The translations under genes were made by a program, and so were the position numbers. From Coleofasciculus sp. B1-GNL1-01 (GTDB lineage Bacteria > Cyanobacteriota > Cyanobacteriia > Cyanobacteriales > Coleofasciculaceae), in assembly GCA_040220235.1 (NCBI GenBank), contig JAVJTO010000094.1: a stretch of 64,000 nucleotides of DNA. The stretch is one strand, 5' to 3'. Shown here piece after piece: positions 1-64,000 of this stretch. The notes below the pieces were generated by a model that was not told where the DNA came from, made no database searches, and saw nothing but the letters and a program-made list of their open reading frames with translations. Position 1 is the first letter of the stretch. Each line of letters opens with the position of its first letter.

Positions 1-175
1 CAAAGAATTAGACAAAAAAGTTGAAATTGTTAATCAAAGTGAGGATAAAAAAGATGAATTAATGGAAGACTTAATTGCCATTATTACTTCCTTTTGCTCG
101 CGGATGTACGGATTAAGAAAGTCGAAACGAAAAACCGAAAAGATTATAGCTGAGTTAAAATCTCACGGACAATAA
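1..175 (+). mobile_element. tnpA: 3' end of IS607-family transposase (serine recombinase TnpA), partial at window edge
   Basis: The frame from nt 2 reads KELDKKVEIVNQSEDKKDELMEDLIAIITSFCSRMYGLRKSKRKTEKIIAELKSHGQ*. The 'EL.EDL..IITSF..R.YG.R' motif is typical of the IS607 TnpA C-terminus. Confidence 0.85.
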
Positions 176-204
176 TGCGACTAGCGGAAAGACATATTAC
201 TTAA
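175..204 (+). pseudogene. tnpB: Truncated IS607 tnpB start (MRLAERHIT*)
   Basis: The ATG overlaps the tnpA stop (TAATG). MRLAERHI resembles the N-terminus of cyanobacterial IS607 TnpB, and the frame stops after 9 codons. Confidence 0.6.
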
Positions 205-243
205 ATACACGACTTCATCTATTGATATTTAAAGTTTCCCGCC

Positions 244-477
244 ATGCTCACTTACTCACCCGTCATTTTAAACTTAAAGAATGTTGGCTTAAGCGACGAA
301 CAATTTTACCAACTTTGTCAAGCCAATCAAACGTGGCAACTGGAACAAACAGCTAAAGGTGAATTAGTGATTATGCCTCCCGTCGGTGGAGTGAGTGGCA
401 ATCGAGAAGCCGATTTAATTACAGACTTAAAAAGGATAATTAAAGACACCTATCATTTGTCATTGGTTCAGGGTTGA
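244..477 (+). pseudogene. Truncated Uma2-family (DUF820) endonuclease
   Basis: LSDEQFYQLCQAN...LEQTAKGELVIMPPVGG.SGNRE is the Uma2 N-terminus. The ORF is only 77 aa and diverges after LITDL, so the catalytic PD-(D/E)xK part is missing. Confidence 0.8.
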
Positions 478-539
478 CTGATAATTGATCAGGGGTCATG
501 GCTCAAAAAACCCGCTTCCTTAAATATTAAAGATAGCTT

Positions 540-3212
540 ATGAAGAAATGGGTGATTGGCATTGCGATCGCGACGACAATCAATACCTTACTAGGTAACC
601 CCAGGGCGTTCGCTCAAACGGTCAACTTAGGGGTGGTGAAAAGTCCGGATAATCAGGCAAATTGGTCAGCTATTACCGATCGCTTGCAGTCAACGGATGT
701 GGATTACTGCGTGGTTGACTTGAGCCAGGTTAATCAACGTTCTGATCTAGGCAATACCCAACTCCTATTTTTACCGAATATTGAACGCCTAGAACCCGAA
801 CACCTGGCGACTCTGCAAGAGTGGATGCGTCAAGGCGGGCGGATCATTGTCAGTGGTGCGGCGGGTGTTGTCTCTCCACCTGAGGTGCGAAATCGTTTGC
901 GATCGCTCTTAGGTGCCTACTGGGGATTTGGTTTGAGTCAGCCGTCTCGATTGGAACGATTATCGATTTCTTCCCCAAGCTGGATACCCGATGCGGGATT
1001 AGTGGGAGAGGTGCAAGGGGGTGTGGTGATTCCCGCCAGCTTGGATGCTGAAACGGCGGCTGTATGGAATCAGTCGGAAAGTCCCCCAGCAGTGGTGACG
1101 ACGGATCAATCGATTTTTTTGGGCTGGCGCTGGGGAGTGGATGGGGAAGACGCCGCCCAGATGGATGTGGTTTGGCTGCAAGCCGCGCTGAGTCATTATA
1201 ATGTTACGCCGATGCCTGGAAAGATGGCGAATTCATCCCCGCCAAATTGTGGTCAAAATCAATCCTTGGCAACGACTCCTGTACCCCCAATCAGACCGGA
1301 GCAAAAACGCCAAGATACCCGCCGCGCAACTAATCCGACTCCTGTTCCCAGCGAAGGCGATCGCTTAGTGCTTCCCGCCCAAACTCCAGCGAACAATTGG
1401 GGAACCCTTACCGCCAATGAAGTGACGGCGATGAGTCGGGAGTTGGAAAACTTAATTGGTCGGGTGGAAAGTACATTATTAAGGGCTAATGCTCATAACA
1501 GTGAGGTTGGCTTGCTCACTCAGGAGAGTGTTGAGTCCTTAGCGGGGATGAGTGCCAAGGAATCAGAACATGGAAATCAACGGCATTCCCATCCAAATCG
1601 AACCACGGTTTCGGCGTTGGCGCAAGCGAGAATTGGCTTAGAAAATTTTCTGGGTGCGGTTGAGCAACAGGACTATACGGCAGCGCGACAACAGTGGATT
1701 AATGCCCGACGGCTACTCTGGGATAATTATCCGATGGAGCGTCAACTTGCCCAACCTGAAATTCGGGCAATTTGGTTGGATCGGGGGACAATTGTCAAGG
1801 CAAAGCGTAAACAGGACTTAGTTAAACTCTTCGATAATCTGGCAAAGGCGGGATTTAATACGGTTTTCTTTGAAACCGTTAACGCCAGTTATCCGATTTA
1901 CCCGAGCCAGGTTGCCCCTGAACAAAATCCTCTGGTGCGCGGCTGGGACCCTCTAGAAGCCGCCGTGGACTTGGCTCATGAACGGGGGATGGAGTTACAT
2001 GCTTGGGTGTGGATTTTTGCGGCGGCGAATCAGCGTCACAATGCTCTATTAAATCAGCCGTTGGATTATCCGGGTCCAGTTTTAGCGGCGCATCCAGATT
2101 GGGCGATTTTTGATAAGCAGGGACGCTTGTTTGCGCCGAATACGAGAAAGGCATTTTTTGATCCCGCCAACCCGGAAGTGCGGGAGTATTTAATGGCGCT
2201 GCTGGAGGAAATTGCCACCCGATATGACGTGGATGGGATTCAACTGGATTATATTCGCTATCCGTTTCAAGATCCGCGCGTGAATCAAACGTATGGGTAT
2301 GGGGTGGCGGCGCGTCAGCAATTTCAGGAACGAACCGGGGTTGATCCGATAGAGGTGTATCCTCGCGATCGCCAATTATGGCAGCAATGGACAGAGTTTC
2401 GTATCCGCCAAGTGGACAGCTTTGTCGCATCAGTATCAGCGCGTCTGTTGTCGCAACGTCCCGATTTGATTCTCTCGGCTGCCGTATTTCCCCTACCCCC
2501 AGCGGAACGTCAGCAACGGTTGCAGCAAAACTGGGAAGAATGGGCAAAGCAGGGGTATATTGATCTAGTTGTACCGATGACTTATGCCTTGGATACCGAA
2601 GGGTTGCACAGTCTTACCCAACCGTTACTCACCGAAGCGACACTCAACCAAGCGTTGCTGATTCCAGGGATTCGTTTGTTGAATTTACCCGATGTTGTGG
2701 CAGTTGACCAAATCCAACTGCTGCGGGATTTACCTGCCAACGGGTATGCTGTGTTTGCGGTTGAGAATCTTAACGAGAATTTACATCGTATTTTCCAACA
2801 GACTCAAGGTCAACCGGAGTCTACCTCAACTGAGCCAATTCCTTACCGTCAGCCATTCCAAGTCGCCAGGGATCGATTTGTGGCGCTGCAACGGGAATGG
2901 AACTTTTTGGTCACGAATGAGCAACTCGCCATTCATCAAGACGCCTTTACTGAATGGGTGGCTCAAACAGAAAAGCTAGATCAGGCGCTCAAGCAACTGG
3001 CTACGGAACCCTCACCGCAGCTTATGCGAACCGCCCAAGCCGCCCTCGCCACGTTCCGATCTCAATTCCCCCAATGGATGCAGCAGCAAGGGATGCGCCA
3101 CCCTTATCAAGTTCAGGTGTGGGAGAATCGGCTGGCAACAATTGAACGGCTATTGAACTATGGTGAACGAACCACTTTACCGAAAAATTCGTCAGATGCG
3201 ATTAAACGTTAA
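540..3212 (+). CDS. Glycosyl hydrolase-like 10 (DUF187/YddW-DigH-like) family protein with signal peptide
   Basis: 890-aa ORF with EIRAIWLD, GFNTVF, ELHAW and YDVDGIQLDYIRYP motifs and an N-terminal signal peptide. Confidence 0.85.
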   Translation: MKKWVIGIAIATTINTLLGNPRAFAQTVNLGVVKSPDNQANWSAITDRLQSTDVDYCVVDLSQVNQRSDLGNTQLLFLPNIERLEPEHLATLQEWMRQGGRIIVSGAAGVVSPPEVRNRLRSLLGAYWGFGLSQPSRLERLSISSPSWIPDAGLVGEVQGGVVIPASLDAETAAVWNQSESPPAVVTTDQSIFLGWRWGVDGEDAAQMDVVWLQAALSHYNVTPMPGKMANSSPPNCGQNQSLATTPVPPIRPEQKRQDTRRATNPTPVPSEGDRLVLPAQTPANNWGTLTANEVTAMSRELENLIGRVESTLLRANAHNSEVGLLTQESVESLAGMSAKESEHGNQRHSHPNRTTVSALAQARIGLENFLGAVEQQDYTAARQQWINARRLLWDNYPMERQLAQPEIRAIWLDRGTIVKAKRKQDLVKLFDNLAKAGFNTVFFETVNASYPIYPSQVAPEQNPLVRGWDPLEAAVDLAHERGMELHAWVWIFAAANQRHNALLNQPLDYPGPVLAAHPDWAIFDKQGRLFAPNTRKAFFDPANPEVREYLMALLEEIATRYDVDGIQLDYIRYPFQDPRVNQTYGYGVAARQQFQERTGVDPIEVYPRDRQLWQQWTEFRIRQVDSFVASVSARLLSQRPDLILSAAVFPLPPAERQQRLQQNWEEWAKQGYIDLVVPMTYALDTEGLHSLTQPLLTEATLNQALLIPGIRLLNLPDVVAVDQIQLLRDLPANGYAVFAVENLNENLHRIFQQTQGQPESTSTEPIPYRQPFQVARDRFVALQREWNFLVTNEQLAIHQDAFTEWVAQTEKLDQALKQLATEPSPQLMRTAQAALATFRSQFPQWMQQQGMRHPYQVQVWENRLATIERLLNYGERTTLPKNSSDAIKR

Positions 3213-3527
3213 TAACTGAAACTAATTGCCGACATTTGGCTTGAGAGCATGGTAGTTTGTGTAAGGTAAACTATTTTGGGCAGCTAAGGCGCTCCCCATG
3301 GGTCTAGCAAGAATTAGCATTCAGAATAGTTGTCTACCCTATCAATCTCAACTGGGGACACAGATTTGATTGTTCCCTGACATCAGATCTGGGTCAAATT
3401 CCTGATGGAGTTGCTTGCCCAAAGGACATCTTAGCTGAGATAACAATAAGGGTTTGGGGGGAGACTCCCAAAAACAGGTTGATGGTTCACGCAGTACTTG
3501 CTCGTTTAAAGTCGAGTTTTTACCTTG

Positions 3528-6218
3528 ATGAAGTGGTATTTACAGCTTAATCTTTTTGTAAGTTTGCTTTCAGTTCTGACAGGAATTGGCATGGCAACCA
3601 TGGCGTTTGGTGAAACCCCATCCAAGTTGACTGACTCAACCTCAAAGGGGGTCATGGGTGGTCAAGTCCTGAGTCTGGAAATGTCCAAGATGGGCAGGGT
3701 GAAGGGTAAATCGGTCAAGTCTCCCGCTTCACGCCTGAAACCGACTCCGTCTGCGGCGACTAAGCCTCAGTCGTTGAATGTTAAACCAACACCGTCTAGA
3801 TCAACATCCCGAAAGCCCACGAATCTCAAACCTCAAGCGGTTAAACCCCAACCGCTTCAACCTGCCCGTTTGCCGATCGCAACGCTTCATGATTCCGGTG
3901 TACACAGGTTTCCCCGTTTAGAACGCTCAAGTATTGTTTTACATCATATAGATAGGCTAGATAGGCTGCGGGCGATTCTCTTTGATCCCATTGTTGTACC
4001 TGGAGATATCCTCAATCCTACCCAGCCTGATCCCACTGTCTTTCAAACGGTTCACGTTTCTCCGTTCCGTCACCAGTTAGCTCATGTTCAGGGTGGGAGG
4101 ATAGATGTTGCCTACCCTAATCATCCCGAAAGACCTGTGATTAAGCAGGTTTCCGGTCATTGGGACAACCATCAACTGTCTAGTCTTTCTCTGGATAATT
4201 CTCTCACTGTTAATTCCCCAGAGGCAGAGTCAAAACCTGGGGATGGAGAGAACGCGAGGATACAGGTTCTGGATACGAGTAACTTAGAGAGTCACTCTTC
4301 ACGTCATTCTGAATCAACGCCAGATCACCGCCCTGTTCGGGGAACTCAAATTCATCCCACTCGCTTAACAGCAGCAAATCGACAGGCGGCACGTTTAGCA
4401 CCGTCTCAGATTCACCCTGCCCGTCTCCAACCGGAAAATCGCCAAGCCGCGAGTCTGCTGGGTTCCCCAGTTCAGTCTGTAATCGGGCAGGTGGAACAAT
4501 TGCCCGCAACTCCACCGGAAACGGTTAACCCTCGGCAACGCCCACAACACTCACCCATTAAAGTAGAGGAACCTCACTCCACTCCCAGGATTAACGTCGT
4601 TGAGCAACCTTTATCCTCCCCGAACCAGAATCAGTCGCCAATCGTTGCCAGTAGCCATGACATTCGTTTGATTGCGGCGAACACCAAACAGAATGATGAC
4701 ACCTCGCCGGAAGAGAGGCAGATTCAAGTCCAAGAGATTAATGTCACCGGGAGTACGATTTTTGGGGAGGATGAATTTAACCCGATTATTGAACCAGTGG
4801 AAGGAAATACCGTCACTCTGGAAGAACTTAGAAGTGTGGCGGATGCGATTTCTCAACTGTATTTGGAACAAGGCTACATTACCTCTAGGGCAGTTTTGGT
4901 CGAAGAAACCCTGGATACCGATGTGGTGGAAATTCGGGTGATTGAAGGGAGTCTGGAAGCCATCCAGGTGGAAGGGGCACGACGGCTGAACCCGAGTTAC
5001 GTGCGATCGCGTATTCGATTAGGGGCGGATACACCCCTGAATACAGGTGCGTTAGAAGACCAATTGCGCTTGTTACGAGTTAATCCGTTATTTGAAAATG
5101 TGGAAGCCTCTTTGAGGGCGGGAACTGGATTAGGACAAAGTATTCTCGTGGTGCGGATATCGGAAGCCGATCCCTTTGACGGAAGTGTCGGTATTGATAA
5201 CTATTCCCCTCCCAGTGTAGGTGCTGAACGTTTCACTACGAATGCCCGTTATCTCAATCTAACCGGGATTGGGGATGAAATTTCGGCACAATATAACCGA
5301 ACAACGGCTGGTGGTGCCCATACCTGGGATTTTAATTATCGGGCGCCAATCAACGCTATGAATGGTACGGTGCAACTGCGAGCATCGTTTAATGAGAATC
5401 AAGTAATTCAAGAAGATTTAGAGAATCTGGAGATCCAAGGAGAATCCGAACTCTATGAAATTAACTATCGCCAACCCTTAATCCGCACACCGCGTCGAGA
5501 ATTGGCGTTATCGTTAGGGTTTACTCATCAAGACGGTCAAACCTTTACTTTTGCTGGACCAACACCCTTTGGCCTCGGACCAGAGGAAGATGGGGTGAGT
5601 CGCACCAGTGTAGTTAAGTTTGGACAAGAATACACCCTACGTCAAACTTCTGGGGCGTGGGCATTCCGTTCGCTATTTAGTTTTGGTACTGGCTTATTTG
5701 ATGCGACAGAAAACTCGGATATTGATGAGGATTGGCCCGATGGTCAGTTTGTCAGTTGGTTGGCTCAAATCCAGCGGGTACAAATTATCAATCCGGATAA
5801 CTTTTTAATTATTCAAGCGGATCTCCAGTTAGCCTTTGATAGTTTATTACCGGCTCAACAATTTGTCATTGGTGGCGGTCAATCGGTACGAGGCTATCGC
5901 CAAAATGTCCGGGCGGGAGATAATGGATTTCGCATTTCGGTAGAAGATCGGATTACGTTAGAACGGGATGAATCGGGGATTGCTACCTTTGTTTTGGCGC
6001 CGTTTTTCGATGTCGGTTATGTTTGGAATCGAGGGACGAATCCCAATGAATTACTAGACCAGACCTTTATAGCTGGGTTAGGTTTAGGGATATTGTGGGA
6101 ACCTCTGCCTAATTTAAACCTGCGGCTGGATTATGGTTTGCCTTTGGTTGATTTAGAGGATCGCGGGGAAAATGCTCAGGATGATGGCTTTTATTTTAGT
6201 GTGAATTACAATTTCTAA
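3528..6218 (+). CDS. ShlB/FhaC/HecB-family (TpsB) outer-membrane transporter with long low-complexity N-terminus
   Basis: POTRA motif (LYLEQGYITSRA...IEG), DNYSPPSVG, QQFVIGGGQSVRGY loop motif and C-terminal Phe (FSVNYNF). Confidence 0.9.
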   Translation: MKWYLQLNLFVSLLSVLTGIGMATMAFGETPSKLTDSTSKGVMGGQVLSLEMSKMGRVKGKSVKSPASRLKPTPSAATKPQSLNVKPTPSRSTSRKPTNLKPQAVKPQPLQPARLPIATLHDSGVHRFPRLERSSIVLHHIDRLDRLRAILFDPIVVPGDILNPTQPDPTVFQTVHVSPFRHQLAHVQGGRIDVAYPNHPERPVIKQVSGHWDNHQLSSLSLDNSLTVNSPEAESKPGDGENARIQVLDTSNLESHSSRHSESTPDHRPVRGTQIHPTRLTAANRQAARLAPSQIHPARLQPENRQAASLLGSPVQSVIGQVEQLPATPPETVNPRQRPQHSPIKVEEPHSTPRINVVEQPLSSPNQNQSPIVASSHDIRLIAANTKQNDDTSPEERQIQVQEINVTGSTIFGEDEFNPIIEPVEGNTVTLEELRSVADAISQLYLEQGYITSRAVLVEETLDTDVVEIRVIEGSLEAIQVEGARRLNPSYVRSRIRLGADTPLNTGALEDQLRLLRVNPLFENVEASLRAGTGLGQSILVVRISEADPFDGSVGIDNYSPPSVGAERFTTNARYLNLTGIGDEISAQYNRTTAGGAHTWDFNYRAPINAMNGTVQLRASFNENQVIQEDLENLEIQGESELYEINYRQPLIRTPRRELALSLGFTHQDGQTFTFAGPTPFGLGPEEDGVSRTSVVKFGQEYTLRQTSGAWAFRSLFSFGTGLFDATENSDIDEDWPDGQFVSWLAQIQRVQIINPDNFLIIQADLQLAFDSLLPAQQFVIGGGQSVRGYRQNVRAGDNGFRISVEDRITLERDESGIATFVLAPFFDVGYVWNRGTNPNELLDQTFIAGLGLGILWEPLPNLNLRLDYGLPLVDLEDRGENAQDDGFYFSVNYNF

Positions 6219-6248
6219 TGTAGAGACGCGCCGTGGCGCGTCTCTACA
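6219..6248. repeat. GTAG-type REP-like palindrome TGTAGAGACGCGCC-GT-GGCGCGTCTCTACA
   Basis: Perfect 14-bp inverted repeat right after the tpsB stop. Related copies lie near 19917-19945, 30002-30026 and 50306-50328. Confidence 0.85.
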
Positions 6249-6311
6249 ACAGCGGAACGTCTCTACCAAATGATTCATGTGTCCTAACCGCTACGGCGGT
6301 TGCTATATTCT

Positions 6312-6758
6312 TCAAGACTCTCCAGATTCATCAACAACAAACCAATCTTCATCCAGGGCTTGTTCTAGGGAAATATGAGCATCCTTTGGCAGTGAAAACA
6401 GCTTAGAAACCGACTTAACCGCCACAGGATATGCTTTGGCATACATCGCGTCTAGTTCAGGTTTTAAGCTGGGACTGTCTTCTAAACGCTGTTGAATTTG
6501 AGCGCGAAAATTGACAATTTCCGCCGCCATAAGATTTCCTGAATACTCTTTCTCGGCTTCCCAATAGGATAATTTCAACAGATGTTCTAATAAACGGGTT
6601 AAAAGACTTAATACAGCTCGTCTCTAACTTTTACCCATACTTTCTAATTCTTCTATCAAATTATTCCAATCAACCTCCTGAAAGTTACGGTGTTGTAATT
6701 GGTTGACTGTTTCTTGAATCCATTGATAATAGTCTGTTTTATATGGCGTTTTGGACAT
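6312..6758 (-). pseudogene. DUF29-family protein with in-frame premature TAG
   Basis: From ATG 6758 the frame reads MSKTPYKTDYYQWIQETVNQLQHRNFQEVDWNNLIEELESMGKS*RRAVLSLLTRLLEHLLKLSYW. The stop is at 6624-6626 and the frame continues into the listed 6312..6578 ORF. Confidence 0.85.
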
Positions 6759-6822
6759 GGGATTCTTCTCCTATCACTTTATCTCATCTTTGATATAAGT
6801 AATAATTCTCTGTCGCTGCACG

Positions 6823-6855
6823 AGATCCCCGACTTCTTCAAGAAGTCGGGGATCT
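6823..6855. repeat. Perfect 16-bp palindrome AGATCCCCGACTTCTT-C-AAGAAGTCGGGGATCT (REP-like; possible ndhB terminator/stabiliser)
   Basis: Inverted repeat 6 nt downstream of the ndhB stop, with a degenerate copy near 29730-29762. Confidence 0.8.
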
Positions 6856-6861
6856 GATTGA

Positions 6862-8433
6862 TTAATCTGGCGATAAATTGGCATCAATGGATGCAATTGG
6901 TTGGGTGTGAGATTGAGATTGGATCACCGAAGAGTGCAACATGGACGTATTAGTCACTGAACTATTGGCGAGGGTAAATAGGGGATTAGATAAAATTCCC
7001 GCCAGAGACGTAATGACGACAGAAAGAACTAAACCCACTTGTAAAGGACGCATTCCGGGTAAATTCCAGCGGATTTCCGGATAATTTTTCACCGCGTCGG
7101 ACATTTCTTGGGGTTCTTTAACCACCATCATTTTGATGACACGGATGTAGTAGTAAATGGAAACCACAGTGGTGATTAGACCGAGCAAAACTAAGCCATA
7201 CAATCCGGCTTGCCAACCTGCCCAAAATAGGTAAATTTTACCGAAGAATCCCGCTAAAGGTGGAATTCCACCTAAGGACAGTAAACAAATACTGAGTCCC
7301 AATGTCAGCAGGGGATCTTTCTGATACAAGCCCGCATATTCGCTGATTTGATCCGTACCAGTTCGCAGGGTAAACAGAATCACACAAGCAAAACCACCCA
7401 GGTTCATGAACAAATAAACCAGCAGATAGAAAATCATACTGGCGTAGCCTGCATCGGTTCCCGCAATTAAACCAATCATGACAAAGCCAGCTTGGGCAAT
7501 GGATGAATAGGCAAGTAGGCGTTTCATGCTGGTTTGGGTAAGGGCTACCACATTCCCTAATACCAGACTTAAGATAGCCAGGGCGGTGAAGACAAAGTGC
7601 CATTGTTCGCTAACCAGGGGAAACGCGGTTACCAGTAAGCGAATGGCGAGGGCGAAGCCTGCGGCTTTAGAACCGACAGACAAGAAGGCGACAACGGGAG
7701 TCGGGGAACCTTCGTATACGTCAGGAGTCCACTGGTGGAATGGAACCGCCGAAATCTTAAAGGCAATTCCGGCGATCGCAAACACCAAAGCGATTAAAAT
7801 ACCCAAGGATGGGGTCGATTCTAAACTAGCAATCCCGGTGGCAATTCCATTTAAGTTAGTTTCGCCGCCAGACAAGCCGTACAGCAACGACACGCCATAG
7901 AGAAACACTGCTGAACTTGACGCGCCAATCAGCAGGTACTTCAGCGCCGCTTCATTGGAACGGGGATCACGCTTCATGTATCCCGTCAACAGGTACGACG
8001 AAATACTCAGCGTTTCTAGGGAAATAAAGATGGTAACCAGTTCATTCGCGCCACAGAGGAACATCGCCCCCAAGGTAGCGGTGAGTAAAATGCCGATAAA
8101 CTCGGCTAACGAGGTGCCAGACTGCTGCACATAGCGAATCGACAGCAAAATGGTTACCGCCGTCGATAAAGCGATGATGCCGCGAAAGGCGATACTCATG
8201 GCATCCCCATTAAACCCGCCAAAGAAAGCTAGGGGTTGGGCAACATCCCATCGATAGTACAAGGCGACTACGGAAACCAGTAGTCCGCCAATAGCGACGT
8301 AAGGCAGGGTATTAGCAGAACGTTTACCCGCAATCAGATCAATTCCTAAAACCAGTAACAGGGTAATCACGACGATTCCCTCTGGCAAAATTATCCCAGC
8401 ATTAAGCTGGGCAGCAATAGTGGCAAAATCCAT
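6862..8433 (-). CDS. ndhB: NAD(P)H-quinone oxidoreductase subunit 2 (NdhB)
   Basis: Hydrophobic 523-aa ORF with [32 protein letters not shown] and [11 protein letters not shown]. Confidence 0.97.
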
Positions 8434-8659
8434 TATGGTCTATGCTTAGGGTCGTATCCAGAGAGTAACGTTCTTATCATATCGGTGATTGGCACTGATT
8501 GTAGAGACATTCCACCAAAACCCCTCTATATGCAATAGCAAAAGGCTCCAAGGCAGAAGGGGTATGGGGTTAGTGATCGCGATCTTTGTGAAAAATGCGG
8601 GGTATAACCTTGTCTAATTCAGAACAACAATGTTTAGGCTTGAGATTTTATAACTGCGT

Positions 8660-9523
8660 ATGACTACATTTTTATTTTGGAACATTAGAAAAAAGCCTTT
8701 GCTGGATGAACTTGTATGTCTTTGCCAGGAAAATGACGTTGATATTTTGATTTTAGCGGAGAAACCAGATATACCAGATACCGAAGTGCAAATAGCCTTG
8801 AATAAGGGAATAGATAATCAATATCTGGCACTCTATAATTCTCCCTCCCGCTTATCATTCTTCTTTCGATATCCGGCTGAATCAATTAAACCAATATCTG
8901 ACGAAGGTAGTATCGCAATCAGGAGGATATCCCCACCCATTGGAGCTGATATACTTTTAGTGGCGCTCCACCTTACCAGCAAACTTCACATGTCAGAGAA
9001 CGGTCAAACGTTCCAAGCCATAAGAGTTTCTCAGCTCATTCAAGAGGCTGAGAGTATGGTAGGACATACTAGAACGTTAGTCATTGGCGATCTCAACATG
9101 AATCCCTTTGAAGTCGGTGTTGTTGGTGCAGATGGTTTTCATGCTGTAATGACTCAAAGTATTGCCCAGAAGGGTAGTCGAAAAGTACAGGGGAAAAACA
9201 AACCATTTTTTTATAATCCAATGTGGGGACGAATGGGTGATACGTCTGTCGGCACACCTGGAACATATTACTATCGTAGTTCCGATTATGTCACTTACTT
9301 TTGGAATACATTTGATCAAGTACTTCTGCGACCAGAACTACTGGATTATTTTTCAGCGGATGAGAATAATTTAAAAGTGATTTATAAAATTGGAGATAAA
9401 AACTTACTTACAAATAAGGGAATTCCCAATTCCAAGTTTTACTCTGATCATTTACCCATACTTGTTACACTAAAACTCGAAAGGATCAATCAAAATGACC
9501 AATATCAAAGACCTATGGGGTGA
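8660..9523 (+). CDS. Endonuclease/exonuclease/phosphatase (EEP, DNase I-like) family protein
   Basis: Motifs FWNI, DILILAE, LH, GDLN, FDQV and SDHLP form a complete EEP catalytic set. No signal peptide. Confidence 0.85.
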   Translation: MTTFLFWNIRKKPLLDELVCLCQENDVDILILAEKPDIPDTEVQIALNKGIDNQYLALYNSPSRLSFFFRYPAESIKPISDEGSIAIRRISPPIGADILLVALHLTSKLHMSENGQTFQAIRVSQLIQEAESMVGHTRTLVIGDLNMNPFEVGVVGADGFHAVMTQSIAQKGSRKVQGKNKPFFYNPMWGRMGDTSVGTPGTYYYRSSDYVTYFWNTFDQVLLRPELLDYFSADENNLKVIYKIGDKNLLTNKGIPNSKFYSDHLPILVTLKLERINQNDQYQRPMG

Positions 9524-9950
9524 CTTGCCAAGTGCTGAAACGATACGGACTCCCTATACCATCTTAAAAGAGCAAGCTTCTATCTTGACGGAAAAAACGA
9601 ATGGCTTACTTGTTGGTGAGGTAAAATTTGGTGATGTAAAATCAAGTCCACAATTTTTTCCAGGCAGAAGAGAAGTATTGGTTGATCCAGATAGCCAAGA
9701 AACTCGATTATTTGTTGCATATCTGCGAATTAAAGTACCTTCACTGAACAACTACACTTACTCAGTCCTCAAGATACAGTACTCACTGACCGATCTTTAT
9801 CCTGTATTGGTGACAAGTTTTGCTGCTGCTGAAGATAGAGAGTGTGAGTGTAAAAGCGAAGCAGAATATGAAAATGCTTTAGGCAAAATATTGTCTTCTT
9901 CAGACGTTAAGCGGGTTATTTCTAGTCTACTCGCCCAAGTTCATGCATGA
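9495..9950 (+). CDS. Hypothetical protein overlapping the EEP gene by 29 bp
   Basis: 151-aa ORF with protein-like composition (DLWG...PYTILKEQA..L..KT.GLL.GEV) and AT-rich codon style like the upstream gene. Confidence 0.75.
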   Translation: MTNIKDLWGDLPSAETIRTPYTILKEQASILTEKTNGLLVGEVKFGDVKSSPQFFPGRREVLVDPDSQETRLFVAYLRIKVPSLNNYTYSVLKIQYSLTDLYPVLVTSFAAAEDRECECKSEAEYENALGKILSSSDVKRVISSLLAQVHA

Positions 9951-10050
9951 ATTAACTCGATGAGTTGGTTACAAATTTTCGGAGTCATTTTTTCCTGATT
10001 ATTGAAGGTTTTGTCCAGCTTTTTAAACTTCCCTTAACCGAAAATGAATT

Positions 10051-10121
10051 TGTAGGGTGGGTTAGGCGGAAACTCAATCAAAACCCGTAACCGTTGAATG
10101 AACTACCCGCCGTAACCCAAC
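10051..10121. repeat. Dispersed GTAG repeat TGTAGGGTGGGTTAGGCGG...CCGCCGTAACCCA
   Basis: Imperfect long hairpin, with a second copy at 29647-29714. Confidence 0.75.
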
Positions 10122-10235
10122 AAAAATCATGGGGTAGTTGCTTGTCACCCCTTCAGGTAACAGGGATTAGTCACGCCGTTGTGAATTAAGCGTTTGTAGC
10201 AGCGATGTGAGAGTTTATGACACCCTTGATGCCTA

Positions 10236-10673
10236 CTACAAACCCTGTTCGGGTAAAAATTCAGGGGATAATATCTCAGCTAGGGTGTAAGGACAAGTGT
10301 CCGGAAATAAGGATAGTCCAGTCTCTTTTTCGGCGCTAAGCGTAGCGAGGGGGTAGGTTTTTTCGAGGGCATTATCGAGACTGGATTTGAGACTGGGGTT
10401 TTCTTGTAATAGCTTCTCTAAGCGAAGACGTTGCTCTTTAATCGTTAATTGCCAACTACGAGAGCGCAGATTAGGCTGAAATTGCCATTTGAGTAAATGC
10501 ATAACCAATACTTCTAGTCGGCTTTCGAGTTGTCGCTTTTCAGCACGTCCCCTATCTTCTATTTCTTCAGCAATGTTTTGCCAGTCTATTTGATGGAGTT
10601 TTCCAGTTCTTAGTAGGTTAGCTTGTTCTTGTGTCCAAGCATAAAAGTCATTTTCATAGGATATTGAAGTCAT
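10236..10673 (-). CDS. DUF29-family protein
   Basis: YENDFYAWTQEQA, IDWQNIAEEIED, HLLKWQFQP, RSRSW and PSLK motifs. Confidence 0.92.
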   Translation of the reverse strand: MTSISYENDFYAWTQEQANLLRTGKLHQIDWQNIAEEIEDRGRAEKRQLESRLEVLVMHLLKWQFQPNLRSRSWQLTIKEQRLRLEKLLQENPSLKSSLDNALEKTYPLATLSAEKETGLSLFPDTCPYTLAEILSPEFLPEQGL

Positions 10674-10830
10674 GGCTTATCCTGCCTGATTGATTGCCCG
10701 TTAATTTATAATATATTAATCCACCAAAACATTATTTTATAACATTAAGTCTTACCTGTACAGGAGCTGATTTAGTTAAGTTATCAGTGTGTGGCATAAG
10801 TTATCTGTAAAACCCGCCCTGACCAACTAA

Positions 10831-11670
10831 TTATCCTTTCACACCACTCCCACTATCATTAGGTACAATATACCGCTGCATCAGGATAAAAAATAGCAAA
10901 ACCGGGGCAATAGAAATAACTGAACCTGCGGCAATTAAACGCCAATCGAGGGAAAAGGTTCCAGCTAACCTAGCCACGCCTAACGGTAAGGTATAATATT
11001 CGGGTCGATCCAGAACAATTAGGGGCCACAGAAAGTCACTCCATGAGCCAATAAACACAAAAATAGCTAATGTGACTAACGCCGGACGAACGGCGGGAAT
11101 CATGATATGCCACCACAATCCTAACTCCGAACAACCATCGATCCTCGCCGCTTCTTCGAGTTCTTTGGGAACCCCTTGAAAGGCTTGGCGTAATAAGAAA
11201 ATGCCAAAGGCTGAAGCTAAACTGGGAAAAATAATGCCTAAATAACTATTTCGTAAGCCAAGCTGCACCATCAAAATGTAGAGGGGAATCATCACGATTT
11301 GGAAAGGAATCATAATCGTAGAAACGATAATCGCGAAAATGATATCGCGTCCGCGAAAATTGAGTCTGGCTAAGGGATAAGCCGCGAGGGAACAAAAGAG
11401 AAGATTGAAGGTAACCGTGAGAATGGCAACAATACAGCTATTCCAAATATATTGACCAAAGGGATTGGTTTGCCAGACTTCGATATAGTTCTCAATCGTC
11501 GGTTGACTAGGGAACAGTTGAGGTGGAAAGGACCAAATATTCTCTGTGGATGACTTCAATGATGTGCTAATTAACCAGAAGAGGGGAAACAGCATCACCA
11601 ACGCGATCGCACTCAATAGGATATATGTCCAAACTCTTTGCCAAATCTGCTTTCCCAGCGTTTTACTCAT
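10831..11670 (-). CDS. Carbohydrate ABC transporter permease (MalG/LacG type)
   Basis: EAA loop (ELEEAARIDGCS), multiple TM segments and a GVKG C-terminus. Confidence 0.92.
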   Translation of the reverse strand: MSKTLGKQIWQRVWTYILLSAIALVMLFPLFWLISTSLKSSTENIWSFPPQLFPSQPTIENYIEVWQTNPFGQYIWNSCIVAILTVTFNLLFCSLAAYPLARLNFRGRDIIFAIIVSTIMIPFQIVMIPLYILMVQLGLRNSYLGIIFPSLASAFGIFLLRQAFQGVPKELEEAARIDGCSELGLWWHIMIPAVRPALVTLAIFVFIGSWSDFLWPLIVLDRPEYYTLPLGVARLAGTFSLDWRLIAAGSVISIAPVLLFFILMQRYIVPNDSGSGVKG

Positions 11671-11726
11671 CGTATTTTTCAGTAGGGGGAGGACAATGAA
11701 TCTTCAAGTCGGTGCGTTACGCTTTG

Positions 11727-12314
11727 CTAACGCAGCCTACCAAAAATCGTTATTCCCGTTTCTGTGCAAATTCCATTTAAGGGTTGATCCCACCCATCGA
11801 TAGGGAGTTGAGGCAAGAACGCAAAATCAAAGATAATTCCTAGGGTAGGCTTCGATATCCATTCCGCCGAACTCAACAGGCGATCATAAAAGCCACCGCC
11901 ATAGCCTAAACGATAGCCTCGGCGATCGCACGCTACCGCTGGAACTAAGATTAAATCCACCTCATCCGGTTCTAAGGTGGGGGAATTGGCATGGGGTTCA
12001 AAAATGCCATAAGCTCCCGTTTGTAGGGCTTCTCCGCACTTCCAGCGATGCCAGAGGAGAGATTTACCGACACATCGAGGGAATCCCCAACTGTGTTGGA
12101 TATCGGTAAACAGGGGATTGAGATCCGGTTCTTGGCGAAAACTAAAATAAGCCAGGATTGTTTTGGCTTGAGTGAATAGGGGTGACGACTGAAGCTGAGT
12201 ACAGACGCGATCGCTCTTTTCTCGCCAGTCTTCCTTTGTCATGGCTTGTCGCTGTTTCAGCAGTCGCCGCCGTAATTCTTTCTTGGTCATTTTTGAGGGA
12301 ATTTCAGTAGCCAT
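11727..12314 (-). CDS. 5-formyltetrahydrofolate cyclo-ligase
   Basis: KKELR N-terminus, YGIFEP and DLILVPAVACDRRGYRLGYGGGFYDR. Confidence 0.95.
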   Translation of the reverse strand: MATEIPSKMTKKELRRRLLKQRQAMTKEDWREKSDRVCTQLQSSPLFTQAKTILAYFSFRQEPDLNPLFTDIQHSWGFPRCVGKSLLWHRWKCGEALQTGAYGIFEPHANSPTLEPDEVDLILVPAVACDRRGYRLGYGGGFYDRLLSSAEWISKPTLGIIFDFAFLPQLPIDGWDQPLNGICTETGITIFGRLR

Positions 12315-13688
12315 TTATAGTTCCTTCCCCTCCAATACGGCGGCGACGCGCAATATCATGGCTTCATTATAAGGAGCGGCAATAATTTGCACACCTAAGG
12401 GTAGAGAACTAGACAACTTAACCGGAACCGATAAAACAGGTAATCCAATAAAAGATAACGGTTGGGTAAACAGTCCCAAATTCGGGCGCACTAATATCTC
12501 TTCTCCCCCAATTACCATTGTTTCTTGATCGATGCGGGGGGCGACACAAGGCGTCGTTGGTGCGAGAATAATATCGACTGTCTGAAAAAGTTCCCGCACC
12601 CTTTGGCGATACCATTGGCGAAACCGTTGCGCCTGAATGTACCACGAGGCGGGAATTAAAGCCCCTGCTAAAAAGCGATCGCGCGTGGCGGGGTCAAAAT
12701 CTTGGGGGCGCGATCGCAAGTTGGCAAAATGTAAGTTAGCACCTTCTGTCGCTGTAATAATATAAGCCGCCGCTCTTGCCCGATGTGCTTCCGGTATCCT
12801 AACGGTAGTCGTGACATTCAGCGCCTGGGCGACTTTAGCGACAGCATCTAAGGCGTCTGGGGTAGCGCCTTGAGCAAAATACTCCCCCGCCACTGCAATC
12901 CGTAATCCCTCAATTCCCTGTTCTAGTTGCGGTAAACACGGTTCTGGGGGGCGTTGCGTACAGACTGGATCACGTTGATCATGTCCCTGAAGAATATCAA
13001 ACGCAGTAGCAATATCCCGGATTGACCGGGCAAAGAGACCAATATGGTCTAAACTACTGGAAAATAAAATCGCCCCCGCCCTGGATAAACGCCCGTAAGT
13101 GGGTTTTAAGCCAAAAACCCCGCACAATGAAGCCGGAACCCGGATTGAACCATTGGTATCAGAACCCAAGGTAAGGGGGACTAATCCGGCGGCGACTGAA
13201 GCGGCGGAACCCCCCGATGATCCACCGGAAACGCGAGTCGGATCATCAGGGTTCGGTGTTGCCCCATAATGGCTATTAACCGTCACAAACCCATAAGCAT
13301 ATTCATCCATATTTAACGCCCCCACCAGCACCCCCCCCGCTTGCTTAAGTCGGGTAACGGCGGTAGCATCGTGGTTCGCTGGGGGATTTTCGGCATTAAT
13401 TTTTGATCCGGCTAGGGTGGTTAATCCCGCGATATCAAATAAATTCTTCACCGCAAACGGAACTCCCGCCAAGACACCGGGAAATTCTCCTCGGCTAATC
13501 GCCTGATCCACCCGTTCCGCCTCGGCTATTGCTGTATCAGCGGTAACGGCGGTAAAACAATTTAACCTGGGATTATGGGCATCAATTTGCGCCAGACAAT
13601 CCCGCGCGATCGCACGGGCGGTTATTTCACCCTGATAAACCGCCGTAGCTATTCCCACAGCGTCGGCTTGTCTCCAATTAAAGGTCAT
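12315..13688 (-). CDS. atzE: AtzE-family amidohydrolase (amidase signature)
   Basis: GVPFAVKNLFD, GGSSGGS and GSDTNGSIR (Lys-Ser-Ser triad); adjacent to a small DUF4089-like gene. Confidence 0.85.
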   Translation of the reverse strand: MTFNWRQADAVGIATAVYQGEITARAIARDCLAQIDAHNPRLNCFTAVTADTAIAEAERVDQAISRGEFPGVLAGVPFAVKNLFDIAGLTTLAGSKINAENPPANHDATAVTRLKQAGGVLVGALNMDEYAYGFVTVNSHYGATPNPDDPTRVSGGSSGGSAASVAAGLVPLTLGSDTNGSIRVPASLCGVFGLKPTYGRLSRAGAILFSSSLDHIGLFARSIRDIATAFDILQGHDQRDPVCTQRPPEPCLPQLEQGIEGLRIAVAGEYFAQGATPDALDAVAKVAQALNVTTTVRIPEAHRARAAAYIITATEGANLHFANLRSRPQDFDPATRDRFLAGALIPASWYIQAQRFRQWYRQRVRELFQTVDIILAPTTPCVAPRIDQETMVIGGEEILVRPNLGLFTQPLSFIGLPVLSVPVKLSSSLPLGVQIIAAPYNEAMILRVAAVLEGKEL

Positions 13689-13873
13689 GGTTCAAAGACT
13701 GGTGCGGCTTCTATATTATCCGGTAACGGAAACTCATTCACCAATTGTGCGATCGCGGCAATTCGAGTAATGTTATCAACAACACCAGGACAGTATTCTG
13801 GGTCAATCGGCAAATCAATCAATTCTGCCATGCGATCGACATATTCACCAAAATCAACGGTTTCTTTAGTCAT
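13685..13873 (-). CDS. DUF4089 / AtzG-like small partner protein (62 aa)
   Basis: MTKETVDFGEYVDRMAELIDLPIDPEYCPGVV...APVFEP. The stop overlaps the atzE start. The longer 110-aa ORF call runs through heptamer repeats. Confidence 0.85.
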   Translation of the reverse strand: MTKETVDFGEYVDRMAELIDLPIDPEYCPGVVDNITRIAAIAQLVNEFPLPDNIEAAPVFEP

Positions 13874-13920
13874 AGCTTCATCAGTGTTGATTTTCTCTTC
13901 CTTATTCCCTAGCCAATAAC

Positions 13921-13959
13921 AAATGACGAATGACAAATGACAAATGACAAATGACAAAT
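13921..13959. repeat. Heptamer tandem repeat (AAATGAC)x5
   Basis: AAATGAC/GAATGAC units of the STRR type. Similar arrays lie at 24512-24546, 47170-47209 and 53537-53564. Confidence 0.9.
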
Positions 13960-15533
13960 CAAATAACAAACGCTTCCTTAGAATAATTATTCCACGTTCG
14001 CTGACATCGTTCAGCAATAAACGGTTGAACTCGGAACTTTGGCGGATTCCCCTCTAAAACATCAATTCGTAAAAACGAATAGAGTCGTTGCTTCTTAGAA
14101 CCATGACCATGACGCCCCGCATAAAAGTGCGATCGCGCCACCAAACGGGAGGGATTACTGTCAATAAACCCAACCGATTCCATTATCTCTGACCCTTCTT
14201 TGCGTTGACGGCGTAAACTATGACCACTTCCACCGCAGATAATCCAGGGCATATCAGAATCTGCATGTCCAGTATCAACGGTTTCTAGATATTCTAAACA
14301 GTGGGCATGACCAGTTAGCACTAAATCCACCAAAGGACGCCCTTGGGCTAAATCTCCCACCTCAGTCGCCACCGCATCCAAGACTTGGCGCAGGCGGCGA
14401 CGAACTGCCGAGGTTTGTGCCTGTTGCCATTTCGTGGCTTCAGTCACATAAGGAGGATGATGCAGATAAATCACCCGCCCCCGTACCTCTTGAGTCTGCC
14501 AAGACTGGATTAGCCGTTGTCGCAGCCAGTCCAATTGTTCAAAATCAATCGTGTTTTCTTCATTTGATGCTAACTGCTTATTAATATCCAAGCTTAGTTC
14601 ATCAATTTGCTCTAATTTCACATTCAAATCATCAAGCTGTTCCGCCTCTTCCGGGTTATCCGCATCCAAAGTATTGGAGGTTTCCATAAGTTGCTGTTTT
14701 TCGGCTTCTAATTCATCTCGTCGCTGTTCTAAAAGATGGCGAAAGGCTTTCCCTTCTGGGGTATTGGGAATCGGTGCGGGGTCGTTAAAGGTATTGGAAT
14801 CGAGGGCAAAAAAGTCAATTCCACCACTACGGAACGTATAATAACGGTTAGGTAAGCGGGTAAATTCTCCGGGTTGATAGCGCAAGCAACGTCCTGTATC
14901 CGTCTTCGCGGTATAGTGATGATCTAAATGATTTTCCAACTGTCCCCACTGCGTCAATGGTTTCAGATAGTCTAAGAATGCTTTAGTATAAGCTTTGCCC
15001 TTATGTGATCCGTGCCAACCGACATTCAGATCCAGTTTAGTCTTAAACAGGTGGCGTAGGGGCCAGGTTACCTGTGCCATAAAGCCATAGACGACGGGCA
15101 AATCGTAGTAATCGTGATTTCCAGGGATGGTGAGGAAGGGAAGATTAAACACCATTTGGTCATAAGCAATTTTATGGTGAGAGTCGCCATTGACCAAGAA
15201 CTCGCGGTAAGGTTTGATAAAGTTTTGGGGATAATATTCACTCGAACCCACCTGATAGACCACATCGCCAGTATGCAAAACAAAACGACAGTCATCGCGG
15301 TGATTGAGCATCATTTCCACAATTTTGCGTTGTGGATCATGTTGTTTATGAGACCCAAAGCCTGTATCACCGACGACTAAAAAGGAGAACTCTGGATGAT
15401 CAGGTCTGTCATCGTCTAATACTAGCTGAGTTTGATCAATATCCCGTTCAAGAATCAATGGATCTTGCCAGCGAACTCGTTGCTTCATCTGCTGGATTTT
15501 CTCGGCAATCGAGGGATCGGACACAAGTTGCAT
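13959..15533 (-). CDS. Calcineurin-like metallophosphoesterase with internal coiled-coil insertion
   Basis: GDTG, GDVVY, GNHDY, HHPPY and GHAH motifs. Confidence 0.9.
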   Translation of the reverse strand: MQLVSDPSIAEKIQQMKQRVRWQDPLILERDIDQTQLVLDDDRPDHPEFSFLVVGDTGFGSHKQHDPQRKIVEMMLNHRDDCRFVLHTGDVVYQVGSSEYYPQNFIKPYREFLVNGDSHHKIAYDQMVFNLPFLTIPGNHDYYDLPVVYGFMAQVTWPLRHLFKTKLDLNVGWHGSHKGKAYTKAFLDYLKPLTQWGQLENHLDHHYTAKTDTGRCLRYQPGEFTRLPNRYYTFRSGGIDFFALDSNTFNDPAPIPNTPEGKAFRHLLEQRRDELEAEKQQLMETSNTLDADNPEEAEQLDDLNVKLEQIDELSLDINKQLASNEENTIDFEQLDWLRQRLIQSWQTQEVRGRVIYLHHPPYVTEATKWQQAQTSAVRRRLRQVLDAVATEVGDLAQGRPLVDLVLTGHAHCLEYLETVDTGHADSDMPWIICGGSGHSLRRQRKEGSEIMESVGFIDSNPSRLVARSHFYAGRHGHGSKKQRLYSFLRIDVLEGNPPKFRVQPFIAERCQRTWNNYSKEAFVI

Positions 15534-15627
15534 AAGGTTTCACCGTCAAAGGTTTGCGTTTTGAGATTATCGTCCGATATCTAGAATTATCATCTATCCT
15601 AATGTGGGGATCTGAACAAACGATGCT

Positions 15628-15900
15628 CTAGCGAGGAAAACACTTGCGTAGCATGATTTGACCGACCAAACCATTTTCCTTTGGGGACGCGAAATGGACA
15701 ACCTCAATTACCGTAAAGCAGGGTCCGACATCGTGCAGCATCCCTTCAGCAAACGAAATCAACTCGCCGCAGCAAGGTAGACGAGATAATTCCACCCGTT
15801 CCCCGTTTAAGTCTTCTAACTCCGGTGAATAGTCTTTATGGGATGTTCGCGGGGCGTTCTCGAACATCATTTGTACTTTAACCAGTTCCATGGGTAACAC
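15628..15900 (-). CDS. Hypothetical protein (90 aa)
   Basis: Stand-alone ORF with an upstream AGGAG; no recognisable motif. Confidence 0.55.
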   Translation of the reverse strand: MLPMELVKVQMMFENAPRTSHKDYSPELEDLNGERVELSRLPCCGELISFAEGMLHDVGPCFTVIEVVHFASPKENGLVGQIMLRKCFPR

Positions 15901-16122
15901 ACTCCTGATTCAACGCCTATATAGATTACTGGAGTTTAGACTAAATCCCAACCTTAATCGCACCTCATCTAAATTTTCCCAGGAATTTTCCTCCAAGCGA
16001 GGGATTCAGTCATCCGATTAGGTTGGTTACATGGGAAATAGACTATAGTTGAATATTTTTCTATACTCAAATAATTAAAATAGAACAAAATACTGTCTTG
16101 TATTAGTTTGAGGTCATTATTT

Positions 16123-16884
16123 ATGAATGTGATACCCAAAACGATCACCACCACAACCTTGGCGGCTGGAGCCTCTGTTCTGGGTTTGGGTGTGTTATCC
16201 CAACCTGCTGCGGCGATTGATTTAACGTTTTTAGGTGAGGGGATTACTCCTCCAGACTTGACTAACTTGAACTGGACGGTGGAAGGGAGAGCGGGTAGCC
16301 AAGGCTTTGCTGACTGGGAGTTTGCCACAGAAGAAGATGGTAATAACCAGACAACCGTTGAGCAATTGAACTGGGACTGGCAAAATGGTCAAGATGTGCT
16401 GTGGCTTTTAACGTGGGATGGGAATACCGTTTCCTTTACCCTGGACGGGGAAACCATTGCGTTCTACCAAGATAATCCACCAGCGAAGTCGTTAGATGCG
16501 TTTTACCTCTGGACACGAGCGACAACGAAATCGGGTACAGTCGATCCGGGTACGAAAATTTTTCTGGAAGTCAACGAGGTGAATGGAATCGAGGTTGATC
16601 CAGTGTCTAGTTTGGCTACTGCACCTGTAGGTGAGGGAAACACGAATATCACAAAGAACTATTTTGCCAGTGATACCTCGATTACCTCTCTTTCCGGTAT
16701 TGCCAATATGAGTTGGCTAGAGAGTTCTCCCAATCCTAACCTAGCGGAGGCTAGTTCGCGAGTTGGCTTGAAAATTGAAGGGTTTTCTACTTCTACTTCA
16801 GTACCGGAACCCGGTACAGTTGCCGGAATAGTGGCGATGGGGATGTTCGGTGTCAGTTCCGTGCTACGGCGTAAAAAAGCTTAG
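16123..16884 (+). CDS. PEP-CTERM sorting-domain protein (possibly choice-of-anchor W type)
   Basis: Signal peptide ending QPAAA, and a C-terminal VPEPGT followed by a TM helix and RRKK. Confidence 0.9.
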   Translation: MNVIPKTITTTTLAAGASVLGLGVLSQPAAAIDLTFLGEGITPPDLTNLNWTVEGRAGSQGFADWEFATEEDGNNQTTVEQLNWDWQNGQDVLWLLTWDGNTVSFTLDGETIAFYQDNPPAKSLDAFYLWTRATTKSGTVDPGTKIFLEVNEVNGIEVDPVSSLATAPVGEGNTNITKNYFASDTSITSLSGIANMSWLESSPNPNLAEASSRVGLKIEGFSTSTSVPEPGTVAGIVAMGMFGVSSVLRRKKA

Positions 16885-16894
16885 AGTGCAATTA

Positions 16895-16923
16895 AGTAGG
16901 GGCTTGGTTACCAAGCCCCTACT
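16895..16923. repeat. GTAG-type palindrome AGTAGGGGCTTGGT-T-ACCAAGCCCCTACT (possible terminator)
   Basis: Perfect 14-bp inverted repeat 10 nt after the stop codon. Confidence 0.8.
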
Positions 16924-17233
16924 GTAATCATATTACCTTGGTGAAAAAGATCGATCACGGTCATATCCGTTTTAGGAGTCGTTTTCAAAAATTTACCCAT
17001 TGAGCGGGGTTCAAAAAATGGCTGTAACCCCCTCGCTTGTAAGCATTCCGTTATTTTGTTCGGGGGGAACTTCAGTTTAGACTTAAGCCAACGAGTGTGG
17101 CTTTTTTTAGCGTGGCACGGCGAGAATACCTCGGCTATGCAAAACCTAGACTGGGATGAATTGCCAATGAGAGGAAGCCTGCTTCAATCTTGCACATTAT
17201 GCTATTATATTTTCCATAAATTGCCAAGTAGAT

Positions 17234-18478
17234 ATGATAGTTTTTGAGTTCAAAGTAAAAGCTAAATCTGCTCAATACGCAGCTATTGATGAGGCAATTC
17301 GGACAGCACAGTTTGTCCGAAACAAATGCTTGCGATACTGGATGGATAACCAAGGTATTAACAAGTATGATCTCAACAAATATTGCCGCGTATTAGCCAA
17401 AGAATTTAGCTTTGCTGCGGAACTAAACTCCCAAGCACGTCAGTCGTCTGCTGAACGTGCCTGGAGTGCTATTAGCCGTTTTTACGAAAACTGTCGGAAT
17501 AAATTTAAAAGTCCCAAAGGCTTTCCTCGATTCAAAAAGAACTGCCGCTCAGTCGAATACAAGACAAGTGGTTGGAAACTATCGGAGAATCGGAAAGCTA
17601 TCACCTTTACCGACAAGAAAAGAATAGGGCGACTAAAACTCAAAGGCACTTATGACCTGAACTTCTACCAACTCGACCAAATCAAGCGAGTAAGGTTGGT
17701 TCGACGCGCCGATGGTTATTACGCACAATTTGCGGTTAAAGCCGATCTGAGGATCAAAACCAAACCGACAGGGAGAGCCATCGGCTTAGACCTGGGAATC
17801 AAATACTTTTTGGCTGATTCTAACGGCAAGACTGAGAAATCGCCAAAGTTTTACCGTTGCTGTGAAAGACAGCTAAGTCGAGCTAACCGCAAAAAATCAA
17901 AGAAGTATCGCAGGGGAGCAAAACTACAGTCCAAAAACTATCACAAGTCAAGGAAACGATATGCCCGGAAGCATTTAAGGGTAAGTAGGCAGCGAAAAGA
18001 ATACTGTAAGCGAGTTGCGTATTCCGTTATCCAATCTAACGATTTGGTAGCCTACGTAGACGCGCCAGCGGCTTGCCGAAGGCTAGATTTGAACGTGAAA
18101 GGGCTTGTAAGAAATCGTCACTTGTCTAAATCTATTTCTGATGCTGGTTGGTCTACGTTTCGACGATGGTTGGAATACTTTGGACATAAATACGGAAAAG
18201 TAACTGTAGCGGTTCCACCGCAATACACCTCCCAAGATTGTCCAAAGTGTCATCACAGAGTCAAAAAATCCCTATCTCAACGAACCCATGTTTGTGGCAA
18301 TTGTGGGTTCGTTGAAGACAGAGATATTGCAGCTAGTCTGAATATCCTTCAAAAAGGATTAAGTACGGCAGGGCATGTCGGAAATTACGCTTGGGGAGAC
18401 TTAACCTCTTGGGCGGTTGGAGCAATCCTGTCGTCTAACGGTGAGTCAGAGAACCAAGAATCCTCGTCCATAGTCTAG
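17234..18478 (+). CDS. tnpB: RNA-guided endonuclease TnpB; RuvC-II Glu replaced by an in-frame insertion
   Basis: RuvC-I GLDLG, zinc finger CPKC...CGNC and RuvC-III DRD are present. The expected DLVAYEDLNVKGL reads DLVAY-VDAPAACRRL-DLNVKGL. Confidence 0.92.
   Translation: MIVFEFKVKAKSAQYAAIDEAIRTAQFVRNKCLRYWMDNQGINKYDLNKYCRVLAKEFSFAAELNSQARQSSAERAWSAISRFYENCRNKFKSPKGFPRFKKNCRSVEYKTSGWKLSENRKAITFTDKKRIGRLKLKGTYDLNFYQLDQIKRVRLVRRADGYYAQFAVKADLRIKTKPTGRAIGLDLGIKYFLADSNGKTEKSPKFYRCCERQLSRANRKKSKKYRRGAKLQSKNYHKSRKRYARKHLRVSRQRKEYCKRVAYSVIQSNDLVAYVDAPAACRRLDLNVKGLVRNRHLSKSISDAGWSTFRRWLEYFGHKYGKVTVAVPPQYTSQDCPKCHHRVKKSLSQRTHVCGNCGFVEDRDIAASLNILQKGLSTAGHVGNYAWGDLTSWAVGAILSSNGESENQESSSIV
18056..18085 (+). 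repeat. Small dispersed repeat inserted in tnpB (GTAGACGCGCCAGCGGCTTGCCGAAGGCTA)
   Basis: GC-rich 30 nt in place of one Glu codon (net +27 nt). The 3' end CGAAGGCTA pairs with the upstream TAGCCTACG. Confidence 0.75.
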
Positions 18479-18518
18479 CTATGGGCAGGGAGTGTCAAGC
18501 TGGATACAGGAATAATAA
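18360..18518 (+). ncRNA. Putative TnpB omega-RNA (reRNA) scaffold plus flanking guide
   Basis: Overlaps the tnpB 3' end (ACGCTTGGGGAG...GAACCAAGAATCC, right-end hairpin, TCAA). The guide would be the flank GCTGGATACAGGAATAATAA. The 5' boundary is approximate. Confidence 0.6.
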
Positions 18519-18525
18519 AGAAACT

Positions 18526-19473
18526 ATGAATATGACCAGTCATAATCAGCCATCTATTACAATTGCCGTCGTTGGTGATGTTCACGATCAGTGGGAAGCC
18601 CAAGACGCGATCGCACTCCAAAAGTTGGGGGTTGACTTGGTGCTGTTTGTCGGAGATTTTGGCAACGAGTCTGTGGGGGTGGTGCAGCGAGTTGCTTCTG
18701 TTGATCTGCCGAAAGCGGTAATTCTGGGAAATCACGATGCTTGGTATACCGCATCGGCTTGGGGACGGAAAAAATGTCCATACAACCGTCAGCAGGAAAA
18801 TTGGTTACACGATCAGTTAGAGGCGTTGGGAGATGTCCATGTGGGTTATGGGTATCTTGACTTTCCTGAACTTCAACTTTCGGTTGTCGGGGCGCGTCCG
18901 TTTAGTTGGGGCGGATCAGCGTGGAAAAATCAAGACTTCTATCGGGATTGGTATGGGGTCAACAGTTTTGAGGAGTCCGTTGAACGAATTGTCGCCGCCG
19001 CCCAAGCTACAGACTATAACAGGATTCTTTTTTTAGGTCACAATGGACCAACGGGGTTAGGTGAAGAAGCCGAATCGCCTTGTGGGAGGGACTGGCATCC
19101 CTTGGGCGGCGATCATGGAGACCCGGATTTTGCCGCCGCGATCGCGCAAGTTCAGACACTGGGAAAACAGATTCCCTTGGTCACGTTCGGTCACATGCAT
19201 CACCGATTACGCCACACAACCAAGCGATTGCGAACGATTGTCACAACCAGTTCAGAGGGAACCGTGTATCTGAATTCAGCCAGTGTACCCCGAATTGTGC
19301 AAACGGAAACAGACCGACTGCGGAATTTTTCGCTGGTGTCTCTGGAAGCGGGTGAGGTTGCTTCAATTTCTCTGGTTTGGGTGGGAAATGACTATTCTGT
19401 CGTACTCGAAGAGTTTCTCTATCGGCGTCCTCAACCCGTTGGTGGACAATTTGTTTCCAGACACTCGCCATGA
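18526..19473 (+). CDS. TIGR04168-family metallophosphoesterase (DevT-like)
   Basis: GDVH, GDFG, GNHD, HNGP and FGHMH motifs. The start was moved to ATG 18526 (or 18532) because 18481 lies in the IS right end. Confidence 0.88.
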   Translation: MNMTSHNQPSITIAVVGDVHDQWEAQDAIALQKLGVDLVLFVGDFGNESVGVVQRVASVDLPKAVILGNHDAWYTASAWGRKKCPYNRQQENWLHDQLEALGDVHVGYGYLDFPELQLSVVGARPFSWGGSAWKNQDFYRDWYGVNSFEESVERIVAAAQATDYNRILFLGHNGPTGLGEEAESPCGRDWHPLGGDHGDPDFAAAIAQVQTLGKQIPLVTFGHMHHRLRHTTKRLRTIVTTSSEGTVYLNSASVPRIVQTETDRLRNFSLVSLEAGEVASISLVWVGNDYSVVLEEFLYRRPQPVGGQFVSRHSP

Positions 19474-19503
19474 ACGCTCAGGCTTGGTATTATAGATAAG
19501 CCT

Positions 19504-19587
19504 GGAGAGGTGGCAGAGTGGTCGAATGCGCTCGACTTGAAATCGAGTGACCCAAAAGGTCCGTGGGTTCGAATCCCACCCTCTCCG
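19504..19587 (+). tRNA. trnS: tRNA-Ser (TGA)
   Basis: GGAGAGG/CCTCTCC acceptor stem, CTCGA-CTTGAAA-TCGAG anticodon arm, long variable arm and GGTTCGAATCC T-arm. Confidence 0.97.
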
Positions 19588-19594
19588 TTCCTGT

Positions 19595-19639
19595 TGGGGA
19601 AGCTGGGGGAGCTGGGGGAGCTGGGGGAGCTGGGGGAGC
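19595..19639. repeat. Nonamer tandem repeat (GCTGGGGGA)n
   Basis: 4-5 units directly after tRNA-Ser; the same unit occurs at 26498-26625 and inverted near 49938-49966. Confidence 0.9.
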
Positions 19640-19649
19640 CGAAATTAAC

Positions 19650-20156
19650 GCAGGCGCGGAAGTCCTCACCCTCAACGATAGTAGGGTGAGGATGGACAGC
19701 GGAAAATTGAGGAACGAAATTTTCAAATTACAATTAACTTTTGGCGCTATAATAACAGTAACCCTCCTAGGTCTACATGGTAATGCATGGGCTAAAGATG
19801 GCATGGGCTAGGTGTGATAGAGATGTAGTCCTTGCGCGTTAATGAACTCGACCACCGTTCGCTTTATAGCGTCCAGAAAAGAATAGCGCAAGATGCCTAA
19901 TGGCATTATTCGGTTAGTACAGACGCTTCAAAAGCGCGTCTCTACAACCGCAAACCGCTATCATCCAAGCGGACTAACAAAATATAACTGTCTGCGGAAG
20001 GCGGACAACTGCCTGTGGACGCTGAGTAAGACCAATAGAGGGCAACCTTTAGAGGCATCGGCGGATGAAGCGGGAAATCCTAAAGACGAATAAGACCGTC
20101 CTTGTTTAGCTAAGTTGGAAGCCCTAACTTCAGCGAAGCAAGTTAGGGTACTTCAC
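19650..20156 (+). mobile_element. Non-autonomous IS200/IS605 derivative retaining both ends and an omega-RNA-like scaffold
   Basis: Left hairpin TCCTCACCCT/AGGGTGAGGA (19663-19692); TGTGATAGAGATGTA, a CDRDV tnpB remnant; GCCTGTGGA...GTAAGACC...GATGAAGCGGGAA scaffold; right hairpin CCCTAACTT/AAGTTAGGG followed by TACTTCAC (20156). Confidence 0.72.
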
Positions 20157-20352
20157 ATTAGAATTCTCGGCGATTTGTCTTGATTCCTATCTCCTGTCTC
20201 TCCTTAACCACGTCAAATTCCTAAAATTCCTACATAACTGATACGGCTACCAACCCAAGCTGGGACAAATTTGTTCCCTGCTCCCTGTTCCCTTTCCTAA
20301 CCAAAATGTCCCGCTTTAGACCGATAATCCTGATACTGATAACTGATAACTT

Positions 20353-20820
20353 ATGCAGGTAGAGTTTCGCGAGTATAACCCATTCGATTTGTGGATCTGG
20401 CTAGAGTTTGCCACTGTTCCTTCCCCCATGGAAAAAGATTATATTGAAGAGTTATTCAATTCCTGGTTTTATCTGGGGAAATTGGGCGGATTTGATGCGG
20501 AGAACCTGCAAGTGCAGGAGACGGGTGTGGATATTAGCTATATGGACTATGATGACCGAGAGACAGACAGCACCCTCATGGCGCTGATGCATAATCAAGG
20601 AGACTTTGATTATCAGGGAACCTGGGGGCGCTGCTGGTTTGACTTAGGCACATCTGATGCGATCGCACTCGATGTTCTAATCAATGCCCTCAAGCAACTC
20701 TCTAAAGAATACGTTCAAATCGAACGAGTCATTATCGGTGGTGAGAATGAAGATTGGCCCACAAAAAGCCGTCAAGAGTCTCTGTTTTACGAGTCTCAGG
20801 ATAACGGGCAAGTGCGTTGA
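20353..20820 (+). CDS. DUF3531-family protein
   Basis: Conserved cyanobacterial sequence FREYNPFDLWIWLEF...WFYLGKLGGFDAENLQ...WGRCWFDLGTSD. Confidence 0.88.
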   Translation: MQVEFREYNPFDLWIWLEFATVPSPMEKDYIEELFNSWFYLGKLGGFDAENLQVQETGVDISYMDYDDRETDSTLMALMHNQGDFDYQGTWGRCWFDLGTSDAIALDVLINALKQLSKEYVQIERVIIGGENEDWPTKSRQESLFYESQDNGQVR

Positions 20821-20830
20821 ACCTGATTGG

Positions 20831-20891
20831 GTAGGGGCGGGTTTTACCAATAACGTTTGGCAACAACCGAGAACTTGGCTAAACCCGCCCC
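20831..20891. repeat. REP-like element GTAGGGGCGGGTTT-N~37-AAACCCGCCCC(TAC)
   Basis: Further copies at 29885-29947, 42594-42655, 53367-53427 and 63816-63878; a half copy near 10808-10820. Confidence 0.88.
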
Positions 20892-20956
20892 CTCATTCAA
20901 ACCTAAAAATCAAAGGTCAACAAATCTCTCCTTGTCTCTGTGCTTCCCGGTTTATA

Positions 20957-21949
20957 TCATCGAAACATACTGCTGACTGAACTGTCTTCATGAATACGCC
21001 AGATGGTTTCTCCCAATAAGTTAGCAACTGAAAGCACCGTAAGCTGATCAAAGTAATTGTCTTGAGCAACTGGAATTGTATTGGTGACAATCACTTCTTC
21101 AAAGATTCCACTGGAGAGGCGTTCAATCGCAGGTGGTGAAAAGACGGCATGAGTCGCACAAGCATACACTTGTCTAGCTCCCTCTTGACGCAAAATCTTG
21201 GCACCCGCAGCAATCGTCCCCGCCGTGTCAATCATATCGTCTACCAAAACAGCCGTTTTGCCCTTGACATCTCCAATCACGTTCATAACCTCTGCCACAT
21301 TATGCGCTTGCCGTCGCTTGTCAATAATGGCTAAGGGCGCATCATCCAGCTTTTTGGCAAACGCCCTGGCTCTAGCTACGCCACCCACGTCAGGGGAAAC
21401 AACCACCAGATCAGGTAATTGTTTACTCGCCAGATAGTCTAAGGTTACTGGAGAACCGTAGACATGATCGAAGGGAATATCGAAATACCCTTGGATTTGG
21501 GCAGAGTGTAAATCCATCGCTAATACCCGATTCGCGCCCGCCTCAGTAATCAAATTTGCCACTAACTTAGCGGTAATTGATTCTCGTCCGGCGGTTTTGC
21601 GATCGGCTCTGGCATAACCGTAGTATGGAATAACAGCAGTAATCTGCCGTGCGGATGCTCGCCGACAGGCGTCGATCATAATCAGCAATTCCATCAGGTT
21701 ATCGTTTACCGGATGGCAACTCGGCTGAATTAGGTAAACGTCGCACCCCCGAATGGATTCTTGAATTTGAATGTATAACTCGCCATCGGCAAATCGTTTG
21801 CGAACCATTGGTCCAATGTCCATGCCCAAATAGCGAGCAACTTCTTGTGCTAGTGGAACATTAGCAGACCCAGAAAACAGTCGGAGACGATTATTATCCG
21901 CGATTAGCGGCAGCGTAGGCTGAAGCGTTAACGTTGCAGAACGGCTCAC
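20957..21949 (-). CDS. prs: Ribose-phosphate pyrophosphokinase
   Basis: FADGE, PYYGYARADRK, DLHSAQIQGYF, VSPDVGG and VDDMIDTAGT. Confidence 0.98.
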   Translation of the reverse strand: MSRSATLTLQPTLPLIADNNRLRLFSGSANVPLAQEVARYLGMDIGPMVRKRFADGELYIQIQESIRGCDVYLIQPSCHPVNDNLMELLIMIDACRRASARQITAVIPYYGYARADRKTAGRESITAKLVANLITEAGANRVLAMDLHSAQIQGYFDIPFDHVYGSPVTLDYLASKQLPDLVVVSPDVGGVARARAFAKKLDDAPLAIIDKRRQAHNVAEVMNVIGDVKGKTAVLVDDMIDTAGTIAAGAKILRQEGARQVYACATHAVFSPPAIERLSSGIFEEVIVTNTIPVAQDNYFDQLTVLSVANLLGETIWRIHEDSSVSSMFR

Positions 21950-22536
21950 AGCAGACCCTCGAAGCTCATTTCAAGGCAATCTTAACATTTGCTGTTGTCT
22001 ATGGTTCTAGTATTTCTCATAAATTGACAAATCGGGCAATCGTGATCCTTGCCCACCAGCCCAAATATACCAGGAATTTTAGATGTGATGCTTAAGGATG
22101 CTGCCTCAGTTGTTCACTTTATCCAATTGACCCAATAGTTTTCCCATTGAATTGACTAAAATATCCAATTATTAATCAAACTCATACAAATAGAACAAAT
22201 AATTAACATTTTTTAAGAAAAAGCGAATCTAAAAGTAATAAATCAGTCAAAAGACAGAGGTTAAACAAACCAACTTAACGAAGTACCTGAACATAATGTT
22301 TTGGGGAGACGTCAAGAACTGTAAATCTGGCTGATTTCCTTCCGATTGAGTAGTATCCAAAACCTGTCATGGCTTCTGCTAACATCTAGCTAATGGGGGG
22401 ACGTCTCAGGAGCCACAGATAAAATAAATATAATAAATGCCAGGATGTGACCATCTTCTCATAAAATTTAGACTTGTAGACTAGGAACTCACTATCCTTC
22501 CTGGCTGTTTTCCCCCAAACTCCAATTCACAAGCTC

Positions 22537-24498
22537 ATGGAACAACCGATCGCCTCTGGAACTATTCTGCAAGCCCGTTACCACTTGATCCGAGTTCTGG
22601 GTCAAGGGGGATTCGGTCGCACTTACCTGGCGGAAGACCTGAATCGGTTTAAAGAACTTTGTGTACTCAAAGAATTGATTCCGCCTCAGACTGAAGCCTA
22701 TACCTTGGAGAAGTCCAAAGAACTGTTCCAACGGGAGGCAACCACCCTCTATCAAATCAAACACCCGCAAGTCCCCGAATTTCGAGCCACGTTTGAGCAG
22801 GATGGGCGGTTTTTCTTGGCACAAGACTACGTGGAGGGGAAAACCTATCGCGAGTTACTCAATGAGCGCCTAGAACAGCTAGCTGGCAATTCTACATCCA
22901 GCACGGAAGCCGTGGGAATTCCCACACCGCCTCAAAATACACCCATGGGGAATCCCGTCTTCTCCGAAGCCGAAGTTAAACAGCTACTCCAGCAATTATT
23001 GCCCGTACTAGAACATATTCACACTAAGGGGATCATCCACCGCGATATTACTCCCGATAATATTATTCTGCGCCAGGGCGACCAACTCCCGGTATTAATT
23101 GATTTTGGTGTGGTCAAAGAACTGGCTACCCGTTTGCAGTCGCCCGATATGGCAACCCCAGCCACAACGGTTGGCAAACTGGGTTATGCTCCCAGCGAAC
23201 AAATTCAAACCGGAAAATCCTATCCCAGTAGTGACCTCTATTCCCTCGCGGTTACTGGCGTGGTGCTACTGACAGGCAAAGAACCCAGGGAGTTACTGGA
23301 TAATACCCAGTTAACCTGGAACTGGCAACGGTGGGTGACAGTGAGTGATGAATTTGCCCGGATTCTGAACCGGATGCTAAGTTACAGACCGGGCGATCGC
23401 TATTCATCTGCAACAGATGTACTCCAAGCTTTGCAATCTCCAGCCCCTCCAGCCGCCTCTACACCAGAACCAGACGCCAACGCTTCTGGGATGGCAACCG
23501 TAGCCGTAGGACGACGTCCGGAACCGCAGACACCACCCGCGAGAACACCCGCGCAATCTGAACCCGCGATTCCTGAACCGAGTAATGACTCGATTTGGGA
23601 AAAGCCTGGGATGGTTGTGGCAATTGGTGCAGTATTTGCCGTGATTGCAGGGTTGGGTTCTTGGGCAATTGCTAATCGACTAAGACAGGAACCGACTCCC
23701 CCAGACACAATTGTGGAGTCTCCGTCTCCTTTGCCCACAGAAACTGAATCTCCCTCACCTTCACCCACTCCCACCGAACCACGAGTCTATAGTCGGACTC
23801 TGGCTCTGTCTCCGGGTAGAGAACTATCTATCGAGAGATCATTACAGCCGAATACTATTGTTAACTACCAGATTCAGGCGGAACAAGACCAAACGTTAGA
23901 GGCTTTTATTCCCACGGAAGGGGTATATATGACCCTCCTCGGACCCGATGATCAACCAGTGAGCGATCGCGCGACACGGGTACAGCAATGGCGAGGTCAA
24001 CTTCCCTATACCGGAGAATATACGGTTCAATTAAGTTTAATTCCAGGACTTCCAGAAACTGAGTACCAACTCAATTTAGACTTAACGGAAGCCCCCGAAC
24101 CCACACCTTCGCCAACGGAAAGTCCATCTCCATCGCCATCTCCGTCTCCATCCCCATCCCCATCTCCGTCTCCATCCCCATCTCCCTCTCCCACTTACGA
24201 AACCGAACGACTGATCATTCCTGAAGGAGAACAGGCAATTCAGTTTCAAGGTCAAACCGCACCGCAACGGGTCAAACGGTATCGCGTCAACGTGGAATCC
24301 AATCAGCAACTAGCGGTAGAAGTTATTCAAGGTGATGTCACGTTAAATATCCGCAATCCTAATGGTCAGTTAATTGAAGATGCCTCAAACATCAACTTTT
24401 GGCAGGCACAATTGCCTCAAGGGGGCAACTATATCATTGATGTGATTGCCCAAAGACCAACCACTTTTACATTGGGTGTCAGTCTAACCAACCCTTAG
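22537..24498 (+). CDS. Membrane Ser/Thr protein kinase with Pro/Ser linkers and two periplasmic PPC-like domains
   Basis: GQGGFG, VLKE, HRDITPDN, DFG, GYAPSE and DLYSL; one TM helix; (SP)n repeat at 24121-24192. Confidence 0.93.
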   Translation: MEQPIASGTILQARYHLIRVLGQGGFGRTYLAEDLNRFKELCVLKELIPPQTEAYTLEKSKELFQREATTLYQIKHPQVPEFRATFEQDGRFFLAQDYVEGKTYRELLNERLEQLAGNSTSSTEAVGIPTPPQNTPMGNPVFSEAEVKQLLQQLLPVLEHIHTKGIIHRDITPDNIILRQGDQLPVLIDFGVVKELATRLQSPDMATPATTVGKLGYAPSEQIQTGKSYPSSDLYSLAVTGVVLLTGKEPRELLDNTQLTWNWQRWVTVSDEFARILNRMLSYRPGDRYSSATDVLQALQSPAPPAASTPEPDANASGMATVAVGRRPEPQTPPARTPAQSEPAIPEPSNDSIWEKPGMVVAIGAVFAVIAGLGSWAIANRLRQEPTPPDTIVESPSPLPTETESPSPSPTPTEPRVYSRTLALSPGRELSIERSLQPNTIVNYQIQAEQDQTLEAFIPTEGVYMTLLGPDDQPVSDRATRVQQWRGQLPYTGEYTVQLSLIPGLPETEYQLNLDLTEAPEPTPSPTESPSPSPSPSPSPSPSPSPSPSPSPTYETERLIIPEGEQAIQFQGQTAPQRVKRYRVNVESNQQLAVEVIQGDVTLNIRNPNGQLIEDASNINFWQAQLPQGGNYIIDVIAQRPTTFTLGVSLTNP

Positions 24499-24511
24499 AT
24501 CCAACTCAAAC

Positions 24512-24546
24512 CAATGACAAATGACCAATGACCAATGACAAATGAC
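24512..24546. repeat. Heptamer tandem repeat (MAATGAC)x5 overlapping the bioD start
   Basis: CAATGAC/AAATGAC units; the last unit contains the ATG at 24542. Confidence 0.85.
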
Positions 24547-25219
24547 CCAAACATTACTAATTACGGGTACAAATACCGATGCGGGTAAAACGGTATTAAC
24601 CACGGCTCTCGCCGCTTATTGGCAAACCTATTATCCGCAAAAACGGCTGGGAATTTTCAAGCCGATGCAAACGGGAACCGGGGATTGGGAACATTATCAC
24701 CAGCAATTCAACCTGGATCAAACCCCTCAAGAGATTGCCCCGTTACAATTTAGCCACCCTGTCGCCCCACCAGTCGCGGCGGAACGGGAAGGACGATCGA
24801 TAGAATTAAAAGGAGTCTGGCAGGCATTGAATCGCCTCCAGCAGCAACGGGATATTGTTTTAGTAGAAGGACTAGGGGGACTGGGTTCACCTGTAACCCA
24901 TGAGTTAACCGTGGCGGATATCGCCAGAGATTGGAAATTACCGAGTGTCATTGTGGTGCCAGTGGCACTGGGCGCGATCGCACAAAGCGTAGCAACTGTC
25001 GCCTTAGCGCGTCAGTCGGGCGTTCAGATTAAAGGAATTGTCCTCAATTGTGTTCAGCCTCGTTCAGCAGAAGAGATTGCTGATTGGACTCCCATTGAGT
25101 TGATTCAGTCACTGACACAGGTTCCCATTTTAGGCATCCTGCCCCACGTAGCTGATCCCACTGATCTGAGCAAATTGGCTCAAGTGGCATCTGAGTTAGA
25201 CATAGAGCGATTGTTCTAA
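24542..25219 (+). CDS. bioD: Dethiobiotin synthase
   Basis: ITGTNTDAGKT, FKPMQTG, VEGLGG and GIVLN. Confidence 0.95.
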   Translation: MTQTLLITGTNTDAGKTVLTTALAAYWQTYYPQKRLGIFKPMQTGTGDWEHYHQQFNLDQTPQEIAPLQFSHPVAPPVAAEREGRSIELKGVWQALNRLQQQRDIVLVEGLGGLGSPVTHELTVADIARDWKLPSVIVVPVALGAIAQSVATVALARQSGVQIKGIVLNCVQPRSAEEIADWTPIELIQSLTQVPILGILPHVADPTDLSKLAQVASELDIERLF

Positions 25220-25493
25220 TGTAACGAAAAATCCTGGTGTTGTTTTAAGAATTGAATCAAATCAGTTGAAATAGCTGAATTTCTGTAACAGGTATATCAA
25301 CATCATGGCGAATATCAAGGAAAATTAGAGAACCACCGACTATTTTTTTCCAGGTAATCACCCATTCCCCATAATTCAGTGGGTCATCTATGTGACGTAT
25401 TCCCTTGATCAATCCCCGATCAAGTAGCTTGACATTTAATAATTTAAGGCATCCTAGTCCACACCAGGGCTAATAACTCATAACAAATGAAAA

Positions 25494-28400
25494 ATGATAA
25501 CCTTAATGTCTGCGATTGACTACCATCCGCTGACGGTTACACCAGACACCTGTCTGATCCATGTCATCGCACTCCTAAATCCAGGAACCCACGCCTGCCC
25601 ATTCCCCGATGGGACAGGATCTTTGGCTTCAAGTTATAGCGAGGGTATAGATGAAAGCTGTGTCTTAGTTATAGAAAACGGGCAGTTAGTCGGAGTGATA
25701 ACGTTGCGAGATTTGGTTCAAATTGTAGCGGAGAAAAGTCCTCTAGAAAATCTTCCTGTTGCTGAAGTGATGACTCAACCAGTGATTACACTGAAGCAAT
25801 CCGAGTTGCGGGATAGTTTTAAAATGCTGAATTTATTCGAGTGCCATGGTATTCGTCACTTACCCATTGTCAATGATGACAATCAAGTGGTAGGAGTTGT
25901 CACACCTGAGAGTTTGCACCACGCTATGCCATCAATGAAACTGTTGAAAAGGCGTCGAGTAGCAGACGTCATGACACCTGAAATCATTAACATTACCCCC
26001 ACGAACTCTGTACTAACTGTAGCGCAACGAATAGCCGAGCATGGAGTTAATTATGTTGTTATTTGTGAACAACAGAAAAATAGCCCTGTAGAGCCAAGCA
26101 CGTTGTCAAAATCAGTAGATTCAAGACCATTTTTTGTTCCACTTGGTATCATTACTGAACGAGATATTGTCCAATTTCAGGCATTGGAACTCGATTTAAA
26201 CTTGCCAGCTTATACACTGATGAGTTTTCCCCTATTGTGTGTGAATCCAGAAGAGTCGTTATGGACAGCTCATCAGAAAATGCAGCAGTGGCGAGTACAG
26301 CAATTAGGAGTCTGTAGTCATCAAGGAGAACTGTTGGGTATGGTTACTCAATCCAGTATTCTACAAACTCTTGACCCAGCACAGTTGTATCACTTTATTC
26401 AAGACTTACAGCAGCAACTGCATCAACAGCGTCAAATCATTTCCTCACTCCACGCTGAAAATCGGCATCTGCGACAAAATAGGGATGAGGGAGATAGGGG
26501 AGCTGGGGGAGCAGAGGGAGCTGGGGGAGCTGGGGGAGCAGAGGGAGCAGAGGGAGCTGGGGGAGCAGAGGGAGCAGAGGGAGCTGGGAGAGCAGAGGGA
26601 GCAGAGGGAGCTGGGGAAGCCGGGAAAATTGGGGATCAAGTGACCCCCATGGAACTGAGGGAGTGCCAACAAACGCAAGGGATTCTGCAAACTTTAAACC
26701 GTATTCTCAAAACCCTTAGTGAATCCCACCGAATATTGATGAGTGCCACCCAGGAATCTGAGTTATTCCAGAAGATTTGTCGTCTGATTGTGGAGGTAGG
26801 GGCGTATCGGGGGGCTTGGGTTGGGTTGACAACTGACGATACGTCCCAAACCGTGCAACCTGTAGCTGGATTTGAAGCGTTAAAGAAGGCAGAAGACAGA
26901 AAACATCATCCGCAAGAGTTTGAACTAAATAATTCTGAAAATAAGCAGTATCTAGAACGATTTGTTATGCCTGAGTTTAACCCATTCTCAGGTGAATCTC
27001 TTGTTGATAGCGTTTTGCAAACTGGACAACCGATAGTTTGTCGCCATATTCAGACTGATCCAAAGTTTACACCCTGGCGATCGCACGCCTTACAACAAGG
27101 GTATGGGGCGTTGATTATTCTACCATTACAGGTTAAAGATCAACCATTGGGTGTGTTAACTATTTATGCCGTGAACTCCGGATCATTTGCGCCGGAAGAG
27201 GTGCAGTTATTGAAAGAATTAGCGAATGATTTAGCCTCTGGTATGGAGGGGTTACGCACCCACCTTGCCCGTGAACAAGCCGAAGCTGAATTATGTCAGT
27301 TAAATCAAGAACTCGAAAGTCGGGTACAACAGCGCACGGCTCAACTTCAACAGGAAATTCAGGAACGTGAAGGGATAGAAGCGTCATTACAGCAAGAGTT
27401 TGATCTATTATCCCGTGTTATGGAAACCAGTCCTGTGGGGATCATTTGGGTGAATCCTCAGGGAAAAATCATGCTGATTAACCATCAAGCGGAACAAATC
27501 TTAGGTCTAAAGTCGGAAAAGATTTGCCTAGATTATCAAGATAAGCTGACTTGGTACAATCAGGATGAGTCAGGGGATTTAATGAAGTCTAAACAGTTAC
27601 CGTTCTGGCATTTGGTGAAAACCAATCAGGCGGTTAATGATCTACACTATACCATTGAACGAGATGATGGGCGGCGAGTATTACTGTCAATTAACGGAAC
27701 CCCTTTATTGAATCAAGCGGGTCAGTTAAAGGGTGTCGTATTTGCGATCGATAATGTCACCGAGCGAGTAAAAGCAGAGGAGGAACTGCGACAGAGCGAA
27801 GAACGATTTCGGACGGTTGCTAACTTTACGTATGACTGGGAATATTGGCTGAATCCGGATGGTCAGTTTCTCTATGTGTCTCCTTCCTGTGAACGAATCA
27901 CCGGGTATTGTGCCGATGATTTTCTCCAGAACGCCAGTTTATTAGAGTCGATTATCTATCCAGAGGATCGAGAAAACTTTGTCCAACATGGGTGTGCCAC
28001 GGCGGTAACTCAGAGGGTGTCAGGAATTGATTTTCGCATCTTAACTAAAACCGGAGAGTTGCGTTGGATCGCTCATATTTGCCAATCTGTACACAGTGCT
28101 GAGGGGCGTTGGTTGGGGATACGAGCGAGTAATCGGGATATTACCGAACGCAAACAAGCTGAGGAAGCGTTGCGAGAGAGTGAGAAACGTTTCCGGAGTA
28201 TGTTTAATCAAGTGGCTGTCGGCATTGTCCAAGCGACGTTATCGGGTCAGTTTCTGTGGTTTAATCAAAAGTTTACCAACTTAGTGCAGTATAGTGCAGA
28301 GGAACTGCAAAACAAGACGTGCAAGGACATTACTCACCCCGATGATGTTGACCAGGAACTCACTTGTTTGAATCAGTTGTTGGCAGGAGAAATTGACACC

Positions 28401-29585
28401 TTTTCCCGTGAAAAACGCTATATTCGTAAAGATGGATCTGAGGTTTGGGTGAATTTAAGTGGGTCGCTGATCCGCAATAGTCAGGGTGAACCGAAATCTT
28501 ATATTGGCGTAGTGCAAGATATCAGCGATCGCAAACAGGCACAAGCGGCGTTGCAGAGGCTGAATGAGCAACTGAAAGGGCGGGTGAATGAACTGGGTAG
28601 CCGCAACCGAGAAATGGTGTTACTTGGCAACTTGAGTGACTTTCTCCAAGCCTGTTTAACGGTTGATGAGGCATATCAAGCGATCGCGACATTGGTTGCT
28701 CCCTTATTTCCGGGAAGTTCAGGGGGAGTGTTTGTAATTAATCCCTCTGAGAATTGGGTAGAAGCCATGGCAACTTGGGGAATCGCTTTGGCGAGTCAGA
28801 CGCTGTTTTCGCCTAAAGCGTGTTGGGCATTACGTCGAGGACGCCCCCATTTGGTAACCCAGCCACAATCTGGTTTACGCTGTCCCCATATTCATTCAGA
28901 TAGTTCTCCTTTAGAATCTTTTTGTGTGCCGATGATGGCACAGGGAAAAGCGTTAGGAATTTTATATATTAGTTCGCCACAACCGGGACAATTGACCGAG
29001 GCAAAACAACGGTTAGCTCTAACGGTAGCGGAACATTTAGCTTTGTCGTTAGCCAATTTAAAATTACGAGAAACGCTGTCCCAACAGAGTATTCGAGATG
29101 CGCTAACTGGGCTATTTAATCGGCGTTATATGGAAGAGTCTTTAGAGCGGGAAATTCATCGAGCGCAGCGTCATCAGCGACCGATGGGGATTATTATGTT
29201 GGATATTGATCATTTTAAACATTTTAACGACACCTTTGGTCATGAAGCGGGGGATGCGGTGTTACGAGAATTAGGCATATTTTTACAACGAAGTATTCGG
29301 GCGTCGGATATTGCCTGCCGTTATGGGGGTGAGGAATTAATGCTAATTTTGCCCGATGCTTCACTGGCTGATACCAAGCAACGGGCAGAACAAATTCGCC
29401 AAGATGTTAAGGGTTTGCAGATCGAGTATCACCATCAACTCTTAGATGCGATCGCGATTTCTGTGGGTGTGGCGGCATTTGCTGAACATGGTTCCACGGC
29501 GGAGGAACTGATTGCGGCGGCGGATCGGGCGCTTTACCAGGCTAAAGCCCAAGGGCGCGATCGCGTGGTTACAGCAGATAAGTAG
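25494..29585 (+). CDS. Diguanylate cyclase (CBS x4 - GAF - PAS x3 - GAF - GGDEF)
   Basis: DALTGLFNRR, DIDHFKHFND, RASD I-site and RYGGEE; upstream CBS, GAF and PAS/PAC motifs. Confidence 0.93.
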   Translation: MITLMSAIDYHPLTVTPDTCLIHVIALLNPGTHACPFPDGTGSLASSYSEGIDESCVLVIENGQLVGVITLRDLVQIVAEKSPLENLPVAEVMTQPVITLKQSELRDSFKMLNLFECHGIRHLPIVNDDNQVVGVVTPESLHHAMPSMKLLKRRRVADVMTPEIINITPTNSVLTVAQRIAEHGVNYVVICEQQKNSPVEPSTLSKSVDSRPFFVPLGIITERDIVQFQALELDLNLPAYTLMSFPLLCVNPEESLWTAHQKMQQWRVQQLGVCSHQGELLGMVTQSSILQTLDPAQLYHFIQDLQQQLHQQRQIISSLHAENRHLRQNRDEGDRGAGGAEGAGGAGGAEGAEGAGGAEGAEGAGRAEGAEGAGEAGKIGDQVTPMELRECQQTQGILQTLNRILKTLSESHRILMSATQESELFQKICRLIVEVGAYRGAWVGLTTDDTSQTVQPVAGFEALKKAEDRKHHPQEFELNNSENKQYLERFVMPEFNPFSGESLVDSVLQTGQPIVCRHIQTDPKFTPWRSHALQQGYGALIILPLQVKDQPLGVLTIYAVNSGSFAPEEVQLLKELANDLASGMEGLRTHLAREQAEAELCQLNQELESRVQQRTAQLQQEIQEREGIEASLQQEFDLLSRVMETSPVGIIWVNPQGKIMLINHQAEQILGLKSEKICLDYQDKLTWYNQDESGDLMKSKQLPFWHLVKTNQAVNDLHYTIERDDGRRVLLSINGTPLLNQAGQLKGVVFAIDNVTERVKAEEELRQSEERFRTVANFTYDWEYWLNPDGQFLYVSPSCERITGYCADDFLQNASLLESIIYPEDRENFVQHGCATAVTQRVSGIDFRILTKTGELRWIAHICQSVHSAEGRWLGIRASNRDITERKQAEEALRESEKRFRSMFNQVAVGIVQATLSGQFLWFNQKFTNLVQYSAEELQNKTCKDITHPDDVDQELTCLNQLLAGEIDTFSREKRYIRKDGSEVWVNLSGSLIRNSQGEPKSYIGVVQDISDRKQAQAALQRLNEQLKGRVNELGSRNREMVLLGNLSDFLQACLTVDEAYQAIATLVAPLFPGSSGGVFVINPSENWVEAMATWGIALASQTLFSPKACWALRRGRPHLVTQPQSGLRCPHIHSDSSPLESFCVPMMAQGKALGILYISSPQPGQLTEAKQRLALTVAEHLALSLANLKLRETLSQQSIRDALTGLFNRRYMEESLEREIHRAQRHQRPMGIIMLDIDHFKHFNDTFGHEAGDAVLRELGIFLQRSIRASDIACRYGGEELMLILPDASLADTKQRAEQIRQDVKGLQIEYHHQLLDAIAISVGVAAFAEHGSTAEELIAAADRALYQAKAQGRDRVVTADK
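26498..26625 (+). repeat. In-frame nonamer array (GCTGGGGGA/GCAGAGGGA)x~14 within the DGC
   Basis: Encodes GAGGAEGAGGAGGAEGAE...; same unit as the intergenic array at 19595. Confidence 0.9.
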
Positions 29586-30030
29586 GTAGGTACAATAAAA
29601 GTTAATGGTCGAGATCGTCATTGAAATCGCTGCTGGGTTATAAATTTGTAGGGTGGGTTAGGCGGAATTTAATTAAGGCGATAACCCATCAATGAACTAT
29701 CCGCCGTAACCCACCGAGATTACTACGTAAGATCCCCGACTTCGTAGGAGTTGTCAGGAATCTTTCTGTGTACCTCACTTTCTACCAAAAGCGCTGTAAT
29801 TCGGGGAATGGTTAGAAAATACCCAGAACATTGAACACATTGATTAATTTCGGTTACGTTAGGTTCAAAGCGTAATTAAATAAAGGGCGGGTTTTGTTGT
29901 TCAGTTATCGGTGACAAGCCAAATCGAGCGGCTAAACCCGCCCCTACAGATCGGCTTCTTCTGTTCCCAGACGTTCCATGGAGACGTTCCACCGGAACCT
30001 GGAGACGTTGCAGGCAACGTCTCTACTAGC
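29579..30030. repeat. Cluster of MITE ends and REP-like palindromes
   Basis: TAAGTAGGT end (29579), GTAGGGTGGG element (29647-29714), AGATCCCCGACTTC (29730), GGGCGGGTTT element (29885-29947) and GAGACGTT palindromes (29970-30026). Confidence 0.75.
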
Positions 30031-30181
30031 GCCCTTGGCAATGTGTCTGTTTTGCCTTCTGCCTTGTCTCCACTAAAAAGGCAGTATTAACCTGGATTTA
30101 CTATTAAAGGAAGATACCTCCAGATTGGCTCCGGAGGCATCTTTTCGTTCTCAGTATAGTATTACGAGTTGTTAAGCAATC

Positions 30182-31393
30182 ATGGTTGTTACCCCTTCTA
30201 CCCCCCCTACCGTTAACGGTTCTGAGATCCGAGGTAAGATTCGCACCTTGCAATCGCAACTTGTCGAGTGGCGGCGGCGCTTGCACCAGCACCCGGAATT
30301 AGGGTTTACTGAACACCTGACGGCTGGATTTGTTGCCCAAAAGTTACAGGAGTGGGGAATTGAGCATCAAACGGGTATTGCTAAAACTGGGATCGTTGCC
30401 ACAATAGAAGGCGATCGCATGGGTCCGGTGTTAGCGATTCGGGCAGATATGGATGCTTTGCCGATTCAGGAAGAAAACAATGTCCCTTATCGATCGCAAC
30501 ATGATGGAATTATGCACGCTTGCGGTCATGATGGACATACCGCGATCGCATTAGGTACAGCCTTCTATCTGTCCCAACACCGTCAAGACTTTGCGGGAAC
30601 CGTCAAATTCATTTTCCAACCTGCTGAAGAAGGACCCGGCGGCGCTAAACCGATGATTGAAGCTGGCGTCTTAAAAAATCCGGATGTGGATGCTATTATT
30701 GGGCTACATTTGTGGAACAATTTGCCCCTGGGAACTGTTGGCGTTCGCCATGGTGCTTTAATGGCAGCAAGCGAGCGATTTCAGTGTAAAATTTTAGGCA
30801 AGGGGGGACATGGGGCAATGCCACATCAAACCCTAGACGCGATCGTCATTGGCACTCAAGTGGTCAACGCCTTGCAAACCATTGTGGCTCGTAATGTTGA
30901 CCCAATTGAATCAGCCGTGGTTACGGTGGGAATGTTTCAAGCTGGTACAGCGTTTAATGTCATTGCTGATAGCGCCAAAATGAGCGGCACAGTGCGCTAT
31001 TTCAATCCGCAATTGGCAGGGTATTTCAGCCAGCGTATCGAGCAAGTGATTGCAGGTATTTGTCAAAGTCACGGGGCGCAGTATGAACTTGACTACCAGC
31101 CGCTTTATCCGCCTGTAATCAATGACTCACAGATAGCCGAATTGGTACGATCCGTAGCTGAAGAAGTCGTCGAAACCCCTACAGGAATCGTACCCGAATG
31201 CCAAACCATGGGCGGGGAAGATATGTCATTTTTCCTAGAGGCTGTACCGGGTTGCTATTTCTTTTTGGGATCAGCGAATCCCAGTAAAGATTTAGCCTAT
31301 CCCCATCACCACCCCCGGTTTGATTTTGATGAAACTGTGTTAGCAATGGGAGTAGAACTATTTGTTCGCTGTGTGGAAAAATTCTGCCAGTAA
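30182..31393 (+). CDS. M20D amidohydrolase (N-acyl-L-amino acid amidohydrolase)
   Basis: RADMDALP, MHACGHDGH, FQPAEEG, GGEDM and HHPRFD. Confidence 0.93.
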   Translation: MVVTPSTPPTVNGSEIRGKIRTLQSQLVEWRRRLHQHPELGFTEHLTAGFVAQKLQEWGIEHQTGIAKTGIVATIEGDRMGPVLAIRADMDALPIQEENNVPYRSQHDGIMHACGHDGHTAIALGTAFYLSQHRQDFAGTVKFIFQPAEEGPGGAKPMIEAGVLKNPDVDAIIGLHLWNNLPLGTVGVRHGALMAASERFQCKILGKGGHGAMPHQTLDAIVIGTQVVNALQTIVARNVDPIESAVVTVGMFQAGTAFNVIADSAKMSGTVRYFNPQLAGYFSQRIEQVIAGICQSHGAQYELDYQPLYPPVINDSQIAELVRSVAEEVVETPTGIVPECQTMGGEDMSFFLEAVPGCYFFLGSANPSKDLAYPHHHPRFDFDETVLAMGVELFVRCVEKFCQ

Positions 31394-31618
31394 TTCTCGA
31401 TATTCGGGAAACCTGACAATCTAGGGTGTGCCTGCCAGATCAACGAAACGCGAAACCAGGGTAAGGTAACGAGTTCAAGGCTTTTATCGCTTTGCCTTTC
31501 ATCCTTTCCCTCGCGTCGATTCACCAAGGGTGGGTCTATCGATGCCAAACGAGTCCCGCGATCGGCTCTCTCAAACCCTAGAAAATTATAGAGGAATTAC
31601 CTCCCTCAGGAGAAGTCT

Positions 31619-34600
31619 ATGTCAGCCCCCATCTACCTGAAACTACTGTCAACCCTAACCTTATGCCTAACCACACTGGGGTTCATGTCATCGGGGTTAA
31701 CCCAACCGATTGTTTCCGATGACAGTACCGATACGACTGTGAATCAAGAGGGAAACCGCTTCGATATTGAGGGGGGGGAATTGTCAGGAGATGGCGCGAA
31801 TCTCTTCCACAGTTTTAGTGAGTTTGGTTTAGATTCGGGACAAATTGCCAATTTTTTATCCAACTCATCGATACAGAATATTCTCTCACGAATTACTGGC
31901 GGTGATGCCTCGGTGATTAATGGGTTAATTCAAATCACTGGCGGCACTTCTAATCTGTTTTTGATGAATCCGGCGGGTATTATCTTTGGCAATGAGGCTC
32001 AATTAAACGTCCCCGCCGCCTTTACCGCCACAACCGCTACAGGGATTAGTTTTGGCGATAACCTGTTTAATGCTACCGGGATCAATGATTACACCTCTCT
32101 GGTGGGAACGCCCAATGGCTTTGTCTTTAATACACCAGAACCCGGTTCTATCGTTAATACAGGCACACTGGAAGTCAATTCTGAACAGAATCTCAGTCTA
32201 ATTGGCGGTACGGTTGTGAGTACAGGTGAATTAGTCGCCCCAGACGGTCAAATTACTGTAACCACCGTTCCTGGTAATCAGTGGGTTCGGATTAGCCAAG
32301 CGGGACATTTGCTGAGTTTAGAGGTTCCGGCGGCGGCGACGGAAGTTCCATTTACTCCCCTTTCTCTTCCCCAACTGCTAACGGGAGGAAACGTTGGTAA
32401 CGCCACAGGTTTGTCGGTAAATGAACAGGGTGAGGTTGCGCTTACGGGTTCAGGAATTGCGATTGACAAGGGTGATGTAGTTGCCAATACGGTAACGGGG
32501 GGAACGGCGTTACTTTCAGCAGAGAATAATCTCACGTTGGTGGAGAGTCAGTTAACCACAACGGGTAATTTGCAACTCTTGGCGCAGGATACGGTACGGG
32601 TGCGCGATACTGTGGCGAATCCATTTATTGCTGATGCGGGAAATGATTTAATTGTTCAAGGAAATCAAAAGGTTGATATCTTTGCCCTGAATCATGCCGC
32701 CAGTGGCTTCTTCTCTGGTGGGGATATGGTCTTCCGTTCTAGTAATACGATAAGCGGAGATGCTCACTACTCGACAGGCGGCGATTTCCGGATTGAACAA
32801 TTGGATGGCAGTGAAGGAGATTTAGAAAGTCCCTATGATCCAATTATTCTAGCTACAGGAAATGTCGAACTGGGAGACTATACGGGGGCTTCGCTACATA
32901 TTTTAGCTGGGGGTAGCGTCAATGTAGGAAATGTTGAAATTACGGGGGCAGATACAGTAGCTGATACCATTAATCCCAATAATACTACCTTGTTTAACGG
33001 GACTACTGAAATAGGGAAGTTGGCAACAGTCAACTTGTCAAATGGTGAATCAGTGATAATTAACGGCAATCAGCAACCAACATTAGACATTAGAGCAGGC
33101 GTAGATTGGTCACTCTTAGGAGGAGTACCAACTGTTACTTCACCGATAGACTCAACTAATCAATTTACAGGTGATAACCAACCTCCCACTTTTCCGGGAA
33201 CAGTTACCAATGCAAATATTGATATCGGCAGTATTAAGATTGCCATTAATCAACCGGATGGAGTGGTATTGTTAACCAATCAGTACAATCCAAATGATTT
33301 AGGTGGAAATATTCAAATTGGAGCAATCAATGTAAGCAACGATTTGGGTAATGCTGGATCTGTTACTATTGACTCTCGTGAAAATATTGGAACTGCTTCA
33401 ATTAAATCGAGAGCAAATGTGAGTGGTGATGGGGGTGCTATAATCCTTAATGCCGAAGGCAATATTGACATTGAAAACGCTAGTGGTAGTGATATTGATT
33501 CAAGGGGTGATAATGGAGGAAATATTACCCTTAATGCTGGTGGTACGATCAGGATGACGAATGCTCTTTCCCGAGGTAAAGATACTACGGGTGATGGAGG
33601 CGATATTACTATCACGGCTGGAGGAGATATTAACAGTGGCAATATCCAGACAAGTGGTGCAAATGGCGGAGAAATCACGATCAACAGCGGTGGTGTAATT
33701 GACACCACAGGTCCGCTAGGAAATGAAGGAACAATAGAATCCTGTAGTAATATTACCTGTGATGGTGCGGGTGAAAGTGGCGATATTGCCGTTGAAGCAA
33801 CCAGCATTATTACCCGGGGCATTCAGTCAAATGGTGACTTAGATGGTAACATTAACCTGACCAGCAATGAAATTCAGCTTAAGCCCGCAGAAGTACCTGC
33901 AAATAGACCTGAAGTTCCCTTTATTAGAGGAACTGGAACGCTTCGGCTTCAGCCATTGGATATAGAAACAATAACTGTAAACACAGGAAGCAATGATCTA
34001 ATCTTAGATAACCCTCTCCAGCTTGGGGGCAATATCAGTTTCAATACGAGTGGTGGTAATGTTACCTTGAATGGCACGGTTGATGGAGAATATGATTTAA
34101 GTTTAAATACGGACACGGGGACAGCACTATTTAATGGGATTGTTGGCAGTCTGAATTCCTTAAATATTATCAGCACAGACGCTAACGGAAAAACGATCAT
34201 CAATCGTGATATAACTGCCAACCAGCTAGAATTCAACAACATGGTAGAAGTGCTGTCGAATTCAACATTAACGTTGACCCAAAGCGGAATGCAGCCTCCT
34301 CCAGCAATCGACTTTATGTCAAGTGTTGAATTAAAGGCTGATCTGACGATAAGCACGATTAGAAATAGTCAAATTAACTTTAATAGCACGGTTGATGGGA
34401 CGTATGATTTGACCGTATTAAATCCAGGAGAAACGACATTTACAGCTGAAGTTGGCAGCATCAGCCGTTTGAATACCCTTAGGACAGATAACGAGGGAAC
34501 AACCCAAATCAATAACAATATTACCGCTAATCAAATCGACATCCAAGATGCAGTCGAGGTGCTGTCCGACTTATCGTTAACGGCGGATGAAATTGAATTC

Positions 34601-37600
34601 GGCTCAACGATTACGGGAACCAATCAAAATCTGATCCTTCAATCGTCAAATACTACTGATATCTTTAGCCTAGTCGGATCAGGGACATCCTCCGAGGAAG
34701 CGGGATTCCAAGATGGTTTCGAGAGTCTGACAATTCGCAGTACGAATAGCGGCGGACAAATTGATTTAAGCAATCTCACGTTCAGTGATCCCGTAACAAT
34801 TCAAATGCCTGATGGTGTGATCGCAATTAATGGCAAGATTACGGGTATAGATGATGCTTCAATTACACTCAACAGTGCCACCACTAACTTAAATGCCGAT
34901 ATCACGACTGTAGATGGTAGTATAGCGTTTAATGCAGACAACGTTAGACTGGGTAATAATGTTACTCTCAGCAGTGGTAGTAACCCAATTCGCTTTCAAG
35001 GTACGGTTGATGGCAATCATGATTTGACACTATTGAGTTCGGGTACAACAACCTTTGGCGGTGCGGTTGGTGGTTCTACCCGACTGAATAGTCTCACGAC
35101 AGATTCTGGCGGAATAACTCAATTCCAGGGGAACGTTACGGCAAATCGCTTGGATTTACAAGATCGGGTAGATGTGCTATCCAATTTATCCCTAACCGCC
35201 GCAGAAATTGACTTGAATTCAATTGAGACAAGCACCAATCAAACCCTGACACTGCAACCTCTAAATCCGAACCAAGACTTTAGTGTAAATGGTGGGATAT
35301 TCAAAGACGGTTTCCAGAGTATAACCATTGGACAAGAATCAGGGAGTGGCACAATTACACTGGATGATAATTTTACATTCAATGATCCTGTGACGATTCA
35401 GTCGTCTAGTGGGGAAATTGTTCTTAATGGTATGCTGATGGGTGAAGATAATGCCGCGATTACCCTTGATGCTGCTACGACAACACTGAATTCTAATATC
35501 ACAACCTCAGGTAATAGTCTCACGTTCTTAGGAGACAGGGTTAATTTAGGCGCTGATGTTGACCTGAATACGGCGAGTGGTAATATCAATTTTAGTGGCA
35601 TTGTAGAGGGCGATCGCACTTTACGTATCTTCAGTAGCGGAACCACCACATTCTCTGGTGCTGTGGGTAGTATCACACCGTTAAATAGTCTCACCACTGA
35701 CGCCGGAGGAACCACCCAATTTGGCGGAGATGTTACGGCGAATCGTTTAAGTATCCAAGATTCCCTGGCTGTCTTATCGGATTTATCCCTAACTGCATCA
35801 GAGATTACCTTGGGTGCAACGGTAACGGGATCAAATACTAATTTAGTTTTGCAACCGCTTAATCCCACTCAAAAGTTTACTCTCACCAGAGGCGTGTTTG
35901 AAGACGGGTTCCAGAGTCTCAGGATTGGCAGGGAAAATGGCAGTGGCGAGATCGAACTCAATGGCAATCTCACCGTTAGCGATCCGCTATCTATCCTATC
36001 ACCAACAGGTTCAGGTTCGATCACCGCCACAGGTACAATTACCGGATTCGATAATGCCACAATTAACCTACTGGCGAATCAAGCTATTAATGTAAATGAT
36101 ATTACGGCGAATGCGGGGATTTCTCTCACCAGTAATCAAAGGGCTGTCACTACCGGAAATCTGAATACGTCGGGAGTGAATCAAGGGGGAGATATTACAG
36201 TACAAGCCAAAACGGAGATTCAAACGGGTGCGATCAATTCCAGTGCAACTCAGGGCGATGGGGGGAATGTCACCTTAGATCCAGAAAACGATATCGAAGT
36301 GGATTCGATTAATGCTCAAGGTGGCATCAACGGCAGAGGTGGTAACGTTGATATTACCACAGAACAATTTTTCCGCGCTACCGAGACATTTAGCGATCGC
36401 ACGGGTACAACCACCAGTATCTCCACCGCAGGCGGGAATGGTGGTGGATCAGTGATCATCCGCCATCAAGGAGGGAAATTGGGTATCCCCTTCACCGTCG
36501 GACAAGACTATAATAACGAGAATGGAACACGAGGCGCGATCGCAACCGGAAGCGATAATCAAATTACCGAGGGTTCCTATCCCAATCCTTATACTCAGGG
36601 AATTGCACCGAGTCAGATTCAACTGATTACACCAGAAACAAGCAGTGCATCGTCACCCGAAAATCCGCTGATTCTGCAAAAAGAGTCCCCCTCACAACCT
36701 CAGGTAGAAACCGACGTGCCATCTGTAACAATTGACACCGTATTTGGCACAATTGATGCGGCGTATACCCAAGAATTTGAATCCTATCTTGGCAAACCAG
36801 CCACTCAAATTCTCACCTTAACTCAGGCGCGTCAACTTTTGCAGGATATTGCCCAAGAAACAGGGGTCAAACCTGCATTAATTTATGTCATGTTTGTTCC
36901 CAGTAGCATCTCTTCTGAATCAGCTACCCCCCAAGACAATGATCAACTGGATCTCGTCTTAGTTACCGCCCAAGGAGAACCCATTCACAAATCCATACCC
37001 ATCACCCGCGCTGAAGTTTTACAAGTAGCGCAACAGTTTCAACGAAGTGTAACCAATGTCCGAGATACTAAGGGTTACTTAGCCCCAGGAAAACAACTCT
37101 ACGACTGGTTAATTACGCCATTAGAAGCTGACTTACAAGCCCAAGGCATTCAAAACTTGGTGTTTGTGATGGACAGGGGTTTACGTTCCATTCCCGTAGC
37201 CGCCCTACACAATGAACAACAATTCTTGATCGAGAATTATAGTGTAGGAATTATGCCCAGTTTAAGCCTTACTGATACTCGCTACCAAAGTGTGCAAGAT
37301 ACCCAAGTTTTGGCAATGGGGGCAGAACGATTTAGCGATAAAAAGCCGTTACCCGCCGTTCCCGTGGAATTAGAAGCGATTACCCAGAAACTATGGCAAG
37401 GTCAATTTTTCCTAGATGAAGGCTTTACTCTAGATAATCTGAAAGCCCAACGGAAAAAACAACCCTTTGGGATTATTCACCTCGCCACCCATGCCGATTT
37501 TCGTCCCGGTGCGATCAGCAATTCCTACATCCAGTTATGGAATAGTAAGCTACGCCTTGATCAATTGCCAGAATTAGGATGGAATGATCCTCCTGTAGAA

Positions 37601-37960
37601 TTACTGGTACTCAGTGCTTGTCGTACTGCATTAGGGGATGAAAACGCCGAATTAGGCTTTGCCGGATTAGCGGTGCAAGCGGGAGTCAAATCAACCTTAG
37701 CCAGTTTGTGGTATGTCAGCGATGAAGGTACATTGGCACTAATGACCCAATTTTATGATCACTTAAGAACGGCTCCCATTAAAGCAGAAGCCTTACGACA
37801 GGTGCAAATCGATATGCTTAAGGGGCAAACTAAACTGGAAAATGGTCAACTGATTACGTCTGCGGGAACGATTTTGTTACCCTCTGAATTGCCCCAATCA
37901 CAAGATTTAACCCATCCGTATTATTGGGCATCTTTCACTGTCGTGGGGAATCCTTGGTAA
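31619..37960 (+). CDS. Filamentous haemagglutinin (TPS) N-terminal domain / beta-helix / CHAT domain protein (2113 aa)
   Basis: Signal peptide, NLFHSF and NPAGI TPS motifs, Gly/Thr/Asn-rich repeats, and CHAT motifs [14 protein letters not shown] and HPYYWA. Confidence 0.93.
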
Positions 37961-38049
37961 AAACTGGCGGAAATTTTTGGCTGAGTCCCCCACTCCCCTG
38001 CTCCTTTACCTCATAATGAGAATTGGAGAGTTTATGAAGAAACGTAACA

Positions 38050-38334
38050 ATGCCTAAAGCTATCTGGAACGACACGGTTCTCGCCGAGAGCAACAACTGT
38101 CAGATTGTCGAAGGAAACTATTATTTTCCCCCAGACTCAATCAACCAGGAGTATTTCAAGGAAAGCAGTACCCATACCAGCTGTCCCTGGAAGGGTCAAG
38201 CCAATTACTACACCATCGAAGTTGATGGGCAACAGAATAAAGATGCAGCCTGGTACTATCCTCAAGCAAAAGAGAAGGCGAAAAATTTTGAGGGCTATGT
38301 TGCCTTTTGGAGAGGAGTAAAAGTTGAAGCATAG
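38050..38334 (+). CDS. DUF427-family protein
   Basis: VEGNYYFP, CPWKG.A.YY and AAWYYP. Confidence 0.92.
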   Translation: MPKAIWNDTVLAESNNCQIVEGNYYFPPDSINQEYFKESSTHTSCPWKGQANYYTIEVDGQQNKDAAWYYPQAKEKAKNFEGYVAFWRGVKVEA

Positions 38335-38335
38335 C

Positions 38336-38438
38336 TAAGCTGTCATGCATTTAAATTGGGAATGGGTAGCGAGCAAGATGCTCGCACTACACGGCTTTCG
38401 CCATTATTGACATTAAGGTTTAAATGCCGAACAGCTTA
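38336..38438. mobile_element. MITE-like element with TA-flanked terminal inverted repeats
   Basis: TAAGCTGTCATGCATTTAAA ... TTTAAATGCCGAACAGCTTA, enclosing a GTAGCGAGCAAGATGCTCGCACTAC palindrome. Confidence 0.75.
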
Positions 38439-38496
38439 GTATGGGTTTAGAATCCTCGCCCAACTTAAATATACAGCGCAAAGCGCTGTAATAAAG

Positions 38497-38634
38497 TACA
38501 GTAGATCAAAGTCCCCCTTCAGATCCCCCTTCCGTCCCCCTTAAAAAGGGGGAGACCAAAGGATGCTTCGCGTTTTGTTCCATGGGGATTTAGGGGGATC
38601 GACAATGTACCGCATAGCAAAGTAAACTGCTGTA
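38497..38634. mobile_element. MITE-like element (TACAGTAG...CTGCTGTA) with CCCCCTT/AAGGGGG palindromes
   Basis: Short imperfect terminal inverted repeats. The internal TCCCCCTTAAAAAGGGGG...GGGGGATC motif recurs at 50187-50222. Confidence 0.6.
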
Positions 38635-38678
38635 ACACTCTCTGTAAAACGCTACAGCTAGACCTGAATCCCTTCTAC

Positions 38679-39455
38679 CTACTTTTTAACCGCCCTGTCA
38701 CCCCCGGGAGTTTGCCAGTTTTCCCGATGGAAATTTGGCTGAGATTGAACCCAGACGTTTGCACCCGATTCAATTAACTCTTGCTCAATTTGCACCGCAT
38801 TCTCTACTATCGCTGCTGTCAAATTCATCGTCTTTAGATAGACATTATAAGCCGCGACTGGCACATTTAAAACAGAACTCCAGGCTTCCTCTTGTTGGTG
38901 AAACACCTGAATTTCTGGCTTTTGTTCAGGGAATCCCTTTCCTATCTTTAATCCACATAACTCAATTTCTGACGCCGATGGTGGTTGATCAATTAAACCA
39001 TGATAGTAATCTCCCACATTCAGCAATACGTCATAAATCTCTCTAGACAACCGTTTGCCAATGGGATGAGACAAATTACAGGTTAACATTGGCAGTACAT
39101 GCCAAGTTTGAGCGAGCAAATCTTGTCTAATGCCAGACACAGTAGCGGGAATCAGCAGATCAACAGAACTCAGAAAATCCGTGTTCAGAGAAAGAACCAT
39201 GACGGAAACAACTTGCCACTCCTCTGCGGCGACAGGCGATTCAGGTTCCTTCACAATCATCACATAGCGCGATGGCGAATTCCCCGCCAGAAACCTTCGT
39301 GCGGAATCAGGAAATAGATGCTGTTGCTCCTGTGGAGAAAACTCTAGAGGACTATACACCGAGCGATTAACCTCCCAGATTTCTCCAGGTTGAGGGGGTT
39401 GCTGGTTTAATGTTGAACCTTTAGGAAACCTGTATTCATTATAGTTTATACGCAT
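38679..39455 (-). CDS. Hypothetical protein downstream of the sigma factor; PemK/MazF-like pattern in its N-terminal half
   Basis: 258-aa ORF reading PQPGEIWEV...QEQ...RYVMIV...VSVMVLS...LLAQTWHV...LSHPIGKRLSREI. The fold call is inference. Confidence 0.7.
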   Translation of the reverse strand: MRINYNEYRFPKGSTLNQQPPQPGEIWEVNRSVYSPLEFSPQEQQHLFPDSARRFLAGNSPSRYVMIVKEPESPVAAEEWQVVSVMVLSLNTDFLSSVDLLIPATVSGIRQDLLAQTWHVLPMLTCNLSHPIGKRLSREIYDVLLNVGDYYHGLIDQPPSASEIELCGLKIGKGFPEQKPEIQVFHQQEEAWSSVLNVPVAAYNVYLKTMNLTAAIVENAVQIEQELIESGANVWVQSQPNFHRENWQTPGGDRAVKK

Positions 39456-39573
39456 TTGATTCTAGCTCCAGACAATACCGTACTCTGCTCTGATGAGAAA
39501 GCAAATCACCTGAAACCTAGCCTACTCTAAATTTCACCAAACGGCGTATAAAAATTGATCAACTTTACCAAAA

Positions 39574-39710
39574 CTTCAAATCGTTAGCCCGGATAGATAG
39601 GGAGCCTATTAGCTTTGACATAATGGTCATGCTAACTTGCTCTCGTTGGGTTTCCTTCCTCAACCCAACCTACTCTCGTTGACTCTTCAAATCGCTAGCC
39701 CGGATGGATA
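39574..39710. repeat. 26-bp direct repeat pair CTTCAAATCGYTAGCCCGGATRGATA
   Basis: Copies at 39574-39599 and 39685-39710, 2 mismatches, 85-bp spacer. Confidence 0.85.
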
Positions 39711-39788
39711 CACCTCATCGACTTATGATTGTTTAAACTTCCCTCAAACCCTCACCAATGAGGGATGACAAATGATAAATGACGCTCC

Positions 39789-40484
39789 TTACCAACCTTG
39801 AGTTGAGCGCACTCGCTGAACCTTTTGACGGCTTGTCGCTTCGATTTCAGATTGAACCGTTGCAGGTTTCATCAATCCTAACTCTTCAGCAAGGTATTCT
39901 AATAACTCGCGCCAACGTTTTGAGACAGCACCTTGAGTTTTTAAGCCCAAATCAGCAGCCAGTTGGACTTGAGTTTTGCCTTGTACTTTACCATACCAGA
40001 GTTTTTGATAACCCCGATTAGGATGACGTTTATCCAGCACGGAAATCGCATCAATGGCGCGGCTAACTAAATCTGCACGTTCTACAGTATCCAACAAATC
40101 CAACTTATCCTGTATCGTTTCCAATAAAGGCAAATCCGTTCCCGGAATGGTTTGGTCTAAACTGATACAGTTTTGTCGTTTTTCCTTACGCACCAAGTCA
40201 ATAATCGCAAAACGTGCCACCATTGCCGCCCAGTGGTAGAAGTCTTGGACATCCCCTTGGCGGAACTTTCCCGCCATTACAGCTTGAAATACTTTAGCAT
40301 GGGCAGTTTGGGCAGCATCTTCCCAGGAAACAGCCGTACCTCTCGTATTTTTACGGGCAATTCTTTCAATTCTCCGTTGATGTTCCAAGTGGCTCAGAAG
40401 TTGCCCACAAACCAGACAATCTCCCTTGAGACAGCGTTTTATTGGGTCTTCAGGAAGAAGAGCGTGATTAAATTGCTGAGTCAT
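39789..40484 (-). CDS. Sigma-70 family (ECF-like) RNA polymerase sigma factor
   Basis: Region 2 (WEDAAQ...FYHWAAMVARFAIIDLVRKE), SLD motif and region 4 HTH (GKTQVQLAADLGLKTQGAVSKR). Confidence 0.85.
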   Translation of the reverse strand: MTQQFNHALLPEDPIKRCLKGDCLVCGQLLSHLEHQRRIERIARKNTRGTAVSWEDAAQTAHAKVFQAVMAGKFRQGDVQDFYHWAAMVARFAIIDLVRKEKRQNCISLDQTIPGTDLPLLETIQDKLDLLDTVERADLVSRAIDAISVLDKRHPNRGYQKLWYGKVQGKTQVQLAADLGLKTQGAVSKRWRELLEYLAEELGLMKPATVQSEIEATSRQKVQRVRSTQGW

Positions 40485-41041
40485 ATCCAGTCTGGCTAAA
40501 GATTATATTATGTGCCTTGTTTCGTCAAATGGGTTGACTGTGTAGAAAAATTCACGGGTACAAGAGACTCCTACACAGATGTGTAGAAGTCATCGATGAG
40601 CTGAAAGCATTACATCATAGCAAAAGTGTCGGAAGGTTGATCAAGAAATCACCAAACCTGCGGCTGACTAGGTAGAAAGACTTATGACTCCAGGCGGGTA
40701 GTTGTTGTTCCAATTTTTGGTCAAGCACCGGGTTCTAATCGCAACGACTCAACTGACAACAAAATTTTTTTCGGGGATTTCGGAATAGTTGGCTCTTAGG
40801 ATTCGTTACAGATCACTAGGTAAGGGAAGGGCAGCGGATGAGTTCCTCTCCTGCTTGTGCTGGTGAGCCTTCGCGAATAAAAATTAGTGGCGTCCAAAAT
40901 CCCAGCATTAGCGTATTGATTTTCATGATTTTGTCTGACAAAAACAGATTCTACTCATTACTCGCCAGAAGAGAGTTAATTTTACGCAGAACATTGACTT
41001 TGTTTACAAAATGTTACTTTGACTGCATAGGACATCGGTCA

Positions 41042-41107
41042 AGAAACCGGGTTTCTTTGGGTGAAAGGTTGGTATGGCGTTGTCATTCTCACGAAAAACC
41101 CGGTTTC
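41042..41107. repeat. AGAAACCGGGTTT...AAACCCGGTTTCT inverted repeat element
   Basis: 13-bp inverted repeat around a ~40-nt loop; a common cyanobacterial dispersed-repeat type. Confidence 0.75.
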
Positions 41108-41189
41108 TGGGAATACTTGACCGTATTATAGACACCTTGCGCCCCTACACTTGGATGTATCACATTAGCTTGGAAACTGCAATATAATC

Positions 41190-41519
41190 ATGCAAAACGT
41201 GATTTTGAATTGGTCAATCTCCCTGGTTTTATTAACCTTGACAGTCGCTTGCATGAGTAATCAGTATGTTCCCTATCGCCCAGTTATTCGCTCGCAAGAT
41301 GAGTTAGTGGTTTCCGATGCGGCTGTTAACCCAGAACACCAGGAAAATATCAAGCGAGTCTTTGATTTCTATAGTGTTCCTTATCGCGAAGAGAATGGAC
41401 AAATCCTGATCCCAGCTAAAGTTTGGCAAGATCGGGAACTGATGTGGAACTATACGACAAAGGCGAATGATTCGGAGTGGCTACGTCAACAAGAAGAAGA
41501 TGTTAAGTCCACGCCCTAA
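41190..41519 (+). CDS. Putative lipoprotein, unknown function
   Basis: Hydrophobic N-terminus ending TVAC (lipobox-like); 109 aa. Confidence 0.7.
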   Translation: MQNVILNWSISLVLLTLTVACMSNQYVPYRPVIRSQDELVVSDAAVNPEHQENIKRVFDFYSVPYREENGQILIPAKVWQDRELMWNYTTKANDSEWLRQQEEDVKSTP

Positions 41520-42504
41520 AAAATGTATTTGTCTGCCAACTCGCCGCCGTGCGCTGTTCAATCGCCGCCAATTCCATCTCATCCAATGGCTGAAAACGGC
41601 TGGCGACTTCCACATTTGACTCTAACTGTGGCACATTTTCCGCCGCAATTACCGCACAGTGAACCCCGGATTGAGAGAGAGTATATCCCAGCGCCTGGTG
41701 CATCCCGTCTAAAGCACCGGATTTAAACAACCGCCCATAAGCCGGGACTTTCATGGCAATCACACCCACCTTTTGCTTTCGCGCCACGGGTAAAACGGTG
41801 GGAATAAAGGGACGGGGGTGATGTTTATCCGCCGCATTAATACAGACCAGAGTAGTATCAAAGGGATAACGCTGCAATCCAGCCGCAATCACATCGGGTT
41901 CGTGGTGTCCAGTAATCCCAGAGTATTTAATCAAGTTTTGGGCTTTGGCTTCTTCGATCGCTTTAGCCGCCCCCGTTGAACTAAAAATCGTATCGAGTTC
42001 TTCGTGAAACGAGACGTGGTGCAATTGCCACAAGTCCAAATAATCGGTATTCAAGCGTTTGAGCGATCGCTCCAACTCCCGCCACGCCCCATCGCGATCG
42101 CGGGCGGCGCTTTTACTGGCGAGAAATACCTGCTGTCGGTAGTTTGGTAAGATTTTACCGAGATAATCTTCACTCGGTCCATAACTCGCCGCCGTATCAA
42201 AGTAACGGATTCCTAATTCTAACGCCCGTTGAATAATCGCCAACGCCTCAGCTTCCTGGTTCGGTTTGGATAAGGGTGTCTTCCCTGCCCCTCCTAAGCC
42301 TAAAATAGGCACAGAAACCCCTGTATCTCCTAACATCCGTTCCGGCATTGTGGTGGTTCCAGAGACTGACATGGCGAGGGTTTCCGCTGACTGCTGTTGG
42401 GAAGCTGAGGATTGATGTTTTTTCCACGCCGCACTTCCCACAATTCCACCTGCTACCGCCATACCCGTTAGGAGAAATGTGCGTCGGTTTGTTTTTTCGG
42501 ACAT
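41503..42504 (-). CDS. Tat-exported aldo/keto reductase
   Basis: NRRTFL twin-arginine signal, GIRYFDTAASYG and SLKRLNTDYLDL. GGAGGT RBS lies upstream of ATG 42504. Confidence 0.9.
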   Translation of the reverse strand: MSEKTNRRTFLLTGMAVAGGIVGSAAWKKHQSSASQQQSAETLAMSVSGTTTMPERMLGDTGVSVPILGLGGAGKTPLSKPNQEAEALAIIQRALELGIRYFDTAASYGPSEDYLGKILPNYRQQVFLASKSAARDRDGAWRELERSLKRLNTDYLDLWQLHHVSFHEELDTIFSSTGAAKAIEEAKAQNLIKYSGITGHHEPDVIAAGLQRYPFDTTLVCINAADKHHPRPFIPTVLPVARKQKVGVIAMKVPAYGRLFKSGALDGMHQALGYTLSQSGVHCAVIAAENVPQLESNVEVASRFQPLDEMELAAIEQRTAASWQTNTFFRAWT

Positions 42505-42715
42505 ATACTGCACCTCCAGACTTTCTTCCCATTGTGCTGAGTTTGCTTAAATATGCAATAACTCAGGGGAGGGAACAGGAAACAGATTGAGTCGGGGCGG
42601 GTTTAGTTACATCTGGGGTGAGGTGCGAAACGATAGTAGTAAAACCCGCCCCTACATACCTCACGCGCTAGGTTTCCTCGAACGACGTGAAGAATCAACA
42701 ATTAACAATCAACAA

Positions 42716-45031
42716 TCAACACTCAACACTTAATGTCCACACCCCATCCCAATTGGGAGGCGGTGGCGAGTCTAGCCAATACAAACAACGCTGGATATGT
42801 AATCTCGCCGCCTTATCACCACCATCCATCTCCAAAACCTGGGAAAATTCACCAATTGCCAGGGCAAATTGGTGGTTGAGGTAATAGCGACGCCCCTTTT
42901 CATAATGGTCAATAATTTGTTCTTGCTGACTCGAAAGGGATCGGGAACGAAGTCCCATCAGTTCATATATGGCAAGGGATTGGGGTTTACTCTTCACCGG
43001 GAGGCGATCCAGTTCTCGCACCCAGACGCGATCGCGACAATGTTGATAAATCGTTTCGCTAATAATAATGTCGCAGCCATAATCGCGACTGACTTGTTCG
43101 AGTAATGAGGTAAAGTTGACAATATCCCCAGACAATGGGGGTTGAGAACCATTACTCAGATGGATTCTCCCAGCATGAATGCCAATACCTAGACGAGGCA
43201 TTGACTGTTGGGGTGTCAAATGATTACGATTAAACTCGGCTAACTGTTGGCGCATGTCTATCGCTGCTTGCACTGCATACCAGGCGCGATCGCTTACAGG
43301 TAAGGAGGTATCAAAGACAGCAATTAATGCATCACCAATATATTGATTTAAAGTGCCTTGATACTTCAAGACAGTCTCCACCATTAGTTCACAATAGTGA
43401 TTGAGCATGGAAACAACGGTTTCTGCTTCCATGTTGTCCATCAGGCTGGTATACCCTTGAATATCAGCACATAAAATCGCCACATTGGGATGAGCAAATA
43501 ACTGGATATCATATTTTCTCAAAAATTCCTGAGTGAGTTCCTGGCTGACTTGGTGATAGGTGGGAAGTTGAGTGGAACTCGTGGAATTAATTTCTTTGAG
43601 AACGACGACGAGTCCATAAAAATGATGAGATCCGTTGTTCTCGGCGATCGACCGAATCGATAAATCAATCGGTTGTTCCTGATCACGGGCAATAACTGTA
43701 TGAGGAGCTTGATAGTCCTGCTGTTCTGTTAAAGCCCCTTGGACTAAATGAGCAAAGTTACTCTCTTTTACCTGAATAAAATCACCAATCCAACTCCCTT
43801 CCACCCCATCTCCCTCATCGCTTTTGAGAAGCTGATGCGCTTTTTCGTTGACCGTAATAATTCGCCCCGTTGCATCGGTATAAATCACGCCATGATCTAG
43901 CGTCTTTAAAATAAGCCGTTGAATCTGTTCCTGTTGTTTTAGCGACGTGAATTGGCGAGAATTTTGTAAGGCAATCCCCACTTGCAGCGCAAAGGCTGCC
44001 ATTAATTGTTGATCGGCTTGACTAAAACTTGCTTTAAAGATATCCGGTGGAATGGGCCAACTGTCGGGATCATAAGCGGGAAAATATCCCCGTTTCTTTT
44101 TATTAATTAACTCCAGTACCCCCAAGACTTCGTTATCCGGTGTCAAAATGGGCATATAGAGTAAACTACAGGTACGATACCCGGTATGGCAATCCTTTTT
44201 TTTGATCCGATCAACACCAGGGTAGATATAGAGGTCAAAGGGAATATTTAAGGCTTTTCCCGACTCAGCTACTTTACCCACAAAGCCAACCCCAATCCCG
44301 TGACGCTTCTGGTGAGGAGAACCTTCCTCTGTTTCTACCATTGTCCACAGTTCCTGGCGTTCCTGATCGATTAGCCATAAGCGACTGCGATCGGCATTCA
44401 TTAATTCATTGGCTTCTTGAATAATAAGCTGACGGATCGCATCAAAGTTTAGTCCGCCTTGGCTAATCGTATGAATAGCTTTAATAAAGCCAAGAAAAAC
44501 ATCTTGTTTTTTAATTTCTGCATAAAGCGCCTGACATCGCTCTACGGTGGGACGAATCCACGCACTTGCCTGATAAAATCGCCTTTCATCGTCTTGAGTA
44601 AATCCATGATTGTCAATCGTCTTCTCTAAAGGCTGATCGGGGCTAGCCTCTGGTTTTAATTTGTTAAGTAATTGAACAAAAGCAATGATGTTTTTTTGTT
44701 TATTAGATAAAGGTAGAGATAATAAATTATAAACGATATAATCAAAGTAATGCGGTAGTTTTATCCCGTGTTCTTCACGGTAAAACTGACATTCAAACGG
44801 GCTTTCTACAAAACTCTGCAAATTGGCAATTCCGCTAATCCCCGTAGTATTTGGAATTCTTAACTCTTTGGGTTGGGAATAGTTTGGGGTTAAAACGAGA
44901 CATTGCTCTGGGTCATATCGGTCTAATAAAAAAATATTAACCCGATCAACACGGATAATTTTCTTGAAGCATTGAGCTATTTCCATTAACATTTGTGTTA
45001 ATATAAAATTTAAATCCTGGTGATTTGACAT
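42716..45031 (-). CDS. GAF-GAF-PAS class III adenylate/guanylate cyclase (CyaB-like), degenerate active site
   Basis: NKLK and NKKK GAF motifs, a PAS domain, ADIQGYT, IGDA, GDIVN and WDGVW. GGAGGA RBS precedes ATG 45031. Confidence 0.88.
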   Translation of the reverse strand: MSNHQDLNFILTQMLMEIAQCFKKIIRVDRVNIFLLDRYDPEQCLVLTPNYSQPKELRIPNTTGISGIANLQSFVESPFECQFYREEHGIKLPHYFDYIVYNLLSLPLSNKQKNIIAFVQLLNKLKPEASPDQPLEKTIDNHGFTQDDERRFYQASAWIRPTVERCQALYAEIKKQDVFLGFIKAIHTISQGGLNFDAIRQLIIQEANELMNADRSRLWLIDQERQELWTMVETEEGSPHQKRHGIGVGFVGKVAESGKALNIPFDLYIYPGVDRIKKKDCHTGYRTCSLLYMPILTPDNEVLGVLELINKKKRGYFPAYDPDSWPIPPDIFKASFSQADQQLMAAFALQVGIALQNSRQFTSLKQQEQIQRLILKTLDHGVIYTDATGRIITVNEKAHQLLKSDEGDGVEGSWIGDFIQVKESNFAHLVQGALTEQQDYQAPHTVIARDQEQPIDLSIRSIAENNGSHHFYGLVVVLKEINSTSSTQLPTYHQVSQELTQEFLRKYDIQLFAHPNVAILCADIQGYTSLMDNMEAETVVSMLNHYCELMVETVLKYQGTLNQYIGDALIAVFDTSLPVSDRAWYAVQAAIDMRQQLAEFNRNHLTPQQSMPRLGIGIHAGRIHLSNGSQPPLSGDIVNFTSLLEQVSRDYGCDIIISETIYQHCRDRVWVRELDRLPVKSKPQSLAIYELMGLRSRSLSSQQEQIIDHYEKGRRYYLNHQFALAIGEFSQVLEMDGGDKAARLHIQRCLYWLDSPPPPNWDGVWTLSVEC

Positions 45032-45210
45032 CAGTATAGATCCTCCCTTTACTTTAACCAGGCAGTTGCCCATTTAAGCCGCTTCTCAAGGTTTATCGGG
45101 TAAGATGCTTCTGAAACAGTGCGATTTGGCACAACCGCTCTACCTACAATCTTTACATGCCCGCGACCTATCCACCATACTACCCGTACTGTAGCCGTTT
45201 TTATCCCTGA

Positions 45211-46254
45211 TTAGTCAACGATCCCCATTCGTTGGGGAGGGAAAAATCGTTTGGTTACCTTTCCCAGAATATTCTGTTGGGGAAGAAACCCCCAATCCTC
45301 ACTATCATAGCTGTGGTTGCGGTTATCCCCCAAGACGAAATAAGAATTGGCGGGAACGGTGATGGGAGTAAAGGCGTCTTGAGAACGTCCTTGACGATAG
45401 TTCTCTTCCAAAGGCTGAGAATTGATATAAACTATTCCCTTTTGAATCTCTACCCGTTCTCCAGGTAAACCAATAATTCGCTGAACAAAGGCTTCTCGAA
45501 AATGGTTATCTTGCAAAGCTTCCGGTGGTAAAAATAGGACAACATCTTGCCGTTGGGGGGATCGAAAATGGTAGGTTTGTTTATCCACAATAACACGATC
45601 GCCGCTGTGTAACGTTGGGTTCATCTCGTTCGTGGTAATGACGTGACTATCAGCGATATGTGTTGTAATAAAGAACATCTGCATAGAAATGATGATAGAA
45701 AATAGAATAGAGACAAGCGCCATACATAAAATGGGAATCTGATTTCGTTCACGACGAACGGTTGAGGCGATATAAACGTGATAAAAAACCAGAGATTTGA
45801 GGAGTATCGGCACGAGTTGAACCAGCAACGAGGTAATAAAAAAAGTAAAGAATAGAACACTCAACCACAGACGGTTAATATAGAGGTGACCCGCACCAGG
45901 GACAAGGCGCGAGAGAAAGACAGCCAGCCATGGATCTTTTCGACTGGTTCTGAGTTTCTCAAAACTCGGTGGATTAGCTTTCTTGGCACAGTCATAGGCA
46001 TCAAATATTCCCCAAATACTCAATGCGAATGTGGCGATTAATAGAATTTCTCCGATGAAAATATTGCCGATTTGACTTAAAATCAACCATGCACTTAAAG
46101 CATATAACCCGACTTGAGTGATAATTAAACTGTACCCTCTGATCAGCTTTCCCGTATAAAGCTGACCAATTCCGGGAAAAAATAGGGATAAGTTAGCCGC
46201 TAGCCAAGGTTCTTTTCCTGAACTCGGTGAGGAAGGGTGCTGCAATTGAGACAT
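45211..46254 (-). CDS. Signal peptidase I homologue with N-terminal membrane domains; catalytic Ser/Lys substituted
   Basis: MNPTL..GDRVIVDK, RIIGLPGE and YFVLGDNRNHSYDS boxes; two 'PWLA..LS...PG.G.LY' membrane repeats. Confidence 0.88.
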   Translation of the reverse strand: MSQLQHPSSPSSGKEPWLAANLSLFFPGIGQLYTGKLIRGYSLIITQVGLYALSAWLILSQIGNIFIGEILLIATFALSIWGIFDAYDCAKKANPPSFEKLRTSRKDPWLAVFLSRLVPGAGHLYINRLWLSVLFFTFFITSLLVQLVPILLKSLVFYHVYIASTVRRERNQIPILCMALVSILFSIIISMQMFFITTHIADSHVITTNEMNPTLHSGDRVIVDKQTYHFRSPQRQDVVLFLPPEALQDNHFREAFVQRIIGLPGERVEIQKGIVYINSQPLEENYRQGRSQDAFTPITVPANSYFVLGDNRNHSYDSEDWGFLPQQNILGKVTKRFFPPQRMGIVD

Positions 46255-46483
46255 CGGTATTGCCTTCGATATAGGTGTAGCCCAGTAGATACCCCATGTT
46301 AAGATGCTAAATTTAACAAACGTCTAAGAGAGCGGCTTTACTATAACGAGTAACTGGGCAGAGTGACAAGTTGATTTAACTATCTTTATAGAAACTTATA
46401 AAACTAAGCCTATCGTTTAAATCAACGGTGAAGTTAAAATTGTATTTTATCCTTCGTGGTTCCTAGTTATCAGAGAAATAAAA

Positions 46484-47167
46484 ATGGGATTTAAACTCGA
46501 AACCGTTATTCCTTGGGGGCGTTCGCTAGACGAATATGTCAGAATGTTTGACCTGCAACCCGATGAACTTAGATTAACCCTACTCGATTGTGCAGGGGGA
46601 CCGGCTAGCTTTAATGCGGAGATGACGCGCCAAGGATATAATGTTATCTCCTGTGACCCTATCTATCAGTTTTCGGCAACTGATATCAAAAGACGCATTC
46701 AAGAGGTATATCCAAGGGTGATTGATGGGGTGAAAGCGAATCGTGATAACTATGTGTGGCAAACAATTGGATCACCCGAAGAACTGGGAGAAATTCGCCT
46801 GTCAGCCATGGAAGAATTTATCGACGATTTATCGATAGGAATTGAACAAGGACGCTATATTAATGCTGAGTTGCCTAGTTTACCATTTACAACCCGTCAA
46901 TTTAGTTTAGCGGTTTGTTCTCACTTCCTGTTTAGCTATTCTGACTTATTGTCTCAAGCGTTTCACCTGCTTTCGATTCAGGAATTGTGTCGTGTGGCAA
47001 ATGAGGTGAGAATTTTTCCGCTGGTAGATATTTCGGGAGATGTATCTCCCCATGTATCCCCTGTAATCAGGGAGTTAAATGCACAGAGATATAATGTGGA
47101 AATTAAGCAGGTTGCTTATGAGTTTCAACAAGGCGGAAATCAAATGTTGCAGATAAAAAAGTTTTGA
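46484..47167 (+). CDS. SAM-dependent methyltransferase-like protein
   Basis: LDCAGGPASF motif I; LPF...F.L..CSHFLF; E.RIFPL. Confidence 0.82.
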   Translation: MGFKLETVIPWGRSLDEYVRMFDLQPDELRLTLLDCAGGPASFNAEMTRQGYNVISCDPIYQFSATDIKRRIQEVYPRVIDGVKANRDNYVWQTIGSPEELGEIRLSAMEEFIDDLSIGIEQGRYINAELPSLPFTTRQFSLAVCSHFLFSYSDLLSQAFHLLSIQELCRVANEVRIFPLVDISGDVSPHVSPVIRELNAQRYNVEIKQVAYEFQQGGNQMLQIKKF

Positions 47168-47169
47168 GT

Positions 47170-47209
47170 ATGACAAATGACGAATGACGAATGACGAATG
47201 ACAAATGAC
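47170..47209. repeat. Heptamer tandem repeat (RAATGAC)n
   Basis: ATGAC AAATGAC GAATGAC GAATGAC GAATGAC AAATGAC. Confidence 0.88.
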
Positions 47210-47360
47210 GATCCCCACTTTTTTACTCAGATGTAACTAAACCCACCTCAACTCAGGATTCCGGAGGCGCTAAAGCGCTGACTACGAACGAATGGTGCGA
47301 TCGCACTCCCTAATACTACAGTTGTATTACAATAATTCGGTAGGACATAGGTCATGATCA

Positions 47361-48581
47361 ATGGTATCTCATCCCCATCAGCCGAGACAGGATGATGCTG
47401 TATTAGGAACGGGTCAATTGCCACTCCCGGCTAATGCAGCCGTTTTAGGCGGTTTGGTCGGTGTTCAGCGTCGTTTGCACAGTCCCCTGGTGAGTCAACG
47501 TGTGGCGGCGGTTAAGCAGAGTCTGACGTATGGTAAGGCGGGAGTCTCTGTAGTATTAGACGCCCTGAACGATGATCACTGGCAAGTGCGATATACCGCC
47601 TATTCGCAACTTCGGGGAATTGATCATCCCCAGTTGTTGCCGCGTTTAATGGAGTATAATCCTTATCAGTGTCTCCAATGTCTTTATCGCTATTCTACTG
47701 CTCATTCTACGGCGTATGCCTTGGCAATAAGTTCGGATCAACAGTTGCTGATAAGCGGAGCAACAGATAGAACCATTAAAGTGCGATCGCTATACACAGG
47801 CAAGATTCTTTGTACTCTAACAGGACATAGGAGTTCGGTGTCGGCGGTGGCGTTTCATCCTGATCAGCCAATGTTAATTAGTGGTAGTTGGGATAGTACA
47901 ATTAAGCTGTGGAATTTAGCCGGAGTATCCCAACAAAATCGATTAGCCAGCGATAGACTGATAGCTACGTTTAGCGAACAGGGGAGTAAGATCTATACCA
48001 TTGCCCTGCATCCAGAGGGACAGATTCTTGCCAGTGGAAGTCAGGATGGAACGATTACCCTGTGGGATATTCAGGCTGAAGAAAAGATAAGTGCGATCGC
48101 AGGACATACAGAGGCGATTACCGCCCTCACTTTTACCGCCGATGGTCAAACCTTAATCAGTAGCAGTATTGATAATACCCTGAACGGCTGGAATTGGCAA
48201 ACGCAACACCTCCAGTATAGTCTCACCGGACACAGCCATTGGGTGAATGCGATCGCGATTCATCCTGATGGAGAAATTCTCGCGAGTGGGAGTCAGGATA
48301 AAACAATTAAACTCTGGCATCTTCCCACTGGAAAACTCTTAAATACTCTAACCGGACATTGGGGTGAGATCAAAGGGTTAGCGATGAGTCAGGATGGACA
48401 AACGCTAGTGAGTTGCAGTTGGGATGAGACAATTCGATTCTGGCATTTACCCACAGGAATTTTATTGCATAGCTTAACCGGACATCGCGGTGCAATTGTA
48501 TCCCTTGCCATGACTTCTGATGTGCCACTCATTGTTAGTAGTAGTCAGGATCGAACTATTTGCGTCTGGGGAATGGATTAA
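47361..48581 (+). CDS. WD40-repeat protein with HEAT-like N-terminus
   Basis: Seven GH...SGS.D.TI.LW repeats; N-terminal ALNDDHWQVR. Confidence 0.92.
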   Translation: MVSHPHQPRQDDAVLGTGQLPLPANAAVLGGLVGVQRRLHSPLVSQRVAAVKQSLTYGKAGVSVVLDALNDDHWQVRYTAYSQLRGIDHPQLLPRLMEYNPYQCLQCLYRYSTAHSTAYALAISSDQQLLISGATDRTIKVRSLYTGKILCTLTGHRSSVSAVAFHPDQPMLISGSWDSTIKLWNLAGVSQQNRLASDRLIATFSEQGSKIYTIALHPEGQILASGSQDGTITLWDIQAEEKISAIAGHTEAITALTFTADGQTLISSSIDNTLNGWNWQTQHLQYSLTGHSHWVNAIAIHPDGEILASGSQDKTIKLWHLPTGKLLNTLTGHWGEIKGLAMSQDGQTLVSCSWDETIRFWHLPTGILLHSLTGHRGAIVSLAMTSDVPLIVSSSQDRTICVWGMD

Positions 48582-48618
48582 CCTTACCCAGATAGGCAGC
48601 GTTAACCCTGATTGCGTA

Positions 48619-48816
48619 TTAGTAGCGCTTGGTTTTCTGCACCCCGTAAATAATCCCTGTGGCAATAGACAGTAAAATTAATAGCCACAAAATACCGCCG
48701 GGAATAAAGCTGAGGATACCTACACCTCTAAAAATATAAACCACAATCGTAACAGCGACAGAAATGGAAAAAATATAAGCATAAATTAGGGTATCAGATG
48801 GGGGAGGTGGACTCAT
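48619..48816 (-). CDS. Small two-TM membrane protein
   Basis: 65 aa with two hydrophobic helices around RGVGILSFIPGG. Confidence 0.75.
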   Translation of the reverse strand: MSPPPPSDTLIYAYIFSISVAVTIVVYIFRGVGILSFIPGGILWLLILLSIATGIIYGVQKTKRY

Positions 48817-48820
48817 AATA

Positions 48821-48959
48821 TAAGTAGTCGAACAAAATTAAAACTACGGCGGGGAACTTGCTATCGCAAGAAGCAAGCTACGTCATTTTTCATTCATGAA
48901 GGTTTCAGGAATAGTGACAGAACGTCAGAGAGTTCGGTTGATTTCCACCAACCTACTTA
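48821..48959. mobile_element. MITE with TAAGTAG.../...CTACTTA termini
   Basis: Imperfect terminal inverted repeats. Related ends lie at 29579 (TAAGTAGGTAGGTACAATAA) and 49522-49541 (TTATTGTGTCCACCTACTTA). Confidence 0.65.
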
Positions 48960-48961
48960 AT

Positions 48962-49165
48962 TTACCGTCGGATCGTGAGACCGCTGAGGATACCGATACC
49001 AATGGAAAAGAGAACGATCGCCCAGACGACAGCCGATGGAATTTGCTGAATTACACCGAGTCCCGTGAGTAGCAAAACAAATGCTGCGAGTAACAGACCC
49101 ACACCCAGGGCAATGCCAATAATATACAAAAAGGTTTTTGTGCCTTCATTGGGGGATTGATTCAC
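48962..49165 (-). CDS. Small two-TM membrane protein (paralogue of 48619..48816)
   Basis: 67 aa with two hydrophobic helices around TGLGVIQQIPSA; AAGGA RBS before a GTG start. Confidence 0.72.
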   Translation of the reverse strand: MNQSPNEGTKTFLYIIGIALGVGLLLAAFVLLLTGLGVIQQIPSAVVWAIVLFSIGIGILSGLTIRR

Positions 49166-49554
49166 AATCGAGTTCCTTTAGAGTGAGACAACGACAGAAC
49201 TACGGGACTTATTTTTGCATAGAATGGAACAATCCGTTACATAAGACCTATGCAAGTCTAGGTAAAGCTCTATCATAGGAAGGGTTTCAGGCTTCGCTCT
49301 TCCGAAAGTGACATAAGAGCGTTATCCTGGGGTTTTAATCCCTAGGGAACCTTAGCCTATCAGAATGCTATGACCCAACCAAATAGCTTTGTCATTTGTC
49401 GTTCGTAGTAATGGCTTTAGCCTATCAAACGAAAAGAACCCAGCCCAATCATTTTATCATACACACTGTAACCCAAACACCAAACAAAAATAAAGACAAA
49501 TGACGACTCTACCGTTACCTTTTATTGTGTCCACCTACTTATCCTAGTTGAACC

Positions 49555-49895
49555 AATTTTACGGATTTAGCTAAGATTTTTAATGATTGGGTACATAGTA
49601 GCCTTCCTAAGGGAGAACAAGATTGGTTAGGAGTTGATGGTAAAAGCAGTAGAGCTACTGTCAGTAATGACGACCAAGCTTATCAAGATTTTATTAATGT
49701 AGTTTCGGTATTCAGCGCTCAACAAGGAGTTCCCCTTGCTCTCCAACAATTTCACAACAAACAAGGTAGTGAAATTGCTGTTGTGCAAAATCTTCTAGCC
49801 ACTTTAGACATAGAAGGAGTCGTTTTTACTTTGGATTCCTTACGTTGCAAAAAAAAACTGTACAGTTAATTACCGAAAGTGGCAATGATTATGTA
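49555..49895 (+). pseudogene. ISAs1-family transposase internal fragment
   Basis: Reads NFTDLAKIFNDW...LGVDGKS...GSEIAVVQNLLATLDIEGVVFTLDSLRCKKK, then after an A9 run (49849-49857) continues as KTVQLITESGNDYV in another frame. Confidence 0.85.
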
Positions 49896-50226
49896 TTTCA
49901 TACCCTTGCACCGCTAGAGTGGGAAAATGTATCATTGCTCCCCCAGCTCCCCCTACTTCCCCTGCTCCTTACCCCACCAAAACACTTATTCAGCAGACCC
50001 TAATTAATCCTGGTCGCCCTAATTTTCTCTCATCACTGCGGAATTAGCCCTGCCTTGCCGGGGGGAACGAGGGGGGTTGGGGGGTTAGGTTTTTCCAATT
50101 CGTCAGCAGTATCCCCACGGTGGAAGAAGGGGTTAGGGGATGAGGGGGAAAATCAACCCGCCCGGATTGAAGCGAAGCAACATCTGGTCTCCCCCTTTTT
50201 AAGGGGGACGGAAGGGGGATCTAAAA

Positions 50227-50297
50227 AGGCGGCACCCAGATTCGAACTGGGGATAAAGGCTTTGCAGGCCCCTGCCTTACCGCTTGGCTATGCCGCC
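50227..50297 (-). tRNA. trnC: tRNA-Cys (GCA)
   Basis: Reverse complement is GGCGGCATAGCCAAGCGGTAAGGCAGGGGCCTGCAAAGCCTTTATCCCCAGTTCGAATCTGGGTGCCGCCT. Confidence 0.97.
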
Positions 50298-50489
50298 GCA
50301 CAACGAACGCGCCATGGCGCGTCTCTACAATAAAGGATTATAGCCTATCTCATCCTTATGTGTCTCTTTCGCCAGGAATTCTTTTCGGCGAGCAAAACAT
50401 TAAGTATCTTAGCGGGGTGAAGCCATTTTGTCCATTCCTCGCTAGTCTGAGAATATCCGTTAATAGAGCGTCCCGCTACACCTCTATCC

Positions 50490-51167
50490 ATGCTATTCAA
50501 CCTGCTTAACCTGCCCTACTGGATTTTCCTGGGGATGGGAATCCTCCTGTTTCTGGTTGTCATTGTCTCCGGTGGCGGGGATGATGACTTTGATATCGAT
50601 GCCGATGCGGATGCTGATGTGGATGCCGATGGCGATTTTGCCATGGGATCAATGTTCAGTTTTCTGGGTGTGGGTAAAGTTCCCCTAATTTTGTTACTTG
50701 CCACTGACTGTTGTCTGGTAGGAGCATTCGGCTGGATGATTAATGTGGCGATCGGAAATCTCACGGGTACGATTCCCACGGGATTCTTCGGTGGTGTCGT
50801 CGCTGGTGCTTCCCTACTCCTGAGTGTATTTAGTGGTGGCTTAATTTCTCGACCTTTAGGCAAAATTTTTGCCACATTTGGAGAAGATGCCAGTGGCGAT
50901 CGCTTAATTGGGTGTCAGGGTAGCGTCAGTTCTAGTTCAATTCCCCTAGAAAGTCAAGGCAAAATCGGTCAAGTGGATGTGATTGATCCCAGTGGCAATC
51001 TGGTAACCATTAATGCCACTCTACCGAAATGGGCAAAAGTTATTCCCAATCGGGGCAATCACGTCTTAGTCATTGACCGACAACCGGAAAGCTATCGGGT
51101 GGTTACTAAAGATAGTTCTGATCAACAACAGTGGTTGTCTAATTCATCCCCAAAAGATTCACAGTAA
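50490..51167 (+). CDS. YqiJ/DUF1449 (NfeD-like) membrane protein
   Basis: N-terminal TM, acidic DADAD linker, LGVGKVP, further TMs and a C-terminal OB-fold; lies upstream of flotillin. Confidence 0.85.
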   Translation: MLFNLLNLPYWIFLGMGILLFLVVIVSGGGDDDFDIDADADADVDADGDFAMGSMFSFLGVGKVPLILLLATDCCLVGAFGWMINVAIGNLTGTIPTGFFGGVVAGASLLLSVFSGGLISRPLGKIFATFGEDASGDRLIGCQGSVSSSSIPLESQGKIGQVDVIDPSGNLVTINATLPKWAKVIPNRGNHVLVIDRQPESYRVVTKDSSDQQQWLSNSSPKDSQ

Positions 51168-51288
51168 CCTCTGCATACACAACCATTTCTATTCCGTTCA
51201 GGCAAACTGTGATTCTTTTTACACAACCTCTAAATGTGTATAAATTTCAGGCTTCAATACAACATATAGATTTAGAGCGCAAACTACC

Positions 51289-53340
51289 ATGTCACAATCA
51301 TCTACGACATCAACGTCCCAGCCTGTTCCCGTATCATCTACCCTGGCACAGTTACCCAGTGGTATCCTCCTGTTCCCCGGTGTGATTGGGGCAATCATTT
51401 TAGGACTCATTGCCACGTTATGGGCATACAAACTGGTTTACAAAATCACTCCCAATAACGAAGCCTTTGTCAGAACCGGTGGCTTTTTTGTTAAACAGAA
51501 AAAAGTCATTTTGTATGGCGGTTGTGCCGTGTGGCCCGGTTTCCATGAACTCACTCGTGTCCCTTTACGGGAAATTTCTATTGATGTGGAACGCACCGGA
51601 AACTTAGCCGTTCGCACTCAAGACTACCTGCGGGCAAATATGCGGGCAACTTTTTATGTCTGTATTAACGCCGATAAAGACGACGTGTTAACCGCTGCTG
51701 CCCGACTCTCCAAACAAGGACGAGTTTCCACGGAAGATATTAAAGAAGCCCTCGAAAAACGGGCAGATGATGCCATTCGCGCCTCGGCGAAGAAGAAGAG
51801 TTTAGCCGAAATTGATTCTGATAAATTAGGGTTTGCGGATGAAGTTTTAAACCTGATTCAACCTGACCTAAAAAAAGTCGGATTAACCCTAAATAATATC
51901 GCCATTTCTGAAATCGAAGAAAGCGATACCTACGATACCAATAACTTCTTCGACGCCCAAGGAGTCCGCCTGCGAACCGAAACCATTCAACGCTCCATTC
52001 AACAAAAACGGGAGGTTGAACTGAGTACCCAGGTCAGAATTGAACAGCAGGAACTCGATGCCCAGAAGCAATCCCTGCGAATCGCCAGAGAAAAAGAAGA
52101 CGCCACTCTAGGACAACAACTCGAAGTTGAATCCCTAAAATCCCAGCGACAACGAGAAATTCAAGAAGCCAAAGACCGAGAAGCCGCCGCCATACAACGG
52201 ACAAAAATTTTACAAGATAAGTCCGTTGAAGAAGAAGAAATTCGCCGCAAACTCTCGGTTCAAGAAAACCAAATTCAGGCTGATATTGCCCTAGAAGAAC
52301 GGAGTAAACAGCTAAAAGTCGCCCAAACCACCCAAAAACAGGAAGCCGAAATCGCCGAAATTACCCGTCAGCAAACCGTCGATTCCTCCCGCCTAGAAGC
52401 CCAAGTCCGGGTAGCTGAAGCCGAACGTTTGTCAAAAGTGGCAAAACAGGAAGCGGCGGTTGCTATTGCCAATAAAGAACGAGAACGCTTTGCCGCTGAA
52501 GCCGAACGCGCCCAAGCGGAATCCGGTGTGGTTACGGCGACAGAGATTGAAAAAGCGGAACGGGAAAAACGCTTATCCCTAATTTCAGCAGAACAAGAGG
52601 CAGAAAAACGACGAATTGCTGACCAAAACGTTGTCGAAATCGATGTTTTCCGTCGTCGTCGTCAAGCCGAAATTGCCCGTCAAGCGGCAGAATTAGAAGC
52701 CGAATCCATCCGCACCTTAGCCCAAGCGAATCGGGATAAAGCCTTAGCTGAAGCCGAAGGAAAACGGGCAATCATTGAAGCCGAGAATACCTTAAGTGAC
52801 TCCAAGTTAAGCGCCCAAGTACTGACCACAATTTGGCCCGATTTAGTCGATAAACTGCCAGAAATCGCCAAAGCCTTAGCACCACAACCGGGAATTTTAG
52901 GTGATACCCGAATTTTTGCGTTTCCTGGGATGAATGGCAGTAATGGCAATGGTAAGGGTAATGGCATGGGTGATATTAACAAACTCTTACTCTCAACCAG
53001 TGGCTTGTCGTTAATTAATACGCTTTTGGATGAAGGGAAACTAGGCACGTTAATTGGTCAAGTAAGTCAGTTGGTGCGGAATAATCCGACTCAAACGGGA
53101 GAAAATGGCAATCCGAAGCCGTCAGAGTCTTCAGCCGAATCCGAGACGCCCGCCTTAGTCAAACGACAAACCCCGCCACCACCGCCCCCATCCAAATCTC
53201 CCGGACAACGACAACCCTCGTCCTCAGCCGCGAAACTGGTCGAACCCTCTCAGGTTAAGAGTGATGAGGGTTCCACGCCACCGCATCGGACATCTGGGTC
53301 AAAGAGCGATCGCGAAGACCCCAGAACCCGTCATAATTGA
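51289..53340 (+). CDS. Flotillin-family (SPFH) protein
   Basis: TM helix, EAFVRTG, NNFFDAQG and a long AEA-rich coiled coil. Confidence 0.92.
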   Translation: MSQSSTTSTSQPVPVSSTLAQLPSGILLFPGVIGAIILGLIATLWAYKLVYKITPNNEAFVRTGGFFVKQKKVILYGGCAVWPGFHELTRVPLREISIDVERTGNLAVRTQDYLRANMRATFYVCINADKDDVLTAAARLSKQGRVSTEDIKEALEKRADDAIRASAKKKSLAEIDSDKLGFADEVLNLIQPDLKKVGLTLNNIAISEIEESDTYDTNNFFDAQGVRLRTETIQRSIQQKREVELSTQVRIEQQELDAQKQSLRIAREKEDATLGQQLEVESLKSQRQREIQEAKDREAAAIQRTKILQDKSVEEEEIRRKLSVQENQIQADIALEERSKQLKVAQTTQKQEAEIAEITRQQTVDSSRLEAQVRVAEAERLSKVAKQEAAVAIANKERERFAAEAERAQAESGVVTATEIEKAEREKRLSLISAEQEAEKRRIADQNVVEIDVFRRRRQAEIARQAAELEAESIRTLAQANRDKALAEAEGKRAIIEAENTLSDSKLSAQVLTTIWPDLVDKLPEIAKALAPQPGILGDTRIFAFPGMNGSNGNGKGNGMGDINKLLLSTSGLSLINTLLDEGKLGTLIGQVSQLVRNNPTQTGENGNPKPSESSAESETPALVKRQTPPPPPPSKSPGQRQPSSSAAKLVEPSQVKSDEGSTPPHRTSGSKSDREDPRTRHN

Positions 53341-53471
53341 GGCAGAGTAGCTCCAGGAGCAGGACTGTAGGGGCGGGTTTTACTGATAACGTTTTGCCAC
53401 AAACCGATAACTTGACTAAACCCGCCCTTCTAGGGGATCAGAGGAGACATAAGAAGATGAGCTTTCTAGAA

Positions 53472-53564
53472 TTCCCTGTTCCCTGTTCCCTGTTCCCTGT
53501 TCCCTGTTCCCTGTTCCCTGTTCCCTGTTCCCTAACAAATGACAAATGACCAATGACCAATGAC
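53472..53564. repeat. Heptamer arrays (TTCCCTG)x8+ followed by (MAATGAC)x4
   Basis: Directly visible STRR-type tandem repeats. Confidence 0.92.
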
Positions 53565-53619
53565 AAAGAACAAAATTTGATACCCTAGCTTAAATAGTCT
53601 TGGGAACGAATAGAGAAGC

Positions 53620-54783
53620 GTGGATATTCAAATTGGGCGAGGTAAGACAGCTCGCAGAGCTTATGGCATCGATGAAATCGCATTAGTCCCCGGACAACGG
53701 ACGCTAGACCCTAATTTGGCAGACACCCGTTGGCGTTTGGGGAGCATCGAACGAGAAATTCCGATCATTGCCAGTGCGATGGACGGCGTGATTGATGTGC
53801 GAATGGCAGTTCTCCTATCTGAGATGGGAGCGCTAGGGGTTTTAAACCTCGAAGGCATTCAAACCCGTTATGCTGACCCTGCTCCGATATTAGAGCGAAT
53901 CACCTCCGTGGGTAAATCAGAATTCGTTAATCTGATGCAGGAGTTGTACGCCGAACCGATTAAACCGGAATTAATCAGCCAGCGAATTCAGGAAATTAAA
54001 GACCAAGGTGGGATTGCGGCGGTGAGTGCTACACCAGCAGGCGCGATGAAATACGGTGAAATTGTCGCCTCAGCGGGTGCTGATTTATTCTTCATACAAG
54101 CCACTGTGGTGTCCACGGCTCACCTGTCACCCGAGTCAGTTACTCCTCTAGATTTAGCCCAGTTCTGCCAGGATATGCCAATGCCCGTGGTTTTGGGCAA
54201 TTGTGTCACCTACGAAGTTGCCCTGAATTTAATGAAAGCAGGTGCAGCAGCGATATTAGTGGGAATTGGTCCGGGTGCCGCTTGTACCTCGCGGGGCGTT
54301 CTGGGTGTGGGAGTCCCCCAGGCGACGGCGGTGGCGGATTGTGCAGCAGCCCGTGATGATTATCATCAAGAGACGGGTAATTATGTGCCAGTTATTGCTG
54401 ATGGTGGGCTAATTACTGGGGGAGATATCTGTAAATGTATCGCTTGTGGCGCAGATGCGGTGATGATTGGTTCTCCTCTGGCTCGTGCCAAAGAAGCCCC
54501 AGGACGCGGATTTCACTGGGGAATGGCAACGCCTAGCCCAGTTCTGCCACGAGGAACGCGCATCCAAGTTGGGAGTACGGGAACATTACAGGAAATTCTG
54601 ATTGGACCTGCCCAACTGGATGATGGCACTCACAATCTTTTAGGTGCGCTGAAAACCAGTATGGGAACTTTGGGCGCTAAAGACCTGAAAGAAATGCAGC
54701 AAGTGGAGGTCGTGATTGCCCCATCCCTGCTCACCGAAGGGAAAGTTTACCAGAAAGCGCAACAGTTGGGAATGGGTAAATAA
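53620..54783 (+). CDS. guaB: GuaB3-family IMP dehydrogenase-related protein
   Basis: [21 protein letters not shown] and AVMIGS; GTG start. Confidence 0.95.
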
Positions 54784-54841
54784 AATGTTTGGGGTTGACA
54801 AACTGCCCCAAACCCCACTGATGTAAGTTAACATAGAAAAA

Positions 54842-54912
54842 GCGGAGACGCATGTTTCCGTTCACTCCTCACACCACACTCCGCCCGGACTATGTTCGGG
54901 CGGTTCCTTTTT
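54842..54912 (+). ncRNA. yfr1: Yfr1 small RNA
   Basis: ACTCCTCACAC core (54864-54874) between a 5' hairpin (GCGGAGAC/GTTTCCGT) and a terminator hairpin (CCGCCCGGAC/GTTCGGGCGG + T-tract), in the canonical guaB-trxA location. A TAACAT -10-like box lies at 54829. Confidence 0.93.
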
Positions 54913-55074
54913 CAGCGTTAAGCTCTAATGTCACGACATTTTAACATGTTAATCGATTAAATGTGACGATTTATGTCTAAATATATACTTTTTTTGCAGG
55001 GGAACGCTCAGTTTTCTCTGTGGTAAAATATCCCAAGACACATAGAAAATAGTTACACGCAAGGATTTCCAGGC

Positions 55075-55398
55075 ATGTCAACAGCCGTAGCAGTTACAGA
55101 CGCCAGTTTTAAGCAAGACGTCCTAGATAGTGACGTTCCCGTTTTAGTAGATTTTTGGGCACCTTGGTGCGGTCCATGTCGGATGGTCGCCCCTGTGGTA
55201 GATGAAATCGCCCAACAATACGAAGGTCAGATTAAAGTTGTGAAGCTCAACACTGACGAAAATCCCAATGTAGCCAGTCAGTATGGGATTCGTAGCATTC
55301 CCACCTTAATGATTTTTAAAGGAGGACAACGAGTTGATATGGTTGTGGGTGCAGTTCCGAAAACGACGCTAGCAAACACTCTAGAAAAATATCTCTAA
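55075..55398 (+). CDS. trxA: Thioredoxin (m-type)
   Basis: WCGPC active site and GIRSIPT. Confidence 0.98.
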
Positions 55399-55412
55399 TC
55401 CCTAATCAGTTA

Positions 55413-55439
55413 AGCCTTAAGCCGAATCGGGTTAAGGCT
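55413..55439 (+). terminator. Hairpin downstream of trxA
   Basis: AGCCTTAAGCCGA / TCGGGTTAAGGCT imperfect stem, without a strong U-tract. Confidence 0.5.
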
Positions 55440-55712
55440 AGTTAGGCTTGCAGGCGCGAGAAGTCGCTACAGCTACAAAAAGCCTGTAAGCTCTCGATTA
55501 GGTTGGCAAACATAACCCAAAAGCCAGAAAAGCGGTGAAAAGCCGTGTAAATTGCCAATTTTGAAATCATTATAAAAATCAGCAAGTTGGCAACTTGAGT
55601 TTATATCTAGTCCCCCAACTACTATAATTACCCGTTTTTCTATCATAAATCCGGATTAAGACACTGCCACTTGTACTATGTAAGTGTCTAAATCTATAGA
55701 CTTTACTAAGTC

Positions 55713-56531
55713 ATGACTAGGATACCTATATCGCCTCAACCGATTAAACGTGTTGTGGCGATCGCATCAGTCGTGGTTGGTTGTCTGGTTAGTCCGATTC
55801 CGACTCACTCTCAACCGACCAACTCAGCGAGTAATACTCCCTCGCTGCAAGATATGCTTGAGTTTAATCTGGATCTCTCGGGTCGGGGAAGCCCCCGTTC
55901 CGGTAATCGCACGGGTGGCGCGAGTCGGAGTTTGTGTGGGGGAAGTCAATCTGGAGAATCTCTGTTCGCCCTGATTCCCGATACCAATGTGGGATTAACG
56001 GTAGAGGAACATCCCACCTTCTGGTTCTATATTCCTGATGGCGCGAATACATTCGACTCGATGAAATTTGCCCTCTGGAGTGATCAGGGTGAGAAAGTGT
56101 ACGAAACCACCTATCCTGTGACGAATGCCCTACCCGGTGTGATTAGTATCTCTTTACCGCCAACCCTACCCGCGCTAAAGGAAAACCAATACTACAACTG
56201 GATTTTTACCGTTTACTGTGAAGATCCCCAAGCAGCGATTGTTCGCACTGATCCCCGACGAGTCCGAGTTAGAGGTTCCATCCAACGTGTTCCCGTAACG
56301 GCTGAACTCCAACAAGGATTGAATCGGGCGTTAACTCCCCGCGATCGCGCCGTTGTTTTAGCCCGAAATGGGATTTGGTTTGACCCTCTCACCCTGATCG
56401 GCAATCTTCGCCGTACTCAGACAGCCAATTACGCCCTGGCGATGGATTGGAGTAACTTGTTAGAGGATATTGAACTCGACGCGATCGCATCCAAACCCAT
56501 TACTGAATGCTGTAGTGCTTTGGCTCAGTGA
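55713..56531 (+). CDS. DUF928 domain protein with signal peptide
   Basis: RTGGASR, ALIP...GLT..EHPTFWFYIP, Y.W, GIWFD and W..LL..I.L. Confidence 0.9.
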   Translation: MTRIPISPQPIKRVVAIASVVVGCLVSPIPTHSQPTNSASNTPSLQDMLEFNLDLSGRGSPRSGNRTGGASRSLCGGSQSGESLFALIPDTNVGLTVEEHPTFWFYIPDGANTFDSMKFALWSDQGEKVYETTYPVTNALPGVISISLPPTLPALKENQYYNWIFTVYCEDPQAAIVRTDPRRVRVRGSIQRVPVTAELQQGLNRALTPRDRAVVLARNGIWFDPLTLIGNLRRTQTANYALAMDWSNLLEDIELDAIASKPITECCSALAQ

Positions 56532-57290
56532 TTCCCACATTGGCATAGTGGTTCTCAATTGAGAATTATCAATTACCCTGTCCTCTAACGAAGGTTGCTT
56601 GTCTTCCATCGTCGCCAAAAACCGCTATCTCTACTGGATGTTCCTAATTCCACGTTAAACACGAGATATCAGCGACTTGATTCGAGCCTGTAAGACCCCG
56701 CTACACTATCTCGTTCGATCAGTCCCTCATTTTTGCACTTTGGCTGTTCTCATCTACCAGAAACAGCTTATCGCCCCTAATTTTAATTCGATAGCCGCCT
56801 GACCCTTAAACCAGTGTGCTATAAAGAAGTAGATTGGATATTTTCTCAAGTACTAGGTGGTGTATCACTAAATACTGTGGCTTTCTTGCCCAAGGGTTTA
56901 GTATTTTGTTGTCATTGGAGAATATAGGTTGGTGGCTAACCCTAATTGAGTCATCTCGGCAAAGGAATTCCGGCTTCTGAATTTCTTTGATAGGCATGGT
57001 ATTGAACTCATGCCTAGGTTCACCATAGCTAAAACCAATAACAGATAACTTAACCCTGGAAAGGGGAGTGATATCATCCAGATTGATTATTCAGATACTT
57101 TCGACGATAATTCAACCGCAATAGTTTTGGTGTCTCTTTAAAATTCAACGTATCATTTGATAGCTGAGTAATCGTATTGGGATTCGGTGCGGCTTCTAAT
57201 TTGGACTTGCCTTATTTAGGGTTGAGTGGAATCCTGTCTGTCAAGTCCTATACATCAGTTCTATCTATTCCACGGAGTTTTGTAGCCCCT

Positions 57291-60200
57291 ATGATTAATT
57301 CTGCAATGAAAGGAGCAATTCTGCTGTTGGCTACTTTACCTTTTTTGGGTGTTACCAGCATACAGCCAACTCAGGCGACTTCAATCCCTCTCAAGGTGGA
57401 TAAAACAGACGTACCGATTGTTCCTCAGTTTAAGCCTAGCTCTCTATTAACAAACACTTCAGTTACTCAGAATACTTTTGCTAAAGATTCTATTGTAACC
57501 AAGGAAGCCACACAGATCAACCCCCCAAGTCTAATCATGGCTCAGTCCGTTACTGGGGCAGGTGATGAGTTAGGGACCACGGTTGAGCAAGACGGTAACC
57601 AATTTAACATCGACGGTGGCACACTTTCCGGAGATAGGGAAAATCTCTTTCACAGTTTCCAAGACTTTGGTCTTTCCGCTGGTGAAATTGCCAATTTTAT
57701 TTCTAATCCTGAAATTCGCAATATCTTGGGGCGGGTAGTTAGTGGGGAAGCTTCAATTATTAATGGTTTGATTCAAGTTACCGGGGGCAACTCGAATTTA
57801 TTTTTAATGAATCCGGCGGGGATTGTATTTGGGGCGAATGCCAGTTTAAATGTCCCCGCGTCGTTTACAGCTACAACCGCGACAGGAATTGGTTTTGCGG
57901 GAGATCAGTGGTTCAATGTCTTTAGTGAAAATAACTATCAAACGTTAATCGGTAATCCCAATCAGTTTGCCTTTGATTTAGCTCAACCCGCAACCCTAAT
58001 TAATGCTGGCAATCTAGCCGTATCAGAAGGGCATAATTTAACCCTACTGGCGGGAAATACGATTAATACCGGGCAACTGACTGCACCGGGCGGCACCATT
58101 ACAATGGCGGCTGTACCGGAATCCAATCGGGTACGGATCAGTCAACCGGGACAATTATTAAGTTTAGAAATTGTACCATCTACCAATGAGAATGGGGAGA
58201 TAGAGGCAATTGATCCCTTGGATTTACCAACGCTGCTGACGGGTACAGAGGAAAGCGTAGAGACGGGATTAACCGTTACGGATACAGGTCAAGTACAGCT
58301 TCAGGAGTCTGGTATCACTGTACCCGCAGACGCCGGGGTTGCGATCGCCTCTGGCACTCTGGATGTGTCTCATGAGTCTCCCACTGTCGATTCCCAGTCG
58401 GTGAATGTGTTTGGCAACAAAGTGGGTGTATTTGATGCCACAATTAACGCTTCTGGGATGTATGGCGGCGGAACAGTACGACTGGGTGGTGACTATCAAG
58501 GTCAAGGTACGTTTAATGCGTCTCAAACCCTAATCAGTGAAAACTCGCTGATTACGGCTGATGCTGGGCTACAGGGGACAGGCGGTGAGGTGTTTGCTTG
58601 GGCAGATGGAGTTACGGGCTTTTATGGGACGATAAGCGCCCGTGGTGGAACGGAAGCGGGAGATGGGGGATTTATTGAAGTTTCTGGCAAAGAGTTGCTG
58701 ATTTTTACGGGTCATGCTGATGCTGGAGCATTTAACGGTCAACCGGGTGCGTTACTGCTTGATCCTAAAAATATCACGATTGGAGACGCCAATTCACCCT
58801 TAGCAATACGCTTTAATCCGACGACTTCATCAACAGAAAATCAGTTTGGTTATTCAGTTGCGGCGCTAGGTTCAGACGTACTCGTAGGTGATCCGGGATA
58901 TGACGAAGGCGGGCAGAACGACGTAGGTATTACTTATTTGTTTGATGGGACTACTGGAGAAGAGATAAAACAATTCTTGAGTCCCAATTCAACAGCAAAT
59001 GGTCGATTCGGTTTTGCTGTAGCTGGGATGGAATCAGACAAGGTTATTGTTGGTGCGCCGGGAGAAAACAACAACAACGGAAGGGTTTATTTATTTGATC
59101 GGGATGGGATACTACAGCGATCATTCGACAACCCAAATTCCTCGATAGCTGAAGGTAACACTCAATTCGGCTTCGGCTATTCCGTCGCCGCCGTGGGGTC
59201 AAATGTTTTGGTCGGCTCTCCAGGAGATGATACCCAAGGAACAGATACAGGTGCGGCTTATTTATTCGAGGGCAATACGGGGACTCGACTGCACGACTTC
59301 TTCAGCCCTAATCCTACGGGTTCGCCCACCAATAACGGTCGATTTGGCTATTCAGTCGCTGGGGTGGATTCAAATGTGCTAGTGGGAGCACCTGGAGACA
59401 ATATAGGGGTAGAAGGCAATATCATAACTGGAGGTGCTGCCTATCTATTTAATAGCAACAGTGGAGATCTAATCGAAACATTTACGAGTCCAAACGCTAC
59501 AGACACCGGGGAGTTCGGGATTTCAGTAGCCGCGATGGGTTCACAAATACTCGTGGGCGCCCCTGGTGATAATCTTGGACAAGGAGTTCAAGGTGCTGCC
59601 TATTGGTTTAATCAGGATGGCGAGTTGCAAAACACTTTTTCTAGTCCCAATGCTGATAACGGTCAATTTGGTACTTCAGTAGCAGCAGTAGAATCGGCGG
59701 AGTCTGCATTAGGGTTTAACGTTGTAGTCAGTGCCCCCGGAGAAAATGCAACCTATTTGTATGAACCCCTGCCAGATTCGGACACGGGACTTTTGTGGCA
59801 AACCTTTCTCAAGCCCTCGGAGTCACCTAGCAATTTTGGTAATGCAGTTGCTGGGGTAGAAAGAAACGTGGTGGTGGGAGCGCCAGGAGGTATGAACGAT
59901 GAAGGCGAGATTTATTTGTTTGGCTCCAGCTTCGAGTTTGATGATAATCCCAACCAATCTGTGACTATCGATGTCGCCACTATTACCAACATTACTAACA
60001 CGGGAACCGAAATTGAGTTTCAGGCAAACAATGACATCACTGTCAAGAAACCAATTACCACTAACAATCAGAACGGAACTGGAGGATCACTGAAATTAAG
60101 AGCAGGTCGAAGTATTTTTGTCAATGCTAATATCACCACAGATGATGGAAATTTAACCTTAATTGCCAATGATAGTAATGCTATCGATGATTTTCGTGAG

Positions 60201-63200
60201 GACGGTAAAGCTTTTATAGAGATAGAAGATGGCTTTGCACTGAATTCGGGGAATGGCGATATATATCTTCAACTCGATACAGGGGGAGAAAGGGGAGATA
60301 TTAATGTTCGGGGTGAGATTATTACTGAGAACGGAGATCTGGTTGTAGAACACAATAATTCTACAGGTGGAAATGTCAATATTGGAGAAACGGCAACGAT
60401 TAAGGTTGTTGGAGATGTTGATATGAACACGAGTGGCGGTAATATTCTTACCAGTGGTAATGTGGCTACCACTAACGGTGAAGTTAGTTTCGCGACTCAA
60501 GGTGGTGACATAGAAATTCAAAATGGGGGTAATGTTTCTACCAATGCTGGTGAGATTAATTTCGCTAGTCAAGGTGGCAATATAGAAATTCAGAATGGGG
60601 GTGATGTTTCTACTAATGGGGATGAGATTCGTTTCATTACTCAGGGTGGAACGATTCAGGTTGATCCGGCGTTCAATTTGACGGGTGAAACGTTCCTGTC
60701 TACAGGTGATGGAACGGGAGATATTCTGTTTAATAATCGTCTTGATGGGACGCAAAATCTCACGCTTACGGCGGGAACGGGTAATGTGAGCTTTGAGGGA
60801 CAAGTAGGTAGCGGTACACCTCTGGGAAACCTGACGATTGCTAGTGCGGGAAATGTGACGGCAAAAGACGCGATCGCAGCCTCTAGCTTTACGCATCAAT
60901 CGGGAACTGGCACAATTAATTTGGCAAATCTTCGAGATATTCAAATCCTGGATGGGGATTTCAGCCTAAATACTACGAATACCCTGACTGTCGGTAATAT
61001 TACAGCAACTGATGGCAAGGTAGAACTGAGTGCCAATAGTAGCCTAACCACCGAAAATATCACCACTTCTGGTGACACCATTAATCTCACCAGTCAAGGC
61101 GAAGAAGTCACGAGTGGTAACTTGGATTCCGGTGGTGGCAATGTGGGAGTGAGTGCTAATAGTAACCTGAACACAGAAGATATCATCACCTCTGGCGGCA
61201 CAATTAATCTCACCAGTACACAGGGAGAAATCAATAGTGGTAACTTGGATTCCGGTAGTGGCAATGTAGACGCAACTGCTAGTAATAATCTGAACACAGC
61301 AAATATCACCACCTCTGGCGGCACAATTAACCTCACCAGTACACAGGGAGAAGTCAGTAGTGATAACTTAAATTCCGGTGGTGGGAATGTAGACGCGAGT
61401 GCCAATAGTAATTTAACTACAGCAAATATCACCACCTCTGGTGGCACAATTAACCTCACCAGTAAAGACGAAGAAATTAATACGGGTGACTTAAATTCTT
61501 CTGCAGCTATTGGCGGTGATATTACTGTAAATGCAAGGATCTCGATTACCACTGAAGCCATCAATTCTAGTGGCACTGAAGGCGATGGTGGCAACGTTAC
61601 CCTCGATCCCCTGGAAGATATTACTGTCAATTCTATTAATGTCCAAGGCGGCAGCAATGGTCAAGGCGGTGATGTTGACATCACGACGCAACAATTCTTT
61701 CAAGCAACAGGAAGTTTTAGCGATCAAAATGGCATAGACGCTAGTATTTCTACGGCTGGCGGTAACGGTGGTGGTGATATTACCATTCGTCATGATGGTG
61801 GCGCAAGAAATGTGCCGTTTGTGGTAGGTGATGGAAGCAAGAATGGTACGGCACAAGCCATTACCAGTGGGGAGTTTACGATTGCACCTGTTCAGTCATT
61901 TCCAGAAAGTCATACTCTCGGTAATATCCGGATTATTACAACTGATCCTCCAACTGATCCTCCAACTAATCCAACTGATCCTCCAACTAATCCAACTGAT
62001 CTGTTAATAGAGTTTAAGAGACCGTTAGAGCGCCCTCCTACTCCTAATGCCTTGGATCAAGAGCCAATTATCAATGCTGATGTTTACAAAATTGAGCGCT
62101 TTTTTACCCAGGCATTTGAGAAACAACTGGGAATGGAGGCGGAAAAAATCCTCACCTTGGATGAAATTCGGAATCGCTTGCGTAGCATTGAGGTGGCAAC
62201 TGGGGTAAAACCTGCTGTAATTTATGGGGTTTTTGTTCCTAGCAGCACTAAATCAGAAATGGAATTAGAACTGATGTTGGTAACAGCGGATCGGGATGTT
62301 ATTACCAAGCGAGTGTCAGGGGCTAAACAGTCTGATGTCCTGAATACAGGACAGAACTTCCGTCAAGAAATTCTTGATGGTGGGTTTGGATATTTAGATG
62401 ACGCCCAACAACTGTATCAATGGATGGTAGCCCCCTTAGAAACAGATTTACAAGAAACAGGAATTGAGAATTTAGTCTTTATTCTCGATGAAGGGTTGCG
62501 CTCATTGCCCATAGCCGCTATCCATGATGGAGATAACTTTATCGTGGAGCGATATAGTGTGAGTTTGATGCCCAGTGTGAGTCTCACAGATACCCGTTAT
62601 GCCGATATTAAAACGATGCCTGTTTTGGCAATGGGTGCTTCAGATTTTCCCGATAATCCTCTTTTGGAACAATTACCAGCAGCGGCGGCTGAGGTATCGA
62701 TTCTGACCAATACCTTATGGCGTGGTCAAGCTTTTCTCAATGAGAATTTTACTGTTAACAATCTCAAGGCAAAACGCGAAGAAAAACCCTTTGGCATTAT
62801 TCACCTGGCTACCCATGCAGAATTTGAACCAGGCGCACCTAGTAATTCTTATATTCAGTTATGGGATACTAAGGTAGGAATGGACGAAGTACGTAGTTTA
62901 GGCTGGCATGATCCGGCTGTAGAATTAGTGGTATTAAGTGCTTGTCGTACTGCCTTAGGTGATCCGAGTGCCGAACTGGGGTTTGCTGGATTTGCGGCTA
63001 AAGCTGGAGTTAAATCAGTATTAGCTAGTTTATGGTACATCGAGGATTGGGGAACGTTGCCAATGATGGCAGAGTTTTACAATAATCTGGATGATGCACC
63101 GATTAAAGCGGAAGCATGGCGACGGGCGCAAGTGGCAATGATTGAAGGAAAGGTTAAGTATGAAGATAATCAATTAATTTTATCGGATAAAGCCATTGCT

Positions 63201-63290
63201 TTGCCAATTACTGATGCTAACCCGGGTAATCCTGACTTATCTCATCCCTATTACTGGTCAGCATTTAGTATTGTTGGTAATCCGTGGTAA
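57291..63290 (+). CDS. Filamentous haemagglutinin (TPS) domain / 7x FG-GAP propeller / beta-helix / CHAT domain protein
   Basis: Signal peptide after ATG 57291 (ORF open from 57177), NLFHSF, NPAGI, seven FG.SVA...VGAPG repeats, and CHAT motifs HLATHA, LSACRT and HPYYWS. Confidence 0.92.
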   Translation: MINSAMKGAILLLATLPFLGVTSIQPTQATSIPLKVDKTDVPIVPQFKPSSLLTNTSVTQNTFAKDSIVTKEATQINPPSLIMAQSVTGAGDELGTTVEQDGNQFNIDGGTLSGDRENLFHSFQDFGLSAGEIANFISNPEIRNILGRVVSGEASIINGLIQVTGGNSNLFLMNPAGIVFGANASLNVPASFTATTATGIGFAGDQWFNVFSENNYQTLIGNPNQFAFDLAQPATLINAGNLAVSEGHNLTLLAGNTINTGQLTAPGGTITMAAVPESNRVRISQPGQLLSLEIVPSTNENGEIEAIDPLDLPTLLTGTEESVETGLTVTDTGQVQLQESGITVPADAGVAIASGTLDVSHESPTVDSQSVNVFGNKVGVFDATINASGMYGGGTVRLGGDYQGQGTFNASQTLISENSLITADAGLQGTGGEVFAWADGVTGFYGTISARGGTEAGDGGFIEVSGKELLIFTGHADAGAFNGQPGALLLDPKNITIGDANSPLAIRFNPTTSSTENQFGYSVAALGSDVLVGDPGYDEGGQNDVGITYLFDGTTGEEIKQFLSPNSTANGRFGFAVAGMESDKVIVGAPGENNNNGRVYLFDRDGILQRSFDNPNSSIAEGNTQFGFGYSVAAVGSNVLVGSPGDDTQGTDTGAAYLFEGNTGTRLHDFFSPNPTGSPTNNGRFGYSVAGVDSNVLVGAPGDNIGVEGNIITGGAAYLFNSNSGDLIETFTSPNATDTGEFGISVAAMGSQILVGAPGDNLGQGVQGAAYWFNQDGELQNTFSSPNADNGQFGTSVAAVESAESALGFNVVVSAPGENATYLYEPLPDSDTGLLWQTFLKPSESPSNFGNAVAGVERNVVVGAPGGMNDEGEIYLFGSSFEFDDNPNQSVTIDVATITNITNTGTEIEFQANNDITVKKPITTNNQNGTGGSLKLRAGRSIFVNANITTDDGNLTLIANDSNAIDDFREDGKAFIEIEDGFALNSGNGDIYLQLDTGGERGDINVRGEIITENGDLVVEHNNSTGGNVNIGETATIKVVGDVDMNTSGGNILTSGNVATTNGEVSFATQGGDIEIQNGGNVSTNAGEINFASQGGNIEIQNGGDVSTNGDEIRFITQGGTIQVDPAFNLTGETFLSTGDGTGDILFNNRLDGTQNLTLTAGTGNVSFEGQVGSGTPLGNLTIASAGNVTAKDAIAASSFTHQSGTGTINLANLRDIQILDGDFSLNTTNTLTVGNITATDGKVELSANSSLTTENITTSGDTINLTSQGEEVTSGNLDSGGGNVGVSANSNLNTEDIITSGGTINLTSTQGEINSGNLDSGSGNVDATASNNLNTANITTSGGTINLTSTQGEVSSDNLNSGGGNVDASANSNLTTANITTSGGTINLTSKDEEINTGDLNSSAAIGGDITVNARISITTEAINSSGTEGDGGNVTLDPLEDITVNSINVQGGSNGQGGDVDITTQQFFQATGSFSDQNGIDASISTAGGNGGGDITIRHDGGARNVPFVVGDGSKNGTAQAITSGEFTIAPVQSFPESHTLGNIRIITTDPPTDPPTNPTDPPTNPTDLLIEFKRPLERPPTPNALDQEPIINADVYKIERFFTQAFEKQLGMEAEKILTLDEIRNRLRSIEVATGVKPAVIYGVFVPSSTKSEMELELMLVTADRDVITKRVSGAKQSDVLNTGQNFRQEILDGGFGYLDDAQQLYQWMVAPLETDLQETGIENLVFILDEGLRSLPIAAIHDGDNFIVERYSVSLMPSVSLTDTRYADIKTMPVLAMGASDFPDNPLLEQLPAAAAEVSILTNTLWRGQAFLNENFTVNNLKAKREEKPFGIIHLATHAEFEPGAPSNSYIQLWDTKVGMDEVRSLGWHDPAVELVVLSACRTALGDPSAELGFAGFAAKAGVKSVLASLWYIEDWGTLPMMAEFYNNLDDAPIKAEAWRRAQVAMIEGKVKYEDNQLILSDKAIALPITDANPGNPDLSHPYYWSAFSIVGNPW
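61941..62000 (+). repeat. Coding tandem repeat (TDPP/TNP) linker before the CHAT domain
   Basis: ACTGATCCTCCA / ACTAATCCA units. Confidence 0.85.
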
Positions 63291-63361
63291 AAGGCAGAGG
63301 TGCGGAGGAGAAGAGGTGAATTTTTCAATTAACCAATGACCAATGATATTTATCGGCGAAA

Positions 63362-63718
63362 ATGAGTATAGATAATCAGTTTGAGCCTCTTTTGAGCGGT
63401 GAAGTATTGTCGGTTGATGAATCAACACAACTTTTAATTGGAAATCGCACGTTCCGAGTGGATGAACTCGTAGAAGCGATACGGATGCAGTTTGAAGGGT
63501 TAGAGGGATGGAATCAAGACAAGGATGGTTGGTTTAGTGAAAAGGGTATTTCGGCTGAAGTTTTGAGATTTACTGCTAAAGGTTGGCAAAAAGGTACGGT
63601 GAGAATCAGTCTAGAATTTTGTCCTGAAGAAACTGAGACTCAGAAATCCCCAGCCTTAAATACAAGCGGGACATCACAAAAGCAAGAGGAACTGCCGATT
63701 GTGGGAATGATGGGCTAG
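63362..63718 (+). CDS. KGK domain protein
   Basis: WFSEKGISAEVLR...GWQKGTVRISLEFCPE. Confidence 0.85.
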   Translation: MSIDNQFEPLLSGEVLSVDESTQLLIGNRTFRVDELVEAIRMQFEGLEGWNQDKDGWFSEKGISAEVLRFTAKGWQKGTVRISLEFCPEETETQKSPALNTSGTSQKQEELPIVGMMG

Positions 63719-64000
63719 AGATGTAGGATGGGCATTGCCCGCTTCACGGTAACTTGGAGTTGATTACCATGGCGGCACAATGTCTTGTCCCAATCTCATC
63801 GTGCGAGGTTGGGGAGGGCGGGTTTTGTAGAAAGGTTATTGGTTTCTCTGTTAATTTTGCCCCTAAACCCGCCCCTACAGCTTGGTTCTTCCTACTTGAA
63901 CTCATTCATCTACAAACACACATCGCTTCATTACACTCATTACCTCTCCCGGATTTGCTGTTGGTGTCAGAGGACTCCATTCCGTTACATTGGCAAAGCC

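What the first reader, a model, noticed from the sequence alone, without database searches (positions are those of the whole stretch)
17234..18518. TnpB inactivated by an in-frame mini-repeat placed exactly on the RuvC-II catalytic Glu, with omega-RNA intact
Seen: the conserved DLVAYEDL motif reads DLVAY-VDAPAACRRL-DL. The 30 nt at 18056-18085 (GTAGACGCGCCAGCGGCTTGCCGAAGGCTA) stand where one Glu codon belongs, and the frame is preserved. RuvC-I Asp, RuvC-III Asp, the zinc finger and the right-end hairpin/TCAA remain. The insert's 3' end (CGAAGGCTA) is complementary to the host sequence just upstream (TAGCCTACG, one mismatch), which suggests a templated or site-selective insertion. Known: TnpB needs the D-E-D triad, and nuclease-dead TnpB derivatives (TldR) act as RNA-guided repressors. 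Inference: this could be a one-step route to a dead RNA-guided DNA binder, or host-side disarming of TnpB by small dispersed repeats. The predicted guide (18499 onward) is the 5' UTR of the adjacent metallophosphoesterase gene.
Basis: partly seen in the sequence, partly recalled or inferred. Interest (0 to 1): 0.72.

Follow-up and report, generated by a model that had tools for sequence, protein, structure and literature searches.

The report
Mini-repeat repeatedly disables TnpB catalytic codon
A 28-base double-hairpin DNA repeat has landed on the codon for a key cutting residue of a transposon's RNA-guided nuclease (TnpB), and the same spot has been hit again and again in many unrelated copies across filamentous cyanobacteria, so this looks like a tiny parasite of a parasite rather than a newly tamed gene repressor.

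Summary
A 28-nt two-hairpin element (18057-18084) replaces the middle base of the RuvC-II Glu codon (net +27 nt; Glu to Val plus 9 aa). Both Asp residues, the zinc finger and the omega-RNA fold remain.

It is not a one-off. All 11 copies of this variant in 9 genomes of the genus sit at this codon, in tnpB genes 53-100% identical and scattered over the tree (9 changes for 10 carriers). Related variants hit the same junction in at least 19 of 401 genomes of the order, in 5 families. In genome G187, 24 of 72 copies are hit, 21 by frameshift. A non-catalytic conserved G^AAGA site is hit too (13 times).

Best reading: an SDR-like mini-repeat spreads laterally between tnpB paralogs at their most conserved target-bearing stretch, and nuclease loss is largely a by-product.

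The TldR reading is unsupported: the IS is strain-specific, keeps its right end, and its guide (ordinary 3' flank) has no TAM-adjacent target in this assembly. The noted complementarity is shared by the whole repeat class, so it is not templated. Mechanism inferred, not shown.

The parts
17085..17108 (+). Host terminator-like hairpin and T run just left of the IS; the empty site reads ...TTTAT|GCTGG
   Evidence: terminator scan, chance level overall; empty sites printed for G001, G002, G005, G007; contig of run X8 joins 17108 to 18499 with TAT between
17109..17233 (+). Left end and leader of the IS200/IS605-family element (no tnpA); putative left-end hairpin about 17129-17155; junction lacks 1-3 nt of the TTTAT motif
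   Evidence: hairpin read by eye; no second copy of this left end in G000
17234..18478 (+). tnpB ORF, 414 aa, no stop or frameshift; PF01385 + PF07282
17789..17791 (+). RuvC-I Asp186 (GLDLG), intact
18041..18056 (+). Conserved upstream target stretch (DLVAY codons plus the G of the former Glu codon)
   Evidence: junction window ranks 7 of 1095 in nucleotide conservation among genus copies
18057..18084 (+). 28-nt two-hairpin mini-element (hairpin 1 18058-18073, hairpin 2 18075-18083) replacing the middle base of the RuvC-II Glu codon; net +27 nt, Glu to Val plus 9 aa
   Evidence: fold -5.9 kcal/mol with DNA parameters
18239..18304 (+). Zinc finger CPKC...CGNC, intact
18323..18325 (+). RuvC-III Asp364 (DRD), intact
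18362..18498 (+). Predicted omega-RNA scaffold with right-end hairpin and terminal TCAA (5' limit approximate)
   Evidence: 30 of 32 consensus pairs; right boundary
18499..18514 (+). Predicted guide = host 3' flank; no TAM-adjacent match in this assembly
18526..19473 (+). Host metallophosphoesterase gene (PF00149); likely start 18526

Best explanation
The locus is a strain-specific, tnpA-less IS200/IS605 insertion whose tnpB has been hit by a 28-nt two-hairpin small dispersed repeat (SDR-like). SHOWN by comparison: elements of this class insert after YG, replacing one base. In tnpB they pile up at conserved YG^AAGA sites, above all the Glu-Asp codons of RuvC-II. Each lineage has its own variant at that site. 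The variant crosses tnpB subfamilies laterally and recently, and leaves each host gene's own flanks in place. INFERRED: after a rare first landing, the element spreads between paralogs by short-patch single-strand annealing across the most conserved stretch of about 15+6 nt. Donor strands could be excised single-stranded IS circles or fragments. Flank mismatches are corrected to the recipient while the hairpin loop-out escapes repair (the repair logic is recalled from oligo recombineering, not tested). The catalytic Glu is hit because Glu-Asp codons spell GAAGA in the best-conserved window. The product is very probably nuclease-dead and most likely a decaying passenger. Loss of a dispensable, break-making nuclease costs the host nothing and may help the insert persist. 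Odds: lateral site-specific spread about 0.9; passenger rather than functional repressor about 0.85; the annealing mechanism about 0.5.
For: 11 of 11 genus copies of the variant lie at this codon in tnpBs 53-100% identical; 6 of 6 looser matches outside the genus lie outside tnpB. 11 of 52 genus copies covering the site are hit, making 11 of 25 insertion events of 15 nt or more. Tree with the insert masked: 10 carriers of 46, 9 changes, 7 forced by starred branches, shuffled mean 9.2 (quick tree). 9 of 10 carriers have both gene halves nearest to empty copies of one subfamily. G187: 24 of 72 copies hit, 21 out of frame, 16 changes, 13 forced; all 17 exact copies of its variant are at this codon. 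The G187 consensus has three GAAGA sites, and hits follow their presence and conservation: 24 at codon 275, 13 at non-catalytic 255, 2 at poorly conserved 174. Carrier flanks are about as variable as empty ones, with no sign of co-conversion. dN/dS of carriers equals that of empties (0.08 vs 0.09; 0.06 vs 0.06) and stays low downstream of shared frameshifts (pN/pS 0.03-0.25 in four pairs), so the genes diverged first and were hit later. tnpB confirmed under the insert in 19 of 401 genomes, 5 families, and in 14 of 26 metagenome matches, 8 of them frameshifting.
Against: No transfer intermediate was seen. Absent co-conversion fits an enzyme that recognises the target as well as it fits annealing plus repair. 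Paralogs also recombine in larger blocks (L317 and L318 are nearly identical upstream and diverged downstream), which inflates change counts, and G187 carriers are somewhat clustered (4-8 of 500 shuffles as low). The catalytic site is hit about twice as often as site 255 at similar conservation, which leaves room for selection. None of 10 full-length in-frame genus carriers has a stop or other break, against 5 of 34 empties (too few to test). G187 and the catalogue of 70 were gathered because they carry the insert, so they are not frequency estimates.
Confidence: 0.7

Rival explanations
1. Host-selected disarming. The repeat lands at many places, but insertions that kill the TnpB nuclease spread because they spare the (typically polyploid) cyanobacterial host double-strand breaks and transposon homing. 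This can act on top of the best explanation.
For: The top hotspot is the catalytic Glu (11 of 25 and 24 of 69 events), and a third hotspot lies in the DRD motif (11 events in G187). TnpB cuts empty donor joints and promotes IS retention.
Against: Selection for loss would favour any inactivating hit, yet the frameshifting G187 variant is found only at this one junction (17 of 17). Non-catalytic codon 255 is a hotspot too. The 353-356 inserts appear to leave Arg-Asp in place (read by eye). Motif plus conservation predicts the hotspots.
Confidence: 0.15
2. Enzyme-directed insertion. A host or IS-encoded single-strand transposase (TnpA or a REP-associated tyrosine transposase), or another unknown enzyme, inserts the two-hairpin unit de novo at a degenerate site, helped by pairing of the hairpin-2 core with GCCTAYG.
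For: Precise, constant junction and no co-conversion. The tnpB site pairs better with the class core (about 6.0 of 8) than other targets do (about 4.8). G000 has 13 Y1 transposase matches. REPs inserted in frame into their own transposase genes are described for a subclass rich in cyanobacteria (PMC6006769 passages).
Against: Variant and site are strictly linked within one genome: in G187 all 24 inserts at 275 are one type and all 13 at 255 another, though both targets are YG^AAGA. That points to copying from a filled homologous site. In other contexts elements pair with their own flank no better than permuted ones (4.67 vs 4.86).
Confidence: 0.1
3. One-step birth of a TldR-like dead RNA-guided repressor that is now kept for a function, for example binding the leader of the metallophosphoesterase gene.
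For: Frame, two Asp residues, zinc finger and omega-RNA fold are intact. All 11 genus carriers have an in-frame insert. The lid region, where the 9 aa probably land (position recalled), is dispensable for repression in a solved TldR, and catalytically dead TnpB binds DNA.
Against: Only one triad residue is lost, the right end is intact, and no gene association is conserved, whereas TldRs were defined by 2 or more triad losses, missing ends and fixed neighbours. The locus is empty in the relatives examined. No TTTAT+8 nt or TTAT+9 nt target exists in G000. Carriers have different flanks, hence different guides. 35 of 70 inserts shift the frame and stop within about 12-14 residues in the cases read. 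Omega-RNA is as intact in empties (0.97) as in carriers (0.96), so it is no sign of retention. No expression evidence for this copy.
Confidence: 0.04
4. The loop is an ancestral, tolerated feature of an active subfamily, or an assembly error.
For: None found beyond the intact frame.
Against: Nearest relatives of each carrier are uninterrupted. The same letters occur in independent assemblies and in a contig of run X1. Position 275 is Val.
Confidence: 0.01

Closest known systems
Small dispersed repeats (SDR1-8) of filamentous cyanobacteria (Elhai et al. 2008, Genome Res 18:1484; not held; seen only through citing passages)
   Same: 21-28 nt, non-coding, precise insertion inside a short motif (SDR5 goes between bases 3 and 4 of HIP1), found inside other repeats, nested in itself. 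The size range, shared structure and recombinational spread of SDRs are recalled.
   Different: The target here is a degenerate coding motif at the RuvC-II Glu of tnpB, not HIP1. It occurs in five families of the order, including this non-heterocyst-forming lineage, whereas SDR5 was reported from Nostocaceae. I could not compare sequences with the published families, nor check whether the 2008 paper lists transposase genes as targets.
TldR (TnpB-like nuclease-dead repressors; 10.1101/2023.11.30.569447 and 10.64898/2026.09.22.753285, passages read)
   Same: TnpB-derived, broken D-E-D triad, guide scaffold retained, polyphyletic inactivation.
   Different: One triad residue lost by insertion, right end intact, no conserved neighbour gene, no conserved guide or target, strain-specific locus.
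IS200/IS605 tnpB-only elements (10.1101/2023.03.14.532601 passages)
   Same: TTTAT-type target motif, TCAA right end, guide from the 3' flank, tnpA elsewhere in the genome.
   Different: Nuclease predicted dead, left junction eroded.
REP/REPIN and GTAG repeats with RAYT transposases (PMC3733652, PMC6006769 passages)
   Same: Short hairpin repeats that can insert in frame into genes, including their own transposase genes.
   Different: Two small hairpins rather than one stem; the leading G of the apparent GTAG is a host base; half of the inserts shift the frame; no RAYT link shown.
Homing introns and inteins at conserved sites (recalled, no call)
   Same: Spread into the most conserved motif of a gene family across divergent paralogs.
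   Different: No coding capacity, no evidence of splicing, and the host gene is destroyed rather than restored.

Membership tests
TldR | Two or more RuvC D-E-D residues lost (search criterion of the paper) | tested here: not met
   Only the Glu is lost; D186 and D364 present
TldR | No identifiable transposon ends and no tnpA | tested here: not met
   Right end and empty site defined; no adjacent tnpA, left junction eroded
TldR | Conserved association with a host gene across genomes | tested here: not met
   None of 8 relatives has tnpB joined to this flank; 4 empty sites printed
TldR | Guide matches a TAM-adjacent promoter target | tested here: not met
   0 sites with TTTAT+8 nt or TTAT+9 nt in G000; only an empty allele would match
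TldR | RNA-guided binding and repression without cleavage | not testable with these tools
   Needs experiment; the AlphaFold model was too poor to use (pLDDT 49)
IS200/IS605 tnpB-only element | tnpB with PF01385 and PF07282, omega-RNA overlapping the 3' end, TCAA right end | tested here: met
IS200/IS605 tnpB-only element | Insertion 3' of an AT-rich motif without target duplication | tested here: inconclusive
   Empty site TTTAT|GCTGG and no duplication, but the filled left junction lacks 1-3 nt of the motif
SDR (Elhai 2008) | 21-27 nt dispersed repeat (size recalled) | tested here: met
   Net inserts of 21-27 nt; family in 23 of 151 genomes, up to 34 copies in one
SDR (Elhai 2008) | Shared secondary structure kept through sequence change (recalled for SDR4-6) | tested here: inconclusive
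   Variants show two small hairpins with different stems by eye and one was folded; no formal covariation test; published structure not seen
SDR (Elhai 2008) | Precise insertion in a short motif; often within other repeats or itself | tested here: met
SDR (Elhai 2008) | Sequence identity with one of SDR1-8 | not testable with these tools
   Paper not held
GTAG-REP/RAYT | 5' GTAG tag belonging to the element and a linked RAYT gene | tested here: not met
   The G is host sequence and most variants start TT or with A; no Y1 match on the window's contig

The most novel reading that the evidence does not exclude
A lineage of 21-28-nt micro-elements that has specialised on tnpB and homes through whole transposon families, kept going because it switches off the RNA-guided nuclease: a minimal, non-coding natural antagonist of TnpB homing, which now and then leaves a folded dead binder from which TldR-like regulators could start.
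Probability: 0.2. Interest if true: 0.85.

Novelty: new variant of a known kind. Interest (0 to 1): 0.6.

Why it matters
How 20-30-nt repeats move is an old open question; the papers I could read treat their mobility as conjecture. Here such a repeat has a defined, conserved target whose disruption should give a selectable phenotype (loss of TnpB cutting), so transfer can be measured and its genetic needs mapped. It also shows a route by which a sizeable share of tnpB copies lose the nuclease (11 of 52 in this genus; 24 of 72 in one selected genome). In-frame cases look full length and are annotated as RNA-guided endonucleases (for example P0124), which matters for TnpB mining and for reading 'dead' TnpBs as domesticated. 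I found no description of this hotspot in the held library, but the key 2008 paper was not available and may mention transposase genes.

Tried and rejected
Exact or 4-substitution search for the 30-mer in G000: 1 hit, itself; the family shows up only with a relaxed pattern (3 copies in G000). Templating or a variant-specific guide: rejected. Co-conversion of donor flanks: not seen. Post-insertion selection by dN/dS: uninformative, because frameshifted carriers show the same low values. AlphaFold model: pLDDT 49, pTM 0.32, not used; no fold search run. Rfam: nothing over the locus. Promoter scan: 5 sites against 2.6 +/- 1.8 by chance. Viral contigs: 0 exact matches. Class-wide pattern: 4 of 401 genomes, all in the same order, 0 of 355 from other orders; the pattern is narrow and misses even G000's variant, so this is no evidence of absence. 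Reads: only assembled contigs, no listed piece spans the insert with this copy's own flanks, and RNA run X8 holds relatives and the empty allele, so expression is untested. In one search, 17 of 38 matching genomes proved not to be tnpB, 1 (G092) was not fetched and 1 (G186) is a decayed remnant left out of the count of 19. In one search, 12 of 26 matches had no tnpB alignment (11 unrelated, 1 with the element). Trees: 46 of 57 genus copies used (short ones dropped), quick method; one of 58 genus matches was not fetched (it ends before the site); 72 copies of G187 (73 matches) used, with L337 on a long branch and dropped. Searches returned nothing relevant. Look-ups of earlier findings 36 and 55 were empty.

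Full report
Setting. The window lies on contig C94 of an 8.66-Mb assembly. Its tnpB is closest to proteins named from Coleofasciculus (85-87% identity), so the host is taken to be of that genus. The ORF 17234-18478 carries PF01385 and PF07282.

Observation. The 30 nt are as reported and the frame is kept. 117 of 120 homologues keep D-E-D, and the other 3 (one is the window's protein) have an insert at this same codon. Val275 aligns with the catalytic Glu of solved TnpB; D186, D364 and both CxxC pairs remain. Comparison of carriers shows a 28-nt unit, 18057-18084, replacing the middle base of the Glu codon; one carrier keeps G as third base. It folds into two small hairpins. The predicted omega-RNA keeps 30 of 32 consensus pairs, but carriers (26, mean 0.96) and empties (71, mean 0.97) do not differ.

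The IS copy. None of 8 relatives has tnpB joined to this flank. Four print a clean empty site TTTAT|GCTGG; five other loci given to that script gave no anchor match. A contig of run X8 joins 17108 to 18499. So this is a strain-level insertion, and its guide is the ordinary 3' flank, as for any element of the family (passages). In G000 there is no TTTAT site with 8 or more guide matches and no TTAT site with 9 or more. The filled left junction lacks 1-3 nt of the motif, which may immobilise the copy (inference). Thirteen Y1 transposase matches lie on other contigs.

The insert is a dispersed repeat. The exact 30-mer is unique in G000, but a relaxed pattern finds the family in 23 of 151 genomes of the order with 0 control hits. 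Its members mostly sit inside other repeats. A broader two-hairpin pattern gives 193 hits in G000, most in one REP-like context and one in tnpB.

It targets this codon repeatedly. Within the genus the variant has 11 copies in 7 of 9 genomes, all at this codon, in tnpBs 53-100% identical to the query. The 6 looser matches in other genera are outside tnpB. Of 57 genus copies examined (58 found), 52 cover the site and 11 are hit. These are 11 of 25 insertions of 15 nt or more anywhere in the genes, and no other 10-codon bin has more than 3. With the insert masked, the 10 carriers among 46 near-complete copies need 9 changes, 7 forced by strongly supported branches, like a shuffled label (quick tree). 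Nine of 10 are nearest to empty copies of one subfamily on both sides of the site. Flanks stay subfamily-specific up to a few bases from the junction, with no co-conversion signal. Of 14 other listed members of the window protein's 90% cluster, 5 carry the in-frame insert, 1 a truncating variant and 8 none.

It is an order-wide pattern. A filled-site pattern matched 38 of 401 genomes. tnpB was confirmed in 19 genomes of 5 families; 1 is a decayed remnant, 17 are unrelated genes and 1 was not fetched. In metagenomes 14 of 26 matches are tnpB, 6 in frame and 8 not. Over everything fetched, 70 inserts at this codon were catalogued in about 19 variants, 35 in frame (a biased collection). In G187, chosen because it carries the insert, 24 of 72 copies are hit, 21 out of frame, needing 16 changes, 13 forced, with mild clustering. 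All 17 exact copies of its variant are at this codon. For another variant, 11 of 12 matches in 5 genomes are at this codon.

Why this codon. G187 has a second hotspot at non-catalytic codon 255 (13 hits) and a third at the DRD motif (11 hits, another element type). Its consensus has three GAAGA sites: 275 (in 94% of event-free copies, window identity 0.83), 255 (74%, 0.88) and 174 (26%, 0.55), with 24, 13 and 2 hits. In our genus 275 is the only common GAAGA site and ranks 7 of 1095 in conservation. Motif plus conservation therefore predicts the hotspots. Variant and site are strictly linked within G187, which points to copying from filled homologous sites. It may make the site sticky; it is not a template.

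Timing. Carriers show the same low dN/dS as empties, even when frameshifted and downstream of the frameshift. The genes diverged under selection and were hit afterwards. The test cannot show selection after insertion. Block recombination between paralogs also occurs (L317/L318), and dead copies can still move (L071/L072 are identical frameshifted carriers with different flanks).

Mechanism. Most likely short-patch single-strand transfer between paralogs over the conserved window, with repair of flank mismatches and escape of the hairpin loop-out (inference; the repair logic is recalled). IS200/IS605 elements pass through single-stranded circles, a plausible donor pool. Enzyme-directed insertion and host selection are the rivals.

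Against the TldR reading. TldRs were defined by two or more triad losses, lack of ends and fixed neighbour genes (passages); none holds here. In its favour, single triad mutations abolish cutting, dead TnpB binds DNA, the lid is dispensable for repression in one TldR, and none of 10 in-frame genus carriers has another break, against 5 of 34 empties. Binding is therefore plausible; a maintained function is not indicated. The structure model was unusable and expression was not testable.

Literature seen. Passages only of 10.1101/2023.11.30.569447, 10.1101/2023.03.14.532601, 10.64898/2026.09.22.753285, PMC4390886, PMC5861425, PMC3733652, PMC6006769, PMC2884548 and PMC3116915; no supplements. Elhai et al. 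2008 was not held; what I say of SDR size, structure and spread is recalled, and the paper or its supplement may already list transposase genes as SDR targets. Searches showed no report of a repeat hotspot at the TnpB catalytic codon.

Verdict. Real and more general than first seen: a new variant of a known kind (SDR-like repeat) with a striking target. Interest 0.6.

Noticed in passing
L252 (G001:C44, tnpB RuvC-II): A tnpB copy reads TAT GTA GAC: Glu to Val with no insert. It could be the scar of element loss between the two TAGA repeats, or a point change; one case.
   Followed up: no
L071 and L072, tnpB at 2001-3241: Identical frameshifted carriers at two loci of one assembly, with different 3' flanks: a dead element apparently transposed after the insertion.
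   Followed up: partly
G187 tnpB copies, codons 353-356, also 106, 146, 229-233, 377: A second class of 24-nt in-frame mini-elements hits the DRD motif 11 times and several other sites; nested 44-48-nt doubles occur (L411, L395, L320). Carriers at 275 have other small inserts more often (18 of 24 vs 14 of 48).
   Followed up: partly
L317 and L318: Near-identical over codons 1-268 (three shared inserts) but diverged after the site: a recombinant between paralogs.
   Followed up: partly
L153:1500 and L155:1500 (minus strand): Family members sit in what looks by eye like the antisense of a tRNA T-loop.
   Followed up: no
G000, genome-wide: About 150 of 193 two-hairpin hits lie in one REP-like context, some as tandem doubles.
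   Followed up: no
window 18462-18498; G000 C121:21527-21565, C58:17305-17334, C9:13170-13198: This copy's right-end hairpin is longer than in its sisters and resembles ends at three other places of the genome, perhaps other IS or end-only elements.
   Followed up: no
window 19596-19700: After tRNA-Ser (19503-19588) come a 9-nt G-rich tandem repeat and a hairpin resembling the IS200/IS605 left ends seen in sisters, with no tnpB next to it (read by eye).
   Followed up: no
window 16108-16884: 258-aa protein with a C-terminal VPEP motif and hydrophobic tail (PEP-CTERM-like, label recalled); no Pfam hit.
   Followed up: no
tnpB codons about 87-96 in many loci: A linker that takes 18-53-nt repeat insertions of several kinds, mostly in frame (15 events in the 90-99 bin over three sets, with some overlap): probably a tolerated site.
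   Followed up: no
window 54842-54905: Yfr1 small RNA (Rfam RF01116).
   Followed up: no
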